From a virus, in the IMG/VR virus record IMGVR_UViG_3300045973_000675, positions 15,145-79,144 of that record: 64,000 nucleotides of DNA; one strand, given 5' to 3'. Below are positions 1-64,000 of the stretch, one piece after another. The first letter of the stretch is position 1; every line of letters begins with the position of its first letter. Both the position numbers and the translations under genes were made by a program. Under the pieces are notes generated by a model. That model did no database searches, was not told the origin of the DNA, and was given only the letters and a program-made list of their open reading frames with translations.

Positions 1-199
1 TTCGGTTCGTAGACAGATTCACCGCCTGGACCTGTCCGGGCGTGGTCGGAAATAGCTGAACCAGAGAACCGCTCGACGTGCTGTAGACGGCGAACGCCAA
101 GGACACCGGATCCTGCATAAGAGCATCACCAAGCGATGGGTCGGTCAAGAAGACCTCGACGGCCTTCCCCGATGCCTGTCCCTTGGCGATTGCGATCAT
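1..199 (-). CDS. Putative virion structural protein, 5' part (runs off the window)
   Basis: Read manually: ATG at 199, MIAIAKGQASGKAVEVFLTDPSLGDALMQDPVSLAFAVY..., open to the window edge; lies downstream of the capsid genes. Confidence 0.6.
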   Translation of the reverse strand, partial: MIAIAKGQASGKAVEVFLTDPSLGDALMQDPVSLAFAVYSTSSGSLVQLFPTTPGQVQAVNLSTNR

Positions 200-240
200 G
201 TGGCGCTCTTTCTCACCCGTCCCAAAGGAGGGCGGGCGCT

Positions 241-807
241 CTACTTGGAATCTGCCTTGGCCTGTTGGCGGGCCGAGCGGGCAGCCCTGCGAGACGATGC
301 CGGGGTGGCATCTGTCGCGTCACCAGCGGTATCTTCGGTTTCCTTCTCAGCCTTCTCGGCCGCAGCGGCCTCCGCGGCTTCCTTCTCTTCCTGGCTGATG
401 ATCTCTTCTCCGTCGACATGCTCCTGCGAGGGATTGAGATACTTTCGACCACGTAAGGGTTCCTCCAGCGAGGGAGCTGCTACCGTCCCAGCCGGCGTGG
501 TCGCTCGGTCGACCAGGGACAACGATCCAGGGGTGGGACGCGCAGCCAATGCTTCGCGCTCCGCCCGTGCCCGTTCCGCAGCTTCGATGCCCTTCGCTCC
601 GGCTAGGTCTGTGACCTCGAACAGCGCCTGGGTATCGTCGTCGCTCCGCAGAGATCGTAGGTACTCCGCCAGTTCGAACGTATCGTTCCCGACCTTGATT
701 GCCTCGGGAATTTTCGCCCACACCCCGACGTTGAAATGGATCCCGTGAACCGAATAGGTCACGGGACCATTGCGGAAATTGCGCAGCCTTATGAATAGCT
801 CGTTCAT
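241..807 (-). CDS. Hypothetical head-region protein with acidic/Ala-rich C-terminus
   Basis: Start moved to MNELFIRLRN (807) because the ORF-track extension overlaps the upstream gene. Confidence 0.65.
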   Translation of the reverse strand: MNELFIRLRNFRNGPVTYSVHGIHFNVGVWAKIPEAIKVGNDTFELAEYLRSLRSDDDTQALFEVTDLAGAKGIEAAERARAEREALAARPTPGSLSLVDRATTPAGTVAAPSLEEPLRGRKYLNPSQEHVDGEEIISQEEKEAAEAAAAEKAEKETEDTAGDATDATPASSRRAARSARQQAKADSK

Positions 808-847
808 GTCTTCTAACCCCCGTTGAAAACCCGTGAAGAAACGTCGA

Positions 848-1186
848 CTACTTGGAGTAAACGACGAGCTTGAACGTGACGCCCGACAAGCTGGTCGCGT
901 TCGCCAACTCGGCCGGGGCCGTGCCGGCAGAACCGCCGGCCGTGTAGACCATGAGCTTGCTGTTGGCGAAGTCCCACACGAGCAGGTACCCACCGTTGGC
1001 GCTGACGCTACGGACGTCGAGAATCGCCCTCTGGTCGCCAGTCAAAGCATCCAGGGCAGCCTGGACACCCGTCATGCCACCCGTGGGGTAGGAGCTATCT
1101 CCGACCAGGGTGATCTGATCAACGTAAAGGACCTTCTGGGGTCCATCGATGGACTTCTCGACTAGGGTCATTGTTCCGATTGCCAT
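848..1186 (-). CDS. Putative capsid decoration / minor structural protein
   Basis: 112 aa, beta-rich (DSSYPTGG), AGGAGA RBS, directly after the major capsid gene. Confidence 0.6.
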   Translation of the reverse strand: MAIGTMTLVEKSIDGPQKVLYVDQITLVGDSSYPTGGMTGVQAALDALTGDQRAILDVRSVSANGGYLLVWDFANSKLMVYTAGGSAGTAPAELANATSLSGVTFKLVVYSK

Positions 1187-1217
1187 TGCTGTTCTCCTGA
1201 ATCAGGTTGAAAGGTTA

Positions 1218-1237
1218 GGGGCGAATTTCTCCGCCCC
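1218..1237 (-). terminator. Possible attenuating hairpin after the major capsid gene
   Basis: GGGGCG/CGCCCC stem with a weak T-containing tail (TAACCTTTC) on the - strand. Confidence 0.35.
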
Positions 1238-1256
1238 ACAAATTTGGTTCGGTCGA

Positions 1257-2204
1257 CTACGCGGACTTGACCTTCACGGCCTTCGCTACCGCGGGCTCGT
1301 GGAGGTACTTGACCGCGACGCGCGCCCGGCAGACCACCATCAGGACACCAGCCTGGATGTCTTCCTGGGTCTTGAACGTGACGTCCTTCCAGACGCCGAC
1401 GCAGATGTTCTTGGGATCGCAGAAGATGATGTTCGATTCGTTCGTTCCACCACCGAGGTTGGTCGGGAACATCGGAACCGGGATGACCTGCACCCCGTAG
1501 GCCGGGATGGGGGCTGCCGACGTCAGGGCGCTATCGCCGAGGCCGGTGAAGCGCGGGGCAACGAGGTCGCGCCACTTGGTCTCGATGGTGGGCGCCGTGT
1601 AGAAGCGCATCTTCGACTTGTCCTTCTGGAACTGGCTGGGCAACAGGTTCGCCAGGTGGAGGAAGTGCGCTTGCGCGAGGACGATCGAACCGTCGTCGAC
1701 CACGTAGGTGCTCGACTGCTTGAGGATGCCGTCGAGCAGCTTGAGCAGAGGATCCGTCGACGTGGTGTCGCCGTTGATGGCGAGGTCTTCCATGTCGAGG
1801 CCGAAGCGCTCGCCCATGAGCTTCTTGACGTGCGTCGCGAGGGCATCGCCTTCGATGTTGTCCTCGATGTCGACGTCGGTCAGGTTGACCTGGCACTTCA
1901 TCTGGACCGTGGTCAACGTGACCTTGCCCGTGGTGGGGGCCGCACGATCGGTGTAGCTGAGGGACTGACCCTCGACACCGCCGCGGGTGATGCGCGACAG
2001 GAAGCCAAGCTTGTCGACCTCCTGGACGGGCGCCGACAGTGGCTTGAAGAAGACGTCCTTCAACAGACGCTGGTCCTGGATCGAAATCTCCAAGAACTCT
2101 TTGGACTGGGCCGGAAGGAGCACGCCGCCATTGGTGGTCATGTCCGAGACCTTCATGTCCGCCTTCTGGATGTTGGTACGGGCGATTTGTCGGTTCGATT
2201 CCAT
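1257..2204 (-). CDS. Major capsid protein (HK97 fold)
   Basis: 315 aa, GGVLLPAQSKEF, DIEDNIEG, DMEDLAINGD, DGILKQ; follows protease/scaffold; AAGGAG RBS. Confidence 0.9.
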   Translation of the reverse strand: MESNRQIARTNIQKADMKVSDMTTNGGVLLPAQSKEFLEISIQDQRLLKDVFFKPLSAPVQEVDKLGFLSRITRGGVEGQSLSYTDRAAPTTGKVTLTTVQMKCQVNLTDVDIEDNIEGDALATHVKKLMGERFGLDMEDLAINGDTTSTDPLLKLLDGILKQSSTYVVDDGSIVLAQAHFLHLANLLPSQFQKDKSKMRFYTAPTIETKWRDLVAPRFTGLGDSALTSAAPIPAYGVQVIPVPMFPTNLGGGTNESNIIFCDPKNICVGVWKDVTFKTQEDIQAGVLMVVCRARVAVKYLHEPAVAKAVKVKSA

Positions 2205-2239
2205 CTGATTGCTCCTTGGGGTCGTTGTCGTTGCGAAAA

Positions 2240-2926
2240 CTACGTGCGCTGCGCGTTCATGTCGTTCGGCCAGGAGAATGGTTTCGCCGTCGACTTGGCG
2301 ACCTCTTCTGGCTCGTTTGAATTCGGCGCGGGTGTCTGCTTGGCCGCCTTGATGATCTCTGCCTGCTTGGCGATCGACACGCTCTGATCGGCGATCTGCT
2401 TGGCCTGCGCATCGAGCTTTACTTGAAGATCGGATACCGACTTGGTCAGCTCATCGACCTTGGGCGCAAGCGGATTGGGTTCATCTGCCTTGGCGACCTT
2501 CGACTTGTCGGTCGATTCTCCCTCGGCGTCCACCTCGTCCTGCAGCTCCTTGACGATCTTGGTCAGCTCTGAAACCGAAGTGGCCAGGCGGTCAAGGCGC
2601 TCCTTGGCCATCTTGGCTCCACGCTTTGCCACGGGCTCCGGCGCGGGCGTTGCGGCCAACGCGGCAGCCGCGGCGACGTCGGTGGCCTGCTGTTCGAGCG
2701 TGACGGGCGCGGTGACGGTTTCCGTGGCGGGGGTAGATGGCGCTCCGGTTTCAGCAGATGCAATAGGTTCGGCAGGGAGCACGGTTCCCTCGGCCGACTT
2801 CACAACCACGAACGGGCGCTTGTTCGCCGGGGCGTCGACGTTGGCCACTTCAAGGACTTCGACGTCCGTGAGTTCCGCGGTGGCCGCGGCCGCCTTGGCG
2901 ATGCTTGTTCGAGTTGCTGTTCGCAT
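2240..2926 (-). CDS. Capsid scaffold protein with an N-terminal prohead-protease strand motif
   Basis: N-terminal LTDVEVLEVANVDAPANKRPFVVVKS, coiled-coil segments, C-terminal PFSWPNDMN; immediately upstream of the major capsid gene. Confidence 0.7.
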   Translation of the reverse strand: MRTATRTSIAKAAAATAELTDVEVLEVANVDAPANKRPFVVVKSAEGTVLPAEPIASAETGAPSTPATETVTAPVTLEQQATDVAAAAALAATPAPEPVAKRGAKMAKERLDRLATSVSELTKIVKELQDEVDAEGESTDKSKVAKADEPNPLAPKVDELTKSVSDLQVKLDAQAKQIADQSVSIAKQAEIIKAAKQTPAPNSNEPEEVAKSTAKPFSWPNDMNAQRT

Positions 2927-2936
2927 GGTCTATTTC

Positions 2937-2972
2937 AGGGTTGCAAGCGGAATCGACGTAATCAAAAATCAG
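2937..2972 (-). promoter_or_regulatory. Recurrent promoter motif upstream of scaffold/capsid
   Basis: CTGATTT-TTGATT-N17-AACCCT, 10 nt before the ATG. Confidence 0.55.
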
Positions 2973-3661
2973 TCGAGTGGGTTGACGACGGCGGTCCCGC
3001 CAATCGAGAATCCGGTGATTTCGCCCTTCTTGATGGCGGACCACATGTCATCGTCCAGCACCCTCTCGGCCATCATCCAAGACCCGGCCTTGAGGAATTG
3101 CCCCTCGTAGGTCTCGTCTGACTTTTGGATGTAGCACTCCAGCACGGCGAACTTGTCGTTGGAATCGAGCACCTTGCCGTCCTTGGTACGCGCGTGCTGG
3201 ACGGTGAAGTGCCCCGCCTCCCCATCGGTTCGGTACGCCTCCATCCAAGCCTGCTGTGCCTTGCGAATGGTCGCCGACGTCTCGGTGTGGCCCTGGGTGT
3301 CGACCTCGTCTGGTTCCATGACGACGCCCAGGACGTAGCGCTCTTCCTCGGCAGTCTCGGCCTTGGAAACGATCACGCGGGCGAACTTGAGCGTCGGAGA
3401 TGGCTCGACGGGCGTGACGGTCGGCGGCGGTTCAGATGGCGCGGTGGCCTTCTGGATTGCCACCACAATCGCCTTCGCAAGCGTTGGGTACATTCCTCCA
3501 TCGCCCATCGATGCCATCGCCTTGCGGGTCTCACCGCGCACGCGCAGCTTGACCACGACGTCCTGGTAGTCGTCGGTAGCGGTAGTGGCAGCGGCGATCA
3601 CAGGGGAGGTCACGGATGCCGTCTTCGCGATAGGCTCTCTGAATCGCCGGCTGCGCTTCAT
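2969..3661 (-). CDS. XkdF-like prohead serine protease
   Basis: EERYVLGVVMEPDEVDTQGH, VQH, GSWMM, WSAIKKGEITGFSIGG are typical of the XkdF/S78-like family. Confidence 0.85.
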   Translation of the reverse strand: MKRSRRFREPIAKTASVTSPVIAAATTATDDYQDVVVKLRVRGETRKAMASMGDGGMYPTLAKAIVVAIQKATAPSEPPPTVTPVEPSPTLKFARVIVSKAETAEEERYVLGVVMEPDEVDTQGHTETSATIRKAQQAWMEAYRTDGEAGHFTVQHARTKDGKVLDSNDKFAVLECYIQKSDETYEGQFLKAGSWMMAERVLDDDMWSAIKKGEITGFSIGGTAVVNPLD

Positions 3662-3664
3662 GGC

Positions 3665-4348
3665 CTACCGACGGTTCATATCGTTCGGCCACGCGAACGG
3701 GGCGGGCGCGACGGGGGCAGGATCTGCAGCCTTCGCGATGGAGTCGATCTTGGTGATCTTCTCGTCGGGCATGGCCGCTGCCTTCTTGGCTTCCTCGGCC
3801 GCCTTGTCCTTCTCGGCCGCAACTGCTTCGTCCTTGGCCTTCATCTTCTTGTCACCGCACGCCTTGGCTAGCTTCGCCAGCGTGGCGCACCGGAACACGC
3901 GAACCTTGGCGCCCTCGACATCGGTCTCGCCGGTGGCGGACCAGGTGGCCAGGGCAACCTTCACGGTCGCGACCATGGGACCGGCATCCATGCCCTTGGC
4001 GACCGCGGCCTTTTCGAGGGTCGTCGCGCACATCTCGACCATCTCGTCGGCGCCCATATCCTCGCCAGCGTCATCGGTGGCCAGGGTGGCGACGTCCTCG
4101 GCGGGGACCATCGGGAACCCGTAGTAGACGCTGTCGAGCACCTTTCCGCACTCGTAGAGTTCGTCCCACATGTCGATCGAAATGTTGGGATCGATCTCGC
4201 CGGCGGTGGCGATCTGGTCCCGCAAAGCGGACAAGCGGGTCACTACCAGCGTGAGGGCCGTAACCACTCCACCAGCAAAGTCGCTCTGCTTGAGGACTCG
4301 GGTGCAGGCGTCGTTGAGCTTCTTGATGATTTCGGTCTTGGTGGCCAT
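3665..4348 (-). CDS. Putative second scaffold / internal head protein
   Basis: 227 aa, ends PFAWPNDMNRR, the same motif as 2240..2926. Confidence 0.65.
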   Translation of the reverse strand: MATKTEIIKKLNDACTRVLKQSDFAGGVVTALTLVVTRLSALRDQIATAGEIDPNISIDMWDELYECGKVLDSVYYGFPMVPAEDVATLATDDAGEDMGADEMVEMCATTLEKAAVAKGMDAGPMVATVKVALATWSATGETDVEGAKVRVFRCATLAKLAKACGDKKMKAKDEAVAAEKDKAAEEAKKAAAMPDEKITKIDSIAKAADPAPVAPAPFAWPNDMNRR

Positions 4349-4360
4349 GGGTCGGGCTCC

Positions 4361-4693
4361 TTATTGGGTGTCGTCGCTGCCGGCCCAACTCGCGCGCTTA
4401 CTGGGTTCCCAGTTCGTGCCGTCGAGATGCGCCTTCAGGGCTGCGGGAAGTTCGTCGATGATTCGTTCGCTGCTCCACTTCATCACGTGGTGAAGCTCCG
4501 CCGCCTTGGCGATGCAGAAGTCGATGCGCTCCTTGATCTTCGCGTCGGTCAGGTGGCGGACGGGGTGGCTGTCGAAGCTGCTGCGAACGACGCGCCCGAC
4601 GCCGGCCTGGATTCTCGCCATGTAGACGCCGAAAAGCGAGCCGACGGACGCTCCACGGACGTGGCCGTAGGGCGATACGATGAGGCTGGACAT
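4361..4693 (-). CDS. Hypothetical protein
   Basis: 110 aa ORF with its own leaderless promoter. Confidence 0.65.
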   Translation of the reverse strand: MSSLIVSPYGHVRGASVGSLFGVYMARIQAGVGRVVRSSFDSHPVRHLTDAKIKERIDFCIAKAAELHHVMKWSSERIIDELPAALKAHLDGTNWEPSKRASWAGSDDTQ

Positions 4694-4699
4694 GACCCA

Positions 4700-4734
4700 A
4701 TGGTCGGGGTGGGGTGCTGGCTACTCAAAATCGG
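4700..4734 (-). promoter_or_regulatory. Recurrent leaderless promoter
   Basis: CCGATT-TTGAGT-N17-GACCAT-N6-ATG. Confidence 0.65.
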
Positions 4735-4740
4735 GGGCGG

Positions 4741-5802
4741 TCAGAAGACCGGGATGATGGTTGTCCGGCACGACCCGTGGTAGGGCGGCATGCCGATCCC
4801 AGCCTTCATCATGGTCTCGCTGGCCATGGCCTCGGAGTAGGTGCCGATCTTGTCCTTCACGCCCTCGCCGGGCTCATCGATGACAGCCACCGTGTGGGAG
4901 CGGGTGCCCCGCTTGTAGTAGAGGATGTCCTGTCCATCGTCGTTCTTGCCCTTCTGGATCCAAGGCATCTGGTCGACGATGCTTTCGGGATCGTCGCTCT
5001 CCTGAACCTGCTTGATTCGCTTGACCGACTTGTCGACCGGGAATTGCTGACCGTTGAGGAATCTACATGTTTCCGATGTAACCTCGTCGAGGATCGCGCT
5101 TGGCGAGTAGGCGCGGATCCCAGCATCGTCGAGCGCGTGGACCTGGGTGAAGTTTCGCGCCCGGTTCGAGAAGGTTGTGGCGGTGAAGTTCCAGTAGGCA
5201 TCCGACCGCTTGGCCGCCTTCATGGTGATGGCCAACTCTTCCGAGATGTCGTCCCGCCCAAGGCCCTTTTCGAGCCCAGCGGCCACGATGTCCCGCGCCT
5301 TGGTGGACAGGCGTTTTCCGATCTCCCCGTAGTTGTTGCGCACGAATAGCGCGCTGGTCTCGCGCAAACTTTCGGCGGTATCGAGGTCTCGCTTGGTCAG
5401 ATCCGTCTCGATCGCCAGGTCGTACCGTTTCACTAGTTGCTTGCGGGTCGGCGGGATGATCTGGTCGGCGCTGATCTCAAACGTGGCCCGCAGTCCCGGC
5501 AGCTCCTTCTCGCCGGACGCCGCCAACAGCTCTTCGATCTCGTGCATCTTCGCCGTGCGCTTGGCCGCGGACATCTCGGGCCAGTTGGCATCGACGATCT
5601 GGGCGGCCTCATCGGCGGTGGCGTTCTCGATCGGAGCAACCTTGGCCCGCAGTGCCCTGGCCACCCGGCGGACCATGGTGACGAACTGCACCGGATGAAG
5701 CGGGTTCAGCGCCTTCTCGATGGGGACGCGTAACACATCATCAAGGAGCCAGTCGGCTGCCTCGACCCCGGCTTGCAGCGTTTCACCGCAGCGGTCGCAC
5801 AC
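4741..5802 (-). CDS. Head morphogenesis protein (SPP1 gp7 / Mu F-like)
   Basis: AILDEVTSETCRFLNG and C-terminal PPYHGSCRTTIIP; follows the portal gene. Confidence 0.85.
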   Translation of the reverse strand: MCDRCGETLQAGVEAADWLLDDVLRVPIEKALNPLHPVQFVTMVRRVARALRAKVAPIENATADEAAQIVDANWPEMSAAKRTAKMHEIEELLAASGEKELPGLRATFEISADQIIPPTRKQLVKRYDLAIETDLTKRDLDTAESLRETSALFVRNNYGEIGKRLSTKARDIVAAGLEKGLGRDDISEELAITMKAAKRSDAYWNFTATTFSNRARNFTQVHALDDAGIRAYSPSAILDEVTSETCRFLNGQQFPVDKSVKRIKQVQESDDPESIVDQMPWIQKGKNDDGQDILYYKRGTRSHTVAVIDEPGEGVKDKIGTYSEAMASETMMKAGIGMPPYHGSCRTTIIPVF

Positions 5803-5805
5803 GGG

Positions 5806-7686
5806 CTACGTCTCCGTGATGAAAGGGGCCAGCTCGGAAGCGGGCACGCGGATGACCTGCTCGTCGTCATCGCTCGATTGCTTGTGGACTGCGAATTCCT
5901 TGGCCGCACTATCCTGCTCGGCAGCCAGCACGCTCTTTCGAATGGCGACGAGGTGCTTGGCCATGGCCACGATGTTGCCCTCCTGACGTGCCTTCTCAGC
6001 TCCGGCAAGGTTATCGGAGATGCCAAGCCCACCGCCGCCGGCGGCGCCCGCCAGCGTGAGGGCGAACGGTTCATCCCCGCCATCGACAGGCTTGTAGTCG
6101 CGGCCGAACACGTCCTCGGCCACGGCGCGAATCTCGTTTCGGCTGAGGGCGTTCTCGAACTGCTTCGCCGCCAGGGCCAGTGCTTCGGGATTCTTGAGGT
6201 CCGCTCCCAGCGACTCGAATTTGTAGTAGCGGATCCCGAGGTCGGTCAGGATGGTGCGATCCATCAAATAGTCGAAGGCGTTGCGCTCGCCCGAGAAGAC
6301 CTGCTGTTCGGCGAATGCCAGGGCAGCGTCGGCTGTAGCCCTATTTACATCGCTGGAATCGCCGCGAAGAATCTTGGGAAGCCGAAACGACTCGCCGATC
6401 TTGTTTCGGTTCCGCTCGTCGTACTCCATGAACAGGCCATCCTTCAGGATGGCGTCGGTCAGGGGTTGGATCTTGATCCGCACCTTCCCGTCGGCGGTCG
6501 TGCCGGTGGAGTTCTCGGCCGGCATCGCCTCGAGGATGATGGCCTTGTGGAAGTTGCGCGCTCCCCTGATCTTGTTCTCGATGAAATCCTTGAACGCCTT
6601 TACCGATTGGCTCGATAGCCTGCCGCCTTCAATCAGCACTGCCATCGGCGGGATCGACTTGTTGTCGAAGAACAGATAGTTGATGTACTCGGCCTTTCGA
6701 CTTCCCTGGACGGACAGGTAGTTGCCAATCCAGCGCGGCAACCCGTAGGGGCCGGTCGGATTGTAGAGGGCATCGCACCACAGCTCGGTCGCCTCCATGG
6801 TGGTGGGCTCGGCTGCCATCATGGCATCGACGCAGGCTTGGCGATCTTTTCCCGCCTCGTAAAGCGTCCCTGTCTTTACGCTCATCACGCGCGTGTCGCC
6901 GAACTCCTTGAAGTACGCCGGGATGCCCTCGCAGAGTTGGATGTAGCGGCGAAAGCGGCGCCACTTCAAGATCGTTCTGGTCGTGATCGGTGAGATGCGA
7001 ACTGGCACCGAAACCTTGATCCATGGCCCACGCTTGAGCATGCGAATCGTGTACGACGGGACGTGCCTTAGCTCGGCGATCTTCCTCAGTCCGTTGCGGA
7101 TGACCTCCCAGTAGCCGCTGCCGTTCGTCTCCTTGTCGTGCCGCGATCTCCGCCGCAGCTCCACAAACGAATATTGGTCGGTGCAGTAGTCGAAGAACGA
7201 GGTGATGCGCGCCAGCTCCTTGCGCATCTCGGACGCGACGATAGCTTTGCGCTGGGCCACTTCAGCCGACGTGGGCTCGGGCGGGTCGGGCTGGGTATCG
7301 GCGCCGGACGCTTCTTCCATGGCATCCAATCGTTCCAGATAGATGACGTCGGCGATTTTCTTGTCCGCGTCCTCTTTGGTCAGGTCGATGATGGGGACGA
7401 AGCGATGACCGAAACCGTCGCAGTTGGTGACGTATGAGTGCACGCACTGGGGGAGGATGTTGGACTCCTCGACCATGCGGCCGAGCAGCTCGGGTGGATA
7501 GGGGGGCACGAGCGCCCCTGCGTCGCCGAACATCCCGGCGATACGCTTGTCCTCTTCCTCGCGGACATTGCTCGGCGGCGCATCGTCGTAGCTGATGACG
7601 TGCATCTTGGTGATGGCGGTGCGGTCGTTGTCCGCCACCTCTTCGTCGTCGTCGACCTTGGCGATCGCTTTCCCTTCGTCAGCCAT
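5806..7686 (-). CDS. Portal protein (PBSX-like)
   Basis: 626 aa, PPYPPELL, NGSGYWEVIRN, YGLPRWIG, FFDNKSIP, FRLPKILRG, NRATA, SRNEIR. Confidence 0.9.
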   Translation of the reverse strand: MADEGKAIAKVDDDEEVADNDRTAITKMHVISYDDAPPSNVREEEDKRIAGMFGDAGALVPPYPPELLGRMVEESNILPQCVHSYVTNCDGFGHRFVPIIDLTKEDADKKIADVIYLERLDAMEEASGADTQPDPPEPTSAEVAQRKAIVASEMRKELARITSFFDYCTDQYSFVELRRRSRHDKETNGSGYWEVIRNGLRKIAELRHVPSYTIRMLKRGPWIKVSVPVRISPITTRTILKWRRFRRYIQLCEGIPAYFKEFGDTRVMSVKTGTLYEAGKDRQACVDAMMAAEPTTMEATELWCDALYNPTGPYGLPRWIGNYLSVQGSRKAEYINYLFFDNKSIPPMAVLIEGGRLSSQSVKAFKDFIENKIRGARNFHKAIILEAMPAENSTGTTADGKVRIKIQPLTDAILKDGLFMEYDERNRNKIGESFRLPKILRGDSSDVNRATADAALAFAEQQVFSGERNAFDYLMDRTILTDLGIRYYKFESLGADLKNPEALALAAKQFENALSRNEIRAVAEDVFGRDYKPVDGGDEPFALTLAGAAGGGGLGISDNLAGAEKARQEGNIVAMAKHLVAIRKSVLAAEQDSAAKEFAVHKQSSDDDEQVIRVPASELAPFITET

Positions 7687-7689
7687 GGG

Positions 7690-7977
7690 CTAGCCTTCGG
7701 AGGACAGCACGGCCTGCGGGGTTCCGCTCGTGTAGGCGGTCACGTTAGCCCGCACCTTCTTGACCCGCAATGGAATCTGAACCTGCCCGGGTGCCGTGAT
7801 GGCCGCGCCGATGTTCACCGGATCTGCATCGGTCGCCACCGTGTACTGGAGCTGCACCGTGGCCGAGAACGTTCCGAAGACCGTGATCCAGCCGTCCTTG
7901 ATCGAATCGCAGGTCAACCACGCCCCGGCGGCGACGGACGTTGGAACGGCTAACGCATTGAAAGATGAGGAGGCCAT
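7690..7977 (-). CDS. Small beta-sandwich virion protein
   Basis: 95 aa (GTFSATVQLQ...VRANVTAYTSGT); start set by the leaderless promoter. Confidence 0.65.
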   Translation of the reverse strand: MASSSFNALAVPTSVAAGAWLTCDSIKDGWITVFGTFSATVQLQYTVATDADPVNIGAAITAPGQVQIPLRVKKVRANVTAYTSGTPQAVLSSEG

Positions 7978-7983
7978 GCCCCC

Positions 7984-8018
7984 ATGGTCGGCGCACTCGT
8001 TGCGCAACCCAAAATCGG
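7984..8018 (-). promoter_or_regulatory. Recurrent leaderless promoter
   Basis: CCGATT-TTGGGT-N17-GACCAT-N6-ATG. Confidence 0.65.
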
Positions 8019-8022
8019 GGCG

Positions 8023-9420
8023 CTACTCGAAGGTCGTCTCGGCGGCGTACCCGTCCAGGAACGTCGTCCAGAAGTCCATCGGGATGAACGTCGTCTCTCC
8101 TGTTTGGCTATCCAGGAAAAACGTGTCGTAGTCGGTCTGCTCGAAGGTCGTGTCAGCAGCGTAGCCGTCCAGGAACGTCGTCTCGGATTCAACGGTCGTA
8201 CCGTACTGCGGGGTTGAGGCGTGTGCATCCGCTGACTCGGCGCTGGCTTCCGCCTCCGACGTGGAAGCGGAAAAACTTGCTCCCGCGTTCGCTTGCTCAA
8301 GCTCTGCCTCGGATTCTCCGATCCCGACCGCTCGAACCGCGGTGGCGGAGACTTGCTCGGATGACGTTTCCGATTCAGACATGGACGCCGTGACCAGGCG
8401 CCCAGCCACGATCTGTTCAGATTCCGATTCGGACTCGGCCGCTGCAACGGTCGCGGCCTGCACCTGTGACGTCTGTTCCGATTCAGCTATGGAATCTGAC
8501 GCGGATACCACAGCGACGCGTGCTACAGCGGCTGTCTCGGTTTCAGCTTCCGATTCGGCCACGTTGGCGGATAGGGCCAGTCCCCCCGATATCTGCTCGG
8601 ATTCGGTCTGTGCTTCACCCACCGCGACCGTTGCTGCCGTTGCCGCGGATGCCTGTTCGACCTCGGATGCAGATTCGGCGAGCCCGACTACCCGCGCGGC
8701 AGACGCGCCAACGCCTTCCGCTTCTCCCTCCGATTCGCTCACGTTGGCCGTGAAGGACAGTCCCGCCGCGACTTGCTCCGCTTCTGCTGTAGCCTCCGCC
8801 ACCCCTGCCGTTGACGTCGCGGCAGTCGCGACCTGCTCGGCTTGGGCCTCGGCTTCCGAGACGCCGGCCGCGGCCACCGTTGCCGCCCCGGCGATTTCCG
8901 TTAGGCCTTCCGACTCCGCGACGGGCGCCGTGAACACGAGTCCCGTGGCCACCTGCTCTGCTTCAGCTTCGGATTCGCCGACAGTCGCAGTCGTGACCCG
9001 CGTGGCGGACGCCGATTCAGCTACGGCTTCTGCATCGGCTACGCCCTGGGTAAACGACGCGCCTGCCCCGATAGCCTCAGTCTCCGATTCCGATTCAGCG
9101 ACGGAGGGGCGCAGCGTTGTAGTCGTCGCGGTCGCCTCAGCTTCGGCCTCCGACTCTGCAACGGACGCGGACAACACGAGCCCGGTTGTGACCTGCTCGG
9201 CCTCGGCTTCGGATTCGCTGACCGCCCCTGTGGTGGCGCGCGAAACGGCCGCCGACTCTGTCTCTGCCGCTGACTCTGCAACTCCAGCACTCGCCGACGT
9301 CTGGGCCGCAGTTCCCTCCCCTACCGCCTCGCCCTCTGCAACGTTGGCCGTGTAGAGCGTAGAAGAACCAGCATCGAACGCGTCGGCCTGGAATGCGTCC
9401 GTCTGGAACGCTTGCGCCAT
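8023..9420 (-). CDS. Acidic 20-aa-repeat fibrous virion protein
   Basis: 465 aa; N-terminal AFQTDAFQADAFD; 19 tandem 20-aa units (xxVAESEAEAEQVxxxxxxx); three C-terminal TTFLDGYAA-like units. Confidence 0.75.
   Translation of the reverse strand: MAQAFQTDAFQADAFDAGSSTLYTANVAEGEAVGEGTAAQTSASAGVAESAAETESAAVSRATTGAVSESEAEAEQVTTGLVLSASVAESEAEAEATATTTTLRPSVAESESETEAIGAGASFTQGVADAEAVAESASATRVTTATVGESEAEAEQVATGLVFTAPVAESEGLTEIAGAATVAAAGVSEAEAQAEQVATAATSTAGVAEATAEAEQVAAGLSFTANVSESEGEAEGVGASAARVVGLAESASEVEQASAATAATVAVGEAQTESEQISGGLALSANVAESEAETETAAVARVAVVSASDSIAESEQTSQVQAATVAAAESESESEQIVAGRLVTASMSESETSSEQVSATAVRAVGIGESEAELEQANAGASFSASTSEAEASAESADAHASTPQYGTTVESETTFLDGYAADTTFEQTDYDTFFLDSQTGETTFIPMDFWTTFLDGYAAETTFE
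8209..9348 (-). repeat. 19 degenerate coding repeats of 60 bp
   Basis: Counted by hand from the translation, with an exact 20-aa period. Confidence 0.85.
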
Positions 9421-9423
9421 GGC

Positions 9424-11928
9424 CTACCCAGGTACTGCCGAGAGCATTGCTAGGTAGGGGGCGCTCGCGACCATGACCGCTCCAGTGGGCCATTTCGGCC
9501 CGAAGGCGGCGTTGGCCTGCCCCGTGAGCTTCCATCCTACCGGACCCAACACACCCGAGAAAGGCAATCCCGTCGTGGCAAGTGTTGGCATGTCGGGAAC
9601 GGGGCCGTCGATCTGTCGAAGAATCGGAACCGTGGTGGGAGCGACGTTGATCTTCATGACCAACCAGTACAGGCCCGGGTCGAGTTCCAGGTCATTTAGT
9701 CCGGTGGCCGACTTAAACGCCGCAGTTGTTCCAACGGCAACGCCGGCGCTCTTCTCGCTCATCAGCGTACCGGGCTGACCAGGCGAGCAAGCATCGTCGG
9801 CAAAGATGGCCAGACGCACGGTGGTCCCAGTGGTGGGCGCATTCGTGCACTCGAAGCCAATCGCTGTGAATCGAGTGCTCCCCTGCGTGATCCGAAAGGG
9901 CACAGCAAAAGTGTCACCAGCCACACATGTGTACGTGGCTGCTGAGATTCTCGCACCGGGGGTATGGTAGTAGTTGCCGGGTCTAACCGTGTACTGAACG
10001 GCGCCACTTGCAGCAGGGGATCCCGCCATGCAGGCCGCGTTTCCGTAGCTGGAAGCCGGTGGCGCGAGGCGATTGAACGCGTCCACCAACGCCTGTGCCG
10101 CCTTGACCGCCCCGATCTCATTGTAGTGTAGGCCCGCAGGTGCGTTGGGCGAGTAGCAAAGATCGACTGCCCCAATGGCGCCATCGCAGTCCGCCTCTTG
10201 GACCATCGAATCGAATTCGCCGATCAGGCTGCGAAGGGCGATGTTCCAATTCAAAACGTCCGTGTCTCGATTTGCTCCGGTGTTCGACGTTGCCTTCCAC
10301 GGAGCGTAGAACGATGCCGCGTCGATGGCGGCGTGACCGATGGCGCTCAAGCGCGATAGGCTGCAGACGATGACCGGCGAGGGCGAAAGCGATTCAAGCC
10401 ACCACGAATCGAAGGACACGTTGCCGCTGGCATCCACAGAGGACACGGTTCCGATGATCGTTTGCGTGGCGCCTGTGACCGGGGCTGTGTAGCGCACGAT
10501 CACCGGGCAGGTGACGGCGTCAGCTGCGGCCTTGATGTTCGAGCACGAAAGCGTGCCAGTGAGCCCGGCGGTTCCGGACCATGTGACCACCCCGCCCACG
10601 ACGCCTGGGCGCCCGATCAGGCAAATCGCGATCTTCTCGCCCTTGTAGTCGGCGGGAATCGTAATCGTGAACGTCGCCGACGTGGTCGTGGTGGAGTTGC
10701 GAAGCGTGCCGGTCGTGCTGCGGCCTTCCTGCGCCGTCAGGGCGGTCATGCCAGCGCCGTAGGCAACAGATGCGTCCGCGTTGTCCCGCACCGTCGAGGC
10801 TCGGCAGCGGCTGATCGCAAATCTCATTGCGTGGATGAATGCCGTCTGCGACTGCGCGGAATTTCCGTAGTTTCCGAGGTCGTTCAAACCAAAGCAGAGC
10901 AGGTGTCCGCCGCCGCTGGCGGTGTAAGGCGTCGTCTTCGCGGTGGTCTTGGTACCCCTGTACTGCGTGCCAAACGCGACTGCGTGCCATCCGCCGAGTC
11001 CATTCTGAATGAGGCCGTCGGCCGTAATGCGTGAACCGTTGACCGCTCGGTTGGTCCAGTCTAGAGTCGAAAATCCCAGCATCGAGCGTGCGAGGGCGTC
11101 GAAGCGTCCCGTCTGATCGTAGGTCGCAACGCCATTCATGAAGTACGAATGTCCCCACGCCGTCCACTGACGAACCGCGAGCTGAGCAAGCTGCGCCGGC
11201 TTGTTCATGATGTCCGGCTCCCACGCCCCTGGCGCAGTCGCAATCGACGTGGCGTTGACGTAGAGGTTCTCGCCAGGGCGAACAAAAGCAATGAACCCGC
11301 CGCCATTGGCGTTGACCGTGACGACTCCAGACCCGGTCGTGAGGTTGTCGATCTCGTAGGCCCAATCCGCGAACGGAAGTGTGTTGGCCGCGGGCAGGAT
11401 AACCGTTTGCGCTGTTATTCCCGATCCAGTCAGGATGAGCTGGCGCGGACTTGCGTTCGTGAGGGTTGTGGTTCCGCCCGACATCGCGACGGTCTGTGTG
11501 CCCTGCGGCTGCACCAAGAGCGCAAGCTGCGTCTCCGCCACATTCGATGCGACCACGTGGGGACTCTGCAATCCCCACACGCCGGCCGCCTCGTCGATGA
11601 GCACGCACCAGTCCGAAACCCCGCTGAGGACAAACGAGGTCGCGCCTCCGATGGTGTCCGCGCCCGAGCGATTCAGTGTCACGATGCCCGCGCCGAGCAT
11701 GCAGACGAAGATCGGCTTACCCGATCCGGTCGCAGCCGGGACCGTGACGGCGTAGGTCCCCGCGGCCAGCGTCACCGCGTCGTCAGCAAGCGCGATGGTG
11801 TCTGCGCCCGAGATGGCGTGCTTGGCGTAGTCCAGCGAGTGGGTTGCGTTCCAATTACTCGGACGTACAAGGGTCGCGTCGGCCCCATCGGCCTTCCCCG
11901 ATACAAATGGATGTGTTACCGATGGCAT
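9424..11928 (-). CDS. Fibre/appendage protein with an SGNH (GDSL-like) esterase domain
   Basis: Blocks WGHS (I), AVNGS (II), FGLND (III), LHYNEIG (V), with an inserted beta-rich domain and beta-rich N- and C-terminal regions. Confidence 0.75.
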   Translation of the reverse strand: MPSVTHPFVSGKADGADATLVRPSNWNATHSLDYAKHAISGADTIALADDAVTLAAGTYAVTVPAATGSGKPIFVCMLGAGIVTLNRSGADTIGGATSFVLSGVSDWCVLIDEAAGVWGLQSPHVVASNVAETQLALLVQPQGTQTVAMSGGTTTLTNASPRQLILTGSGITAQTVILPAANTLPFADWAYEIDNLTTGSGVVTVNANGGGFIAFVRPGENLYVNATSIATAPGAWEPDIMNKPAQLAQLAVRQWTAWGHSYFMNGVATYDQTGRFDALARSMLGFSTLDWTNRAVNGSRITADGLIQNGLGGWHAVAFGTQYRGTKTTAKTTPYTASGGGHLLCFGLNDLGNYGNSAQSQTAFIHAMRFAISRCRASTVRDNADASVAYGAGMTALTAQEGRSTTGTLRNSTTTTSATFTITIPADYKGEKIAICLIGRPGVVGGVVTWSGTAGLTGTLSCSNIKAAADAVTCPVIVRYTAPVTGATQTIIGTVSSVDASGNVSFDSWWLESLSPSPVIVCSLSRLSAIGHAAIDAASFYAPWKATSNTGANRDTDVLNWNIALRSLIGEFDSMVQEADCDGAIGAVDLCYSPNAPAGLHYNEIGAVKAAQALVDAFNRLAPPASSYGNAACMAGSPAASGAVQYTVRPGNYYHTPGARISAATYTCVAGDTFAVPFRITQGSTRFTAIGFECTNAPTTGTTVRLAIFADDACSPGQPGTLMSEKSAGVAVGTTAAFKSATGLNDLELDPGLYWLVMKINVAPTTVPILRQIDGPVPDMPTLATTGLPFSGVLGPVGWKLTGQANAAFGPKWPTGAVMVASAPYLAMLSAVPG

Positions 11929-11955
11929 GGCTGCTCCGGGACGAGCGATGCCTGA

Positions 11956-12594
11956 TTACGTCAGCGTGATCGTGAACGTGACCGCGAGCTGGTCGCCGAC
12001 CTGTAGTGACCGCTGTGTGAAGGCCAGCACGTGGTGCATGGTCCCGGCACTGGAAGCCGAGAAGAGCGCGGCCTTCTGCGCCGACTGTGCCCCGGTCGAG
12101 CACGTGAATGTCTTCGAGATCGTTGCGGTACTGGCACCCGCTGAGTGGGCATAGGCTCCGATTGCCCTCGTCAGTCCGTTGGCCGCAATCTCGGTCGATA
12201 GCGTGGTGCTGGCCGTGGTCTCGGTCAGGGTGTCATTGGAGAGCGCGATGTAGTTGAGCCCGTTCGCCTGTGCGCTGGTCCCGTAGGTCTGGGCGAATGT
12301 GAAGTCGATCCCCGCAGTGGTCTTGACGTTGTAGACGGTGTCGGATCCGATCACCTTGCACCCGGTGTGCTTCACCGGGTTCGCGCAGCGGATGTGCTGG
12401 ATGACGCCCTTGGCTCGGTGGACCTGCACGGCGTCGGAGGTCTGGGTGTTGGCCGTAAATCCCGTGGTTGCCCGCTCTCCCGCGCTGACCACGTCACGGG
12501 TTGCGCTGAGTCCGAGCAGGGGGTTGAGTGCGGCGCCCAGTACCAGGGCGCAGAGGATGGCTGCGAAATTGACGATTCTGCTTTGCTGTCTCAT
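11956..12594 (-). CDS. Fibre-base-like structural protein with an N-terminal hydrophobic segment
   Basis: Start MRQQSR with GGAG RBS; C-terminal domain NVKTTAG...YIALS...TTLSTEI...GDQLAVTFTITL. Confidence 0.7.
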   Translation of the reverse strand: MRQQSRIVNFAAILCALVLGAALNPLLGLSATRDVVSAGERATTGFTANTQTSDAVQVHRAKGVIQHIRCANPVKHTGCKVIGSDTVYNVKTTAGIDFTFAQTYGTSAQANGLNYIALSNDTLTETTASTTLSTEIAANGLTRAIGAYAHSAGASTATISKTFTCSTGAQSAQKAALFSASSAGTMHHVLAFTQRSLQVGDQLAVTFTITLT

Positions 12595-12596
12595 GG

Positions 12597-12917
12597 TCAC
12601 TCCAAAATGAAAAGGTTCAACGGAACCCCGCGGGCGACTCCCCCGCCGGGCAAATCCAGGTGTGGATACAGACGGTAACGGCCGGGCTGCGCGGTCTCCA
12701 ATCCCAGGGCGTCGAACGTGTGGACCATGGTCGCGACGTCCATGGCAGCCGCCGCGATGATGGCGGGCCACACGACCTCGTCGCCGTTCTCGGCCCGCAC
12801 GATAAAGTGGCATGCGGTCCCGGTCGTGGCGTCGAAGGTGCTGCCCGCCTTGCGGTGAACGCGCACGGTCAGCGACTCGGGAGCGAGCGCCCCGGCGTAG
12901 ATTGAGATCGATGCCAC
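12597..12917 (-). CDS. BppU-like Ig-fold structural protein
   Basis: 106 aa; FDATT...HTFD...PGRYRLYPHLDLPGG pattern. Confidence 0.6.
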   Translation of the reverse strand: MASISIYAGALAPESLTVRVHRKAGSTFDATTGTACHFIVRAENGDEVVWPAIIAAAAMDVATMVHTFDALGLETAQPGRYRLYPHLDLPGGGVARGVPLNLFILE

Positions 12918-12923
12918 CCACCG

Positions 12924-12958
12924 AGTGTCGGGCGTGGTGGCGCGCTACTCAAAAGCGG
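12924..12958 (-). promoter_or_regulatory. Recurrent leaderless promoter
   Basis: CCGCTT-TTGAGT-N17-GACACT-N6-GTG. Confidence 0.65.
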
Positions 12959-12962
12959 GCGG

Positions 12963-13313
12963 TTAGGCGCGGGCCTTCTCCGCCCAGTGCCGCTCGGCCT
13001 CGTCCACCACCGCCACCAGCTCGGCGAAGAACAGGTCGCCCAGCTTCTTGGACAGCGCTGTCTTGCCGGCGTCGGCGACGGTTGCGGGCACGTGGATCGC
13101 CGAATGCCCGGCCGCCAGCCACCGCTCGTCCAGGGCCTCAAAGATGGTCTCCCACTCGGCCTCGGTCAGCTCGGGCTTCTCGCGCCGGCAGATCTCAGCG
13201 TAGCGCTCGACACACGCCCGGATGACCTCGGAGCGCGTGCCTGGCCCGACCTCGCGCGCGGCAAGGATCGCCTGGGTGTCGGGGTCGAGGTAGATGCTGG
13301 TCTTCTTTGGCAT
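12963..13313 (-). CDS. Ribbon-helix-helix DNA-binding protein
   Basis: KKTSIYLDPDTQAIL...RSEVIRACVERY. Confidence 0.65.
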   Translation of the reverse strand: MPKKTSIYLDPDTQAILAAREVGPGTRSEVIRACVERYAEICRREKPELTEAEWETIFEALDERWLAAGHSAIHVPATVADAGKTALSKKLGDLFFAELVAVVDEAERHWAEKARA

Positions 13314-13326
13314 GCTCTTCTTCCTT

Positions 13327-14688
13327 TCAACCAATGACCGTGATCCCGACCTCGCCGCGCACCTTCACCTTCTCAAGCATCAATTCGGTGAGGGCGATCG
13401 TGTTGGCATCGATTCGATCTGGGCTGTCTCCCTGGGTTGGATCCCACTGCGTCTGCTGGTCCTCGAGCCGCGACAGCACCCCCACGTGGTGGCACTTCCC
13501 CTGCTCGTACAGGTTTGAGATCGGCTCGTGGCGCATCTGCTTGCCGCGGCTGGCGTGCACGCCCTTGTAGGAAATGTTCTCGCCGCCCTCGGTGGCGCGG
13601 ACGTTCCGCTCGACCATGTCGCCTCCCTGGTTCACCTCGGCCACCACCAGGTCGGCCATGTATTCGTCGTATGTGTCGACGACTATGCGGCCCCACTTCT
13701 CGGGCTTGTAGATGCCGCTGCGGTCCTCGAACACGAACCCGTGGATCTCGCGCGCGCCACGGCACTTGCACCAGGCGGTGCCGGCACCGATGATGCCCGT
13801 CTCGTCGCTCTTCTTCTTGGCCGTGATGGCCGGGTCGACCGCCACCACGACCCGAATGAAGTCCTGCGGCATTGCCGAAACCCGCAGGTCGTCGATCTTC
13901 TTTTGCAGCCACAGGGCGTTGGGGTTGTCGGTGAGGATCTCGGCGAAGATCTCCTGTCGTCCGAGCCTGGTGCCGTCGTATCGCCGCTTGAGCTTGGCCA
14001 GGTACTTGGTCGGCAGATTGCCGGCGTTTTCGTAGGTGCTGCCCCAGTGGGTGATGCTTTCGGGGTCGGACTCCAGGTCGCGGAGAAACTTCAACGGCCG
14101 CGGCGAGCTGGTCACCAGACAGCGCGCATCGCGCATGCGCAAGCCGAACTGTAGGTTGTCCCAAGAGTCGTCGAGGTAGCGCCAGTGCGCGAGCTCATCG
14201 CACCAGGCGGTGTCGTATTGGGGACCGCGGAGTGAGCGGGGCTCGTCGGCGGAGAAGGTCGTGGCAGTGGCGCCGTTGGGCCAGGTGATGCGCCTCTTCG
14301 AGGGCTCGTACGTCGGCCGGAACCACGGCGGCGAGATGGCGAGGATCCCGCTCGGGCCCTCGACCATGACGTCGCGCACGTCGGCGGCCGTGGGCGCCAC
14401 CAGGGCGATGTTGCGAGCGCCCTGCTCTTCCACCCGCATGCGGACCCACTCCGCTCCGGTGAGGGTCTTGCCCCAGCCGCGGCCGCACCGGCAAATCCAG
14501 GTCGACCAGTCGCCGTCGGGCGGCAGTTGTTTGGTGCGCGCCCTGAATTTCCAGTCGTAGGCGGCGCGGAGCTTGTAGTCTTCGTCCTCGACTTCGTCCC
14601 ACCACGCGTAGAACTTCTCGGGCCCGCCCATCGACATGATGGCCAGGTCGAGGTTGGAATAGTCGATACCGGATACCAGTTCCGGCAC
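13327..14688 (-). CDS. Terminase large subunit
   Basis: Walker A CGRGWGKT, LRGPQYDTAWCDE, nuclease VVAVDPA / SDETG / SPDRIDA; GTG start inferred next to the terS stop. Confidence 0.95.
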   Translation of the reverse strand: MPELVSGIDYSNLDLAIMSMGGPEKFYAWWDEVEDEDYKLRAAYDWKFRARTKQLPPDGDWSTWICRCGRGWGKTLTGAEWVRMRVEEQGARNIALVAPTAADVRDVMVEGPSGILAISPPWFRPTYEPSKRRITWPNGATATTFSADEPRSLRGPQYDTAWCDELAHWRYLDDSWDNLQFGLRMRDARCLVTSSPRPLKFLRDLESDPESITHWGSTYENAGNLPTKYLAKLKRRYDGTRLGRQEIFAEILTDNPNALWLQKKIDDLRVSAMPQDFIRVVVAVDPAITAKKKSDETGIIGAGTAWCKCRGAREIHGFVFEDRSGIYKPEKWGRIVVDTYDEYMADLVVAEVNQGGDMVERNVRATEGGENISYKGVHASRGKQMRHEPISNLYEQGKCHHVGVLSRLEDQQTQWDPTQGDSPDRIDANTIALTELMLEKVKVRGEVGITVIG

Positions 14689-14690
14689 GG

Positions 14691-15131
14691 CTACTTTCGG
14701 TGAGGCGTGGCCTCGTCCTCTTCTTCCTCTTCCTCTGCGGCCTTGGCGTTGGCTCGCTTGACGTCCTCGCGCGCCTTCGTGGCGAGGTCCGACAGGAACG
14801 AGGTCAGGGGATTTTCGCCGGTGTCGACCTTGCCGCTGACGTGCACCTTGTCCGGAACCTTGCCGTAAACCCGGTAGTACCAGACCTCGATCGCCTTCAT
14901 GCAGTCCTTGCGCCGGCGGTCGATTGCAATCATGTAGTGCGTGCGCATCACAGTATCGTTGCGACACGGCAGCGCGGCGCCGTTCTTGTCGACGCCCGGA
15001 CTCTCCAGCGCGAACTCCTGCCAGTCCTTGCGGGTGGGCTCGTCGGGCTTCTTCTTCGGGCGGCCGTTGATGTTGCCGCTCTGGCCCTTCTTGAAGGACT
15101 TGAGATTTGCGAGACTGCGGGCGGATGCCAT
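14691..15131 (-). CDS. Terminase small subunit
   Basis: NLKSFKKGQSGNINGRPK motif; directly upstream of terL. Confidence 0.8.
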   Translation of the reverse strand: MASARSLANLKSFKKGQSGNINGRPKKKPDEPTRKDWQEFALESPGVDKNGAALPCRNDTVMRTHYMIAIDRRRKDCMKAIEVWYYRVYGKVPDKVHVSGKVDTGENPLTSFLSDLATKAREDVKRANAKAAEEEEEEDEATPHRK

Positions 15132-15137
15132 GCCTCT

Positions 15138-15172
15138 AGCTTCGATCCGCTACACGCCGGGCACGAAATCCG
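15138..15172 (-). promoter_or_regulatory. Recurrent leaderless promoter (variant) for terS
   Basis: CGGATT-TCGTGC-N17-GAAGCT-N6-ATG. Confidence 0.5.
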
Positions 15173-15198
15173 TCCCGGCGTTTTGTACCAGCGATGTG

Positions 15199-15660
15199 CT
15201 ACCCGCCTTGGTCAAAGCCAGGCCCGCTCATGATCTCGAACATGCTGACCTCGTGAAGCTGGGCCACGGCATCTTCCGTGAACTCGCCTTGGATCTCGGG
15301 ATTGTTGGCGACCAGGTTGCCGAGCCGCTGCTTGGTGGCATCCCAGTCGACGAACCGCACAGGGAAGCGATCGCCGGTCTTCGGGTGCACGATGTAGCCA
15401 GTCTCGCCCTCGCGCACGACCTCGGTGGCGCCCGCCTCCTTGAGTTGTTTGATGCGCTGGTGGCCCGACACCAGTTCGCTGGTGCGAATATTGAATGTGA
15501 TGTCGAGAGGGCCGAAAGTCTCCATGCTGACGCCGAGGCCGACCGCCGCCGTGCCCTTCATCTTCCGCGGGTTCCTCGGGTCTGGCGCCAGTGCCGCGAT
15601 GGGTAGAACGTCCCTCACTGGTTCGTCACTGTTTTTGATTCCGGCCTTGGTCTTGCTCAT
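15199..15660 (-). CDS. ParB/Srx N-terminal-domain protein
   Basis: LAPDPRNPRK...SMETFG...LVSGHQR. Confidence 0.75.
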   Translation of the reverse strand: MSKTKAGIKNSDEPVRDVLPIAALAPDPRNPRKMKGTAAVGLGVSMETFGPLDITFNIRTSELVSGHQRIKQLKEAGATEVVREGETGYIVHPKTGDRFPVRFVDWDATKQRLGNLVANNPEIQGEFTEDAVAQLHEVSMFEIMSGPGFDQGG

Positions 15661-16451
15661 GGATTCGATTCCGCTCTCCGGTTCCGGATGTTCACCTCTT
15701 GCAGCGCCTGCGCTTCAAGCTGCCGCGCCCGCTCCAGTGTCAACCCCAGCTTCGCCCCCACAACTTCGAGCGGCAGCACCTTCGGGTCTCGCCCTACCCG
15801 CCCAGCCTCGCGTTCGGCCACATCCTGCGCGCACGTGTCGGCGAGCTCCGCCATGTTCTCGGGCCGCACCTTCGGGTGATTGAGCTTGATCGAGCCGCAG
15901 TCCTTGACCTCCAGGTACAGGTGTCGACGGCACCTGGCCCACACGCACGGCCGGCAGCGGTTCCTCGCCCGCATGGGGATCTCGTCGGCGTTGTAGATAG
16001 CGGTCCGGTTGCCCGTCCCCAGGTCCAGCCGGCACCACGACCACTCCCCGCCCTTGCCTTGCCTGTACCCGACGATGCCTCGGCACTCTGGGCAGGAAAT
16101 GCGCGACGTCTCGCCCTCGCTCCCCTGAACGGTCGTCACCTGCATGGCCACCTTGGAGCGGCACCACGGGCATTCGCGGTCGCCCGCACAGTCGCCGCGC
16201 ATCTTGGGGTAGCCGGCGTCCCACCCACGGGGTAGCGCCACCCACGATGAGCGCTCGGCCCGCGTGGCCTTGCCCGGGTGCAGAGAGCGGCGAACCTTGC
16301 CGGCGCCGGGCGACGCCGCGTCTTCCTGTTCCTCTTGGTCGAGGTCGATATCGATCCACCAGTACAGGGTGGGGCGCTCCGCTGACCCGAGCGGCTTGAG
16401 CTTTCGGCGACGGTGGTTGTGGCGCTCGGGCGGCGAGGAGTGCCGACACAT
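15657..16451 (-). CDS. Cys-rich protein with a C-terminal sigma-70 region 4 HTH (candidate late regulator)
   Basis: PKMRGDC...RPCVWARCRRHLYLEV...GSIKLN...TCAQDVA...LEVVGAKLGLTLERARQLEAQAL; GGAGGAGG RBS before 16451 (alternative GTG at 16523). Confidence 0.75.
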   Translation of the reverse strand: MCRHSSPPERHNHRRRKLKPLGSAERPTLYWWIDIDLDQEEQEDAASPGAGKVRRSLHPGKATRAERSSWVALPRGWDAGYPKMRGDCAGDRECPWCRSKVAMQVTTVQGSEGETSRISCPECRGIVGYRQGKGGEWSWCRLDLGTGNRTAIYNADEIPMRARNRCRPCVWARCRRHLYLEVKDCGSIKLNHPKVRPENMAELADTCAQDVAEREAGRVGRDPKVLPLEVVGAKLGLTLERARQLEAQALQEVNIRNRRAESNP

Positions 16452-16519
16452 GACCGCCTCCTCCTCCACCCCATTCGTGAATTGGGATAAGCAGCGCTGC
16501 TGGTAGCTGATCTCGGAGA

Positions 16520-16780
16520 TCACGCCACCCCTTCGGCGGCCGAGGCCTCGCGCTTGGCCAGCTCTTCCCTGATGAGCGCAAGGCTTCCCCTCCCCACCGG
16601 CATGCCGGCCAGGGCCGCGCACAGGGTATTGCCCGAGACACCGAATGCACCGAGTGCCCGTCGGCTCGTCTGGCCCGCTAGGGCTGTCCTGATGCGCGCC
16701 TGTAGCTCCGCTGGCGCAGGGATGGCCGCTCTCGTGTTGCCTTCCGGTCGTCTGCATGTTTGTTCAACTTTCAGATGCAC
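16520..16780 (-). CDS. Small HTH-like protein
   Basis: FGVSGNTLCAALAGMPV...SLALIREEL. Confidence 0.55.
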   Translation of the reverse strand: MHLKVEQTCRRPEGNTRAAIPAPAELQARIRTALAGQTSRRALGAFGVSGNTLCAALAGMPVGRGSLALIREELAKREASAAEGVA

Positions 16781-16787
16781 GCACTTC

Positions 16788-16822
16788 AGGGTTGAACGGA
16801 CTGGCTAGGTTCTCAACTTCGG
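16788..16822 (-). promoter_or_regulatory. Recurrent promoter upstream of the HTH / sigma-4 / ParB operon
   Basis: CCGAAG-TTGAGA-N17-AACCCT-N7-GTG. Confidence 0.6.
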
Positions 16823-17004
16823 GCGCGGCGCTACCGGCTCCTCGCTTTCGAGAACGCTTGCGATTAGCTGCCGTTGCGGCGGTACGACTTCCAGAACCGC
16901 CTACGCTGGTCCACCGACCACCTCCCCATTCGTGATCGTCACGGGATCGAAAAGCCAACGGTTCATCAGGTCCCGCATGGACCGGGCAGAGAGGCGCTTG
17001 AGGT

Positions 17005-17202
17005 TCAGGGTTTTGCGCATACCTCCCTGGCCTCGCCTTCGTCCCCGCTCTCCGATCCGTTGTACATCGGGCTGTCTTCGCACTGCTCGTTTGTGCACCC
17101 TTCGTTCCCAAGAATTGGATCTCCGCACGTTGAACACGTGGTGCCCTCCGCCACGTATCCGCGTTGCTTGGCGAGAATCCGTATCCGGTTCTTGTCGATC
17201 AC
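17005..17202 (-). CDS. Small Zn-finger protein
   Basis: CSTCG...CTNEQC; GTGA overlap with the upstream stop. Confidence 0.5.
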   Translation of the reverse strand: MIDKNRIRILAKQRGYVAEGTTCSTCGDPILGNEGCTNEQCEDSPMYNGSESGDEGEAREVCAKP

Positions 17203-18209
17203 TGATTCACTGCTCCTCTCGGGAATTCCTGCACTCGCAGATCGGCGGGCCATTCCGATGGGTCAGCGCCAGCGCGGTCGCGGATGGGTATCAGCATGCC
17301 GTTCGAATCGACGAAGTTGGCGCCCATCTGTTTCACGAAGCACGCCACGCCAGCCGCCTTGCACTGGTCACGAATGGAGCGGGCCCACTCGACCTGGAAG
17401 GGCCTCGCACGCGGTCCCGATTCACCTCCCACAATCACCCACTGGATTCCCCGGTCGCGCGCCATCCAATACTTCCAGTCGTCCCATTCCTTGGGGTTGG
17501 CCGTTGGGTGGGTGGGCGCCGTCTCCGGCCAAGCCGAGACTTCCGGGTGGGTCAGCGTGATCGCTTCCAGCATTGGCTCGACGCTCAAGAACCTGCACGC
17601 GGCCGGCGTCTGCAATAGCTCTGGGATATCCCGCTCAGCCTCCTTCTGCGTGCAGACGGTTGAGCCCTCGCGCACGTTGGGGAGGGGCCAGACGCAGTGA
17701 CAGTCGTTCCAGTGGCTACGCCCGTTGCGCCCAATCCTCACGATCTCGTCTCGCGTTGCCTCCTCAGCGTGTATCCGCAACTTTCCGAACGGATGACCAC
17801 CGCGATTCACCCACTCGAACCACTCCCGTCGCCGCTTCGCCCGCTTGGTGAGCACGTGGAAGGTGTGCTGCGGGCACGCCGCCATCACGCCGTACATGGC
17901 CGCGATCTGTTCATTGGTGACCGACTCGTGGTACAGGTCGGCCATGTCGCAGACAAAGATGCCGGCCGGCTTACGGTGGCGCAGGGACTCGGCCAGCTTC
18001 TCGGGGAAGAACCGCACGACGTTGTTCCACTTCCCATCGTGGGCGAGGCCGGCGTACTGGGGAAGGTGGGCCAGGCGCGTACCGGCCAGTCGGGCGGCGT
18101 AGCAGTGCAGGCACCCTGGCGAGACGGCCTTGCAGCCGACCAGGGGGTTCCACGTGAAGCCCTGGCTGCCGTCTGGGTTGCGGACCCAGGCGATGCTGGT
18201 GCGGTTCAT
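17199..18209 (-). CDS. Phage Gp37/Gp68 (DUF5131) family protein
   Basis: TWNPLVGCKAVSPGCLHCYA, IFVCDMADLYH, VLTKR, FLSVEPML, WVIVGGESG, FVKQMG. Confidence 0.9.
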   Translation of the reverse strand: MNRTSIAWVRNPDGSQGFTWNPLVGCKAVSPGCLHCYAARLAGTRLAHLPQYAGLAHDGKWNNVVRFFPEKLAESLRHRKPAGIFVCDMADLYHESVTNEQIAAMYGVMAACPQHTFHVLTKRAKRRREWFEWVNRGGHPFGKLRIHAEEATRDEIVRIGRNGRSHWNDCHCVWPLPNVREGSTVCTQKEAERDIPELLQTPAACRFLSVEPMLEAITLTHPEVSAWPETAPTHPTANPKEWDDWKYWMARDRGIQWVIVGGESGPRARPFQVEWARSIRDQCKAAGVACFVKQMGANFVDSNGMLIPIRDRAGADPSEWPADLRVQEFPRGAVNQ

Positions 18210-18313
18210 GATTCATCCTTTTGCAGCGGAGGAAGCAGGTGGCTACCGTCGCTGGCATTTTTGATTGCCTGGTAGATGGTGAGCCCAGCCGGGTTCACGA
18301 TGTGGGCAAGGAA
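18206..18313 (-). pseudogene. Stranded original 3' end of the 18822..19319 gene
   Basis: FLAHIVNPAGLTIYQAIK...LLPP aligns with FAANIVLPDGKTVGELI; its TGA overlaps the next ATG (ATGA). Confidence 0.7.
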
Positions 18314-18331
18314 AGTGGTATACTTCTTGTT

Positions 18332-18865
18332 ATGCCGTACAAAGACCCGATCATGCGTAAGCGCTGCGCCCAGAGGTGCATGCGCACGTACCGAGCTACG
18401 CTCACGGCCGCCAAGGTTGAGAAGATCGAGAACGGAATCAAGAAGCGAAAGCGCTGGCCCGTGCGCGATCTTGCGTGGGCTGCGGGAATGTTTGAGGGTG
18501 AGGGGACGGCGGCGATTTGTGGCAGCCGCTACTCCCGTAGCGTCGTTAGCCTGTGCAACACGGACTTCGAAATCGTTGCCTTCTTTCAGAAACGATGGCC
18601 TGGACTGGTGAGAGAGGTTGTACCAAAGAATTCCCGCCACAAGCCCCACCGAACATGGCGGCTCCAGGGAAACCAGGTGTTCGGCTTTCTTCTCGATGTC
18701 ATGCCGTTCTTGCGAACCACCGCAGAAAAGGAGAAGGCAAGGTTGCTCATGGCCAGCCAGCGAGCGCGTTGGGCCGGATATCGACTTCCCGGGCACCTTG
18801 CGAAGATGGCCGCTTTCAAGGTCAAGATGCATCGGCTGAACCTCCGGGGACGGCAGTCAGCATAA
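18332..18865 (+). CDS. Free-standing LAGLIDADG homing endonuclease (antisense insertion)
   Basis: DLAWAAGMFEGEG, SLCNTD, WRL...FLLDVMPFL; TG-G-TATACT extended -10 lies 7 nt before the ATG. Confidence 0.85.
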   Translation: MPYKDPIMRKRCAQRCMRTYRATLTAAKVEKIENGIKKRKRWPVRDLAWAAGMFEGEGTAAICGSRYSRSVVSLCNTDFEIVAFFQKRWPGLVREVVPKNSRHKPHRTWRLQGNQVFGFLLDVMPFLRTTAEKEKARLLMASQRARWAGYRLPGHLAKMAAFKVKMHRLNLRGRQSA

Positions 18866-19319
18866 GCATCCCGGCGCCAGTTTCGTAGGCGCGAGCAATG
18901 GCTGGGATGATCAGTTCTCCAACCGTCTTGCCGTCCGGCAAGACAATGTTCGCTGCAAACTCTTCCTCGAACGAGGCGATCCCGCTCTCCACCACTTCGA
19001 GCTTCGCTTTGACGGCCAGGACTAGACAGCGCCAGCGGCGCATCGACTCGCGCTCTACCCAGGCCTGGCGTCGGCCGACGTCCTTGATCTCGTAGTAGTC
19101 GCGCTTCCCCATGGCGCCCTTCTTGGCCTCGTCGAGCGTCGGTAATGGCAGCGTGAAGCGCACGCGCCGGCCGTGGGCTGCAAATACGATGTCGGCCGAT
19201 CCCTCCCGCTGCATGTACGCCAACTCGGCGCCCTGGCCGGCGTACTTCAGAATGATTTTCTCGACCTCGATCCGCGAGTTGATGACGCTCACCGTCGTTC
19301 CATCGGCGTACTTGGACAT
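18822..19319 (-). CDS. Conserved phage hypothetical protein
   Basis: YADGTTVSV..SRIEVE, VRFTLPLP, RWRCLVLAVKAKLEVVESGI. Confidence 0.75.
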   Translation of the reverse strand: MSKYADGTTVSVINSRIEVEKIILKYAGQGAELAYMQREGSADIVFAAHGRRVRFTLPLPTLDEAKKGAMGKRDYYEIKDVGRRQAWVERESMRRWRCLVLAVKAKLEVVESGIASFEEEFAANIVLPDGKTVGELIIPAIARAYETGAGMLMLTAVPGGSADAS

Positions 19320-19981
19320 CAGCGCTCCATCGCAATTCGCGGCGCAACGGCCGCAAGAATCAGTTCAACCAACCGCCGCACCCGCCCGCACTTCGTCCTC
19401 AGCCGCACGCCGCCCAGTGCCGCCTCGACCACGCGCACCTTGCGGCTGTAGCCGTTGGGCTTGCTCGCGCCGTTGTAGCGCCAGGCCCAGTCCTTGCCGA
19501 ACCGAGCGCGCTTGTCGGCCATGATCTGCGCTGCCACGTGAATGTTGGTAACCGGGTCGGCGAGGGTTACCAAAGTGTGCCCGCGAGCCGGCCCGTTCTG
19601 GCACCGACCCGCGAGCATTCCGTCCGTTTGGGTTTGTGTAGAGGTAAGGATTTCCGCTGACCGAGATCCGGTATCTCGCGCGGTGAATCCTGGACGGACT
19701 ACACACCTGACACCAAGCAGGCCGACGTCGAACACGCCTGGCTTCGCCTCGACCGCCACGCCGACCCGCAGGTCACTTTCTAGCACCGCCATGGCGAGCG
19801 TCGTCCGCGGCCGCGCGGTCTGTTCAATGGCCCGGGCTACGTCCCGACAGGTCGAGGCCTCCCAGGCCGGCGCGCGGTGCCGGATGGCGCGCTGGACGTT
19901 GCACACCAGGTCGGGCGACACGGCAACGCCAGCGTGGTGCCCGGGGGCGAACAGGGTGACGAGGAGGAGGGCGGGAGTCAT
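19319..19981 (-). CDS. Secreted SLT-type lytic transglycosylase-like protein
   Basis: Hydrophobic N-terminus; AMAVLES, DVGLLGV, LADPVTNIHVAA, YNG. Confidence 0.65.
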   Translation of the reverse strand: MTPALLLVTLFAPGHHAGVAVSPDLVCNVQRAIRHRAPAWEASTCRDVARAIEQTARPRTTLAMAVLESDLRVGVAVEAKPGVFDVGLLGVRCVVRPGFTARDTGSRSAEILTSTQTQTDGMLAGRCQNGPARGHTLVTLADPVTNIHVAAQIMADKRARFGKDWAWRYNGASKPNGYSRKVRVVEAALGGVRLRTKCGRVRRLVELILAAVAPRIAMER

Positions 19982-20379
19982 GCTGCACCCACAGGGCGGT
20001 CCGCCGTCGCGAGATGGTCCAGTAGCCGCATCACGCTTCCAACTCGCACCACGCTGGGCAGTCGGTGGAAGATGTGCTCGACCGGACCGCAGATGATGAT
20101 CCCTTTGCCAAGCGCGGCAGCGGCGCCGAATTCCACGTGTCTCCCGCCACGCTCCGCACCTGGCGTCCCGGGATGATCGGTGAAGGCCACGAACACGTCA
20201 GACTCGCCGATCTCACGTAGATCTAGTCCTGCCAGGTGGGGGGAATCCGGCGACTCGATCGCGTCCTCTTCCTGTTCGAGCCAACTCGACATCACGGTGT
20301 AGCCCATCCGGCGGAGCGTGCGGGCAATCTCTCGGAGTTCGTCACGTCGGCCAAAGCGCGCGGCGAGGTAGATCTTCAC
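19978..20379 (-). CDS. Nucleoside 2-deoxyribosyltransferase-like protein
   Basis: MKIYLAARF, DLREIGESDVFV, GGRHVEFGAA. Confidence 0.8.
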   Translation of the reverse strand: MKIYLAARFGRRDELREIARTLRRMGYTVMSSWLEQEEDAIESPDSPHLAGLDLREIGESDVFVAFTDHPGTPGAERGGRHVEFGAAAALGKGIIICGPVEHIFHRLPSVVRVGSVMRLLDHLATADRPVGAA

Positions 20380-20936
20380 TCCCGCACCTCGCCCGTCCCT
20401 TCGAGCGTCGCGCTCTTGCCCTCGAACTCCATCGTCATGCTCGTGCCCTTGGGGATCGCTCCAGCCATCTTCTTGACCGCAGCCACGAGCGGCGCCAGGT
20501 TGAGTTCTTGCTGGGTACGCTTCACGTCACAGTCGATGTATTCCTTGAGCGAAAGTCCGAAGAACACCAGTAGGCTCGCCTCGCAGGGTGCCTCGAACTC
20601 GAACGTGATCTCCTCGTGCTCCTGGTCTTCATTCCCCACGACAGCGGCCTTGACCACGAGCCCGTCGATCTCGGCAGTTGCGCTTCCGCGGGATCCCGAG
20701 AATTCCGCCTTCGCGTGGTAGGCGTTGATCGGGATCTCACCCTTGTTGAGCACGCGACCTTGCAGGTTTTCGAGAAGCTCGATCCCGACCTGGCCGAGGA
20801 ATTCCGCTTCCTCGTGGCCGAAGGTTTTTGAGAGCGAGAACTGCACCCGACGAATGACGGTGTCGGGGTGGTCGGGGTTCTTGCGCGCGGTCAGCTTGGC
20901 CGACTTGAGGGTTGCTGAGAAAACAATGTCGTTCAC
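20376..20936 (-). CDS. Hypothetical protein
   Basis: GTGA-coupled start; coding-like composition. Confidence 0.6.
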   Translation of the reverse strand: MNDIVFSATLKSAKLTARKNPDHPDTVIRRVQFSLSKTFGHEEAEFLGQVGIELLENLQGRVLNKGEIPINAYHAKAEFSGSRGSATAEIDGLVVKAAVVGNEDQEHEEITFEFEAPCEASLLVFFGLSLKEYIDCDVKRTQQELNLAPLVAAVKKMAGAIPKGTSMTMEFEGKSATLEGTGEVRE

Positions 20937-21169
20937 GGGGTGGTCCTTTCGCCGCACTTTGCGGCATTCGAGAATTGCGTCCGGGTCGCGTCGATGCGGT
21001 CGAGCTTGTCCGAGGTCCAGGTCCGGTTTCTCTCGAACCACGGAAACATCCGCATGTGGTTCTTGAGCTTGAATCCGGCGGGGCCGGCGTGTTCGATCTC
21101 GGTCTTCTCGTCCGGCGCATCCACGAGCCGGACGCTGTCGTCGAACTTCTTGAGGGGTGTGTCGGCCAT
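20933..21169 (-). CDS. Hypothetical protein
   Basis: 78 aa, tightly packed between its neighbours. Confidence 0.55.
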   Translation of the reverse strand: MADTPLKKFDDSVRLVDAPDEKTEIEHAGPAGFKLKNHMRMFPWFERNRTWTSDKLDRIDATRTQFSNAAKCGERTTP

Positions 21170-21171
21170 GG

Positions 21172-21837
21172 CTACTTCTTGGCGACGAGGCCGTGGCGGT
21201 GCTTGTCGGTCTCGCTGATTTCGAAGCGGTAGACGTGGTGGCCGTGGCCGGTGGAATCGGGTGTCGTAGTCCCGTTGCCAATGCGGTCGACGCGGAACAT
21301 GTGGCTGTGCTTCTTGGTCACCGTGCAGCCGAGGATCACGACCTTGCCGCGGATTCCGCCCTGCTGGCGCGTGACCTCGGCCATGAGCGCATCCTTCGAG
21401 TCGCCCTTCTCGCCGGCATCCTGGGTCTCGGCCGGGACTTCGGGTCCATCTGTCTCGGCGTCGGACTCTTCAGCATCGTCGTCGCGGGGCGAAGTCATCT
21501 CGCTTGGCTTACCCTTGTCGACGATCTTGCCCTGCCGGCGGAGCACACTCAGATCGTTGTCGATGAGCGCACGTCTAGTGCCCAATTCATCCGCGATTTC
21601 ATTGATCGACTTCCCGGATCCGAGAAGCTCGACGATCCTATCTCGGCGAGTCCCAACTGAAGCGCAGCCAGGCCGTCCTCCACGCGGAGTGGTCATCACG
21701 ATGCCGAGTTCGTCGGCTATGTTCTTCGCGAATGCGTCGCGGTCAGCCGTGGCCTCCGCCAGGGCGGCCTCGCAGGTGCGGACGCGAGCGTGTTTCGTTT
21801 CGAGTGCTGCTTTCAAATCTGCAATCAGGTCGGGCAT
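21172..21837 (-). CDS. HTH protein with a His-rich C-terminal module
   Basis: IVELLGSGKSINEIADELG HTH; KHSH...GHGHH...KHRH; AGGAGG RBS. Confidence 0.65.
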   Translation of the reverse strand: MPDLIADLKAALETKHARVRTCEAALAEATADRDAFAKNIADELGIVMTTPRGGRPGCASVGTRRDRIVELLGSGKSINEIADELGTRRALIDNDLSVLRRQGKIVDKGKPSEMTSPRDDDAEESDAETDGPEVPAETQDAGEKGDSKDALMAEVTRQQGGIRGKVVILGCTVTKKHSHMFRVDRIGNGTTTPDSTGHGHHVYRFEISETDKHRHGLVAKK

Positions 21838-21845
21838 GGGTCCTC

Positions 21846-22238
21846 CTATCGGTCTGCGAAGATTCCGGCCGAGGCCGGCATGCTTTCTTGGGCGTGCGCA
21901 AGAGCCATGATTTCGATTTGGCGGATGCGCTCGCGGGTGAGGTTCAAAACGTCGGCGACGTACTCCAGGACCGAACCACCACGGTCGGCAATGTCGAGAG
22001 CGCACGTCTCGGCGATCTCGTCGACCTCGAGGGTGGGGTAGGTCAGGTGGATCGATCCGCTGGTGGGATTGACGTGCAAGTACAGATGCCACTTGCAGGA
22101 AACGAATGGGCACGGCCGCTCGCCGTTCTCACACTCTCCGCGGGTCTTGGGGCGCTCAATGTCGTCCGGGTACTCGACAGCGTTGCGACGCTCCTCGCGC
22201 GTGAGATGGTCGCCGGCAATGGTGCAGCGTGGTTTCAT
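21846..22238 (-). CDS. Cys-rich sigma-70 region 4 HTH protein (myxobacterial type)
   Basis: RPKTRGEC..GERPCPFVSCKWHLYLHV...GSIHL...TCALDIADRGG..LEYVADVLNLTRERIRQIE. Confidence 0.8.
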   Translation of the reverse strand: MKPRCTIAGDHLTREERRNAVEYPDDIERPKTRGECENGERPCPFVSCKWHLYLHVNPTSGSIHLTYPTLEVDEIAETCALDIADRGGSVLEYVADVLNLTRERIRQIEIMALAHAQESMPASAGIFADR

Positions 22239-22774
22239 GCTGCCGGCTTCCTGCGCATGTCTCGGCCACCGCAAACTACGAACGCGCCATCCTCGTGGAT
22301 GCGGCTGACGATGCGCTCTCCATACCGCTTGGCGAACAGTGCCGGGTCGGTGATGTTGGTGGTCACGAGTGTCTTCCGCATCTTCGAGAAGCGCTTGCTG
22401 ATGATCTCCTCGAACAGTTCCAAGAAGCGCCCCTTGTCGTCGAGGTGTTCGAGCCCCAGGTCGTCGATTACCAGCGCATAGGCGCCTACCAGGCCCTCGA
22501 ATGCCTCCCGGTCGTAGGCGTAGCCGCGGGCCAGATCTCCAGACTGAATCCACCGCATGCACTCGGGCTTCCCGTTGCAGAGGCGCCATAGCCACAAGCA
22601 GGCCGCGACGCTCTTTCCGACACCTGGCTCACCACCCAAGATGGTCAGGTCCTCGGTGCGCTCCGAGGCCTGCACTTGAGCTTCCGTGGTGATGGTTGCA
22701 ATTGAGGCGCGGGCTGTCCGCTCGGGGACTCCCCTACGCATGAGGGCCGGGATGTTCTCTGCTGCGATGCTCAT
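22235..22774 (-). CDS. DnaC/IstB-like helicase loader ATPase
   Basis: GEPGVGKS, LVIDDLG, TLVTTN, YGERIVSRI. Confidence 0.85.
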   Translation of the reverse strand: MSIAAENIPALMRRGVPERTARASIATITTEAQVQASERTEDLTILGGEPGVGKSVAACLWLWRLCNGKPECMRWIQSGDLARGYAYDREAFEGLVGAYALVIDDLGLEHLDDKGRFLELFEEIISKRFSKMRKTLVTTNITDPALFAKRYGERIVSRIHEDGAFVVCGGRDMRRKPAA

Positions 22775-23796
22775 GGTAGCTCCAACACACCTGTTTTCTT
22801 CACTGCCCCGACGGTTGCGCGGAAGGATCCGCGAGTGGGGTCAATGGATTTGGCCTGCGCTGGCTTCGGGGCTATCCCGTGAATCGACTCGCGCAATCCC
22901 GCGAACCCGCTCTTCCAGGATCCAAACGCGAAGCTTGGATCCACGTTGCGCTGGTCGTTCCACCCGACGACGCCGTCGCGAATCCGCTCAAGCGCCAGCC
23001 GCATGGTGGGCTTGACGTCGACAATCTCGGCATCCGTTAGGCTCGCCGCGAATGTGCTGGCCTTCCCGTTGGTGTCCTTGGGGACTTCGCTTCCGGGAGG
23101 GTTTTGCACGTTCAGGACATCGCGGCGGAGCCTCCCGAACCAGGTCAGCAGGTCCAGTCCGCACGGTCTGTCCGCCGGTGCCGAACGCGCCTCTTGCTCG
23201 ATCGTCCCGCACAGAGACGGGGTCAGGCACTTCTCGGGCGTCGCTCCGCACGTGCACTTCTGCGGCAATCGCTCAACGTGCGCGCGCTCCGGATCCGGAT
23301 CGGAGGCTGATAGCGCGGAAGATCCAGAGGGAGAAGACAGCACAGCAGAGCACAGAGTGACATCTTGTGACGGCTCGTGACCGCGCGTGACCGATTCGGT
23401 TTTTGCGTGACGAATCGTCACGTTTTGTGACGGCGGCGTCACGTTTTGTGACATTTCATCGTCTCTCGCCCTTACTCGACGCTCCTTCTGTCGCAGCTTG
23501 TCCGACTTGGTGCACTCCTGTGCGGCCATGAAGTTTTTGCAGAACAGAGTGGTGCCGTTCATGGAAAGTACGCCGTCTTCAAGCAGGACATCCATCGCCC
23601 GGTTGACCACGTCGAGCGGGATAGAGATCAGCCCGGATAGACCACGCCTGCCAGACTTTCCAAGCTCAAGAATTCCAGCCCTGTCCATCTTGCGGAACAC
23701 TTCCCACATCACCGCGCGCGCCTCCCATCCCATGGCCGCAAGGTCGGGGGTGTCACGGGTGAATACCCGCACGTAGCTTTCGTCTTCCCACCGCAC
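22771..23796 (-). CDS. Replication initiator (replisome organizer)
   Basis: Upstream of the loader; N-terminal DNA-binding-like domain, SDKLRQKERR, internal iteron-coded VT/SQ repeats. Confidence 0.75.
   Translation of the reverse strand: MRWEDESYVRVFTRDTPDLAAMGWEARAVMWEVFRKMDRAGILELGKSGRRGLSGLISIPLDVVNRAMDVLLEDGVLSMNGTTLFCKNFMAAQECTKSDKLRQKERRVRARDDEMSQNVTPPSQNVTIRHAKTESVTRGHEPSQDVTLCSAVLSSPSGSSALSASDPDPERAHVERLPQKCTCGATPEKCLTPSLCGTIEQEARSAPADRPCGLDLLTWFGRLRRDVLNVQNPPGSEVPKDTNGKASTFAASLTDAEIVDVKPTMRLALERIRDGVVGWNDQRNVDPSFAFGSWKSGFAGLRESIHGIAPKPAQAKSIDPTRGSFRATVGAVKKTGVLELP
23357..23452. repeat. Iteron cluster, probable replication origin
   Basis: GTGAC/GTCAC at 23357, 23367, 23377, 23387, 23407, 23417, 23427, 23438 and 23448. 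Confidence 0.75.
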
Positions 23797-23798
23797 AG

Positions 23799-24563
23799 CT
23801 ACATCGCCTCTCTTGCAATCGTCGGGAGTACTCCAACGACGTCGTGACCTGGTTCGAACGACGTGCCGGCGCCGGACGACTCCCGGTACCCGGACGACAC
23901 GTCGCCTAGAGATCGGGACGACAACTCTCCCCACGCCCTCAGCACGCCACCGGTTCCAGGGAACAGGTCGACGAGGTCATCACCGGGCGACATCCCGAGC
24001 GCCTCGAATAGAAACGCGCAGAACTTGAGCGGCTTCCTACCAATCAGGGTCTCGCCTCCAAGCCGCGCCGGCGCCGCGCACAGCACGTTCTGGAATCCAT
24101 CGCGCCATGGGCGGCCGGGGACGACGATCAGGGGCTCCCAGAAGTCGTGGCGCTGACCGTTTCCGGGCCCGACGAGTTTGTGCCACGAGCAGATCTTCAC
24201 CGCGTCTTTCGCCGCCGCCGGCACCAGCGACAGAACGTCGCCCAAGGCCTTCGACGACGTCGAAAGTGCCCATCCTGCGATCTCGCCGCTAGTCCGTCGC
24301 CGCTCGAGGACGGACAGCAACTCGGAGTGGTTCACCTCGCCCGCAAAGTCCGGATGGTCGCCGTAGTATTTCCTGGCCAGACCAGGGTACGGCGGATCGG
24401 CATAGGCCATCACCAGGCGACGGTCGGAAATCTGCGCGGACGGCGCCGAACGACGCAGCCGGAACGCGGCCTGGCGGCACTTGCGCGAGCAGAACCTGGC
24501 GCGCGCGCTGACCTGGGTGCGGCGACACCAGGCGCAGAGCATGGGAGCAGCGGACTGATCCAC
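23799..24563 (-). CDS. DNA amino-methyltransferase with an N-terminal Zn finger
   Basis: YADPPY followed by DLFPGTG (beta-class order); CAWC...FCSRKC. Confidence 0.8.
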   Translation of the reverse strand: MDQSAAPMLCAWCRRTQVSARARFCSRKCRQAAFRLRRSAPSAQISDRRLVMAYADPPYPGLARKYYGDHPDFAGEVNHSELLSVLERRRTSGEIAGWALSTSSKALGDVLSLVPAAAKDAVKICSWHKLVGPGNGQRHDFWEPLIVVPGRPWRDGFQNVLCAAPARLGGETLIGRKPLKFCAFLFEALGMSPGDDLVDLFPGTGGVLRAWGELSSRSLGDVSSGYRESSGAGTSFEPGHDVVGVLPTIAREAM

Positions 24564-25160
24564 CTACGCCACCCTCGTCTTCTCATCCCGGCTCCACGCC
24601 GCCCGCAGCGTCCCGCCCAGCTTCAGGGCCTTCGCATACTGGACCGGCCACCGCCTCCGCATAATCCCTTCCCAGTCGATGCTCCCCCCGCGCTTGAGCT
24701 GCAAGATCAGCTTCGCCCGCGTGGGCCCCAGTCTTCCTTTCCGGCAATGGTGGTGCATCGTCTCAGGGATGTAGGTCAGGGCTACGAGTGCGAACCAGCG
24801 GGCACAGGTGTTCTCTGAATTCTCGAACTCGCTTTCCACTATTTGAAACGTGCGGAGCGCGGTCTTGACCACCACGTCCCGCAGTTCCGCGGCATTCTCT
24901 GGCACGTCCACCCGCAACGTCACGTCGCCTGGAAGTCGCTCTTTCTTATTCGCAATCTCAACCGCAGACTGGTTGCGCATGGCTGCCTTCGCCTCTTCGA
25001 GAGACTTAGCTCGATCGGCATATGCAGCTCGCTCCTCGTGGGTGCGTGCGCCACACGTGAGGTATTCGCGGCGCCAGATCTCGTCGGACGTCGCTGGCGG
25101 ATCGCCACTGGAGACGATTCGGCGCTGATACGGATCGAGTGATGATTCTTCGGCGATCAT
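24564..25160 (-). CDS. Hypothetical protein
   Basis: 198 aa, coupled to its neighbours. Confidence 0.55.
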   Translation of the reverse strand: MIAEESSLDPYQRRIVSSGDPPATSDEIWRREYLTCGARTHEERAAYADRAKSLEEAKAAMRNQSAVEIANKKERLPGDVTLRVDVPENAAELRDVVVKTALRTFQIVESEFENSENTCARWFALVALTYIPETMHHHCRKGRLGPTRAKLILQLKRGGSIDWEGIMRRRWPVQYAKALKLGGTLRAAWSRDEKTRVA

Positions 25161-26143
25161 GTTTCCCCGCTAGGGTTGGTGTCGCAAAGTCCCCAGCGCA
25201 TGCACCCAGCGTCCCCTGGGGCTGCGGCGAACATTTCGACCTGGTCTTCGTTCTGGTCATTGCGCGACCACTCGACTACGGCATCGATCGGGATGCAGGG
25301 GCGCTTGCCGTCCTTATTCCGCGTCGATTGCTGAAACCAGGTCGGAGGAACGAATGGCCCAATCAGACGGTCGCGCTTCTTCTCCCAGCGCTTGTGCTTG
25401 GTGGCGTCTTCGATGGGTGGCTCCAGGTCAGGGTTGGCCAGCCACGCGGCGCGGTCCCGCTCGTATCGAGCGTGTGCGACTGGGAGCACACGCTCCTCAA
25501 GCGCGCGAATCCTGTCAATGCGAACCGGGTCGATGTCCGCCATCAATCGAATCTCGCCCTTGCGCGCGAAGATGCATGGCCAGCACCCAACCCGATTCGC
25601 ACCGGCCAGGTAGAGCGGATTCGGCCGCAGCCCGTACTTGGTGTGCATGTCGATGACCGCTTGTTCGGACCACGTGATCAATGGGCGCCACACCTCACAG
25701 TCGAAACCGTCGGACCACTCCCACTCTTTCATCCCAGAGCGCGCCTTGCTCTCGGCTGCCCGAATTCCGACGGCATTCACGCAGTCCTCGCCGGCATCGA
25801 CAAGACCGTTTAGGTATTCCTGCATCGGGAACACCTTCAACTCCTCGGTGCAGAAGCGGATCTCGCGCGACGGGAACATGCCCTTGCTGGCGATCAACTC
25901 CTCCATTTGCAACGGGGCGCTAATCTCGGTGATTGGCCCCAGCATCGCAGTCAGGGGACCGCGTAGGTATTCGTAGGTCCAGGGGTGCTCCCACCCGGTG
26001 TCCATGAATACCATCTCGAATTCGATTCCAAGCTCCTTGAGCAGGAGGCACATGGCCGCCGAGTCTTTGCCGCCACTCACGGAGACGACGACACGCCGGC
26101 CGGCCAGGCGCTTAATCAGCTCTCGAACTTGTTCGGTATCCAT
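25157..26143 (-). CDS. PAPS-reductase-family protein
   Basis: SVSGGKDS, DTGWEH, CTEELK, GIRAAES, RVGCWPC. Confidence 0.9.
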   Translation of the reverse strand: MDTEQVRELIKRLAGRRVVVSVSGGKDSAAMCLLLKELGIEFEMVFMDTGWEHPWTYEYLRGPLTAMLGPITEISAPLQMEELIASKGMFPSREIRFCTEELKVFPMQEYLNGLVDAGEDCVNAVGIRAAESKARSGMKEWEWSDGFDCEVWRPLITWSEQAVIDMHTKYGLRPNPLYLAGANRVGCWPCIFARKGEIRLMADIDPVRIDRIRALEERVLPVAHARYERDRAAWLANPDLEPPIEDATKHKRWEKKRDRLIGPFVPPTWFQQSTRNKDGKRPCIPIDAVVEWSRNDQNEDQVEMFAAAPGDAGCMRWGLCDTNPSGET

Positions 26144-26177
26144 ATTTGGAAAGGCGCTCAACTTCGTACTCCTATCG

Positions 26178-26345
26178 TCACTGCGTGCAATTGCGGCCAC
26201 ACCGAGGGCATTTCAACCCACAAGCCCAGCCGGTGCCTTTGCAGGTTTCCAGGCAGTCGTCGGGCAGGGCGTGGCCGAACCAGGCGCAATGGGCAAGTCG
26301 GCATTCCTGGACCACAAGGGCCAGCCAAAGGCGAATCCTCTTCAC
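26178..26345 (-). CDS. Small Cys-rich protein (not in the ORF track)
   Basis: Read manually: MKRIRLWLAL...CAWFGH...CPRCG; GTGA overlap. Confidence 0.5.
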   Translation of the reverse strand: MKRIRLWLALVVQECRLAHCAWFGHALPDDCLETCKGTGWACGLKCPRCGRNCTQ

Positions 26346-26902
26346 GACGACTTCTTGCCCCGCGATTTCTTGGTCTTCTTCGCTGGCGCTTTTGGCTTCA
26401 TGAATTCTCGTCGCGTTTCCCGATCTTTAAGCGCATCCGGAAGAGGAAACTCGTAGCCGTCCAGGTACAGTTTGCCCGTCGTCGTGAGACCAGCGGGCAG
26501 AGCGTGGGCGTAGCCGCGCAGGTCCAGGTTGCCATGGATCGTTTTCATGTCTTCCGGGATCCAAGCCTCCCCATTGCGGTACCACATGACCAATCCGCCT
26601 TCACCACGCGTCTCGAAGATCGTCGCCAGCATTGCGGTTCGATTTACAAAACGCTCGATCAGCATGGCCTTGATCGTTTTTGCCATCGCAGGATCCGCGT
26701 AGCGCACAGTGAGCGAATCGTGATTCTCGCCCGTCCACTCGACTTCTGCACCGCCCTTGATACCCCACCCAGCGCGCGCGTTGCCGTTACTATTAATTCC
26801 GGGTGCCGCGTACAGGTGCAGCGGCCCATCCGTTGTTGCCAATGCAGATGCGAATTCACTCATTGACGACTCCAGTGCAATTAACGATGCCTTTACGCAC
26901 AT
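26342..26902 (-). CDS. Hypothetical protein
   Basis: ORF with RBS and basic C-terminus. Confidence 0.55.
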   Translation of the reverse strand: MCVKASLIALESSMSEFASALATTDGPLHLYAAPGINSNGNARAGWGIKGGAEVEWTGENHDSLTVRYADPAMAKTIKAMLIERFVNRTAMLATIFETRGEGGLVMWYRNGEAWIPEDMKTIHGNLDLRGYAHALPAGLTTTGKLYLDGYEFPLPDALKDRETRREFMKPKAPAKKTKKSRGKKSS

Positions 26903-27363
26903 GTTTTCCTTTCCACTTTCGGCCAAATCACCGGCGCGCCCTTCACCGCGGGCAACCTTTCCGCGATCATTCCCGCCACCTGGGCCACCTCTGCCTGCAA
27001 GTCCTCGTGACGATCAACGCTATGGCAGGCACGAATTGCGTCCGTGTTGTTCTTGCGTCCGAGCGCCTTTGCCGTTTCGCCGTAGCTGTAGCCATTCGCC
27101 CGCAATAGCCACGCGGCGGCCCGTCGCGCCCGTGACACCGTCGAGGTGCGGCCGTCGCCAAGCAGGTCGTCGAGCGCGACGTCGAAGTGCTCGCACGTGC
27201 ATTCCAGGATCAGTTGTCTGGGTCGACGCTCAATTTGCCCGCGCACCGAAAGCGCGAACGCCCGCATGGCCACGGCCATCCCGGCCTCTTCGCTGCCCAA
27301 TTCGGCGCTGGCGAAGCGAAAGGTGGCGAGAACGGCCGCTATGTCGACGCGGGGCACGGGCAT
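26893..27363 (-). CDS. DnaA C-terminal (domain IV) HTH protein
   Basis: CEHFDVALDDLLGDGRTSTVSRARRAAAWLLR...SYGETAKALGRK; AGGAG RBS. Confidence 0.75.
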   Translation of the reverse strand: MPVPRVDIAAVLATFRFASAELGSEEAGMAVAMRAFALSVRGQIERRPRQLILECTCEHFDVALDDLLGDGRTSTVSRARRAAAWLLRANGYSYGETAKALGRKNNTDAIRACHSVDRHEDLQAEVAQVAGMIAERLPAVKGAPVIWPKVERKTCA

Positions 27364-27367
27364 GCTC

Positions 27368-27796
27368 CTAGGAGTTGTGCGGATGCGCGCCCGATGCGTA
27401 GCCGGTGTGGCGCGGGCTTTTCGGTTGACGGTTGCGCTTCGCCGCCAAGTCGATGGCCAGCGGTAATGTCGGTTTCGGATCCATGCGCGTCCCGCCACCC
27501 GTTCGCCTTCCACCCGGCATCACTGCGAACTGATCAACCACACCCAAGAAGCGAGGCATGCCGAACTTGCGCCCGATGCGCTCGGCCTTACTTCTCCAAT
27601 TGGGACAACCGCCCTTGGCCACGTGCGGATTCTTCCCTGCCGAAGCGAAGCGACGTGTGTGCCGATTACCGTGCGGATGCGTCTCATTCATGATTGGCTG
27701 GAACATGGCGCGAGCGTCGTTCTTTGGAAGCTCTCCGCGAGTGATCATCCTGGCGAAATGGCGAGCGTTCGCCTTGCGTTGCTGTCGTGTTTTCAT
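27368..27796 (-). CDS. Basic hypothetical protein
   Basis: AGGAG RBS; contains GNRHTRR. Confidence 0.5.
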   Translation of the reverse strand: MKTRQQRKANARHFARMITRGELPKNDARAMFQPIMNETHPHGNRHTRRFASAGKNPHVAKGGCPNWRSKAERIGRKFGMPRFLGVVDQFAVMPGGRRTGGGTRMDPKPTLPLAIDLAAKRNRQPKSPRHTGYASGAHPHNS

Positions 27797-27826
27797 GGTT
27801 CTCCTGATTGGTGTGACGTTTTGTGC

Positions 27827-28063
27827 TTACGCACTTCCGAGCCTCGCCCCATCGGGCGCGCGACGCTGTGGTGACGACTGCGACAGCCCGGCCGCGGCCC
27901 CGCTGCCGATGCCACGTTGGAGCGTAAATAGGGCGAAGCGCATGCCGTCGAGGAAGGCGTTCTTGCGTGGCTGCCTTGCCAGGTACTCGTCGAGGTTGCG
28001 ACCTTGCGCTTTGATCAGCGTCTCGATGTCGGCGGCGGTGGTGCGAGAGGGCGGTTTCTTCAT
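27827..28063 (-). CDS. Hypothetical protein
   Basis: 78 aa, GGAG RBS. Confidence 0.5.
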   Translation of the reverse strand: MKKPPSRTTAADIETLIKAQGRNLDEYLARQPRKNAFLDGMRFALFTLQRGIGSGAAAGLSQSSPQRRAPDGARLGSA

Positions 28064-28223
28064 TGCTGGTCTCCAATTGAAAAGTTAGGCACCACTCCGC
28101 GTGTTGAGATTGGGGCAGTCCCGGAATGGGGTGCCTCCGGAGCGGTGCCTGGGATATCGGAATCGTCGAGAAATTGCGGCCAGTCGTCCCAACAGGTGAG
28201 GCCGCTGATGTCACAGTCGAACA

Positions 28224-29894
28224 TCACGCCACCGCCGCCATTCCAAATACCTCGCGGCGCTCCAGCACCACGGCCTTGATTAGCGCCTTGACCGTGCCCA
28301 CCGGGCAAGCGTTGCCGATCATCTTGACGGCATCGCGCTTCGTGAGGGGCGAGCCGTCGGCTTTCTCCCAGCGGTACCAGGAAGGGAAGCCCATCGCGAG
28401 GGCGAGCTCGCGCGGTTCGAGCATGCGCAGGCCAATGTCCGTGATGACGTAGCTCGCGCCATCGATGTCGACCGTGACCAGGCCGTGCCTAGCGATGGTC
28501 GTCACCGTATGCAAGGGAATTTCGGGCGACTGGTGCTGGCCGCGCGTGCCGTAGTAGTGGGTGAGAAATGCGGCGACCAACTTTGCGCGCGGCCCGCCTG
28601 CCTGGTCCAGGTCAACCTTGGCGACTGCGTGGTGGTCGACGGCGGTCACCGATCCCAAAGGACTATTGGGGCTCAGTCCAGGTGGAATCTCTCCATTGGG
28701 ACCGCCGCCGTAGTGCTTCGCCAGAAACGCGGCCACGAGCGCGTGGTTGTTACCGCCGGCGTGGATCGTGCGCAGCGGTTCGGTCGCAGGTGCTACGCGC
28801 GGTTCATGGCGTCCGACATGCTCTCCGTGGGCCAATCCTGCGATGAATGGAGTGACGATTCCAGCGTGGTTCCCGCCCGCCGATACGGTGCGCAGCGGTT
28901 CGTCGAGGCCGCCGGCCGCGCTGGCGATATGGCTGTCTTCACCACCGCGGAAGTTCACGACGAACGGCTCGACGGTCGGCACTACCGCGCCAAGTCCGCT
29001 GCCTGACGTGATGGTGCGCATCGGATCCTTTGGATCGTAAACGTACTGCCCGCGGCCGGTCGTTCCCGCGTAGGCCGTGTTCACGATGAACGGCTTACCG
29101 TTGAGCACGAATCTAACAACTCCGGTGGCGATCCTGCGCAGCGTTGCCTCGGCCAGCAGCTTCTTGCGGTCGAAGATGCTTCGGCACGGTAGCGACCAGT
29201 CGATACACTCGGCAGCCGTGCGCCAGGGCAACAGTCCTTCGCCGCCGGCCTTGCGTGGATCGTGGTGGCTGGGCTCCGGCCACACGACCGGATGCCCATC
29301 GCGCGCCGCCTGCAGAAAGAACCGCCGGCGGGTCGTGGGGTCGCCGTAGTCGGCGGCGCACAGGACGCGCCACTCGACCTGGTAACCGAGCTTGCGCAGG
29401 TCATCCACGAAGGCGCGGAAGTCTTCACCCTTGCGTGCCTTGATGGGCTGGCCGTGCTCGTCGAGTGGTCCCCAGTCCATGAACTCGGCCACGTTCTCGA
29501 CCAGCAGCACGTCGACCTTAGCCACGCGCAGCCAGCGGTCAACTACCTCCCAGGCGTGCGAGCGCTGCTGTTCCTCTCGCGGCTTGCCGCCCCGGGCCCG
29601 ACTATGGTGCACACACGAGGGCGAGGCCCAGAGCAGGTCGATGTGCCTCAGGCCGTACGTGGCGGCCGTCACCTGTGTGATGTCCTCTTGATGGACGGAG
29701 ATCCAGGGCAGGTTGCGGCCATGCGTGCCCACGGCCAGATCCCAGTGGTTGATCGCGTGCGACGGAATGTCACGCGACGGGATGCCAAGCTCCTCGAGGG
29801 CGAGGTGCTTGCCAACGGATTCACCACCGCCACCGCAGAAAAGGGAAACCGTCGAGGCCGTCGCGATGCGCTGCCGCTGGGCGCGGGCGCTCAT
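28224..29894 (-). CDS. DNA cytosine-5 methyltransferase
   Basis: LFCGGGG, AINH, ASPSC, ENV, TTRRRFF, RML..EL..AMGFP, IGNAC. Confidence 0.93.
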   Translation of the reverse strand: MSARAQRQRIATASTVSLFCGGGGESVGKHLALEELGIPSRDIPSHAINHWDLAVGTHGRNLPWISVHQEDITQVTAATYGLRHIDLLWASPSCVHHSRARGGKPREEQQRSHAWEVVDRWLRVAKVDVLLVENVAEFMDWGPLDEHGQPIKARKGEDFRAFVDDLRKLGYQVEWRVLCAADYGDPTTRRRFFLQAARDGHPVVWPEPSHHDPRKAGGEGLLPWRTAAECIDWSLPCRSIFDRKKLLAEATLRRIATGVVRFVLNGKPFIVNTAYAGTTGRGQYVYDPKDPMRTITSGSGLGAVVPTVEPFVVNFRGGEDSHIASAAGGLDEPLRTVSAGGNHAGIVTPFIAGLAHGEHVGRHEPRVAPATEPLRTIHAGGNNHALVAAFLAKHYGGGPNGEIPPGLSPNSPLGSVTAVDHHAVAKVDLDQAGGPRAKLVAAFLTHYYGTRGQHQSPEIPLHTVTTIARHGLVTVDIDGASYVITDIGLRMLEPRELALAMGFPSWYRWEKADGSPLTKRDAVKMIGNACPVGTVKALIKAVVLERREVFGMAAVA

Positions 29895-30124
29895 CGTGGC
29901 GACCTCGCGGCGAACATGGCGAAGAGAGCGCGCACCCGCTTGCGCAGGGAACGCTTGGGCTTGACGTGGGCTGGGGTTGCGGCCTTGAGCAGGTACGGTC
30001 GACCCGACGGCTTGAGTAGAACACGCGGCCCCCTGACCCTTCCCAGGTCACTTACCTCGTAGCGTGGAAACCCGGCCACCGGGCGCCACTCTTCCGCTTC
30101 TACGTCGTTCGTTTGGCGCGCCAA
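29891..30124 (-). pseudogene. NUMOD4 fragment (homing-endonuclease remnant)
   Basis: EEWRPVAGFPRYEVSDLGRVR with no HNH core following. Confidence 0.6.
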
Positions 30125-30170
30125 AGCACCCGCGACCGCCACAACATTGCGGGACGGTTCGGTTAGCTCA

Positions 30171-30213
30171 GCGCGCCCGACATGACTCGAACATGTAACC
30201 CCCGGCTTCGTAG
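30171..30213 (-). other. attP core: 3' half of tRNA-Arg(ACG)
   Basis: CTACGAA GCCGG GGGTT ACATG TTCGAGT CATGT CGGGCGC G = anticodon loop, 3' stem, variable loop, T-arm, acceptor 3' strand; 5' half absent; about 235 bp downstream of the integrase. Confidence 0.85.
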
Positions 30214-30377
30214 TTCCGAACACCAGGCAGTCGTGGATCTCTCGCGCGCCCGAGGGGCCACTTGCTCCAACCGATTCGACTCCCAGCGGATCAGGTTGTG
30301 GACAAGATGCTACTGGGGGAGGAACACTCGAAGAAGCGAGTGGCCTCTCTGGCACGCGAAAATCTAAAGCAGCAACC

Positions 30378-30420
30378 TTATCCACGTATCCAAGGTGGAC
30401 CCGTTGCGATTCGCTGTCAA
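30378..30420 (-). promoter_or_regulatory. Sigma-70-type promoter with an adjacent DnaA-box-like 9-mer
   Basis: TTGACA-N17-CACCTT; TTATCCACG at 30378-30386 on the + strand. Confidence 0.4.
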
Positions 30421-30448
30421 GATACTTTCTGGTATCCCGGAACTTTTT

Positions 30449-31453
30449 CTACAGTTCTGCTCTCGCCGGCCTTCCCTTGATCGCGTTGACCATCATCTCG
30501 TTCGTCGGCCTGATGTAGTGGCGCGTGTCTACCGTTGGCCGGCGCGCCCCGATGAAAGTGCCGTCGATGGCAAACTCCGGGCTGCCAGCGTGGCCCTGCG
30601 CGATCCTGATGTAGCTTTCCGTGTAGCCCCTGGCGGCGAGCATCGAAGCGAAAGACCGGCGCAGATCGCGGCTTGGGCACACGCGCGGCATCTCGCAGCG
30701 GTCGCTCGCGGAGTTGAACGCTTTGGACAACCCCCACACCCTCCCCAGGATGAGCGATTCAGTCGATCCCGGTTCGGCAAGAATTTCGGTGGCCGCCTTC
30801 TGTAGCTCTTCCTCCATTGGAATCCAGCACGGCTTGCAGCTCGGGTATTTGTGGTTGCGCCGCCAGAAGCGACCGCGGGCGATCACGTTGCCATCGTCGT
30901 CCTTCCACTCGTAGAGAGGATCGAGCATCCACCGGGCAAACGTCCAGATGTCCGTCGAGTGGTGGCCGGTCCACATCGCCAGATCCGCGTAGGTGCGGAA
31001 GCGACCGCACATCGCCAGTCGCAGCCGATTGAATTCGGCAACACCAAGTGCCCGCTGGCCAGGCCTGCCATCGTTCTTGATGAACGGAAGATCGGGAACC
31101 TCGTCGCGCTTGATGATCTTCCTTCCCGCCGCGTACTTGATGGCCGCGCGCAAGTGCCAGAAGCGTTTTTTGATGGTCACACCCATCATTCCACGCCCCA
31201 TCGGCCCCTCTTTCGCCAACGCCGATTCGAGCTCTTCGAGGCCAATGGAGTCGATGGGGCACGACTCTCCGAAGACACCAAGAAGCCAGTTTTCCTTCTC
31301 GCCATAGTCGCGCAATGTCTCCTCTGCCAGATGCGGCGCTTTCATCCGCTTGTACGCCGACAGAGCCTCCTTGAGCGTCCCGCGCGGCCAGAATTGCAAC
31401 TCCATCTGGTAGGGGCTCGAATTCCGGGCAAAGCTACGCTGTACCGTCTGCAT
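30449..31453 (-). CDS. Tyrosine recombinase / integrase with an atypical active site
   Basis: TGHH (usually TGxR), NHK, RDLRRSFAS, QGH, RHY; AGGAG RBS; adjacent to attP. Confidence 0.85.
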   Translation of the reverse strand: MQTVQRSFARNSSPYQMELQFWPRGTLKEALSAYKRMKAPHLAEETLRDYGEKENWLLGVFGESCPIDSIGLEELESALAKEGPMGRGMMGVTIKKRFWHLRAAIKYAAGRKIIKRDEVPDLPFIKNDGRPGQRALGVAEFNRLRLAMCGRFRTYADLAMWTGHHSTDIWTFARWMLDPLYEWKDDDGNVIARGRFWRRNHKYPSCKPCWIPMEEELQKAATEILAEPGSTESLILGRVWGLSKAFNSASDRCEMPRVCPSRDLRRSFASMLAARGYTESYIRIAQGHAGSPEFAIDGTFIGARRPTVDTRHYIRPTNEMMVNAIKGRPARAEL

Positions 31454-31554
31454 GCTAGGTCTCCTGGTTTTCGGGGAAATGCGCGCTCTACTCCTGCACG
31501 ACATCCCTGGTAACGAGGCCCGGCGCACTGGCGCAATGACTACGCCGCTGGGCA

Positions 31555-31655
31555 CCATATGCCTCACTCACTGCGTGTCAACTATCACGGCGGAAAATCA
31601 ACTGGTGTGCCGCGATACAGATCACACCCTAGACTAGGGATATTATCCCTGTCAA
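31555..31655 (-). promoter_or_regulatory. Tandem TTGACA promoters and operator upstream of the integrase
   Basis: TTGACA-N18-TAGGGT with AGGGATA-A-TATCCCT inverted repeat in the spacer; second TTGACA-N16-TATGGT. Confidence 0.6.
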
Positions 31656-31665
31656 GCAGAAATCG

Positions 31666-31833
31666 TTACGGCTTTGACGGCCGCGCTTTCGGCATCATGC
31701 CCTTGCCTGTCCAACCGGACCGTCGCTGAATCCACTCCGACCGGGTGACTCCGGCCTTCGCCGCGAGCGCGTCCACCCTCGCCAGCGCGTCGACCGAAAA
31801 CTTGACTGAGGTCGGAGGGACCTTGCGACCCAT
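31666..31833 (-). CDS. CopG-like RHH repressor
   Basis: PTSVKFSVDALARVDALAAKAGVTRSEWI. Confidence 0.75.
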   Translation of the reverse strand: MGRKVPPTSVKFSVDALARVDALAAKAGVTRSEWIQRRSGWTGKGMMPKARPSKP

Positions 31834-32095
31834 CCCTGCTGAAATGTAGCGATTGCCCATGCGGGTAGGGATACTACCGAAGCGCCCGATCGTCCACGAC
31901 GTGGCTACCCCTCCCCCGGATTCATCCGCCTGTCCGCAATCACGACGTCCGGGTCGGGCGACCCCACCGCGCACCCGACGTGACACACGTGGCGACGCGC
32001 ATCCGAGAGCCTGGCCTCATTGTCCACGCGCAGCCAGCCTTCGAGGCGCCAGTTGAGCGGCGGGAGCATTCCAGGTGGTTGGCAAAGCGAGTCCG

Positions 32096-32494
32096 TCACG
32101 AGGCGATGCCCTCGCAGTGGTTCACCAGGCGAGCACTCCACAGTGCCTGGAACCTCGCCACCTGCTCGGACTGCCACGCGCGTCGACCTTCTCTGTCCAT
32201 CCCTCGAAAAACGCCGGCCGCTGCGTGGAAATCACGGTGGGACTGTCTGCACATAGGCATCCCGCGTTCGTGGCCGGCCTTGGTCCCGAGCCCTCGATTC
32301 TGGGTGTCGTGGTGGACCTCGACGGGTGCTCGGCAGTGCTCGTGGCCGGGGGCACAGCAGGGGAGCGAGTGCAGCCAGTCGAGACGCTCGCGATCCTCGG
32401 GCGATGGCTGGCGGGGCTTGCGCGCTCGCTGGCGCATGGGCTTCGATCGGCGCATGGGCTTGCGCGCGCGAAGCTTGGCGTAACGACGGAGCAT
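32096..32494 (-). CDS. HNH-like (DUF968/Ref-like) nuclease
   Basis: LDWLHSLPCC...VEVHH...GLGTK...PMCRQSHRDFH, basic N-terminus. Confidence 0.7.
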   Translation of the reverse strand: MLRRYAKLRARKPMRRSKPMRQRARKPRQPSPEDRERLDWLHSLPCCAPGHEHCRAPVEVHHDTQNRGLGTKAGHERGMPMCRQSHRDFHAAAGVFRGMDREGRRAWQSEQVARFQALWSARLVNHCEGIAS

Positions 32495-32796
32495 CAGCGC
32501 GACCTATTGGGCAGCCGAAAGAATCGGCGCAGCCATCGCAGCAGCCCTCCGCGTGACTGGCCTCTGCGCCACCAGCACCGCATGTACTTGCGACGCATGT
32601 CGAATTGCTGGACAAAGCGCAGCCACCAACAATCGGGGCACAGCTCAGATTTCCACTGTGGCGGGCGCATCTTGCAGCCTGGACACAGGAGGCCGTCGCT
32701 GGGGATGGCCAGGCTGGCGAGTTCGGCCTTGCGCTTCTCGCGTGCTGGCTTGCGCTTCAGGCGCTTTGCGATGGAGCGCTGGCGCTCGGTGGTCAT
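32494..32796 (-). CDS. Small Zn-finger protein
   Basis: CPGC...CPDC; coupled start. Confidence 0.5.
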   Translation of the reverse strand: MTTERQRSIAKRLKRKPAREKRKAELASLAIPSDGLLCPGCKMRPPQWKSELCPDCWWLRFVQQFDMRRKYMRCWWRRGQSRGGLLRWLRRFFRLPNRSR

Positions 32797-33095
32797 GTTC
32801 CAGCGTCCCGTTCTGCCGCTTCCAATTGCACGATCCGCGCCGCCGCCCTGGCATCACCGCGAGCAATGACATCGGCGGCGTGTCTCGCGGACGTGATGAC
32901 CTCACCACCGACAGTGCGTGAGGTTTTGAGCAGAGTCACGACTTCGGCGATTGCTTGGGCGTAGCCTTGCTCGCGCATGGCTTCGTTCTGCGCACGTAGG
33001 CGATCAATCTCCGTTGACAGTTCAGCCGCGATGCAGGGGAAGCAGTCGCCGAGCACTAGGTCGGGATCTAGCCGTCCGCACTTCACACACTTCAT
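32793..33095 (-). CDS. Hypothetical Zn-finger / coiled-coil protein
   Basis: MKCVKC...CFPC. Confidence 0.5.
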   Translation of the reverse strand: MKCVKCGRLDPDLVLGDCFPCIAAELSTEIDRLRAQNEAMREQGYAQAIAEVVTLLKTSRTVGGEVITSARHAADVIARGDARAAARIVQLEAAERDAGT

Positions 33096-33186
33096 CGTTG
33101 CACCTTGGCCGGGGCCGCGTTCCCGCATCCCGGTGTTGAGCAATGTCCGGTGGCAGGGTCTTGCGGGGCTTTGCAGTAGGGGCACC

Positions 33187-33636
33187 TCATGGTCGAAACT
33201 CGAATTGAGGTTCCGCGATCTCTGGCCCCGAACTTTCGGCCTCGGCCGTTGGCTCCGGCGCCATGATCTGGCACACCAGAAGCGCGCCCTGGGCGAGTAG
33301 CTGCGGGGCCTTGTTGACCCGGCGGATATTGTGGATCACGGTGGCGTGATGGAATCCGCCGAGGTGCTGGCCAATCTCGGGCAAGCTGGCGTCGCTGCAC
33401 TTCCGCATGACCCACATAGTGACGGCGCGGATGTTGGCCAGCAGCCGGTGGCGTTCGCCGCTGGCCAGGTCCCTCCGCTTGATCTGGTAGTGGGCACAGC
33501 ACTTCTCGATCACGTCGTCGAGAATTGGCAACGGCTGCACAACCCTCCCAATGGCAATAGAATCGACCGCAGCGTCCAGGCCGTAGGCGTTGAAGACGGC
33601 GCAGAAAAGCGCCAGGTTTTCGTTGTGCGTGCTCAT
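33187..33636 (-). CDS. DnaA C-terminal (domain IV) HTH protein
   Basis: VIEKCCAHYQI...RAVTMWVMRK...SLPEIGQHLGGFHHATVIH. Confidence 0.85.
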   Translation of the reverse strand: MSTHNENLALFCAVFNAYGLDAAVDSIAIGRVVQPLPILDDVIEKCCAHYQIKRRDLASGERHRLLANIRAVTMWVMRKCSDASLPEIGQHLGGFHHATVIHNIRRVNKAPQLLAQGALLVCQIMAPEPTAEAESSGPEIAEPQFEFRP

Positions 33637-33962
33637 GCATTCCCCTTTCGCAGCCAGCGCTGCACCCAATTACCGTTGCCCACGCGCTTCCGGAGGCTGG
33701 CCACCTCTGCACTCAGCCGCGCGTTCTGGGCCATCAATCCGCCGTAGAGCGTACCCAGCGCATCCTCAGCGCGTGCGAATTGCTTCTGGTCAAGCTCAGC
33801 GTGGTCACAGTCAATCTTCTCGCAACGCCCATCCGCGCACGGATCGCAGCACATGAACTCGACGGGGCCGCCTGCCAGCACGGGGCCGCCAGTGTCTCCT
33901 GGGCGCGGGTCTGGTCCGCTGTCGTCGGGTTCGCCCCAGGGGTGGCCGGAGAAGCTAGCCAT
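33633..33962 (-). CDS. Hypothetical protein
   Basis: Coupled ORF. Confidence 0.45.
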   Translation of the reverse strand: MASFSGHPWGEPDDSGPDPRPGDTGGPVLAGGPVEFMCCDPCADGRCEKIDCDHAELDQKQFARAEDALGTLYGGLMAQNARLSAEVASLRKRVGNGNWVQRWLRKGNA

Positions 33963-34419
33963 GCGGCGCGTCCATTTCCGCGATGTCGAAGAACTTGGCC
34001 GCGTCCATCCCTCGCGCGTGGTTCTTGGCCATGGGGATGAGGTAGCGAAGATTCGGCAGCACCGCCCAGTGGCCAAGGTCTTCCACCTGGACGACTTGCG
34101 TGACGCCCTCGCCAACGTCGATAGCGCTCAGATCGGGCGGGAATTCCAACATCACCTTGGCATGGAACAAATGGACCTCCCAGCCGTCTCCGTTGGTGCC
34201 GTGGAGTCGTCCGAAGGGCTGGAACTGCGGCTCCATATCGTAGCCCGCCGTCTCCTCGCGGAACTCGCGCGCCATTGCTTGGGTCGGTGTCTCTCCCTCC
34301 TCGATCTTGCCGCCGAGTCCGTTCAGCTTCCCGAATTGCCAATCGGGCTTGGCCTTGAGAATCAGCAGCACGTTGTGGTAGCCGAAGTCGAATGCGAAGC
34401 CGAGCACATAGCGTTTCAT
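33955..34419 (-). CDS. Nudix hydrolase
   Basis: GGKIEEGETPTQAMAREFREET Nudix box. Confidence 0.9.
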   Translation of the reverse strand: MKRYVLGFAFDFGYHNVLLILKAKPDWQFGKLNGLGGKIEEGETPTQAMAREFREETAGYDMEPQFQPFGRLHGTNGDGWEVHLFHAKVMLEFPPDLSAIDVGEGVTQVVQVEDLGHWAVLPNLRYLIPMAKNHARGMDAAKFFDIAEMDAPHG

Positions 34420-34673
34420 GGGGCATCTCCCGTCTCATGCCCAGGGCATCCGGACTTGTGGTCGAATCCCGGGCACTCCTTGGACTCACACCCCGGCACG
34501 ACCTCGCGACCAAGGAAGGCCTGGTCCATCCAAAAGGTGCGGATGTCGTAGGTGGTACGAAGGGCGCGGCCGGAGTCGTCGGTGATTTCGCCGGCCCAGT
34601 CCTCAACCAATTGCCGGTCGGACTTACGCAGGTTGCCCCGCACTGAGACGCTGAGATGTCGACGTGTCCCCAT
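34416..34673 (-). CDS. Conserved phage protein
   Basis: HLSVSVRG...CPGFDHKSGCPGH. Confidence 0.6.
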   Translation of the reverse strand: MGTRRHLSVSVRGNLRKSDRQLVEDWAGEITDDSGRALRTTYDIRTFWMDQAFLGREVVPGCESKECPGFDHKSGCPGHETGDAP

Positions 34674-34675
34674 GG

Positions 34676-35236
34676 CTACGACCGCCCCTCCGCCCGCAAT
34701 TCCTTCATTCGCGCGCAGAGCTTCGGCGCCGTCCCGCTCGGCAGTTCCTCCTCGTACAGCGCCGTCAGGGTGTCCCACTCGCGCACCAGCGGGCCCCACG
34801 CCGGGTAGCCATCCGCCACCGCGGGAAGCTTCGCGCGCATCCACGGGAACAATTTCAGCAGGCGATGGCACCGACCGAAGTCGCTGGGATCCATCGGGGT
34901 CGAGGGATGCTCGGGTGTATCTCCGATGGCTACCCGGCAGATCGTTTTTGACGAATACCCAGTGTCCGGCCCTTGCAACCATTCACGCGGCGTCTTGACT
35001 TTCAGCCGCTCGCACACTTCTGGCTTGTGGCCGAATTCCAAGCAATAGGTGCAAGCCTCTCCCTTCGGTCCGAGCTTGCAGCGCCGGTGCTCGTCAGCGA
35101 ATGAATTCAGGATCGCCGCGTAGACACCCGCGGGCGCGGGCAAGCTCGGCAGGTAAGTTCCCCCACAGTGCAAGCACTGCAACAGGCCTTTGTGGGCGGG
35201 ATTGGCGATCACGTGTTCGGCGGTCTTCTTGGGCAT
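34676..35236 (-). CDS. Conserved phage protein
   Basis: DTGYSSKTI, PMDPSDFGRCHRLL; AGGAG RBS. Confidence 0.65.
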   Translation of the reverse strand: MPKKTAEHVIANPAHKGLLQCLHCGGTYLPSLPAPAGVYAAILNSFADEHRRCKLGPKGEACTYCLEFGHKPEVCERLKVKTPREWLQGPDTGYSSKTICRVAIGDTPEHPSTPMDPSDFGRCHRLLKLFPWMRAKLPAVADGYPAWGPLVREWDTLTALYEEELPSGTAPKLCARMKELRAEGRS

Positions 35237-35239
35237 CGG

Positions 35240-35752
35240 TCATTCTCCTGGCATGGTCCACGGAATCAACGAAGCGTCGGCGCGTAGGTAAAGGGGATGG
35301 CGAGGCCACCCTGCCTGCGTGACGCCCAAGCAGTGCAGCGGCTTGCCGTCCGCCAGCTCGACCAGGCGCCGGGCCCGGGCGGCGGCCAGCGGGAACGCGC
35401 CCCACCCCACAACGATGACGGCCGCGGCAGCCATCCGCTCGGCGATGACCTGGTCGTTGTCGGGCCCGACAGGGTCGGCGAGGTGATGTAGGCCCTTGGG
35501 GTCGGTCGAGCGGAATCCATACATGTTCACCATCTCAAAGCGCGCATACCCAAGGCGCCGGGTGAACCCGATGAATCTCACCATCGTCGGGTCGAGGATT
35601 AGGTGAGTGGCCGTCGATGGGTTCAAGCCACAGCCGAGGACCGCGCCCTCGCGCGCTCCAATCTCCTCCCATTGCCTCCACAGCAAGTAGCGATAGGTCT
35701 CACAGTCGGAGAAGACAGCGCCGGCGAACTTGGATGGGGAGCGGGTGATCAT
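35240..35752 (-). CDS. DUF1643 family protein
   Basis: YRYLLWR, LNPSTA, DPT, NMYGFRSTDP, GWG, PRHPLY. Confidence 0.9.
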   Translation of the reverse strand: MITRSPSKFAGAVFSDCETYRYLLWRQWEEIGAREGAVLGCGLNPSTATHLILDPTMVRFIGFTRRLGYARFEMVNMYGFRSTDPKGLHHLADPVGPDNDQVIAERMAAAAVIVVGWGAFPLAAARARRLVELADGKPLHCLGVTQAGWPRHPLYLRADASLIPWTMPGE

Positions 35753-36381
35753 GGTGTCTCTCCAAATAGTTCCTGTTGCGGTCGTTTCGCGCGTGCCCGC
35801 CTGGCGGCCAACTTCTTCGTCGCGTCCTTGTGGCAGCGCAGGCAAACGGTGCGCAGATTTTCTAGCCCGCATTCCCCGCCGCCCTCGATGACCGGCACAA
35901 TGTGGTCGGCCTCCCAGAGGTGGCGGATCGAAATGTTACCCCGCCAGTGGCTGGTCGCGACCCAGTGGCCAGCCCACAGGCTCAGCAGAGTCACCATGAT
36001 CTCAAGCTGCTGGTGACGACGCTCGTGCGACCGAAATGGCATCATGTGGACTTCCTCGTCGTCACGCGTCCACGCGGACCTGAATTGCCCATCCTTCCAG
36101 GTCCTGCCAAATGCCAGCGTGTGGAGACGATCGGCGATCCGTTGCAGACGGTCGGTGTCGATGTGGCAAACCGAGCACACCCCGTGGTCGCGCTTGTGGA
36201 CCTGGCGGCGGGCATAAGCAGGATCCGTCCGGATGTTCCACTCGTGGACGCAGTCCTCGCCACAGAAGGTCCGTCGCCCCTTCGGAACAGGCTTCTCGCA
36301 CCACCGGCAGAGCGCACGTCCGGTCTCGTCGCGCTTGAGCTTCGTGTAGATGGCGCTGGGCATTGCGCGGCGAGTACTCAC
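35749..36381 (-). CDS. HNH endonuclease
   Basis: RDHGVCSVC...WEADHIVPVIEGGGECGLENLRTVCLRCH. Confidence 0.9.
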   Translation of the reverse strand: MSTRRAMPSAIYTKLKRDETGRALCRWCEKPVPKGRRTFCGEDCVHEWNIRTDPAYARRQVHKRDHGVCSVCHIDTDRLQRIADRLHTLAFGRTWKDGQFRSAWTRDDEEVHMMPFRSHERRHQQLEIMVTLLSLWAGHWVATSHWRGNISIRHLWEADHIVPVIEGGGECGLENLRTVCLRCHKDATKKLAARRARAKRPQQELFGETP

Positions 36382-36638
36382 AGCTTCAGTTCCTCTTGCT
36401 TCGGTGCCAGCTTCGCGTGCGGCGGGCAGAAATCACGATCCGGCCCGGCGTGCACGGCGTGCTGCCCGCACAGCTCGGCGTCACAGGTCCCGGCCACGCC
36501 CGCGCGGGTGACAGGGTAGTCGCACAGCCGGCAGTGAGGGCGCGTGCATCCCGGACTCGAGCACGGGGCGGGACGATGGCCGCGGGTGCAGATGATGCCC
36601 GTGGTGCCGTTTCCCAGGTTGAAGGGTATGCAGGGCAT
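36378..36638 (-). CDS. Cys-rich phage protein
   Basis: LCDYP...TCDAELC...DFCPPH. Confidence 0.6.
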   Translation of the reverse strand: MPCIPFNLGNGTTGIICTRGHRPAPCSSPGCTRPHCRLCDYPVTRAGVAGTCDAELCGQHAVHAGPDRDFCPPHAKLAPKQEELKL

Positions 36639-36640
36639 GA

Positions 36641-36937
36641 CTAGGGAACCTCGCAGTCGACGCAATCGCAGTCCCCGGGGTGTTGCTCGTCCCCAAGGTC
36701 GTCCTCGTCGCAGTTGTCGTCGTCGAATTCGCCCCACAGCCTTGCAGCGGGCTTCGGCATGTCGTCAGGGTACTGGTCCAGGACCTCGCGCAGAAACTCG
36801 CGCAGCGGGAAGTCAACCCCGAGAACGACGGTGACGCCGGCATTCGACGTGACCTCCAGTTGCCACTCGGTGCGCGGGTTGGGGGTCAGTACCTTGCAGA
36901 TGCGGATGGAGCCGTCGAGGAGTTGGGTGGTGGCCAT
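36641..36937 (-). CDS. Hypothetical protein
   Basis: Acidic C-terminus with CDCVDC. Confidence 0.5.
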   Translation of the reverse strand: MATTQLLDGSIRICKVLTPNPRTEWQLEVTSNAGVTVVLGVDFPLREFLREVLDQYPDDMPKPAARLWGEFDDDNCDEDDLGDEQHPGDCDCVDCEVP

Positions 36938-37614
36938 CAGATGCCATCCCCGCCGGTGCCGGCCGGCGCCTTGGCGGCGTCGTACATCGCAATCCCCCAC
37001 GCGATGGCGTAGCAGCACCACACGTAGTGGCCGGCGAATGCGTTCAGATTGTGTTCCCAGAAGTCATCGAAGCTGTAGGTCCGCCCTCCCGCGCCGTGGC
37101 CAAAATCGCAGGCAGCCGAAATGGCCTCCTGTTCGCTGTCGTGGGCTCGGTCCAGTACCTCGTCCTCGATGGCCTCCCACAGCTCGCGCCGCTCGTCCTT
37201 GTCGAGCAGTTGTTCGCGCGCGGCCTCTTTGATCCATTCGAGCCGTTGCTCGCGGATGACCTCCTCGAATCGCTCGCTGTCGAAGCAGTGAACGCTGTGC
37301 CTCTTGTCGACCGATTGGACCTTCTCGGCCCAGTAGCCCAGATTGATCCCAAGCGTCGTCCCTGGGTTCAGATGGCCGCTGTCGGTCCGGAAGAACTGGA
37401 ACATGTCACGCAGGCGACTGAACGTGTAGTCGCCCATGTCGCCCGAATAGCTGAGATAGCCGGGCCACGTGACGAGGTCGAATTGCCGGTTGCGCGTACC
37501 AGGCTGCGCGAATCGAATGTGGCGATAGATGCCGTCGTCCGCGAGGATCGTCATCTGGTGATCCTTCACGTTGGCGAGGAAGTCAGCCTCGCTGCATTTC
37601 CAGTTGGTGCTCAT
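36937..37614 (-). CDS. Conserved phage protein
   Basis: HQMTILADDGIYRHIRF, TWPGYL..SGDMG, YWAEK, WCCYAIAWGI. Confidence 0.75.
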   Translation of the reverse strand: MSTNWKCSEADFLANVKDHQMTILADDGIYRHIRFAQPGTRNRQFDLVTWPGYLSYSGDMGDYTFSRLRDMFQFFRTDSGHLNPGTTLGINLGYWAEKVQSVDKRHSVHCFDSERFEEVIREQRLEWIKEAAREQLLDKDERRELWEAIEDEVLDRAHDSEQEAISAACDFGHGAGGRTYSFDDFWEHNLNAFAGHYVWCCYAIAWGIAMYDAAKAPAGTGGDGI

Positions 37615-38171
37615 CCGACTGCCTCCTGTGCTGGCACTTCATTCCCGAGCGCGTCCCATCGCGGCCGCCGGCGACGCGCGAACATCTCTACGTAGGGGCC
37701 GGGTGCCAGCGATTCGACGATCTGAAAGAACGCATCTGGCTTTTGGGAGTGCTCTCCGGTCGCAGCCTCGAAGATGCTCCGCACACTGTGCGACAGAACT
37801 TCGGGCGTGCCTCTGGTGGCCACAATGCAGATCTCGTGGCTCGCTCGGACGTAGCGCCCCATCCCGAAATGCTCCTTGCCGGTCGAGGTCATCTTCCGCC
37901 AAACGATCTCGCTCTTTGGCGTGAAGCCCCACGCCCGCACCACTTTGTAAGCCTCCTCGACCATCGCGGCCACGCGCCACAGGAACAGCCAGGCGTTGTC
38001 AGCGATGATGGGGAATTCCTCTGAGCCACGAAACGGAAAGCGGAGCAACTCATCGACGGAAAGGCAGGCATAGTTATTGGCGGCTCCACGTGACTTACCG
38101 GGGAGAGCGTCGCCGAACTTCCACGGGGGATCGGCCACCACGCAGGCGTATTCTTGTCCGAATAGATTCAC
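37611..38171 (-). CDS. MT-A70 family adenine methyltransferase
   Basis: ADPPW, LFLW, AWGF, GMGRYVR, HSQKP, EMFAR, GNE. Confidence 0.92.
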   Translation of the reverse strand: MNLFGQEYACVVADPPWKFGDALPGKSRGAANNYACLSVDELLRFPFRGSEEFPIIADNAWLFLWRVAAMVEEAYKVVRAWGFTPKSEIVWRKMTSTGKEHFGMGRYVRASHEICIVATRGTPEVLSHSVRSIFEAATGEHSQKPDAFFQIVESLAPGPYVEMFARRRRPRWDALGNEVPAQEAVG

Positions 38172-38410
38172 ACGGCCCTCCGTAGTGCCACGGGTCGAGC
38201 CTTCGCCGATTGTTCTGCCATTACCGCCTCGTCGAGCGCATCAGATGCCCGCGCCTGTTCTTCCAGCGCGTGAGCCAGCCGCTGCTCGGCCTTGTGCACA
38301 TCGACGCCGCACCGGTCGAGACGAAACTGCGCGCTCTGACGGTCGTGCTGGAGGCGCGATAGTTCAGCGGCCGAGACCGGCCCGGTGGGCTTTCCGATGT
38401 CAGGGCTCAC
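38168..38410 (-). CDS. Coiled-coil hypothetical protein
   Basis: Coupled at both ends. Confidence 0.5.
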   Translation of the reverse strand: MSPDIGKPTGPVSAAELSRLQHDRQSAQFRLDRCGVDVHKAEQRLAHALEEQARASDALDEAVMAEQSAKARPVALRRAV

Positions 38411-40005
38411 GCTGCACCGTCCGGCATGATGCCCTTGACCCGCTTCTTGCCCCGCGCCTCGGCCGCCGCTTCCTTGATGGGGACGATGATCGGCTCGGTG
38501 ACTTCCTTCTCGGGGTCACACCACGGCCGGATGGCGATGAGCGACCACCCGCCCTCGATGACCTTTTCGTAGAAGCGGGCTCGCGTCTGGTCGTCCATGC
38601 TGCCCACTTCGTCCACCTTGATGAGCTTGCCCAATGGATTGGCCCGCTTCGCCAGGTCGACCGCGAAGTCGATCTTCTCGTGGCCACCGCAACGGTCGAA
38701 GCTGACCCCATCGAGGAAGATGTTTCCGTCGACGATGGCCAGGCCTGGAATGGCCTTGGAACGCTCAACCATCTCGGCGGGTGCATCGGTGGTCAAGCGG
38801 TCAACGATGGCCTGCAGGGCCTTGGCCTTGGTGGTGGCGTCGGCCTCGACTTGACCGAGGCGGATCTCCTCGTAGAGGGCGTCGTGGGCCTCACGTGCCG
38901 CGCGGATGAGCTCGACCTTGGACATGGCCGCTGTCACGGCGTCGCCGGCGGCCGCCATCTCCGCTTCGGTTGGGGGCACGATGGTGGCGGAGGCCAGGGT
39001 GGCTTCGAGGTCGTCGGCCTGCGTATGGCAGGACTCGGCCTGGTCGAGCAACCTCTTCGCCTCGACATCGGCGATCTCTAGTTTGTCGAGTTCATTCCGT
39101 TTCGTTTCCACGCGCAGGCGGGCCCGCTCAAAGTCCTCCTGTGCCTCTTCCAATTCAGCGTGGACGCATGCGATGGTTTGGGCGTCGCGAACAGCATCTG
39201 GTCGGGCCAGAATGTCGTCTCGTTCGGCGCGCAACTCGGCGATCCTGGACCGCGTCCCCTGGGTCCGCACGGCCATGGCCTCGGCGTCGGCCTTACGCTG
39301 GACGAGCGCATCCCTTGCCTTCTCGGCCTCGCGCAGGGGCAGATCCTCCTCGCCCTCGAGCGGGACCTCGACGCCCTTGTGCTCGGGACGGTCCAACGAC
39401 TTGGCCTTGGTAACGGCCGCGGCGTGGTCGGTCTTGGCCTTGGCCGCGACCTTGTTGGCCTCGGTGCGCCTGGTCTCAAAGCCGGCCCGCACGTCGTCGA
39501 TGACCTCCAGGCCGAACTTGCCCGCGGGCACCTCGCAGACCTCGCCAGTCCAGCGCTCGAGGTCTTCCGCGGTGACCGGCATTTCGATCACCTCGGACAG
39601 CATCTCGATGCGCCGGGACTTGGTCGCCTTCAGGAACTCGACCGGGTCGAACAGCTTCCCGAACTTCTCCAGCATCTTCTCGCGTGGGCTTTGCCATGGG
39701 CGGGTGTCGCCTTCGTTGTTGCGGATTGTGAGCTTGGGAGAGCCTTCGCGCGGAATCACCTGGCGGGCCGTGAAGCTGGGATTCGGCGGGTCGTCGAAGT
39801 GGGCCATCAGCTCGGCACGGTCAGCGCCCTTGCGGATGGCGTCCTTGCTGATGCCAAGCCCGGTGAGGGTCATCTCGATGGCGTCGCCGATGGTGGACTT
39901 GCCGGTTCCACACGGGCCCTTGATCTCGTTGCCGTCGGGGCCGATCTCAATCACGCGATATGAGATGCAGCCGAGGTCGCGGATGCTGATTGCGGTGAGT
40001 TTCAT
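38407..40005 (-). CDS. SMC/Rad50-like ABC ATPase
   Basis: GPCGTGKST, long coiled coil, CGGHE signature-like motif, IKVDE. Confidence 0.8.
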   Translation of the reverse strand: MKLTAISIRDLGCISYRVIEIGPDGNEIKGPCGTGKSTIGDAIEMTLTGLGISKDAIRKGADRAELMAHFDDPPNPSFTARQVIPREGSPKLTIRNNEGDTRPWQSPREKMLEKFGKLFDPVEFLKATKSRRIEMLSEVIEMPVTAEDLERWTGEVCEVPAGKFGLEVIDDVRAGFETRRTEANKVAAKAKTDHAAAVTKAKSLDRPEHKGVEVPLEGEEDLPLREAEKARDALVQRKADAEAMAVRTQGTRSRIAELRAERDDILARPDAVRDAQTIACVHAELEEAQEDFERARLRVETKRNELDKLEIADVEAKRLLDQAESCHTQADDLEATLASATIVPPTEAEMAAAGDAVTAAMSKVELIRAAREAHDALYEEIRLGQVEADATTKAKALQAIVDRLTTDAPAEMVERSKAIPGLAIVDGNIFLDGVSFDRCGGHEKIDFAVDLAKRANPLGKLIKVDEVGSMDDQTRARFYEKVIEGGWSLIAIRPWCDPEKEVTEPIIVPIKEAAAEARGKKRVKGIMPDGAA

Positions 40006-40169
40006 CGTGTGTTTCCCTTCTCATTGAGGAATTGCTGGGCGGCCTTCTCGGCTGCATTCAATTTATTCGACCACCGTTCGTTCCTATCGAGTGCCTTCAA
40101 TACGGCTCGCAGGTGGTCGACTGCGGTGGTGGGCGCTGGCGTCTGTTCCTGTTGCTTCTTCGACTTCAT
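40002..40169 (-). CDS. Small hypothetical protein
   Basis: MKSKKQQ...; ATG one nt after the CCA of the tRNA-like element; stop overlaps the next start. Confidence 0.5.
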   Translation of the reverse strand: MKSKKQQEQTPAPTTAVDHLRAVLKALDRNERWSNKLNAAEKAAQQFLNEKGNTR

Positions 40170-40170
40170 T

Positions 40171-40239
40171 TGGTGGAGAGTCCGGTTTCGAGCCCGGCCG
40201 TGCGCGATGATCAATCGCGACGTGACACCTTCACTCCCC
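40171..40239 (-). ncRNA. 69-nt tRNA-like element resembling the tmRNA TLD
   Basis: GGGGAGT/ACTCTCC acceptor with G3:U70, then ACCA; stemless D-loop; central hairpin; imperfect T-arm (CTCGAAA). Confidence 0.6.
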
Positions 40240-40297
40240 TTGCGCCCCGTTCGGCCGGGGCCACGCCTTCCACTCCTTTCCGCTGCTATTGGGTTGC

Positions 40298-40762
40298 CTA
40301 GAACGGAACGTCGTCGTCCACTGGCGGACGCGAGGCGTGTTCCTCGCGGTGCTGTGCGCCCGAATTCTTCTCCTCGCCCCAGCCGCGCTTGCCGCTCGAC
40401 TGCTGATTGCCGCCCTGCTTGGTATCGCCGTCGCCTCCGCCCAGGAACACCACGCGATCAGCGACGATCTCGGTGGTGTAGCGGTCCTTGCCTTCCTTGT
40501 CCTGCCACTTGCGGGTTTGCAGCTTGCCCTCGAGGTAGACCATCCGGCCCTTGGCCAGGAACTTGTGGCAGTTCTCCGCCTGGTCGCCCCACACGTTCAC
40601 GCGGTGCCACTCCACCCGCTCTTGCTTCTCGCCGGCCTTGTCCTTCCAGACCTCGTTGGTGGCGATGCTCAGATTGCACACCGGGCGGTTGCTCGTGGTG
40701 TACTTCAGCTCGGGGTCGGCCCCGAGGTTGCCGACCAAGATCACTTTGTTGACGCTGCCCAT
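40298..40762 (-). CDS. ssb: Single-stranded DNA-binding protein
   Basis: [16 protein letters not shown]...EWHRV...DDDVPF. Confidence 0.97.
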
Positions 40763-40765
40763 CGC

Positions 40766-41689
40766 CTACGCCGCGCCCTTCTGGTCCACGGCCTGGGCTG
40801 GCTGCGCCCGCTCGCTCGCCACGTCCTCAAGTAGCTTCTTGATGTTCGGCAAGGACAGGTCGCCAGACGAGCGGATCTCGAATCCCTTCGGGGGATTGAG
40901 CTTTTCGTTGATCCAGGTGATAGCATCGGCCTTCTCTTTGCCGATCTCCTTCATGGCCGTGAAGAGTTCCTGGAGCTTGACTGCCTTCTCGTCCTTGTCC
41001 TCGCCATCGTTGAGCCAGTCGCGAAATGTGCTCCCGATGTTGTCGACGTGCTCCTTGTCGAATGTCTTTCCGTCGAGCACGTAGCACCGTGTCTTGTCGA
41101 CCTGCACCTCGTGATCCTGGTCGACGTTCAGGACCAAATCGAACTCGTAGTCGACGTCCTGACGTTGCACCGGGGCGGTCCCGATCTTCTTGGGCACCGT
41201 CACCTCTTTCCCGTCCCGATTCTTCTCTTTCTCCAGAACCCACTCGGTCTTCGTGCGCATGGTGCAGATGATGTGGAGTTTTGCCGACAGCAGAGCCTCG
41301 ATGAATTTGTTCTGCTGCGGGGTCAGATCCTTCCACACGTCGAATCTCTTCCCCTTCTTGTCGGCCTGTTCGAGGATGCCACCAGCGCCAGCCCATGCGT
41401 GGGACATGGAATCTAAGATCAAGCAATCGTATCCTCCCGCCTCCGCCTCGCGAATCGACTTGATGTAATCCTCTGGGCTGTGCGAACTAGGAGAGTCCGC
41501 GTCGAACACGAACATATCGCTGTATAGCGACGCGCTCTCGTGTTCCGAATCCCGCAGGGCAATCCTTCCCGTTGGACCGACCAACTGCACCGCGATCTTC
41601 AGTGCGTCTATCGTCTTTCCGCTGCCAGTCGGGCCAATGATTGCAATGCGCGCTCTCTTCTTCTTCTTCGTTGCTCTCGTGAATGCCAT
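40766..41689 (-). CDS. AAA_24 / Sak4-like ATPase (recombination)
   Basis: GPTGSGKT, DSEHESA, LILDSMSHAW, DYEFD, KTR. Confidence 0.85.
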   Translation of the reverse strand: MAFTRATKKKKRARIAIIGPTGSGKTIDALKIAVQLVGPTGRIALRDSEHESASLYSDMFVFDADSPSSHSPEDYIKSIREAEAGGYDCLILDSMSHAWAGAGGILEQADKKGKRFDVWKDLTPQQNKFIEALLSAKLHIICTMRTKTEWVLEKEKNRDGKEVTVPKKIGTAPVQRQDVDYEFDLVLNVDQDHEVQVDKTRCYVLDGKTFDKEHVDNIGSTFRDWLNDGEDKDEKAVKLQELFTAMKEIGKEKADAITWINEKLNPPKGFEIRSSGDLSLPNIKKLLEDVASERAQPAQAVDQKGAA

Positions 41690-41731
41690 TGTGAGTTTTC
41701 CTCTCGTTGTTTTGTGTCGTCGTCGTCAACG

Positions 41732-42457
41732 TCAAATCTGTGGATCTGGGCGCGGGTTGCGCAAAAGCGTCTCGGCTGTGAAAGTGGTGTCCGGGTCGAA
41801 GCCTCCGGTTCGAAGCATCCATGCCAGGTAGTCGCGCGGCACCTCTGTCCATCGCTTGCCCGCATGCTTGCCGAAGTTGCACATGGTCAGCAGCAATGGG
41901 CCGTCAATGAACAGCTCGAATTCCTTGGTGCCCATGCGCTCAAAGTCCGCACGCGCTGGGCCTGCCAATAGCCAGCGAAGCAAGGCCGCTGTCACGATGC
42001 AGTCGCCGAGCGCGCGGTGGGGCACGATGTCGCGAGGAACATCTAGCTTGAGGGCGTACCGAAGGAAGCTGTTGGTGTGGTGTGGAAGCTCGGGCAGGTA
42101 GCGCTTGGCCATCCGCAGGGTATCGAGCCAAGGTTTGTCCGTGAGGGTGGGCAGGAACGACTTGTCGAAGGGGGCGTTGTGGGCGGCGTAGGCGATGGCG
42201 TCGTCGCAGCCGGCGGTCTCGCACGCGAGAGACGCCAGCGCGCAAGGCAACGGCCCGGCATCTTCGAGGTCGGAATCGATCAGGTGATGGCACGCGCTGG
42301 CACCTGGCGAGATGGGGACCGTTGGCTTGACCAGGTAGGAGTCACGGAAGCGCGTGCACTCCAGGTCGGTCCCGACGTAGCCAAGCTCAACAACCTGGTC
42401 GATGGCGGGATCCATGCCCGTTGTCTCGACATCGAGGACCACGAACAGAAGGGTCAT
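41732..42457 (-). CDS. DEDDh 3'-5' exonuclease (ExoX-like)
   Basis: LDVETTG, AHNAPFD, HRALGD; C-terminal FGKHAG...VPRDYLAW. Confidence 0.9.
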   Translation of the reverse strand: MTLLFVVLDVETTGMDPAIDQVVELGYVGTDLECTRFRDSYLVKPTVPISPGASACHHLIDSDLEDAGPLPCALASLACETAGCDDAIAYAAHNAPFDKSFLPTLTDKPWLDTLRMAKRYLPELPHHTNSFLRYALKLDVPRDIVPHRALGDCIVTAALLRWLLAGPARADFERMGTKEFELFIDGPLLLTMCNFGKHAGKRWTEVPRDYLAWMLRTGGFDPDTTFTAETLLRNPRPDPQI

Positions 42458-43512
42458 CGCTTTCCGCCCTTCACCGCTGACGCTACTTTCTTCCAACTCG
42501 ACGTCTCGTATGGATTGCCTACCTTGACGAGCGCCTCCAGCTCCGACTTGAGGCACACCACGTGCCCGTCCTGCCCTTTCAAGCTGGACACCACGTCGGC
42601 CAGCGCATCCGCTGGTATCGTCCGCATTGCGGAGAAGCTCAGCAAATCGTCGGCGCTGACCGTCTTGCGCCCATCGCACGATCCCAGGTGCAACTGCTTG
42701 CCGTTTTTCACGCATCGGCCTCCGTTGCGGACGAACCGCTTGAGGATGTCCTTGGCCAACTTGGCTGCCTTCTCGGCGTATTCGATGCGCTCGGAGAATG
42801 CACCGGCATTCTCATTGGTCAGGTCCACCTGCGGGGTCGCGTCGGCCTCGACCGATGGGATCTGCTCACCCATCACCGCCAGCGCTGTCTTGGCCCTGGC
42901 CAGCCACGCCGGGCAGTAGACCGCCTGGCGGCATCCGCCGCACCATTCCCCAGGACAAGCTACTCGCGGGCGCCCCACCGCGGCCTTGATGCGCGCAAGC
43001 AGCGCCGGGTGGCCAGCGGGCATGAACTCTGGCTTGCCCTCGGGTGAACGACGCGGGAACGTCTCGCGCCCGCGGATTGCGAGGGTCGCCACGCGGAACG
43101 GCTGGCCGCCCGCTGCCATCGACGCCGCAAGTCCCATGGCCACAAGTCCCAGGTCATCCTCGGGCTCCGAATCGTCGAACGCATCGGCGTTGCGCCAGGA
43201 CACGACCATGCACGGGTCGACCAGCACGGCGCCCGGACGCCCGCTCACCAGCACCTCGCCGGTGGCCTGGTCGACCAGGTCGAGAGATTCGCCGACGGAC
43301 ACGATCTTGCCGGGCTCGCCAACGAGCCAGTGCAGGGCCGCGTCCGCCTCGGTGATTGTCGGCTGGTCGTTCGCGTGGAAGGATCGCGCGATTTCGATCT
43401 TGGCGAGGCGGAAGCCGCTCGCGTCGGCGCTCGCTTCGGCGTGCTGTTCCGCCAATTGCGCAGAAAGCCCGCACTTTTCCAATTGCCCCAATAAGAAACT
43501 GCCTACCTTCAT
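42454..43512 (-). CDS. Degenerate PD-(D/E)XK / Cas4-like exonuclease
   Basis: N-terminal Cys plus PGEWCGGC...CP; catalytic acidic residues not evident (GRPGAV). Confidence 0.55.
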   Translation of the reverse strand: MKVGSFLLGQLEKCGLSAQLAEQHAEASADASGFRLAKIEIARSFHANDQPTITEADAALHWLVGEPGKIVSVGESLDLVDQATGEVLVSGRPGAVLVDPCMVVSWRNADAFDDSEPEDDLGLVAMGLAASMAAGGQPFRVATLAIRGRETFPRRSPEGKPEFMPAGHPALLARIKAAVGRPRVACPGEWCGGCRQAVYCPAWLARAKTALAVMGEQIPSVEADATPQVDLTNENAGAFSERIEYAEKAAKLAKDILKRFVRNGGRCVKNGKQLHLGSCDGRKTVSADDLLSFSAMRTIPADALADVVSSLKGQDGHVVCLKSELEALVKVGNPYETSSWKKVASAVKGGKR

Positions 43513-43523
43513 GGTCTTCTCCT

Positions 43524-43724
43524 CTACTGAATCCCAGCCCGCTCCAACAGCGACGCCTTGTTGACAAACCAATTGCCACCCACCACCGTCCCGCGCACCA
43601 ATTCATTTCTGCACCAATAGCGAACCGTCACCTCTGGGATGGTGGCCAGCACGGCAGCTTCCTTGATGGTGATGAATCCGCGGGTGCGAAGCCTCTCAAT
43701 CAGTTGTTGGTTTTGTCTTCCCAT
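43524..43724 (-). CDS. Excisionase-like HTH protein
   Basis: ITIKEAAVL...TVRYWCR...GGNWFV. Confidence 0.75.
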   Translation of the reverse strand: MGRQNQQLIERLRTRGFITIKEAAVLATIPEVTVRYWCRNELVRGTVVGGNWFVNKASLLERAGIQ

Positions 43725-43806
43725 TGGTGAATCCACATTGAGCGAATCAAATCAATTGAGCTAGCTAAAGCGTGTCTGCACTACCCAGTGTCATGGTTGT
43801 GCAGGG

Positions 43807-44034
43807 TCAGTTCTGCACCCGCGCGACTTCGAGCCCCGTCTCGACGCCCCTCACCCGCAATGACGTGTACTCCGCTTGCCGACGATTCCAAGCGATGCGG
43901 CGCAAGCGCGGGTCGAACGTGGGCAGCGCTTCGTAGGTGGCCAGCGACAAGGCGGAGATTCGCCCAGCGTCGTCGATGCTGTAGACGAGTCCGGTCTCGT
44001 TGACGTGGATCATCGCCGCGGTGAATTTGGTCAC
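43807..44034 (-). CDS. Hypothetical protein
   Basis: GTGA-coupled. Confidence 0.45.
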   Translation of the reverse strand: MTKFTAAMIHVNETGLVYSIDDAGRISALSLATYEALPTFDPRLRRIAWNRRQAEYTSLRVRGVETGLEVARVQN

Positions 44035-44324
44035 GTCGCTCGCCCCCCTTCGTCCGCCGCCCCAACGCACGCGGGGTGCATCTTGTCCGCACCCTTCCTG
44101 ATGATGAGCCCGTGCTCGATGATCTCGTCGCAAACGGCGCAGCGAACGATCTCGCCAGTGCCGCCGCAGGCCTTGCACTCGCGTCTCCCGATACAGCCCT
44201 GGCCGCGGCACGGCGGGCACTTACCCTCGGCGATCCACTCGGCGTCGGTCATCTCGACCGCCCAGCGATTGCCGTCGCTCTCGGCCGCGTCCTGGCGTCG
44301 CATCAGTTCGTCGCCCCAGCCCAT
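44031..44324 (-). CDS. DnaJ-type Zn-finger protein
   Basis: CPPCRGQG, CKACGGTG. Confidence 0.55.
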   Translation of the reverse strand: MGWGDELMRRQDAAESDGNRWAVEMTDAEWIAEGKCPPCRGQGCIGRRECKACGGTGEIVRCAVCDEIIEHGLIIRKGADKMHPACVGAADEGGRAT

Positions 44325-44578
44325 CAGGACACCTGCCCCAACTCGGCGCCGGCCCGCAGCAGCTCGTGCTTGGCCGCGTGTAGCAGGTGGCGCTCACACT
44401 CGGCAAACGATCCAGCAATCACGCAGACGCGGCCCTCGAATGTTCCGACGAACACGGTCACGCCGATGGTGGCCGCTCCTCCGCTGGTGATCGTCAGTTC
44501 GAATCCGCCGAGTCTCGCCACTTCGCGTGTGTAGCCGGCGCGCGCGTCGGTCTCCCAGGTGAGCTTGGTGGCGCTCAC
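44324..44578 (-). CDS. Hypothetical protein
   Basis: Coupled ORF. Confidence 0.45.
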   Translation of the reverse strand: MSATKLTWETDARAGYTREVARLGGFELTITSGGAATIGVTVFVGTFEGRVCVIAGSFAECERHLLHAAKHELLRAGAELGQVS

Positions 44579-45210
44579 TTCCGCACCGCCTTGCTGTTGA
44601 GCGTTGCTCTCGCGGATGCGGCTGCCAGTGCAGCGCTATCGACATCCCTGAATGTTCCAAAATACATTCTCTTTCCGTACCGGCATATCACCACTACCCA
44701 TCTGTCCCTTTTTCTATGAACTCCAGCGAATCCACTAGAATTTTGTGATGTCTTTCCTCTCCTGTTATTTGCCTGCTGCAATTGCGTAGCCCAGCGACAA
44801 TTGTTAGGTTCGTAGTTGCCGTCGTTGTCCCTGCGGTCAAGCGTCATCCCTGGCGGGCGAGGCCCCATGTCAGCTAAAAAGTTTTCAAAATTGTTCCACC
44901 TTGGACAAACCGTTATTCCTCTGGCCCCGTAACAGCTGAACAAGTATCCCGACTTTCCCCTCACTCTTGCGCGCATGCCTAGCCATGCCTGATACTCAGG
45001 AGACTTTAGCCTGGAATGCCCATGGGTGATCGTTCCCTTCCTGCATCCGCAGGATCGTGTGAGCCCAGCGCGCAACGCTGATCCGTGAACAATCGATCTT
45101 CCGCCACAGTCACACTTGCACAAATAGCGACGGTGGTATCCTGACTTTGATCGAGACTCCTCTGACACTACAACTAATAGGCCAAAACGTTTCCCATTCA
45201 TGTTTACCAT
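44575..45210 (-). CDS. HNH homing endonuclease with AP2 domain
   Basis: GKRFGLL, CKCDCG, SCGC, YGARGITVC, TLDRRDNDGNYEPNNCRWA, GFAGV...YFGTF; visibly AT-richer than its flanks. Confidence 0.9.
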   Translation of the reverse strand: MVNMNGKRFGLLVVVSEESRSKSGYHRRYLCKCDCGGRSIVHGSALRAGLTRSCGCRKGTITHGHSRLKSPEYQAWLGMRARVRGKSGYLFSCYGARGITVCPRWNNFENFLADMGPRPPGMTLDRRDNDGNYEPNNCRWATQLQQANNRRGKTSQNSSGFAGVHRKRDRWVVVICRYGKRMYFGTFRDVDSAALAAASARATLNSKAVRK

Positions 45211-45410
45211 GTCAAAATCTCAGCTTTCAACGCTTGTCGCGGCTCGCGCGCCCACTTCTCGGCCTCGGCCTGTTCGTCGAATTCGAGCGGCTGCCCGTCC
45301 ACCACCACGAGGCGCGCGGTTCGGCGGTCCGTGGCGGTCCACACCGGGGAGCCCTTGCCGTCGGTGGCGAGCTTGATGGCGTAGTTGCCGATCAAGATGC
45401 GGCTACTCAT
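45204..45410 (-). CDS. Hypothetical protein
   Basis: GGAGG RBS. Confidence 0.45.
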   Translation of the reverse strand: MSSRILIGNYAIKLATDGKGSPVWTATDRRTARLVVVDGQPLEFDEQAEAEKWAREPRQALKAEILTW

Positions 45411-45675
45411 GACCAGCCTCCAGCCAAGCCTGGAACTTTTCAGGCGATCCCCATGCCGCACTCGGGACCTCATTGTAGAGGTAGGCCACGATGGCTTGCA
45501 GGCTGTCCGTGTTTTCGTCGTCAGCGCACGCGAGCGATTCGCGAAGGTCGTTGCACAGGACGGCCGAGAGAAAGCTACCCGGCTTGATGTGCTGGTCGAG
45601 GTAGCGGGCGAGGCCAGCTGCCGTGAGTTCGGGAATGGTCCGACCTCTGAAGTGGTAGCCGGAGGGTGACATCAT
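45403..45675 (-). CDS. Conserved phage protein
   Basis: PGSFLSAVLCNDL...AD..N...AWGS. Confidence 0.65.
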   Translation of the reverse strand: MMSPSGYHFRGRTIPELTAAGLARYLDQHIKPGSFLSAVLCNDLRESLACADDENTDSLQAIVAYLYNEVPSAAWGSPEKFQAWLEAGHE

Positions 45676-45929
45676 CGCACGCGCTCCCCGTTGAATAGAT
45701 CGGCCGTGAGGATGCGCGCCAGCTCGCGGGCCTCGGGAAGATTTGCCGATGCCAGACGGGCGTCGAGCTGGCGGGCAATCTGCGCCGGGGTCAGCTCGTG
45801 GGGAATGGGCTCGGGGTCGAGCTGCGCCTGCATGCCGTGGTTGCGGACCGTCACATTCACCGGGCGGGTCTTCCTGTCGTATGCCTCGCTGGGTGGGGCG
45901 ATGATCCGGTAGCTGCGTGGGTCGGTCAC
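45672..45929 (-). CDS. Hypothetical protein
   Basis: Coupled ORF. Confidence 0.45.
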   Translation of the reverse strand: MTDPRSYRIIAPPSEAYDRKTRPVNVTVRNHGMQAQLDPEPIPHELTPAQIARQLDARLASANLPEARELARILTADLFNGERVR

Positions 45930-46318
45930 GAGCGCACCGCCCTCTGCTCAAGCGCCACCGCTGCCAGCGTCGCCGCATTGAGCGCGTCCGAGTAGTCGAG
46001 GAAAACCTGTCGCACGTCGACCTCGTGGTGGACCTCGAAATCGACGATGTTGGCGCGCTCTTCATCGCTAAATTCCAGGCCGCACATATCAACGGCGGCC
46101 ACCTCGCACCGGTAGGCGTCGCCAGCCTGGACGCAGTCGGGACGCGGGCAGTAGAGGCGGTCGCCGATTTGGTCGCAGTCGTCGGATGGACGGCCGCAAG
46201 CGTGGCAGGTGTCGCGGGTGTAGGCGCCCGGGTCATCGGTCGAGTGGGGCGAGGCGACGGGGCGGCGTACCGCTGGTGCCAGGATGGAACAGGCAACATC
46301 AAACCACGGGATGGCCAT
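45926..46318 (-). CDS. Hypothetical Zn-binding protein
   Basis: CHAC...CPRPDC. Confidence 0.5.
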   Translation of the reverse strand: MAIPWFDVACSILAPAVRRPVASPHSTDDPGAYTRDTCHACGRPSDDCDQIGDRLYCPRPDCVQAGDAYRCEVAAVDMCGLEFSDEERANIVDFEVHHEVDVRQVFLDYSDALNAATLAAVALEQRAVRS

Positions 46319-46320
46319 GG

Positions 46321-46515
46321 CTAACGTCCACCCTTCCCGTCGCGTTCCAAAAGCGCGCTGGCGATCCTGCTCCTCGTGGCCTCGCGGGTCGGTTCCCCAG
46401 CGAGAACGCGGGCCACCGTGCGCGGGTCGGTCTGCGCGGCCACTGCAACCTCGCGGACTACTCGCGCGGGGAGTCTGGTGGCAACCTGCTGCTTCTTGGC
46501 TTTTGATGTACTCAT
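46321..46515 (-). CDS. Cro/LacI-like HTH protein, first gene of the early operon
   Basis: REVAVAAQTDPRTVARVLAG...TRSRI. Confidence 0.75.
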   Translation of the reverse strand: MSTSKAKKQQVATRLPARVVREVAVAAQTDPRTVARVLAGEPTREATRSRIASALLERDGKGGR

Positions 46516-46525
46516 CTTGCTATCC

Positions 46526-46597
46526 ATATTAGCTGTACGCATGTTGTTGTCAACATTAAAACCGCACTTGACACGAAAAAGACTTTGCCGCGATCCT
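46526..46597. promoter_or_regulatory. Divergent promoters (control region)
   Basis: - strand TTGACA-N16-TAATAT; + strand TTGACA-N18-GATCCT-N6-GTG; AT-rich. Confidence 0.7.
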
Positions 46598-46603
46598 TGC
46601 GTG

Positions 46604-46813
46604 GTGGGACGACCGCCAGCCGACAATCCTCTAGGAGAGCGAATCTTCTTCAGACTCGACGATTCGGACTACGCTCGCGCCGTCGCGCTGGCTCGGGAGG
46701 AATCGGAGAGACTTGGGATCGCACTGTCTGTCAACGCGTGGGCTCGGTGGCTCGTCAGGCAGGCGGTGGGCGGACGGGTCGATGTCAAGACGCCGTCACC
46801 GCGAAGGCGATGA
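46604..46813 (+). CDS. RHH-type regulator
   Basis: MGRPP...RIFFRLDD...SVNAWARWLV; leaderless. Confidence 0.65.
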   Translation: MGRPPADNPLGERIFFRLDDSDYARAVALAREESERLGIALSVNAWARWLVRQAVGGRVDVKTPSPRRR

Positions 46814-46875
46814 GTGGCCCCACGCCCGCACGCTATCCCGAGCGGCGCCTGCGTGGCAAATCGTAACGCGCATGC

Positions 46876-48702
46876 TCACCCCTGCACCGTCAGCAGCACC
46901 GTCCGGACGTTGGTGCCCTGGTCGCGGAAAGTACCGTCGGGAAGCTCTTCCCACGTGGTGGCGAGTGGGCGAAGCTCGGCTTGCTGGCGGGGGCCATCGG
47001 CACAAATCGCGACCAGGCGACCGCCGGGCTTGAGAAATTTCAGCGCGTGGCGAATGTGCTGGCAGTCCTGACCCTTTCCGAAGGGCGGGTTCATCAACAC
47101 GCGGCGGAACTTCGTCGACGCATCTTCGGGTTCCTCAAGCTGCAAAAAATCACAGGCAATGACATCAGCGTTCCCTTGCAGTCGGAGCGCATCCGCGAGA
47201 CGAACGTCAATCTCAATGGCGAGCGGCATCTCTGCCACCAGGCCACGCAGTGCTCGCAAGATATTCCCCGTCCCCGCGCTCGGCTCAAGCACGTGGTCCC
47301 CTGGCTCGATGCCGGCGAGTTCAACCATGCGGGCCGCCAGTGCCGGCGGGGTCGAGAAAAGCTGCGGTGCCGCCACGACCTGCACCCCGGCCTTGAGCGC
47401 CTGCTTGACCGCCTCGAATGGCGCGGCCTCTTGTGCCGCCTTCTCGCGCTCGGGTGCGTACGCTTTGCTAGCTTCCACCCGCGCGCGTGCCTCCTCGGTC
47501 TTGCGGGTGAGCAGCACCTGGCGGGCGGCTTCAATCTCGGCGGCCTTCGCCTTCACCACTTCGGCGCCGGGCCGCGGATGCTGCTTGGAGTCCGTCAGGT
47601 AGACCACGGACAGCCCGTAGCGCGCTCCCGGCCGGTGGAGCATCGCCGTCCTCAGTCGGTGCGTGCCGTCGGCGGAAACACAGGTGCCCTTGTAGTCGGC
47701 GTGGATTTTCGCCCACTCGGCCTTGGTGATGCCGACCAGCTCCACCTCGACGTCGTCCTCGGCGTTGCGCCGGTGATCGCGCGTCTTGACCCGGCCGCCG
47801 TAATTCAGGATTGGCAGCGCGGCCTTGGTCGGCTTCTTGGGTGGTGGCGTGTAGCCACTGCCGGCGAGGAGCGCGCGCTCGTAGGTCAAACGGTGATCGA
47901 TGTGGGCGATCCATCGGTTGGACTCGTCGATGATCCGCGCGTGGTTCTCCGAGTAGCGGGCTTGTGCGTCGGCGGCGATCATCCTGCCGCTTTCGATCTC
48001 GGACCACAATCCGCGCATGGAGCGATCGAGGTTCGCGATGTGGGCGGCGCGTTCCTGGAACGTGCTGGCCTCGCCGCTCGTCTTGGAGATGCTTCCATCC
48101 TGGTCTAGGCGCTGCCACAGGGCCAGGAACGACGCGCTGGCCTTCAGATCGCGCTCGTGGCTGCGCCGGTCCGCTTCGAGCTTCTTGATCCGGCGGGCCC
48201 GCACGTCCGGCCGCTCGTTGCGTTCGGCGTGCGCGAGGGTGCCAGCGGCGCGCGCGGCCCAGTAGGTCGACGTCTCCCAGAGCTTGACCGTGCGGCGCAT
48301 GCCGTTTTCGATCTTCGCGGCGTCGCGCTCGGCCCGGCGCTGAGAATGGTGACCTATCAAGATCGGCTGGCCAAATGGGATACCGTCCGCACGTGCCGAT
48401 ACCGCGGCGCGGGCTTGGTGCGCTTCGGCGGCGCGCTTGCCCCGGTAGTCGGAGAATCGCGAGGCGCGGGCGGCGGCGCGCTCTTCCAGGCTCGTGCTCT
48501 CCTCGTCGATGTCGCCGGCCAGCTCGACCAGCAGATCCTCGCGGGCGGGCGACCACACCGCGAAGAAAAGATCCTGCTTGGGCGCCCAGCCGAAGCCCGC
48601 TGCCTTCACGCGGGCGTAGGTTTCGGAGTCGAGGCGGGCACTGGCGCGCAGGCGGAGCTTGTCGTCGGAGCAATCAAACGTGGCATCAAAATCGGTGGTC
48701 AT
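46876..48702 (-). CDS. DUF3560 - adenine methyltransferase fusion
   Basis: GFGWAPKQ, GQPILIGHHS, FSTP, VLEPSAGTG, MNPPF. Confidence 0.88.
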   Translation of the reverse strand: MTTDFDATFDCSDDKLRLRASARLDSETYARVKAAGFGWAPKQDLFFAVWSPAREDLLVELAGDIDEESTSLEERAAARASRFSDYRGKRAAEAHQARAAVSARADGIPFGQPILIGHHSQRRAERDAAKIENGMRRTVKLWETSTYWAARAAGTLAHAERNERPDVRARRIKKLEADRRSHERDLKASASFLALWQRLDQDGSISKTSGEASTFQERAAHIANLDRSMRGLWSEIESGRMIAADAQARYSENHARIIDESNRWIAHIDHRLTYERALLAGSGYTPPPKKPTKAALPILNYGGRVKTRDHRRNAEDDVEVELVGITKAEWAKIHADYKGTCVSADGTHRLRTAMLHRPGARYGLSVVYLTDSKQHPRPGAEVVKAKAAEIEAARQVLLTRKTEEARARVEASKAYAPEREKAAQEAAPFEAVKQALKAGVQVVAAPQLFSTPPALAARMVELAGIEPGDHVLEPSAGTGNILRALRGLVAEMPLAIEIDVRLADALRLQGNADVIACDFLQLEEPEDASTKFRRVLMNPPFGKGQDCQHIRHALKFLKPGGRLVAICADGPRQQAELRPLATTWEELPDGTFRDQGTNVRTVLLTVQG

Positions 48703-48871
48703 GGTCTGGATTCTCCGGTGGTGGATTGCGGGGAGGTGGCCAGCCTCCGTTTGCAGCCCTCCCACTGAGCCTGCGTGCAGTGGGGCTCGCGGAAGTCCTG
48801 GCAGGCCTCAAGCTCGGGCGGGCAGTCCTGGACAATATGGGAGAGCACGAAGCGCACCAGCTCGGCCATTT

Positions 48872-49177
48872 CTACCACCTCTCTGGATGCGACTCGACCA
48901 GCACCGGCTGCGCATGGACCGCCAGCGAGGCAAAGGGCTGGGAGGAATCCTCGGCCGCAAACGGCGTCACGCTGGCCATGAGCGCCTCGGTTCGCTCATT
49001 CTCGATGTAATCGGCGAAGGCCGCGCCGAAGGGGAACTCGGGCTCGTCTTGAATCGAGGGCATCGGGGCGAACGCCCACGATGGCTGAGCGAGGGTCAAC
49101 TCGGGGCCGGCGACCTGGGCGGGTTGCGGGGCGGGCTGGGATAGAAGCGAGGCGAGAAGCGTCAACGTGGTGAACAT
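48872..49177 (-). CDS. Hypothetical protein with hydrophobic N-terminus
   Basis: GGAGG RBS; MFTTLTLLASLL. Confidence 0.5.
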   Translation of the reverse strand: MFTTLTLLASLLSQPAPQPAQVAGPELTLAQPSWAFAPMPSIQDEPEFPFGAAFADYIENERTEALMASVTPFAAEDSSQPFASLAVHAQPVLVESHPERW

Positions 49178-49206
49178 GGGATCCTCCAATCGAAGAAGAT
49201 GATCAA

Positions 49207-49287
49207 AGTATGAGGCGTAACCGTTACGTTGTCAGCAACTATTATGGTGATTTCCGTTTTCATCTATTCCGCGAAACGTGCTATCCT
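49207..49287. promoter_or_regulatory. Divergent promoters with a palindromic operator
   Basis: - strand CTGACA-N17-CATACT with CGTAAC-C-GTTACG in the spacer; + strand TG-C-TATCCT. Confidence 0.55.
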
Positions 49288-49295
49288 TCGATGGA

Positions 49296-49502
49296 ATGGG
49301 ACGCGCGAAGTCAGAAAAGCCCAAGAACACCGTGATTTGCTTTCGCCTCGACGACGAACAGACCGCGGCGTTCGATCGGAAAGTCGAAACGTTGGGATAC
49401 CCACAGGGGCAGCCTCTGCCGTCGAGGAACGACCTGGCCAGGCACGTGGTCGACGAATGGTCACACGCGGGCATACCCAAGAAGCCCAAGCCCCGCTCCT
49501 GA
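49296..49502 (+). CDS. RHH-type regulator
   Basis: MGRAKSEKPKNTVICFRLDD...SRNDLAR. Confidence 0.65.
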   Translation: MGRAKSEKPKNTVICFRLDDEQTAAFDRKVETLGYPQGQPLPSRNDLARHVVDEWSHAGIPKKPKPRS

Positions 49503-49538
49503 TCTTGCCCCCCTCCCCATCCCCGTCGACGATGGTGC

Positions 49539-50339
49539 ATGCCCTCCGGCCTCATCCTCGGCGGCTCGCTCGAAAGCGTTCCCGGCCTCGACATCACCAA
49601 CTGGCTCGACTATCCCGAGATGTGGGCGGTGCCCGGTGATGCCCGTCGTACTCGAGCACTCGACGACAGCCCCCGCGCCATCATCTGGCATTCGACCAAG
49701 GGCCTGCCGCACGATCGCGAAGACCCGCCCGCGCAGGTGTTGCCCGGCGCCGGCGCGACACACGGTCCCCGCCAATGCAGCTACGAGGTCTGGGACCACG
49801 CCGAGCGATGCCCGGGCGCCCACGCGGTGGTGGACCATGATGGTCACGTCTATCAGGTGGCGGACCCGCTCCTCGATACGACCTCATGGTGCCCGGCCTG
49901 GTCGCGCTGGGCGGTCAACGTCGCGCTCTACCAGGGGCGCGCGGGCGAAACCCACGAGACGCAGCTCGCGGCGGCGGTGCTGTTGACCGACCTGCTGACC
50001 CGTCACTTGTCGGTGCAGCGTCAAATTCCGCACCAATACCTTGGCCCGATCCCGCGGCTTGCGTCGGCCGCCAGCGACGTCGTGGGAGTGTTCGGGCATC
50101 GAGACGCTTCGAAGATCCGCGGCCCCGGTGACCCGGGCTCGCCGCTCTTCTACCGGCTGGGGATGGCCGGCTACGACGTGGTCGACTACTCGCTCATGGG
50201 TGACCGCTCGCTGTGGGTGCGGCGCCAGCGCCAGCACGGCATCGAGCCCGATGATGGCATCGCGGGACCGGAGACGGTTGCAGCACTCAAGGGGGCGGGA
50301 GTGCCACACGGGGTTTGGGTGCGGCGGCCGGGCGACTAG
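49539..50339 (+). CDS. Amidase_2 paralogue, probably catalytically impaired, with a PG-binding tail
   Basis: Co-linear with 53820..54620; IIWHST, GHRD, GDPG kept; SVGIE changed to AVNVA; DGIAGPET tail. Confidence 0.8.
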   Translation: MPSGLILGGSLESVPGLDITNWLDYPEMWAVPGDARRTRALDDSPRAIIWHSTKGLPHDREDPPAQVLPGAGATHGPRQCSYEVWDHAERCPGAHAVVDHDGHVYQVADPLLDTTSWCPAWSRWAVNVALYQGRAGETHETQLAAAVLLTDLLTRHLSVQRQIPHQYLGPIPRLASAASDVVGVFGHRDASKIRGPGDPGSPLFYRLGMAGYDVVDYSLMGDRSLWVRRQRQHGIEPDDGIAGPETVAALKGAGVPHGVWVRRPGD

Positions 50340-50510
50340 CACGCCAAGACGTGTATCCAAACCTGCCACATTGACTTGCGGACTAATTCAATCCGATTGG
50401 ATCGCCGAACACCGTACCGGCTAAGACCGCGAAATCACGTCCTGGCCCGCTTCTCGCAAGGGCAACCCGCGAGAGTTGCCTTCGCCGGCAGCTCCAAGAA
50501 AGGTCAACCA

Positions 50511-50696
50511 ATGCCAACGCGTAAGCATTTCAGGAAGGTTTCACTCGGAGATTTGGTCGCCAGTACCTATGACTTCGTCGCCCGGGGGAATCCCCCGATC
50601 ATCGGAGCATCCCGCCAGGTCGCTGGAATCTTGCGACGGCAGCTAAGAGGCAACGCAAAGGCCAGCGCGCTACTCTTTGGGGCCCGGGGCATCTGA
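50511..50696 (+). CDS. Small hypothetical protein
   Basis: MPTRKHFRKVSLGDLVASTYD; AAAGG RBS. Confidence 0.5.
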   Translation: MPTRKHFRKVSLGDLVASTYDFVARGNPPIIGASRQVAGILRRQLRGNAKASALLFGARGI

Positions 50697-50863
50697 ACGA
50701 AATGCCAACCACTCAACCGCACGACTACCGTGGGTCCTGGCGTCCACGGCGGTGCGCTCCATCGCGCTACGCCCTAGCTGAGCCACGCGACGACGACGAC
50801 GATGGAGCGGCCGACCTCACGGATGACGAGCCGGACGAGGGCAGGCCGCCGAGCTGATATCGC

Positions 50864-51196
50864 TCATCTGTTGCAGTCGTCGACGGCCGCGCAGGTCTCG
50901 GCCTGGACCGAGCACGACAAGTTCCACGGCAGCGGGCTGGTCTGGGCGTTGGCGCATACCTCGGAGCACGTCGCCTTGTCGGGCGTCGGCGTAGCCCACG
51001 AGCATCCGAGGTTCTTCCCGTGCAAGCAAACGCTCGCGCACGTCGCTGCTGCGGGCTTTGGGCACGGCTTCGTGTCGACGGGGCAAGGCGTGGTAGTCGC
51101 GCAGCCGGGCGCAAGCGCCATCAGGAGCGCGACGAGGAACCCGACGGCGGAAATCCAGAGGGTTGCTTTCACGTTGGCGAGTTGACGTTCGATCAC
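50864..51196 (-). CDS. Cys-rich lipoprotein
   Basis: Hydrophobic leader, LAPGC lipobox-like site, many Cys. Confidence 0.65.
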   Translation of the reverse strand: MIERQLANVKATLWISAVGFLVALLMALAPGCATTTPCPVDTKPCPKPAAATCASVCLHGKNLGCSWATPTPDKATCSEVCANAQTSPLPWNLSCSVQAETCAAVDDCNR

Positions 51197-52014
51197 GCTG
51201 CACCTCCCGAAAACATTGGCACCTTCGAGACCAGCCACAGGTCCGACGTCTCATCCCACGTGAGGTACGTGGGCGAGTACCAGTAGAACCCTTTGTTGCC
51301 AAACTCTGTTCCCCACGAGCCAGCGATCAGGTATCGCTTACCGTAGCGAGCGTCGCGCTCGAACGCGGCCACTACCTCCGCGTGCCCACCAGCAATCTCG
51401 TCACTAGGGCTGGGACGGTCAATGACGTCGGTCGGCTGTTCCGAGCAGAATCGCTTGGTCACCGAAGTCCCGAATGCCACGAGCTTCCCCGCGGTCAAGG
51501 CCTGCTCGATGACGTTCAGTCGGGCGTTCCCCGTTTCATCGATCTGGTGGTAGGCCAGGCCTGACTGCGCCCGCTGGTCAAAGGCATCATGCCAGCAGTC
51601 GAGCGACGGCCTCTGGCCGAAAGTCGAGATGTCGTAGGGCCAACGCGATTCCTTCGGGAAACCGTAGTTCGTCAGCTCGTCCATGACGGTGGCGAGATAG
51701 GTCCCGGTGTCATTGCCGAAGTTCCCGTTCGCGGCCAGGGCCAGCGTGTAGGCCCAAAGGCGCGCGAGGAATTCGACATCGGGCGAGGCGCCCGCGTACA
51801 ACATGGCGGCGCGGATGATCTGTGCGATGGCGTTGCAGGTGCATGACCCGAGCTGGCCCTGGTCGAGGATCTTCACGAGGTTCGAGCAGTCGGCCGAGTC
51901 GGCGGGTTGCACGCCGGCCAGCACGTGCGAGGCGCGAAGGCCGGCGTGGCGGAGGCGAGCGTAGACGCTGGGCTCGGGCTTGAGCCAGCCGAGAGCGCGC
52001 GTAGGTGCGATCAC
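51193..52014 (-). CDS. Papain-like (C1A) cysteine peptidase
   Basis: DQGQLGSCTCNA, GGHA, GSWG..FG.KG. Confidence 0.88.
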   Translation of the reverse strand: MIAPTRALGWLKPEPSVYARLRHAGLRASHVLAGVQPADSADCSNLVKILDQGQLGSCTCNAIAQIIRAAMLYAGASPDVEFLARLWAYTLALAANGNFGNDTGTYLATVMDELTNYGFPKESRWPYDISTFGQRPSLDCWHDAFDQRAQSGLAYHQIDETGNARLNVIEQALTAGKLVAFGTSVTKRFCSEQPTDVIDRPSPSDEIAGGHAEVVAAFERDARYGKRYLIAGSWGTEFGNKGFYWYSPTYLTWDETSDLWLVSKVPMFSGGAA

Positions 52015-52532
52015 AGGTCCCCTGTGTCAACGCCCATGAGATTCCCGGTGCGGGCCGCCCTCGCCGCCTGCAATTGCGCCTTGGCGTACGGCTGGGTCAG
52101 TGCCTGAATATCGAAGCCACCCCCGAAGGCAAACCCGATCACGCGGGACAGCCCGACGCCAGGGGCCTGCGTAAATTCTGCCGACACGCCAGCGCGGAAC
52201 TTGTTGAGCTTGAACAGCAGCGCAGGGGACAGCACGTTGGCGCCGAGGCCGCTCTGATTGAGCGCGAACGCCAGGCAGCCGTCGATGCCGAAGGCGTAGG
52301 GGGCCGACGGGTCACGGGTCACGCCGTAGCACACGCCTGGATTGATTCCCGCCTGGACTTTGCCGTCGGCGGTGATGCGCGTGAGGGTCACGGCGAGCGA
52401 TGGGCCGACACAGGTCAGGCCATCGGCGGAACACCAGCCGAGTTGAGGGGAAGGCGTTTGGGCGCTGGCATCGGGCGCGAACGCGGCGAACGAGCAAAGC
52501 AGGGCAGCAATAACGAGCAGTCGTCTGAACAT
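52011..52532 (-). CDS. Secreted / outer-membrane beta-rich protein
   Basis: Signal peptide MFRRLLVIAALLCSFAAFAPDASA; GGAGG RBS. Confidence 0.65.
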   Translation of the reverse strand: MFRRLLVIAALLCSFAAFAPDASAQTPSPQLGWCSADGLTCVGPSLAVTLTRITADGKVQAGINPGVCYGVTRDPSAPYAFGIDGCLAFALNQSGLGANVLSPALLFKLNKFRAGVSAEFTQAPGVGLSRVIGFAFGGGFDIQALTQPYAKAQLQAARAARTGNLMGVDTGDL

Positions 52533-52578
52533 GGGGAATCCTCCAAGGTGGGTTCGACTTGTGTCGATTAGCCACTTG

Positions 52579-52614
52579 AGGATCGCGCCGATTCGGCGAA
52601 TGCCTCAATTTCGG
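52579..52614 (-). promoter_or_regulatory. Recurrent promoter motif
   Basis: CCGAAA-TTGAGG-N18-GATCCT. Confidence 0.55.
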
Positions 52615-52623
52615 GCGGCGCGC

Positions 52624-52836
52624 CTATGGAATGAACACGGAGGCGGCCACGTGTAGCCGAATCGCTGCATCCTGCTGTTCCTGCTCAAGCCTGCGCAGAT
52701 CGCCCTTGTTTGCACTGTACAAATCTTCGCTAAAGCCAATCTTCTTTCGCATGGCTATCAGCGCGCGGTCAGCCTTAACAAAGGCCAGGGCTTCGCGCGC
52801 GAGCACATTCAAAGGGCCCAGTTCTTCCGTCGCCAT
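52624..52836 (-). CDS. Hypothetical protein
   Basis: 70 aa, directly after sspB. Confidence 0.5.
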   Translation of the reverse strand: MATEELGPLNVLAREALAFVKADRALIAMRKKIGFSEDLYSANKGDLRRLEQEQQDAAIRLHVAASVFIP

Positions 52837-52838
52837 TG

Positions 52839-53198
52839 CTACACCGCCCTCAGCTTCGCCCGCTTCGGCGGCGCCTCGACTCGCGCCGCATGCATGGGCC
52901 CCATGGCCAGCACCGCACCCCACGGGACGAACGTCGCGAAAGGTTCGCGCCCAAATGACAGCGTGGCCCGCACGCCTTCGTCGGTAACCTCCAGGTCGGG
53001 GATGGGGACTACGGGTTCGAGCTCGTACTGGAGCACCACGTGTGGACGTTCGCGCAGATGGGGCGGCAGCACGACGCCCGCGGCGCTTGGGTCAAGGGCA
53101 AGCGCCACGCCGTTGTGGCAGAGAAAATGGTTGAAGGCGCCAGCGGGGTCGTCGCCCCAGGATTCGATCTTCATCTCGGGCTGGGCGAGGTCGGTCAT
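52839..53198 (-). CDS. sspB: SspB-like ClpXP adaptor
   Basis: GVVLPPHL...VLQY...PIPDLEVTDEGVRATLSFGREPFATFVPWGAVLAM, and C-terminal KLRAV resembling the ClpX-binding LRVVK tail. Confidence 0.82.
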   Translation of the reverse strand: MTDLAQPEMKIESWGDDPAGAFNHFLCHNGVALALDPSAAGVVLPPHLRERPHVVLQYELEPVVPIPDLEVTDEGVRATLSFGREPFATFVPWGAVLAMGPMHAARVEAPPKRAKLRAV

Positions 53199-53599
53199 TG
53201 CGCTTTTCCTCCTGTTGAGACTTCGATCCCGCTGTCATCACACGGAACGCACATAAGCCCCGTCCGCTCGCTTCCATTGATCCTCACGGGTGGCGTCTGC
53301 CCGCGCAGCATGGCCAACTGTCGGCGTAGCTCTGCTATTTCGGTGTCCTTGTCATCGCACGACGTACACCGCCGAGCCCGGCGCTTCACCCGATGCCCCG
53401 CCACGTCGGCGGCTGTGCACAATGGGATGGTATCCACGTCAACGTCGTGTCGTTTGAGCTGGGCTAGAATCGCGCTGCGAAGCGCGGGACGTGGTGAGTA
53501 CCCGTCGAGCAGGTCAGACACAGTCCGATCGCTGGTTCGGCATGCCAGCGCAACGGCGGAGCGCAGTTGGGGATTGCGGCGGGCTTCGAGAGCCGTCAC
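53195..53599 (-). CDS. HTH protein with coiled coil and Zn motifs
   Basis: AVALACRTSDRTVSDLLDG...RSAI; CTSC, CVPC. Confidence 0.55.
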   Translation of the reverse strand: MTALEARRNPQLRSAVALACRTSDRTVSDLLDGYSPRPALRSAILAQLKRHDVDVDTIPLCTAADVAGHRVKRRARRCTSCDDKDTEIAELRRQLAMLRGQTPPVRINGSERTGLMCVPCDDSGIEVSTGGKAQ

Positions 53600-53757
53600 G
53601 CGCTTGCCCGTTGTTCCGCTGGCTCCATCTGCACCGGGACCGATTGCACGCTTCCCGAATGGTCAATCAGCACGATCTCGACCTTTCCGTTCGTGATTCG
53701 CACGCGCACTTCCTCTGTGTGTTCTCCAAGGGGGATCCGCTTCGATATCTGGCACAT
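53596..53757 (-). CDS. Small hypothetical protein (not in the ORF track)
   Basis: MCQISKRIPLGEHTEEVRVRITNGKVEIVLID; GAGG RBS; GTGA overlap. Confidence 0.45.
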   Translation of the reverse strand: MCQISKRIPLGEHTEEVRVRITNGKVEIVLIDHSGSVQSVPVQMEPAEQRASA

Positions 53758-53776
53758 GGCTTGACCTCGCTCCCGA

Positions 53777-53816
53777 TATACTGGGCGAGTGTCAAACGAT
53801 TGTCAAGCGAGTGTCT
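53777..53816 (-). promoter_or_regulatory. TTGACA promoter with direct repeats, driving the HTH-sspB operon
   Basis: TTGACA-N17-CAGTAT; GACACTCGC occurs twice. Confidence 0.55.
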
Positions 53817-53819
53817 AGG

Positions 53820-54620
53820 CTACGGCCGCGCCACCCACATGCCGGCCCGCTTCCCCGCTGCCAGCAGGGCATCCCTGGTCCCTCGCCCCGGCACACCGTC
53901 GTTCGCGATTCCCAGCACCGCCTGTCGCTGGCGCCAGGTGATGACATCCTCGCCCGTCTCGAAGTCGAAGGCCTCGTATCCGGCGGCCCGCAGCTTGTCG
54001 AAGATGGCGTCGCCGGGATCGCCCTTCCACCGTTTGTCTGACACGTCCCGGTGGCCAAACACGCCGGTGTCCTTGAGGTGGCCGGTCAACCGTGGGATGG
54101 GGTGCCCGTCGTACCGCGACGGCATCTGCCGCTGGATTCCCAGTCGCTCGGTCAGCCAGTCCACCACCCTGACCGCAACATCGAGCTGGCCGTCGAACAG
54201 CGAACCGTCGTGGGCCTGGACGATCTCGATCCCGACCGACACCCCGTTGGCCTGCTCGGCGTGGTAGGCGGCGGTCGCGATCAAGTCGGCGCAGCAGTAC
54301 ACCAGGCCGTCGAAGTCGACGATTATGTGGGCCCCACCGGGTCGGCTGTGATCGTGGGTCCAGTCGGCGACGATGCGCTCGCCGGCGCGCGACGAGCGGC
54401 CGAAGCCAGGCAAGATCGACTGCTCGCGCGGATCTGACTTACCACCGGGGATACCTCCCGTGGTGTGCAGGACAATGGCCCGCACCCATCGCTGCTCGTC
54501 CGCAGTCCTGGGCCGCTGGTCGTCGGGCGCCAGGCGCAGATTGGGATTGTCGAGGAAGTTCTGGACGATCAGCCTGTCCGGTTGCACGGGGTTGCCACTG
54601 AAAACGAATCCGCTACCCAT
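53820..54620 (-). CDS. Endolysin, N-acetylmuramoyl-L-alanine amidase with a PG-binding tail
   Basis: IVLHTT, GAH..VD.DG, AYHA..AN..SVGIE, GHRD, GDPG, DGVPG. Confidence 0.9.
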   Translation of the reverse strand: MGSGFVFSGNPVQPDRLIVQNFLDNPNLRLAPDDQRPRTADEQRWVRAIVLHTTGGIPGGKSDPREQSILPGFGRSSRAGERIVADWTHDHSRPGGAHIIVDFDGLVYCCADLIATAAYHAEQANGVSVGIEIVQAHDGSLFDGQLDVAVRVVDWLTERLGIQRQMPSRYDGHPIPRLTGHLKDTGVFGHRDVSDKRWKGDPGDAIFDKLRAAGYEAFDFETGEDVITWRQRQAVLGIANDGVPGRGTRDALLAAGKRAGMWVARP

Positions 54621-54622
54621 GG

Positions 54623-55201
54623 TCACCCTGCCTTTCGATGCACACACCTTGGCTCGACCACCTGCACCGCGGGTGCAACCGACACGACCGACGTCGCCCG
54701 CGGCCGCGCCGACAGCTTCCACAGCCGGCGCGCGTACTCGGCGATCAACAAGGCCTCCGCTCGACCGTCCAGCGCCCCACCGCGCGACCCGTACAGCATC
54801 GCCTGCGCCGATGGGAACAGCGCCTTGGCCATCCGTACGCTCGCGTCCTTGGTGTCCGAGGCCGGCATCCCCATCGTGATGGCGCGCTTCCAGGTTTGCG
54901 GTGAAACCATCATGGGGGCGATGCCCTTGGCCACGCATATGCCCCACGCGGCCCCACTCACGAACCCAAAAGCGTAGTCGCTCGCCGGAACAACTCTCCG
55001 GCCCTGCTTGTCGGCGTGGCTGCGGCTGTGGTTTTCCTCGATGCACACGACGGATCCCACGTGGAAGAGTGCCGCGAACGCAATGCCGTCGACCTCGCCG
55101 TGGAAGTCCAGCGGGACGTCGTCCAGGGCGAGAACGCGCTTGCTCTCATCGATGCTCGCGATGGCGCCGCCCTTGCCAGGGTCGTGGCCCGTGAATATCA
55201 T
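54623..55201 (-). CDS. RuvC-like Holliday junction resolvase
   Basis: GHDPGKGGA, CIEE, PQTWK, DGRAEALLIA. Confidence 0.88.
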   Translation of the reverse strand: MIFTGHDPGKGGAIASIDESKRVLALDDVPLDFHGEVDGIAFAALFHVGSVVCIEENHSRSHADKQGRRVVPASDYAFGFVSGAAWGICVAKGIAPMMVSPQTWKRAITMGMPASDTKDASVRMAKALFPSAQAMLYGSRGGALDGRAEALLIAEYARRLWKLSARPRATSVVSVAPAVQVVEPRCVHRKAG

Positions 55202-55220
55202 CCCCGCCACCACGGCATGG

Positions 55221-55640
55221 CTAGCCCGTGGGATCGACGGGTGGCTTGATGGTAGGAACAAGGCGCGGCCTAGCCACTCCGGTGATGTCCTCCGTGTGGT
55301 CGACTCCAGTCGGGACGGTGCCCGATGGCGTGGTGACGGTCGTGGTCTTCGTCTCCATTGCCGTCTCAGTCTGCGTGATCGTGGATCCGTCGGGGATTGC
55401 GAGCCCGTCAATAACCTTGTCTAGCTTGGGCCGCATGGCGTTCCAGCTCGCGGCGTAGGTGGTGAGCATACCGAGCGTGGCGCCGATCTTCCCGCCCGTC
55501 GACAGCCCCAGCGTCGCGTACCACAGCTCGAAGATGCTGAAGGCCGCGAACGCGGTGCCGACGATGGACACGAGCCCATGCAGCTTGGCCTTGGTCGGGG
55601 GATAGACGATGCGCCACAGTTTCAACAGCAGTGCTTTCAT
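55221..55640 (-). CDS. Membrane protein, holin candidate
   Basis: Two hydrophobic segments; TTGAGG-N16-CATGAT-N7-ATG supports the second Met as start. Confidence 0.55.
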   Translation of the reverse strand: MKALLLKLWRIVYPPTKAKLHGLVSIVGTAFAAFSIFELWYATLGLSTGGKIGATLGMLTTYAASWNAMRPKLDKVIDGLAIPDGSTITQTETAMETKTTTVTTPSGTVPTGVDHTEDITGVARPRLVPTIKPPVDPTG

Positions 55641-55687
55641 GGAGTCGATCATGCTCCCGCCTAGGCATGCCTCAACTTGCGGACGAC

Positions 55688-55933
55688 TTACACGTTGGTG
55701 ATGACCGGGAGATCCGATCCTGTCTTACGCAAAGCCTTCGTCATCTCGGCCACGAGCTGCTCTGGGTTAGCAACCACGCAGTGGCTCTTGCACTTCTCGA
55801 AGATCTCAGGAATGGCGGCGACTCGCCTTTCCAGCGCCTCCATTCTCTCGGCCATTTCCAGCCTGTCTTGCTGGTGACTCCGCCTCATTTCTTCGAGGCG
55901 ATTTAGGATCTGCAGTACGCCGTTCTCGCTCAT
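55688..55933 (-). CDS. Coiled-coil hypothetical protein
   Basis: ATGA-coupled. Confidence 0.55.
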   Translation of the reverse strand: MSENGVLQILNRLEEMRRSHQQDRLEMAERMEALERRVAAIPEIFEKCKSHCVVANPEQLVAEMTKALRKTGSDLPVITNV

Positions 55934-56439
55934 CCGCGCGCCGGCCTGGGAGTAGCGCCCGCAACGACGTGTGGACGGCTTAGTTCCTCGTTCTCGCGCC
56001 GCAATCGTTGGGTTTCCACATCCTGCGCCATCCGCTCGTTGCTAGCTCGGATCGACTGAGCCGCGTTGGTCAATGCGGACTCAAAGCGCGTACCAAGCGC
56101 CGTAAATTCTCTGTCGATTTCCGCAAAGGTCTTATCGTGCGCCTGCCACGTCACCTCAACAAATTTCTGGGAGATTCTCTCCTCGGCGTCTCGTAGTACC
56201 GAGACCGAATCAACCCGGCATGCGAGGCAGTTCTCGCGAATTCCGGAGAAGGCCCGCGCCAATTCCTTCATGGCGGCAGTGCCTTCCTTCTGCTGTTCCA
56301 GAACGCCACGGAAGAAATCGTCGATATTCTTGAGCAGACTCTTGACGATGCTTCGCCCAGCCCAGATCAGAAACCACACCAGCGGAAACAATATCGCAAC
56401 GGCCACTCCGTAATTCAGTAATTCTTTTGATGGGAACAT
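55930..56439 (-). CDS. Membrane protein, holin/spanin candidate
   Basis: N-terminal TM segment (YGVAVAILFPLVWFLIW) then coiled coil; AAGGAG RBS. Confidence 0.6.
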   Translation of the reverse strand: MFPSKELLNYGVAVAILFPLVWFLIWAGRSIVKSLLKNIDDFFRGVLEQQKEGTAAMKELARAFSGIRENCLACRVDSVSVLRDAEERISQKFVEVTWQAHDKTFAEIDREFTALGTRFESALTNAAQSIRASNERMAQDVETQRLRRENEELSRPHVVAGATPRPARG

Positions 56440-56459
56440 TGCCGCTCCTTGCTTCCGTC

Positions 56460-57413
56460 CTATAGCGAGAACCCGTTTGAGATTACGGTCCACTGAGCTG
56501 TGGTCCAATATGAAACATTGGTTCCGGCCGTCTTGACCACGGCCTTCACGATTCCAGAGTAGGCATTACCCTGCGTGCCGAATCCTAACCCGCCAAGAGA
56601 GAATCCGAGCGAGTCTTGTTGATTGGTGTCAGCCCTCCACAGGATGCCACTCGCGCCCGTTCCGGGTACCATCTCCGCATTGATCGTGAAGAACAAACCT
56701 CCACTCGCGAGCGACACGTATGTGCGGGTAGTGTATGCGCCGCGGGACAAGGTAGAAACGAGCGAGAACCCCTCTGCACCATTCGCTGGAGCGAGGCCAG
56801 GGTTGGGCGGCTCGACCCGCTGGAACATTTCTCGCCGCTGATAGTCGATCGCGCCAAGAGCGGAAAAATCGGTTTGTCCATACACGACATGCAGGTCGCA
56901 CAGCAGAACGGCAGTGGAGTCTAGGCTGGGACGTGGAGCTGCGCCGGGAACCGCTGCGGCACCAATCACTAGGAACAGCTTGGGCGTTCCCGCAATGACG
57001 TCTCCATTGGGATTCAGTATGACTGGTTGCTGAGTGTAGTTGGTGTTGTCCTGGACGCCACCGCTCGAATTGGTCGCGTGCCCCTGCAAGGATCGTCCGA
57101 TCTTGGCAAACACCGCGACCCATCGCTCCTGTCCAACTCCAACCGCAACTGGGTTGCTGTAGAAGTCGGTGACGCAGGACTGGGCGGTAATCTGCGCGGA
57201 CGAACACGCTAGGCCGGCCTTGTCGATCGCGACTCCAGGCGACATAGTGATCTGCATCTGTCCAGCCACGGGCGTAATCAGTAGCCCGCGGGTGACGCCG
57301 AAGCCGATGCCTTCCTTGGCGGTGAGTTTTTCGCCCGCTTCGGCGTTGCTGAGCGCCGTATTAAGGTCTGCGTTCGTCACCAACTGGTTATCGTAGAAAC
57401 TTTGCTTGTCCAT
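56460..57413 (-). CDS. Baseplate / tail-fibre protein
   Basis: FYDNQLVTNADLN...GVTRGL...SPGVAIDKAG N-terminal domain; follows the gpI-like gene. Confidence 0.7.
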   Translation of the reverse strand: MDKQSFYDNQLVTNADLNTALSNAEAGEKLTAKEGIGFGVTRGLLITPVAGQMQITMSPGVAIDKAGLACSSAQITAQSCVTDFYSNPVAVGVGQERWVAVFAKIGRSLQGHATNSSGGVQDNTNYTQQPVILNPNGDVIAGTPKLFLVIGAAAVPGAAPRPSLDSTAVLLCDLHVVYGQTDFSALGAIDYQRREMFQRVEPPNPGLAPANGAEGFSLVSTLSRGAYTTRTYVSLASGGLFFTINAEMVPGTGASGILWRADTNQQDSLGFSLGGLGFGTQGNAYSGIVKAVVKTAGTNVSYWTTAQWTVISNGFSL

Positions 57414-57420
57414 GGTTCTC

Positions 57421-58671
57421 CTAGATCGCCACCGTGGTGCTGGCCTCGCCACTCATCACGCCATCGTCGGGCGCGCTCGATTCGTCCGCTGCAGATCCGT
57501 TGTCCATCGCCGTCACCACGCAGTAGATCTTCTTTCCTCCGGTGGCGGCGATGTTGGGAGCGGTCGTTCCAGACGCCGCGACTTGGGTTCCGTTTCGATA
57601 GGTAACACCTTGCTGGTATGACCAGTAGACGTGATACGAGACGGATCCCGCGACCGCGGACCACGCGACCGAGAAGTGACCTGACGTGGTCGTGACCGTG
57701 ACGTTCTTCGGAGCCGGCAACCGCGGGCACCGCACGGTTTGCAAGATCATGTTGGCCGGCTTCATGTACTGGGCCACGGTCATGACCCGCAGCAACTGCT
57801 CGGGAGTTGCCGCCCAGCCGCTCGACGCGAAGGGGATACCGATCTTCAGACTGAGCTGGCAGCTAGATCCATCGCTGCCGATGATCCACGTGGTGCCAGT
57901 TGGTCCAAGCGCAGAGATCGGCTGAGTGCCTTCGGGCGGAGGCGTAGTCCCCTTGAATGGGCCCAAGTGCATGTTTTGAGTGCCACCAAAGGCGATGATG
58001 TCGACATCTAGCCCGGTGAAAAAATTGATGGCCGACCGAATCCCGACGGTTGTACCCTTGAGCTGGTATATCGTGATCAAGGACAGCAGCAAGCGGCGCT
58101 TGTCCACCAGCGATAGGTCAGCGAAGCGAAACGGGTTCCCCATATCGACCAGCATCAGGTCGACGAAGCGCTCGAACGCGCGCTCGGGATCAATGATGTC
58201 GGTCCAGCGGTCGACCGTGGCCAGCAGAATGGTCAGCATGTCCTGAAGGCACCCGACGAAGCGGGCCAAGTCACCCGAGTCGTCCTCGGCCCAGTTCTTC
58301 CGCGGTAGCATTTTGGCCACCTCGAAGGCGCGCCCGGCCGGGGCCGCTGGTACGAAGGCCGAGAAATTGGCGAACACGGGAGCCACAAGTCCCGTGATGT
58401 TCGCAGCTGTCACGCGGTAGGGCCGCCCGGGCGACATGTCCGTATCGGTCGTGAGGTCGACCGTGGTTGTGGAAACGGTCGCCACGCTGACCACGGTAAC
58501 CGCTGCGGTTGGGATAAGTCCGCCAGGCGCTGCCGTGGCCGCGATCGTCCAATTCGCCGGGTTCAGGGCGTCGCCAGCGGCCGTCGCATCCGACTGCGTG
58601 ACCGCCCCGCTGAATACCACGCGGACGAGCCGAAGCTCGCGGGCCTGCGCGGACGTGACCGATACCGACAT
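57421..58671 (-). CDS. Phage tail protein I-like baseplate protein with Ig and FN3-like domains
   Basis: DLARFV, IDPERA, IYQLKGTTVGI, YMKPA; C-terminal WSAVAGSVSYHVYW. Confidence 0.8.
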   Translation of the reverse strand: MSVSVTSAQARELRLVRVVFSGAVTQSDATAAGDALNPANWTIAATAAPGGLIPTAAVTVVSVATVSTTTVDLTTDTDMSPGRPYRVTAANITGLVAPVFANFSAFVPAAPAGRAFEVAKMLPRKNWAEDDSGDLARFVGCLQDMLTILLATVDRWTDIIDPERAFERFVDLMLVDMGNPFRFADLSLVDKRRLLLSLITIYQLKGTTVGIRSAINFFTGLDVDIIAFGGTQNMHLGPFKGTTPPPEGTQPISALGPTGTTWIIGSDGSSCQLSLKIGIPFASSGWAATPEQLLRVMTVAQYMKPANMILQTVRCPRLPAPKNVTVTTTSGHFSVAWSAVAGSVSYHVYWSYQQGVTYRNGTQVAASGTTAPNIAATGGKKIYCVVTAMDNGSAADESSAPDDGVMSGEASTTVAI

Positions 58672-58679
58672 CTCCAGTC

Positions 58680-58714
58680 AGTGTCACGTGCGCGCGACCT
58701 CGCCCCAATTTCGG
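58680..58714 (-). promoter_or_regulatory. Recurrent promoter re-starting tail transcription after the morons
   Basis: CCGAAA-TTGGGG-N17-GACACT-N8-ATG. Confidence 0.6.
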
Positions 58715-58752
58715 GCTTGTCCTACCATCGTGCCGGTGAAAGGATGCCGCCA

Positions 58753-58980
58753 GTGGAGCGTCCTAAGTTGGTCCGCATGGCTGAGATCACCCCAGAGGGT
58801 CCGGGTATCGTGATCGAAGTGGACGGCAAGGAAGCGTTCATCCTGGCCGACACGGCCGGGGAGTGGCTGGCCGAGCTCGGCTACCACGTGTTCACGCCGA
58901 TCCGGTTTCGCGTGGGGGTGGAGAGCACCGCCTCGCCGGCGCCGTCGGAGTTCGAGAATGACGACGGGGACGCGGGCTAG
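58753..58980 (+). CDS. Small hypothetical protein (moron)
   Basis: TTGTCC-N17-AAGGAT-N7-GTG; acidic tail. Confidence 0.5.
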   Translation: MERPKLVRMAEITPEGPGIVIEVDGKEAFILADTAGEWLAELGYHVFTPIRFRVGVESTASPAPSEFENDDGDAG

Positions 58981-59363
58981 CCGCTCGACGACGATGCGGC
59001 CACGAGGTTTTCCCATGTCTCGGCCACCCTCGTTTTGGCTTCGATGAGTAGCTGTTCGGCCTCGTCGAAATCGGCCTTGGCTTTGAGGTACACCGACTCG
59101 GCTGCGGCGGCCTTCAAGACCTGCTCATGGCCGAGCTTCGCGAGATTGGGAACACCTGGATCCCCGGTGTACCCCAGCGACTTGACGGCCGAGGATGCCC
59201 GGCTGGATGCAGCCGCAAGTTTCGACTTTTCCAGCGCGGCATTCTCGTATGCCTCGGCGTATTTCGTCCTTGCCTGCATGTAGACGTCGGCCAGCGCCTG
59301 CATCTCTTCCTTGCTCATGAAGATGAGGGTATCACGGCGCGAAGCATTGGGCGGAGATGCCAT
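58977..59363 (-). CDS. Helical hypothetical protein (moron)
   Basis: 128 aa, preceded by a repeat-borne promoter. Confidence 0.6.
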   Translation of the reverse strand: MASPPNASRRDTLIFMSKEEMQALADVYMQARTKYAEAYENAALEKSKLAAASSRASSAVKSLGYTGDPGVPNLAKLGHEQVLKAAAAESVYLKAKADFDEAEQLLIEAKTRVAETWENLVAASSSSG

Positions 59364-59369
59364 GCGCTC

Positions 59370-59421
59370 ATGGTGCCCCCGGTCCGCGTGACCACAAGTT
59401 CGGCGCCTAGGTGGGCGTGGC
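59370..59421 (-). repeat. Cassette repeat copy 1 (stop + promoter)
   Basis: GCCACGCCCACCTAGGCGCCGAACTTGTGGTCACGCGGACCGGGGGCACCAT. Confidence 0.9.
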
Positions 59422-59427
59422 TTGTCG

Positions 59428-59841
59428 CTACCCCTTTCGGGCCTGTTCCCTCAAGAACTTTACCAGCAAGTCGTAGCGCTCCCGCGCCTTGGCCAGGCAT
59501 TCGTCGAAGCGCCCTTGTGCCCCCGCGTGCGCGTCAGCAATCTCCTGATACTCGGCGTCCTTCTGGGCTAGATCGCGAATCCTACTGATAGCCTGATTCG
59601 TTCCAGAAATACGCAGCAACTCCGACATCCTGGCCTCCTCAGGCATCGGCTTATGGCCGTAGACGTCGAGAGCGTCCCTGGTCATCACCACGGCATCCCT
59701 GGCCTGCTTCAGGCTTCGGTACGCTTCGTCGCACGAGGATATCTTGGCAGAAAGAATGCTCTCATCCATGAGTCTGGCCACCCACGCTGGAGACTCTGGC
59801 ATCTTGGAAGAGGTGTCAACCTGGCAAGCGGTGCACGTCAT
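59428..59841 (-). CDS. Helical hypothetical protein (moron)
   Basis: 137 aa, flanked by the two repeats. Confidence 0.6.
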   Translation of the reverse strand: MTCTACQVDTSSKMPESPAWVARLMDESILSAKISSCDEAYRSLKQARDAVVMTRDALDVYGHKPMPEEARMSELLRISGTNQAISRIRDLAQKDAEYQEIADAHAGAQGRFDECLAKARERYDLLVKFLREQARKG

Positions 59842-59847
59842 GTGCCT

Positions 59848-59905
59848 ATGCTGCCCCTGGTCCGCGTGGCCACAAGTTCGGCGCCTAGGTGGGCGTGGCC
59901 GAGCA
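59848..59905 (-). repeat. Cassette repeat copy 2
   Basis: 52 bp with 3 differences from copy 1; 59885-59905 also matches 60345-60365 at 20/21. Confidence 0.9.
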
Positions 59906-59916
59906 GGCTCGCCCGC

Positions 59917-60327
59917 CTAGGCTCTGCTCGACGCGAGTAGCATCTTCTTCTCGCGCTCGAACTCTTCTTCCGAAAGCGCTCCCGTTGCCCTGAGATTTTG
60001 CAGGGCCTGTAACGTCTCTATTCGGCTCATGGTCGGCTTGGCGTGGAGTTGGGAAAGGCTGGCGACGGACTGAGACATCGAAGTCGCCTGCGCTATGGCC
60101 AACTGCCGAAATTCGCCAACCGAAAGAGGGTTGTAGTCCAAGTCGAAGTCCTTCTTGCTCATCAGGAGAAGAAGGATCCCTTCGATGAATCCGACCAACG
60201 CCGGGATAAGGGTCCAGCAGAACAGCAGGTAGAGCAATCCGAGCGCCCCTTTGCCCAGGTAGAACTTGTGGATCCCGATGCCACCGAGAAGCAAGGCGAG
60301 AATCGCGGCCGTGGTCTTGTCCTTCAT
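59917..60327 (-). CDS. TM2-domain + SHOCT membrane protein
   Basis: KDKTTAAILALLLGGIGIHKFYLG...LYLLFCWT; GALSEEEFEREKKMLL. Confidence 0.9.
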   Translation of the reverse strand: MKDKTTAAILALLLGGIGIHKFYLGKGALGLLYLLFCWTLIPALVGFIEGILLLLMSKKDFDLDYNPLSVGEFRQLAIAQATSMSQSVASLSQLHAKPTMSRIETLQALQNLRATGALSEEEFEREKKMLLASSRA

Positions 60328-60344
60328 GGGTCGTCTCCTTTAGG

Positions 60345-61073
60345 CTAGATGGGCGTGGCCGAGCACGCGCCGGTCGTGGCGTTGCAGTAGGGGGCGAGAT
60401 CGGGGCAGCGTAGGTTCTTGGCACAGTTCGGATCGCCGTCGCAGATGAACTGCGATCCCTGATTGCACCCCATGCAGATCTGAGCAGATCCTGCAGGTGG
60501 GCAGACTGTGCCCCATGAGACGAACATCGGCTGCCCCTTGCAGTCGACCGGAACTCCACCGAAACACTGCACGGCAATTGGGCGTATCGGATTCGTACAG
60601 CTTGTGCAGAACCACGCCGGATCTGCGCATCCCGAGCACGGTGGTGGCAGATCCGTCCCTGCGTCCCGCGAAACTACATCCGGTCCGCGATCGGGCGCCA
60701 CATCGGGTGGCGATAGGACCTCGGCTGGCGAATCCACCCTGACGTCGGGCTGCGAGTCCGGCTGCGCGTCGGGAATCGATCGCAGGTCGGGCTGTCCCGG
60801 CGCCTCCGGGCCCACCTCGGGGAGGGCGGGCGCCAGATCGGGCGCGGGCGTCGTGGCATCCTGGCGTCCAGCCTCCGGTGCGTCGGGCGGTTGCACCGTC
60901 GTCGCATCGCCAGCCGCGTCCGGTGGCCCGGCGGTGACCTGCAGGTCCGTTTCCTGGGCATCCAAGGCCACCACGCCGTCACCGCTGGCGTCTGGCATGT
61001 CGAGGTAGGTCTGGTGAGGGGCGAAGCCGCAGCCCGCGGCGAGGAGCACCCCAATGACAGCCAAGGCACGCAT
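60345..61073 (-). CDS. Myxobacterial-type lipoprotein (Pro/Asp linker, Cys-rich end)
   Basis: LLAAGC lipobox, PDA/PDL repeats, Cys-rich C-terminus. Confidence 0.75.
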   Translation of the reverse strand: MRALAVIGVLLAAGCGFAPHQTYLDMPDASGDGVVALDAQETDLQVTAGPPDAAGDATTVQPPDAPEAGRQDATTPAPDLAPALPEVGPEAPGQPDLRSIPDAQPDSQPDVRVDSPAEVLSPPDVAPDRGPDVVSRDAGTDLPPPCSGCADPAWFCTSCTNPIRPIAVQCFGGVPVDCKGQPMFVSWGTVCPPAGSAQICMGCNQGSQFICDGDPNCAKNLRCPDLAPYCNATTGACSATPI

Positions 61074-61891
61074 CAAAACGACCCTTCCGCCGAGATGCCC
61101 GCGAGACCTGGCCCCACCGACGGGCGCGCGGTCCACCCGTACCAACTGCACACGGCCCCGGCCGCGAGCGCGGCGGCCCCTACGCTGTAGAAGACCCACT
61201 GCATGTCCTGCGCGTTCTGGCCGTCCGCAACGTCGGCGGCCGTGTGGTTCCGGTTGTTGCTCACCATGTCCGAGTAGTGGCGCGCGCGCGCGTAGAAGTA
61301 GATGGCAGTCCCGATGGAGGTGAGGCCGATAGCACCCGCGATGATGCCAGCGGTACGAAGCTGCCCGCCCTGACCATCGGTCGCGGGGCGTGCCGTCAGG
61401 TCGACTTTTCGGCGAGCTAACGGCCTTGGCCTTGCGGCCTGGATGGGAGTTGCAACCGGGGAGACGGCCGGCGCCGAATCGTCAAATGGATCCGCCCACG
61501 ACGGCGTCGGCGCTGCGACTTGCCCGACCTCGATGTCTTCACGGAAAACCGCATCGTTCTGCGTGCGACGCAGGATTGCCTCGACCTGGGTCCGGCTTGG
61601 ATCGTCCGGCGCCGCGTGGTCGAGGAACCCGCGATAGGACGCGATGGCCTCATCGATGCGCCCCACCTTGCGGTGGCACTGCCCGATGTTGAACAGGAAC
61701 GCGGGATCGTCCTTGGCCACGTAGGCAGCCTTGAACTCCGCGAGGGCGCGCTCGTACTCCCCGACCGCATAGAGGCGCGTCGCCGCCTCGTAGTGGGCGC
61801 GCGCGGTGGCCTTGCCTTCGGCTTCGCCGGCCAGCACTGGGCGCGGGGAGAGCGCAATCAGGACCAAGAATGCAGGAAGGAAGCTGCGCAT
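61073..61891 (-). CDS. Myxobacterial-type secreted TPR protein
   Basis: ARAHYEAATRLY..GEYERALAEFKAAY...FLFNIGQCHR; C-terminal ISAEGSF; AGGAG RBS. Confidence 0.85.
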   Translation of the reverse strand: MRSFLPAFLVLIALSPRPVLAGEAEGKATARAHYEAATRLYAVGEYERALAEFKAAYVAKDDPAFLFNIGQCHRKVGRIDEAIASYRGFLDHAAPDDPSRTQVEAILRRTQNDAVFREDIEVGQVAAPTPSWADPFDDSAPAVSPVATPIQAARPRPLARRKVDLTARPATDGQGGQLRTAGIIAGAIGLTSIGTAIYFYARARHYSDMVSNNRNHTAADVADGQNAQDMQWVFYSVGAAALAAGAVCSWYGWTARPSVGPGLAGISAEGSF

Positions 61892-61975
61892 CGGGGAACT
61901 CCTAGGCTTTGTTGTAAACAACAATCCTGCGCCCTAACCCAGCGCCGCGCAACTGGACGCGCGTTCAGTGCTGCG

Positions 61976-62341
61976 TTACTTGGCGGAGGAGGCGACGATC
62001 AGCTCCTCAAGTGCGCGATCGGCTGCGTTGGTGAGACTGTCGACTTCGGCGGTAGCGGTTTCGAGATCTACCGCTGCCGCCCGGGCGGCGCCAATCGTCC
62101 GAGCCAAGGATCCGGCAGCCTCTTCTGCTGCCCCTCTTTTCGCGTCTCCGGCCTTGCCCTCGCCAAAATTTGCCAGCGACGCGGTCAGGCTGTCTAGGGT
62201 CGCGGATAGGCGCCGAACCTCAGCGTCCATACGCTCCGCAGTGGCCCTGGTCACGGCTTGCTTTTCGGTGGCCTTGCATAGGTCAATTCGCGCCTGGACC
62301 AGCGCCTTGCTGAGAATCGAATGGTCACCGCTTGACGTCAT
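61976..62341 (-). CDS. Coiled-coil hypothetical protein (moron)
   Basis: TTGACT-N17-GAGAGT-N6-ATG sets the start. Confidence 0.55.
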   Translation of the reverse strand: MTSSGDHSILSKALVQARIDLCKATEKQAVTRATAERMDAEVRRLSATLDSLTASLANFGEGKAGDAKRGAAEEAAGSLARTIGAARAAAVDLETATAEVDSLTNAADRALEELIVASSAK

Positions 62342-62427
62342 GGCGCGACTCTCGCCGCTTGGCGCCCGCCAGTCAAGGCAGTGGAAAGTGCTCAAGTCGA
62401 AGGGATTGAAGTCCTTCACCGCGTTTC

Positions 62428-63999
62428 TCACGGGTATAGTTGCGCGTCGGCGTCGTCACCATCGACCAGCGTAATATCGGGTATCCAGGGAGCGGCCCCC
62501 CATGTGCGCGCCTTCAGCCGCGGGAAGTCCGTCGATTGCAGCGGGACGTCGTGGTGTTGAAGCGACTGCACCAGTGTGGCGGGGGTTGTGCCCGAGGTGT
62601 ATCCGTCGGTGGTCCCGAGTACTCGATAGGCGACGAGCTTGAAGTCGTCGTCGGCATCGCCGATCTCGCGCACGCCGGCCGCAGAGTCGATTATCGACGT
62701 GAGCTTCGACATCGCCACCTCGGCCGTGCCGGAAGCGGAGTCCTGCGCCAGGTTGATGCCGAAGTCCACGCGATCGTTCTTCGTGCCATCGCGATTCACA
62801 AGGGCGAAGTAGGCCTTCAGTTCGGCGACGATGCTCGCCGCGATGGCCCGCTTCTTGGCCGGCGTGGGAGCCGCGCTCTTGTTGAGATAGAGGCGAGAGA
62901 AGATCCCAACGTCGACGTAGATACCCGTGAGGATCGTCACTGCATAGCCGACAATGCCAGGCTTGGCGTGCGGGTATTGGGAGCTAGGCTTCTGGGAGAT
63001 GTTCGCCTTCACGTCGTCGGCCTGGCCCGGACTGATTCGTCCGCCCTGGAGGTTCCCGCCCATCGGCACGCAGTACAGCTCGGCCGTATTGGCCTTGAGG
63101 GCCAGATTCTCCGACTGGGTCAGCATGAGCGCCCTCATCATCCCGGAGAGGATCGCTTGGTTTTCATAGTCGTCTTTGGTGACGGTGCGGCTGAGGGTCT
63201 GGATAGACAGCGGCGCGTTCTCGCGCACGGACTCGATCGATTCAGCGTCGAGACCTCCGGCCGGCTGCTGGTGGGTGACATTGTCGGTATCGATCTGCAC
63301 CGAGTCGCCGTGACTGTCGACGAACTGGCCGTCGAATTTCTTCAGGCTGTCCTGGACCACGTTGTTTCCGGCCTCGCCGCCCCCCACCTCATACGCAATC
63401 CGCACCGTCCCTGATGGCACGGCCCCCGTGATGCCGTCGCCGAACACCAGCGTGGCCAGGCCGTTCTCGTCAATCTCGATTCGGTACACCCGATCGCCGG
63501 GTTCTGCCGTCACGAGGCTGTTGCTGTCGGCCAGGGACCACCCCCCCACGTCGTCCGAGATAACGGACGAGCCATCTAGATATGGCCCCTGGGGGAGCTG
63601 GTAGGTTTGGTTCGGCAGTCCGGTCGAGATGAAGGCCTCGCCAGGATCGCCCGCTAGGTCGTCGGGGTTCCCGATGCGGCGCGAGTTCTTCACGCTGCCG
63701 ATGCCGCTGGAGGCTGGGCCCGTGATGACGATGGGCGCCTGTAGCTCGAACGCCACCGGATTCGCGGTGTCGTCGGTCGAGACCGTCACGGGATTCGCCA
63801 GGCCCTGCCAGGGCGGGGTGAAGGTCACGGTTCGCCCAGCCGCAACCGGCGCCGAAAGGACAATGGTCACGTCCGTCTGGGCGGCCCGCGGGCTGCGGGG
63901 CTGGTAGCCCATGAGCTTCACCAGCGCGATCATGTTCCGCATCTGGGTCGCGGTCGTGATGCGGGATTCGGCCGCCTGATTGTCCTGGTAGAAGCCCAG
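62428..63999 (-). CDS. Baseplate J/wedge-like protein (5' end outside the window)
   Basis: FYQDNQAAE..TA...LMGY, STGLPNQ, FGDGITGAVP, GGGEAGN, GGLDAES, RTVTKDDY. Confidence 0.9.
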   Translation of the reverse strand: MGFYQDNQAAESRITTATQMRNMIALVKLMGYQPRSPRAAQTDVTIVLSAPVAAGRTVTFTPPWQGLANPVTVSTDDTANPVAFELQAPIVITGPASSGIGSVKNSRRIGNPDDLAGDPGEAFISTGLPNQTYQLPQGPYLDGSSVISDDVGGWSLADSNSLVTAEPGDRVYRIEIDENGLATLVFGDGITGAVPSGTVRIAYEVGGGEAGNNVVQDSLKKFDGQFVDSHGDSVQIDTDNVTHQQPAGGLDAESIESVRENAPLSIQTLSRTVTKDDYENQAILSGMMRALMLTQSENLALKANTAELYCVPMGGNLQGGRISPGQADDVKANISQKPSSQYPHAKPGIVGYAVTILTGIYVDVGIFSRLYLNKSAAPTPAKKRAIAASIVAELKAYFALVNRDGTKNDRVDFGINLAQDSASGTAEVAMSKLTSIIDSAAGVREIGDADDDFKLVAYRVLGTTDGYTSGTTPATLVQSLQHHDVPLQSTDFPRLKARTWGAAPWIPDITLVDGDDADAQLYP

Positions 64000-64000
64000 C

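Follow-up and report, generated by a model that had tools for sequence, protein, structure and literature searches.

A 69-nt tRNA-shaped element is encoded on the minus strand at positions 40171–40239 of the window, the 64,000-nt stretch of viral DNA analysed here. Covariance modelling and gene order show it to be homologous, in structure and in position, to cloverleaf tRNA-like genes of two related phages (loci L001 and L003), where these genes likewise lie between ssb and an SMC-like ATPase gene. The original prediction had described the element as mini tmRNA-like, i.e., as a tRNA-like domain (TLD) with no mRNA part. Our comparisons place it elsewhere: it appears to belong to a lineage-specific family, as a compact tRNA mimic of alanine type, and to stand close to the tag-less tmRNAs without being one of them. 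In our opinion, the explanation that has about an even chance of being correct is that the element belongs to a small phage tRNA-like lineage as a compacted form without decoding function, and that punctuation of its own operon in cis is its likeliest selected function.

The 69-nt element and its operon

The source record is a 79-kb uncultured virus from IMG/VR with approximately 63% G+C. The element is embedded in a run of early genes, all of which are on the minus strand. Upstream are genes for a DnaQ-like exonuclease (42715–41732), an AAA_24/Sak4-like ATPase (40766–41689; 72–79% identical to its counterparts in L001 and L003), and SSB (40298–40762; Pfam SSB, E 5e-40). Downstream are ORF55, a reading frame of 55 codons (40002–40169) whose stop overlaps the start of the SMC-like AAA_23 ATPase gene (38407–40005), and, next in the run on the same strand, an MT-A70 methyltransferase gene. 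The gap between ssb and ORF55 is 128 nt long and holds the element together with a GC-rich hairpin (40241–40263, minus strand) that ends 1 nt 5′ of it; the core of this hairpin (40244–40261) had been predicted. No sigma-70-like promoter or minus-strand terminator was found around the element. A Shine-Dalgarno (SD) sequence is absent before the ATG of ORF55 and present before most neighbouring genes. As had been pointed out, this ATG (at 40169) follows the encoded CCA of the element after a single A.

In read mapping, the element is covered by DNA contigs of one pond metagenome, where the depth of the phage is about 147, and coverage in the RNA run is limited to conserved ssb pieces of other organisms. 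The same pond yielded a second contig (1464 nt, depth 11) with flanks about 85% identical to those of the window, in which 544 other letters replace positions 40009–40293. The slot between ssb and the ATPase gene is thus a variable cassette.

The letters reported for 40239–40171 on the minus strand are exact, and most of the structure proposed for them stands. The 5′ acceptor strand GGGGAGU (40233–40239, with G3 at 40237) pairs at all seven positions with ACUCUCC (40175–40181), and this 3′ strand runs on into discriminator A (40174) and the encoded CCA (40173–40171). The alanine identity set (G3:U70, A73, and CCA) is therefore carried by an element that has the shape of the tRNA family. A G3:U70 pair within a 7-bp acceptor helix suffices for recognition by AlaRS. 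The minimum-energy RNAfold structure (−27.6 kcal/mol) is the one originally drawn, with a closed central hairpin and an imperfect T-arm; it comprises the acceptor, a central hairpin of 6+3 bp with the loop UGAUC, and a 4-bp T-like hairpin. The T-like arm (40182–40197) has the loop CUCGAAA and one bulged G, and can alternatively be drawn as CCGG/CCGG with an 8-nt loop; in its T-loop, U54 is replaced by C. The central hairpin, equivalent to an anticodon arm (CGCGA/UUGAUCA/UCGCG, 40203–40219), is recovered both by RNAfold and by covariance-model alignment. In the minimum-energy fold it gains an additional U:A closing pair and a 3-bp extension, and its loop holds GAU and a GATC site. An open form of the hairpin is available as well, in which a canonical 5-bp stem closes the 7-nt loop UUGAUCA with U33, the anticodon GAU (the alternative reading that had been suggested), and C37.

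Two further proposals hold in part. The D-loop had been called stemless, which is not simply the case: in the alignment to relatives GUGA (40234–40231) can pair with UCAC (40225–40222) around the loop AGGUG, forming a vestigial D-arm (40222–40234). As the acceptor/D junction is short of 4 nt, this stem overlaps the last two acceptor pairs and can form only at their expense; folds in which it forms in part or in full lie 0.6–6.6 kcal/mol above the minimum. Also, a degenerate copy of the 5′ strand had been noted upstream. The letters GGAGTGGAAGGCGT do exist at 40276–40263, but the resemblance is not significant (4 matches at two or fewer mismatches, with 1.5 expected).

The reading as a fragment of a phage attachment (att) site, which the original prediction had itself set aside, was rejected: both acceptor halves are present, and this phage has its tRNA-Arg-like site elsewhere. 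The latter stretch (30169–30249, minus strand), which is probably the attP core, was detected by ARAGORN at the 90% threshold with the anticodon TCG and scores 12.7 bits with the covariance model R1 described below.

Taken alone, the element is no better than chance. Its fold has a z-score of −1.53, with 11 of 200 shuffled sequences folding equally well, and a 7-bp stem followed by NCCA at the spacing of a tRNA is found 42 times in the window versus about 30 times in Markov shuffles. Its significance comes only from comparison with other sequences. Standard detectors are silent. ARAGORN in its default mode reports no tRNA or tmRNA genes in the 64-kb window, and Rfam searches, both at the gathering score and at E ≤ 10, return nothing on the element whether 64 kb, 451 nt, or 88 nt are searched. 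The Infernal check that had been proposed with the tmRNA (RF00023) and tRNA (RF00005) models came out negative: RF00023 has no match in the whole record, and RF00005 has none at E ≤ 10 either in the record or in the 88 nt. At a threshold of 80%, ARAGORN calls a 78-nt tRNA-Ile(GAT) that starts from 40248 and is in a different register; this call was dropped as evidence because the same threshold yields 95 calls per 64 kb. Among canonical tRNA features, the acceptor/D junction (4 nt gone), position 54 (C), and position 37 (C) fail in the element, and only U33 and a 7-nt loop are possible. An exact scan of IMG/VR with the 5′ motif gave 0 matches, and a T-arm pattern scan returned ordinary tRNAs only.

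Homologous tRNA-like genes in the ssb–ATPase slot

The SMC-like ATPase, for which relatives at 71–86% identity exist (P0002–P0004, P0006, and P0007), was used as the anchor for finding related slots. One metagenome scan gave three loci (L001–L003), two of which, L001 and L003, were useful. Both have the gene order of the window, Sak4–ssb–tRNA-like gene–ATPase, on one strand. L001 is a 49.9-kb contig whose ATPase is 77% identical to that of the window, while the SSB and Sak4 proteins of L003 are 88% and 79% identical, respectively, to those of the window. Searches of IMG/VR and of GTDB genomes with the ATPase, Sak4, and SSB produced only distant relatives (27–65% identity), which have no tRNA-like gene after ssb.

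The L001 element (79 nt, 3801–3879, plus strand) lies after Sak4, ssb, and a hexapeptide-repeat gene and before the ATPase gene. ARAGORN labels it “tRNA-?” and assigns it the four-base anticodon CACG, which lies in a loop of 8 nt. The T-arm is perfect, and the acceptor carries G3:U70, A73, and an encoded CCA. The L003 gene (77 nt, 2005–2082, plus strand) directly follows ssb, is called by ARAGORN, scores 48 bits against the Rfam tRNA model, and likewise has an 8-nt loop (GACG). Its acceptor carries G3:C70 and G73 and lacks CCA; therefore, alanine charging is not the conserved feature of this slot. The two anticodon loops share the form G..ACG.. and lack U33. No such 8-nt loop is found in the window element, whose loop is UUGAUCA (7 nt) or, when closed, UGAUC. 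Four-base decoding by the 8-nt-loop relatives was considered and is not supported, as approximately 13 kb of shared genes contained no frame breaks. In L003 and L001 a stable hairpin ends 2 nt before the tRNA-like gene (1 nt in the window); the gene that follows is 23–120 nt distant and is preceded by a normal SD. The counterpart of ORF55 in L003 is a 188-aa ORF, to the C-terminal 42 aa of which ORF55 is homologous (45% identity, E 7e-9).

L001 has an additional gene between ssb and the tRNA-like gene (3050–3712, plus strand). It encodes a 220-aa hexapeptide-repeat (left-handed beta-helix) protein and is built of near-perfect 18-nt tandem repeats.

The L001 and L003 genes align as cloverleaves. 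All four stems differ between them, and compensatory changes keep every stem paired. A covariance model built from these two sequences alone (R1) was run with filters off over both strands of the 64 kb, i.e., 128 kb of searched sequence. Its best match in the window is exactly 40239–40171 on the minus strand; the score of 16.2 bits (E 0.14) is weak, and the chance that the top match would fall in the 128-nt gap on the minus strand is about 1e-3. The alignment describes a shortened cloverleaf with the acceptor GGGGA(GU)/(AC)UCUCC, a 4-bp D stem (GUGA/UCAC), a 5-bp CGCGA/UCGCG stem, a 5-nt variable region, and a 4-bp T stem with a bulged G, followed by ACCA. The second-best R1 match (57585–57653) is antisense inside a 416-aa ORF and was dropped. 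A genome search with R1 under speed filters gave no candidates, a result that is uninformative.

Covariation in the ssb-downstream regions of related phages had been proposed as a check on the element, and it is observed. In the three-way alignment none of the 60 pair cells is unpaired, and both partners change in 11 of the 21 pairs, counts that refer to three sequences in an alignment fitted to the model, with two acceptor pairs and one T pair gapped in the window element. In a control in which the pairing partners were slid, about 45% of cells were paired. Among these phages, identity at four-fold degenerate sites in the genes on either side is only 35–71%, which is near saturation, and BLASTN finds no alignment between the three slots. 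The stems have thus been kept paired despite near-saturated neutral sites, which argues for selection on the fold. In view of these data, the 69-nt element is probably real. The original prediction was to fall if a decayed ordinary tRNA proved a better match. The comparison comes close to this outcome, since the relatives in the slot are cloverleaf tRNA-like genes, but these relatives are not ordinary tRNAs either.

Cis punctuation and decay as possible explanations

Decoding is an unlikely function for the window element because of the 4 nt missing at the acceptor/D junction, the altered T-loop, C37, and the lack of any anticodon shared with the relatives. What is conserved across the three slots is the fold, while the anticodon loop and the acceptor identity are not; this pattern is better accounted for by a role that depends on shape than by decoding or by a role specific to alanine. 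Since the conserved property is neither a codon nor an amino-acid identity, we take punctuation in cis to be the likeliest selected function. In the proposed mechanism, the element would be transcribed within the ssb operon and excised by host tRNA-maturation enzymes, with RNase P cutting at G1 (40239) and RNase E or exonucleases acting at the CCA. The cut would leave an ssb message that ends in the protective 3′ hairpin at 40241–40263, and the downstream message would start at, or 1 nt before, the AUG of the SD-less ORF55, which would make it nearly leaderless. The released 69-nt RNA is predicted to be chargeable, probably, with alanine, and it could have an activity in trans, either tmRNA-like without a tag or as a decoy for defence systems.

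Precedents exist for both ends of this scheme. In E. coli, RNase E cuts 1–3 nt past an encoded CCA (PMC2190699). In plant mitochondria, tRNA-like t-elements have been proposed to define mRNA ends by directing cuts of RNase P and RNase Z (PMC1920247). As is predicted for the window element, the t-elements are non-decoding tRNA-like folds located between co-transcribed genes; they differ in being organellar, whereas the window element keeps the full alanine identity set with an encoded CCA. The architecture of the window locus would fit a punctuating role. Several considerations temper the punctuation reading. A hairpin 1–2 nt from the cleavage site could hinder rather than help RNase P. The normal SD and the 23–120 nt spacing in L003 and L001 indicate that the leaderless detail is peculiar to the window. 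Moreover, punctuation could be a by-product and not the selected role, because processing would be expected of every RNA with a tRNA shape within an operon.

It is possible, though unlikely, that the element is instead a recently inactivated relic: a gene like those of L001 and L003 that, following deletions which took most of the neighbouring ORF as well, is in decay and no longer has a function. Several features of the locus agree with this. Among the four versions of the slot, that of the window has the smallest length; ORF55 corresponds to just the last 42 aa of a 188-aa ORF; about 8 nt have been lost from the element, with 4 nt gone from the acceptor/D junction, 1 nt from the T stem, and some of the D loop, in addition to the change to C54; standard detectors fail on it; and the co-occurring relative with about 85% identity has other letters in place of the whole stretch. 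Against decay, every stem is still perfectly paired in some register, and G3:U70, A73, and CCA are intact. As neutral sites among these phages are near saturation, inactivation, if it took place, must be of very recent date.

Relation to tag-less tmRNAs and other tRNA-shaped RNAs

The proposal that the element acts in trans as a tag-less tmRNA analogue, i.e., that it is alanylated and either works with SmpB and EF-Tu to enter or block stalled ribosomes or else titrates SmpB, which would make it similar in action to the RNA of mycobacteriophage DS6A, is in our estimate rather unlikely. RNAs of this kind are already published. PMC11915505, citing Mao et al. 2009, describes tmRNAs without a coding sequence and a DS6A form that inhibits the host tmRNA in E. 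coli, and tmRNAs without an mRNA part are found in jakobid mitochondria (PMC3590771). They are also common in phages: a pattern scan of IMG/VR collected 95 mini-tmRNA loci (L158–L252) of 65–90 nt with 62 distinct sequences, all of which have 7/7 acceptor pairs. It should be noted that TCGAC, GGTTCGA, and G3:U70 were fixed by the collecting pattern. Most of these loci stand alone, and 88 of the 95 escape detection by ARAGORN. In many of the RNAs, a conserved UAA/NAA directly follows the central helix on its 5′ strand. When one mini-tmRNA was used as a blastn query against cultured phages (INPHARED), nothing was returned.

The window element bears a weak general resemblance to these RNAs. Shared features include a length within 65–90 nt, a GGGG start, a 7-bp acceptor with G3:U70, A73, and encoded CCA, and a single central hairpin between a D-loop-like stretch and the T-arm; both are phage-borne and solitary. 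A covariance model of 63 phage tag-less mini-tmRNAs without acceptor pairs (R3) ranks the element first in the window, with 18.1 bits (E 0.005) compared with about 66 bits for members, but R3 rewards features of any alanine-type tRNA. With the same model L001 scores 26 bits and L003 nothing. RF00023 aligns only the two ends of the L001 element (19.7 bits, E 3e-6).

This likeness, weak but significant, is among the parts of the TLD-only interpretation that are supported; family membership is not. On the window element RF00023, whose gathering score is 47 bits, finds nothing even when the search is confined to 88 nt, whereas all 12 of 12 sampled mini-tmRNAs score 46.7–78 bits. Since true mini-tmRNAs score about or above the gathering score, a zero-scoring candidate should not be filed among them. 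All three TLD motifs are altered in the window: UCAC stands for UCGAC, GCAC for GGAC, and CUCGA for UUCGA. Where the conserved forms are GG..UCGAC in the D-loop, GGAC ahead of the T-arm, and UUCGAnU in the T-loop, the window reads GGUGUCAC, GCAC plus 2 extra nt, and CUCGAAA, respectively; in the alignment of the collected mini-tmRNAs GGAC is near-invariant. Junction lengths also differ, and the window element has a possible D stem. Its positional homologues are cloverleaves with D stems and anticodon arms, one of which, in L003, lacks G3:U70, A73, and CCA. No relatives of SSB, Sak4, or the ATPase are shared between the mini-tmRNA loci and this phage, and no SmpB gene is found in the phage record. 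The silence of RF00023, the altered motifs, the generic features rewarded by R3, the lack of shared neighbours, and the lack of an SmpB gene are the reasons for which the element is not filed as a mini-tmRNA.

A true TLD-only tmRNA was found on an unrelated phage contig, L035, by a three-sequence model (R2) applied to SSB-derived loci. This 85-nt RNA (759–843, plus strand) scores 62.9 bits with RF00023, 303 internal positions of which are replaced by 12 nt. Some additional matches are recorded here for future reference. Just upstream of a tRNA-Lys(UUU) and the mini-tmRNA of L035 is a stretch (495–559, plus strand) that scores 20.9 bits with R3 and has a good T-arm and a CUCCA end. In L011, an Omnitrophota MAG contig with a Sak4 relative, R2 matches a tRNA-like stretch of 101 nt (6366–6466, plus strand) at 21.6 bits; its anticodon/variable region takes up some 42 nt, and ARAGORN does not call it. 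Finally, Twister-P1 ribozyme-like matches are present in two phage contigs on the plus strand at L165:1401–1458 and L181:1077–1134 (54.2 and 40.2 bits, respectively, short of the gathering score of 67.2), and they lie, together with a RAGATH-24-like match, 1–2 kb upstream of mini-tmRNAs.

Reduced or non-canonical tRNA-shaped RNAs of unknown or non-standard function, which gene finders miss, include species 1 and 2 of phage T4, RNA1 and RNA2 of phage T5, and D-arm-reduced mitochondrial tRNAs. The T4 and T5 RNAs lie in tRNA clusters, in contrast to the window element, which is solitary within a recombination operon. The jakobid mitochondrial tmRNAs (PMC3590771; Jacob et al. 2004) are similar in being tRNA-Ala-like rescue RNAs that lack a tag message and have a G:U at position 3 and A73, and some are compact with unusual T-loops; they are, however, descendants of bacterial ssrA and mostly two-piece, while the window element apparently derives from a tRNA-like gene. 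A variant that joins these ideas would make the window element and L001 a separate lineage of alanine-acceptor tRNA mimics, intermediate between a cloverleaf tRNA and a TLD-only tmRNA, which would be derived from a tRNA-like gene and not from ssrA, excised from the early operon, charged by AlaRS, and active in trans on SmpB or stalled ribosomes, or on a tRNA-directed defence. We assign this variant a low probability.

The probability is lower again for the element as a decoy or sponge for host defences that target tRNA, such as anticodon or acceptor-tail nucleases, which would bind or cut it in place of host tRNAs. The pattern of conservation is compatible with such a role, in that the shape is kept while the anticodon loop varies freely (7 versus 8 nt, with different sequences), as is expected in an arms race. 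Phage tRNAs counter tRNA-cleaving defences (PMC10264068 and PMC11555353), and both the tails and the anticodon arms of tRNAs are targets of defence systems (PMC12851939 and PMC12445682). Speaking against a decoy are the single copy and a sequence that points to no particular nuclease.

Very improbable are the two remaining readings: that there is no RNA gene but only hairpins, SD-like runs, and short coupled ORFs (a 17-codon GTG ORF at 40265 and a TTG start at 40214, preceded by GGAG-rich runs, that would extend ORF55 to 70 aa), which is opposed by the lack of a well-spaced SD before the TTG and by two independent covariance models that rank the exact stretch first in the window, and that the element is a working tRNA-Ile(GAU), which the ARAGORN call at 80% favours but against which speak the noise level of that threshold and C37, the missing nucleotides 8–9, C54, and an alanine acceptor on an isoleucine anticodon.

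The compacted, operon-punctuating tRNA mimic that we prefer has implications beyond this locus. Phage genomes hold many small tRNA-shaped RNAs that are missed by both gene finders and Rfam, and the present case indicates that a recombination operon can accommodate a 69-nt form in which the alanine identity set is complete. If the element is cut out as predicted, it would be a bacterial-virus counterpart of the tRNA punctuation known from organelles; an additional activity in trans would extend the range of phage RNAs that interfere with the rescue of ribosomes. Should the reading of a separate alanine-acceptor lineage prove true, these RNAs would represent a second, independent route to tag-less RNAs that interfere with rescue.
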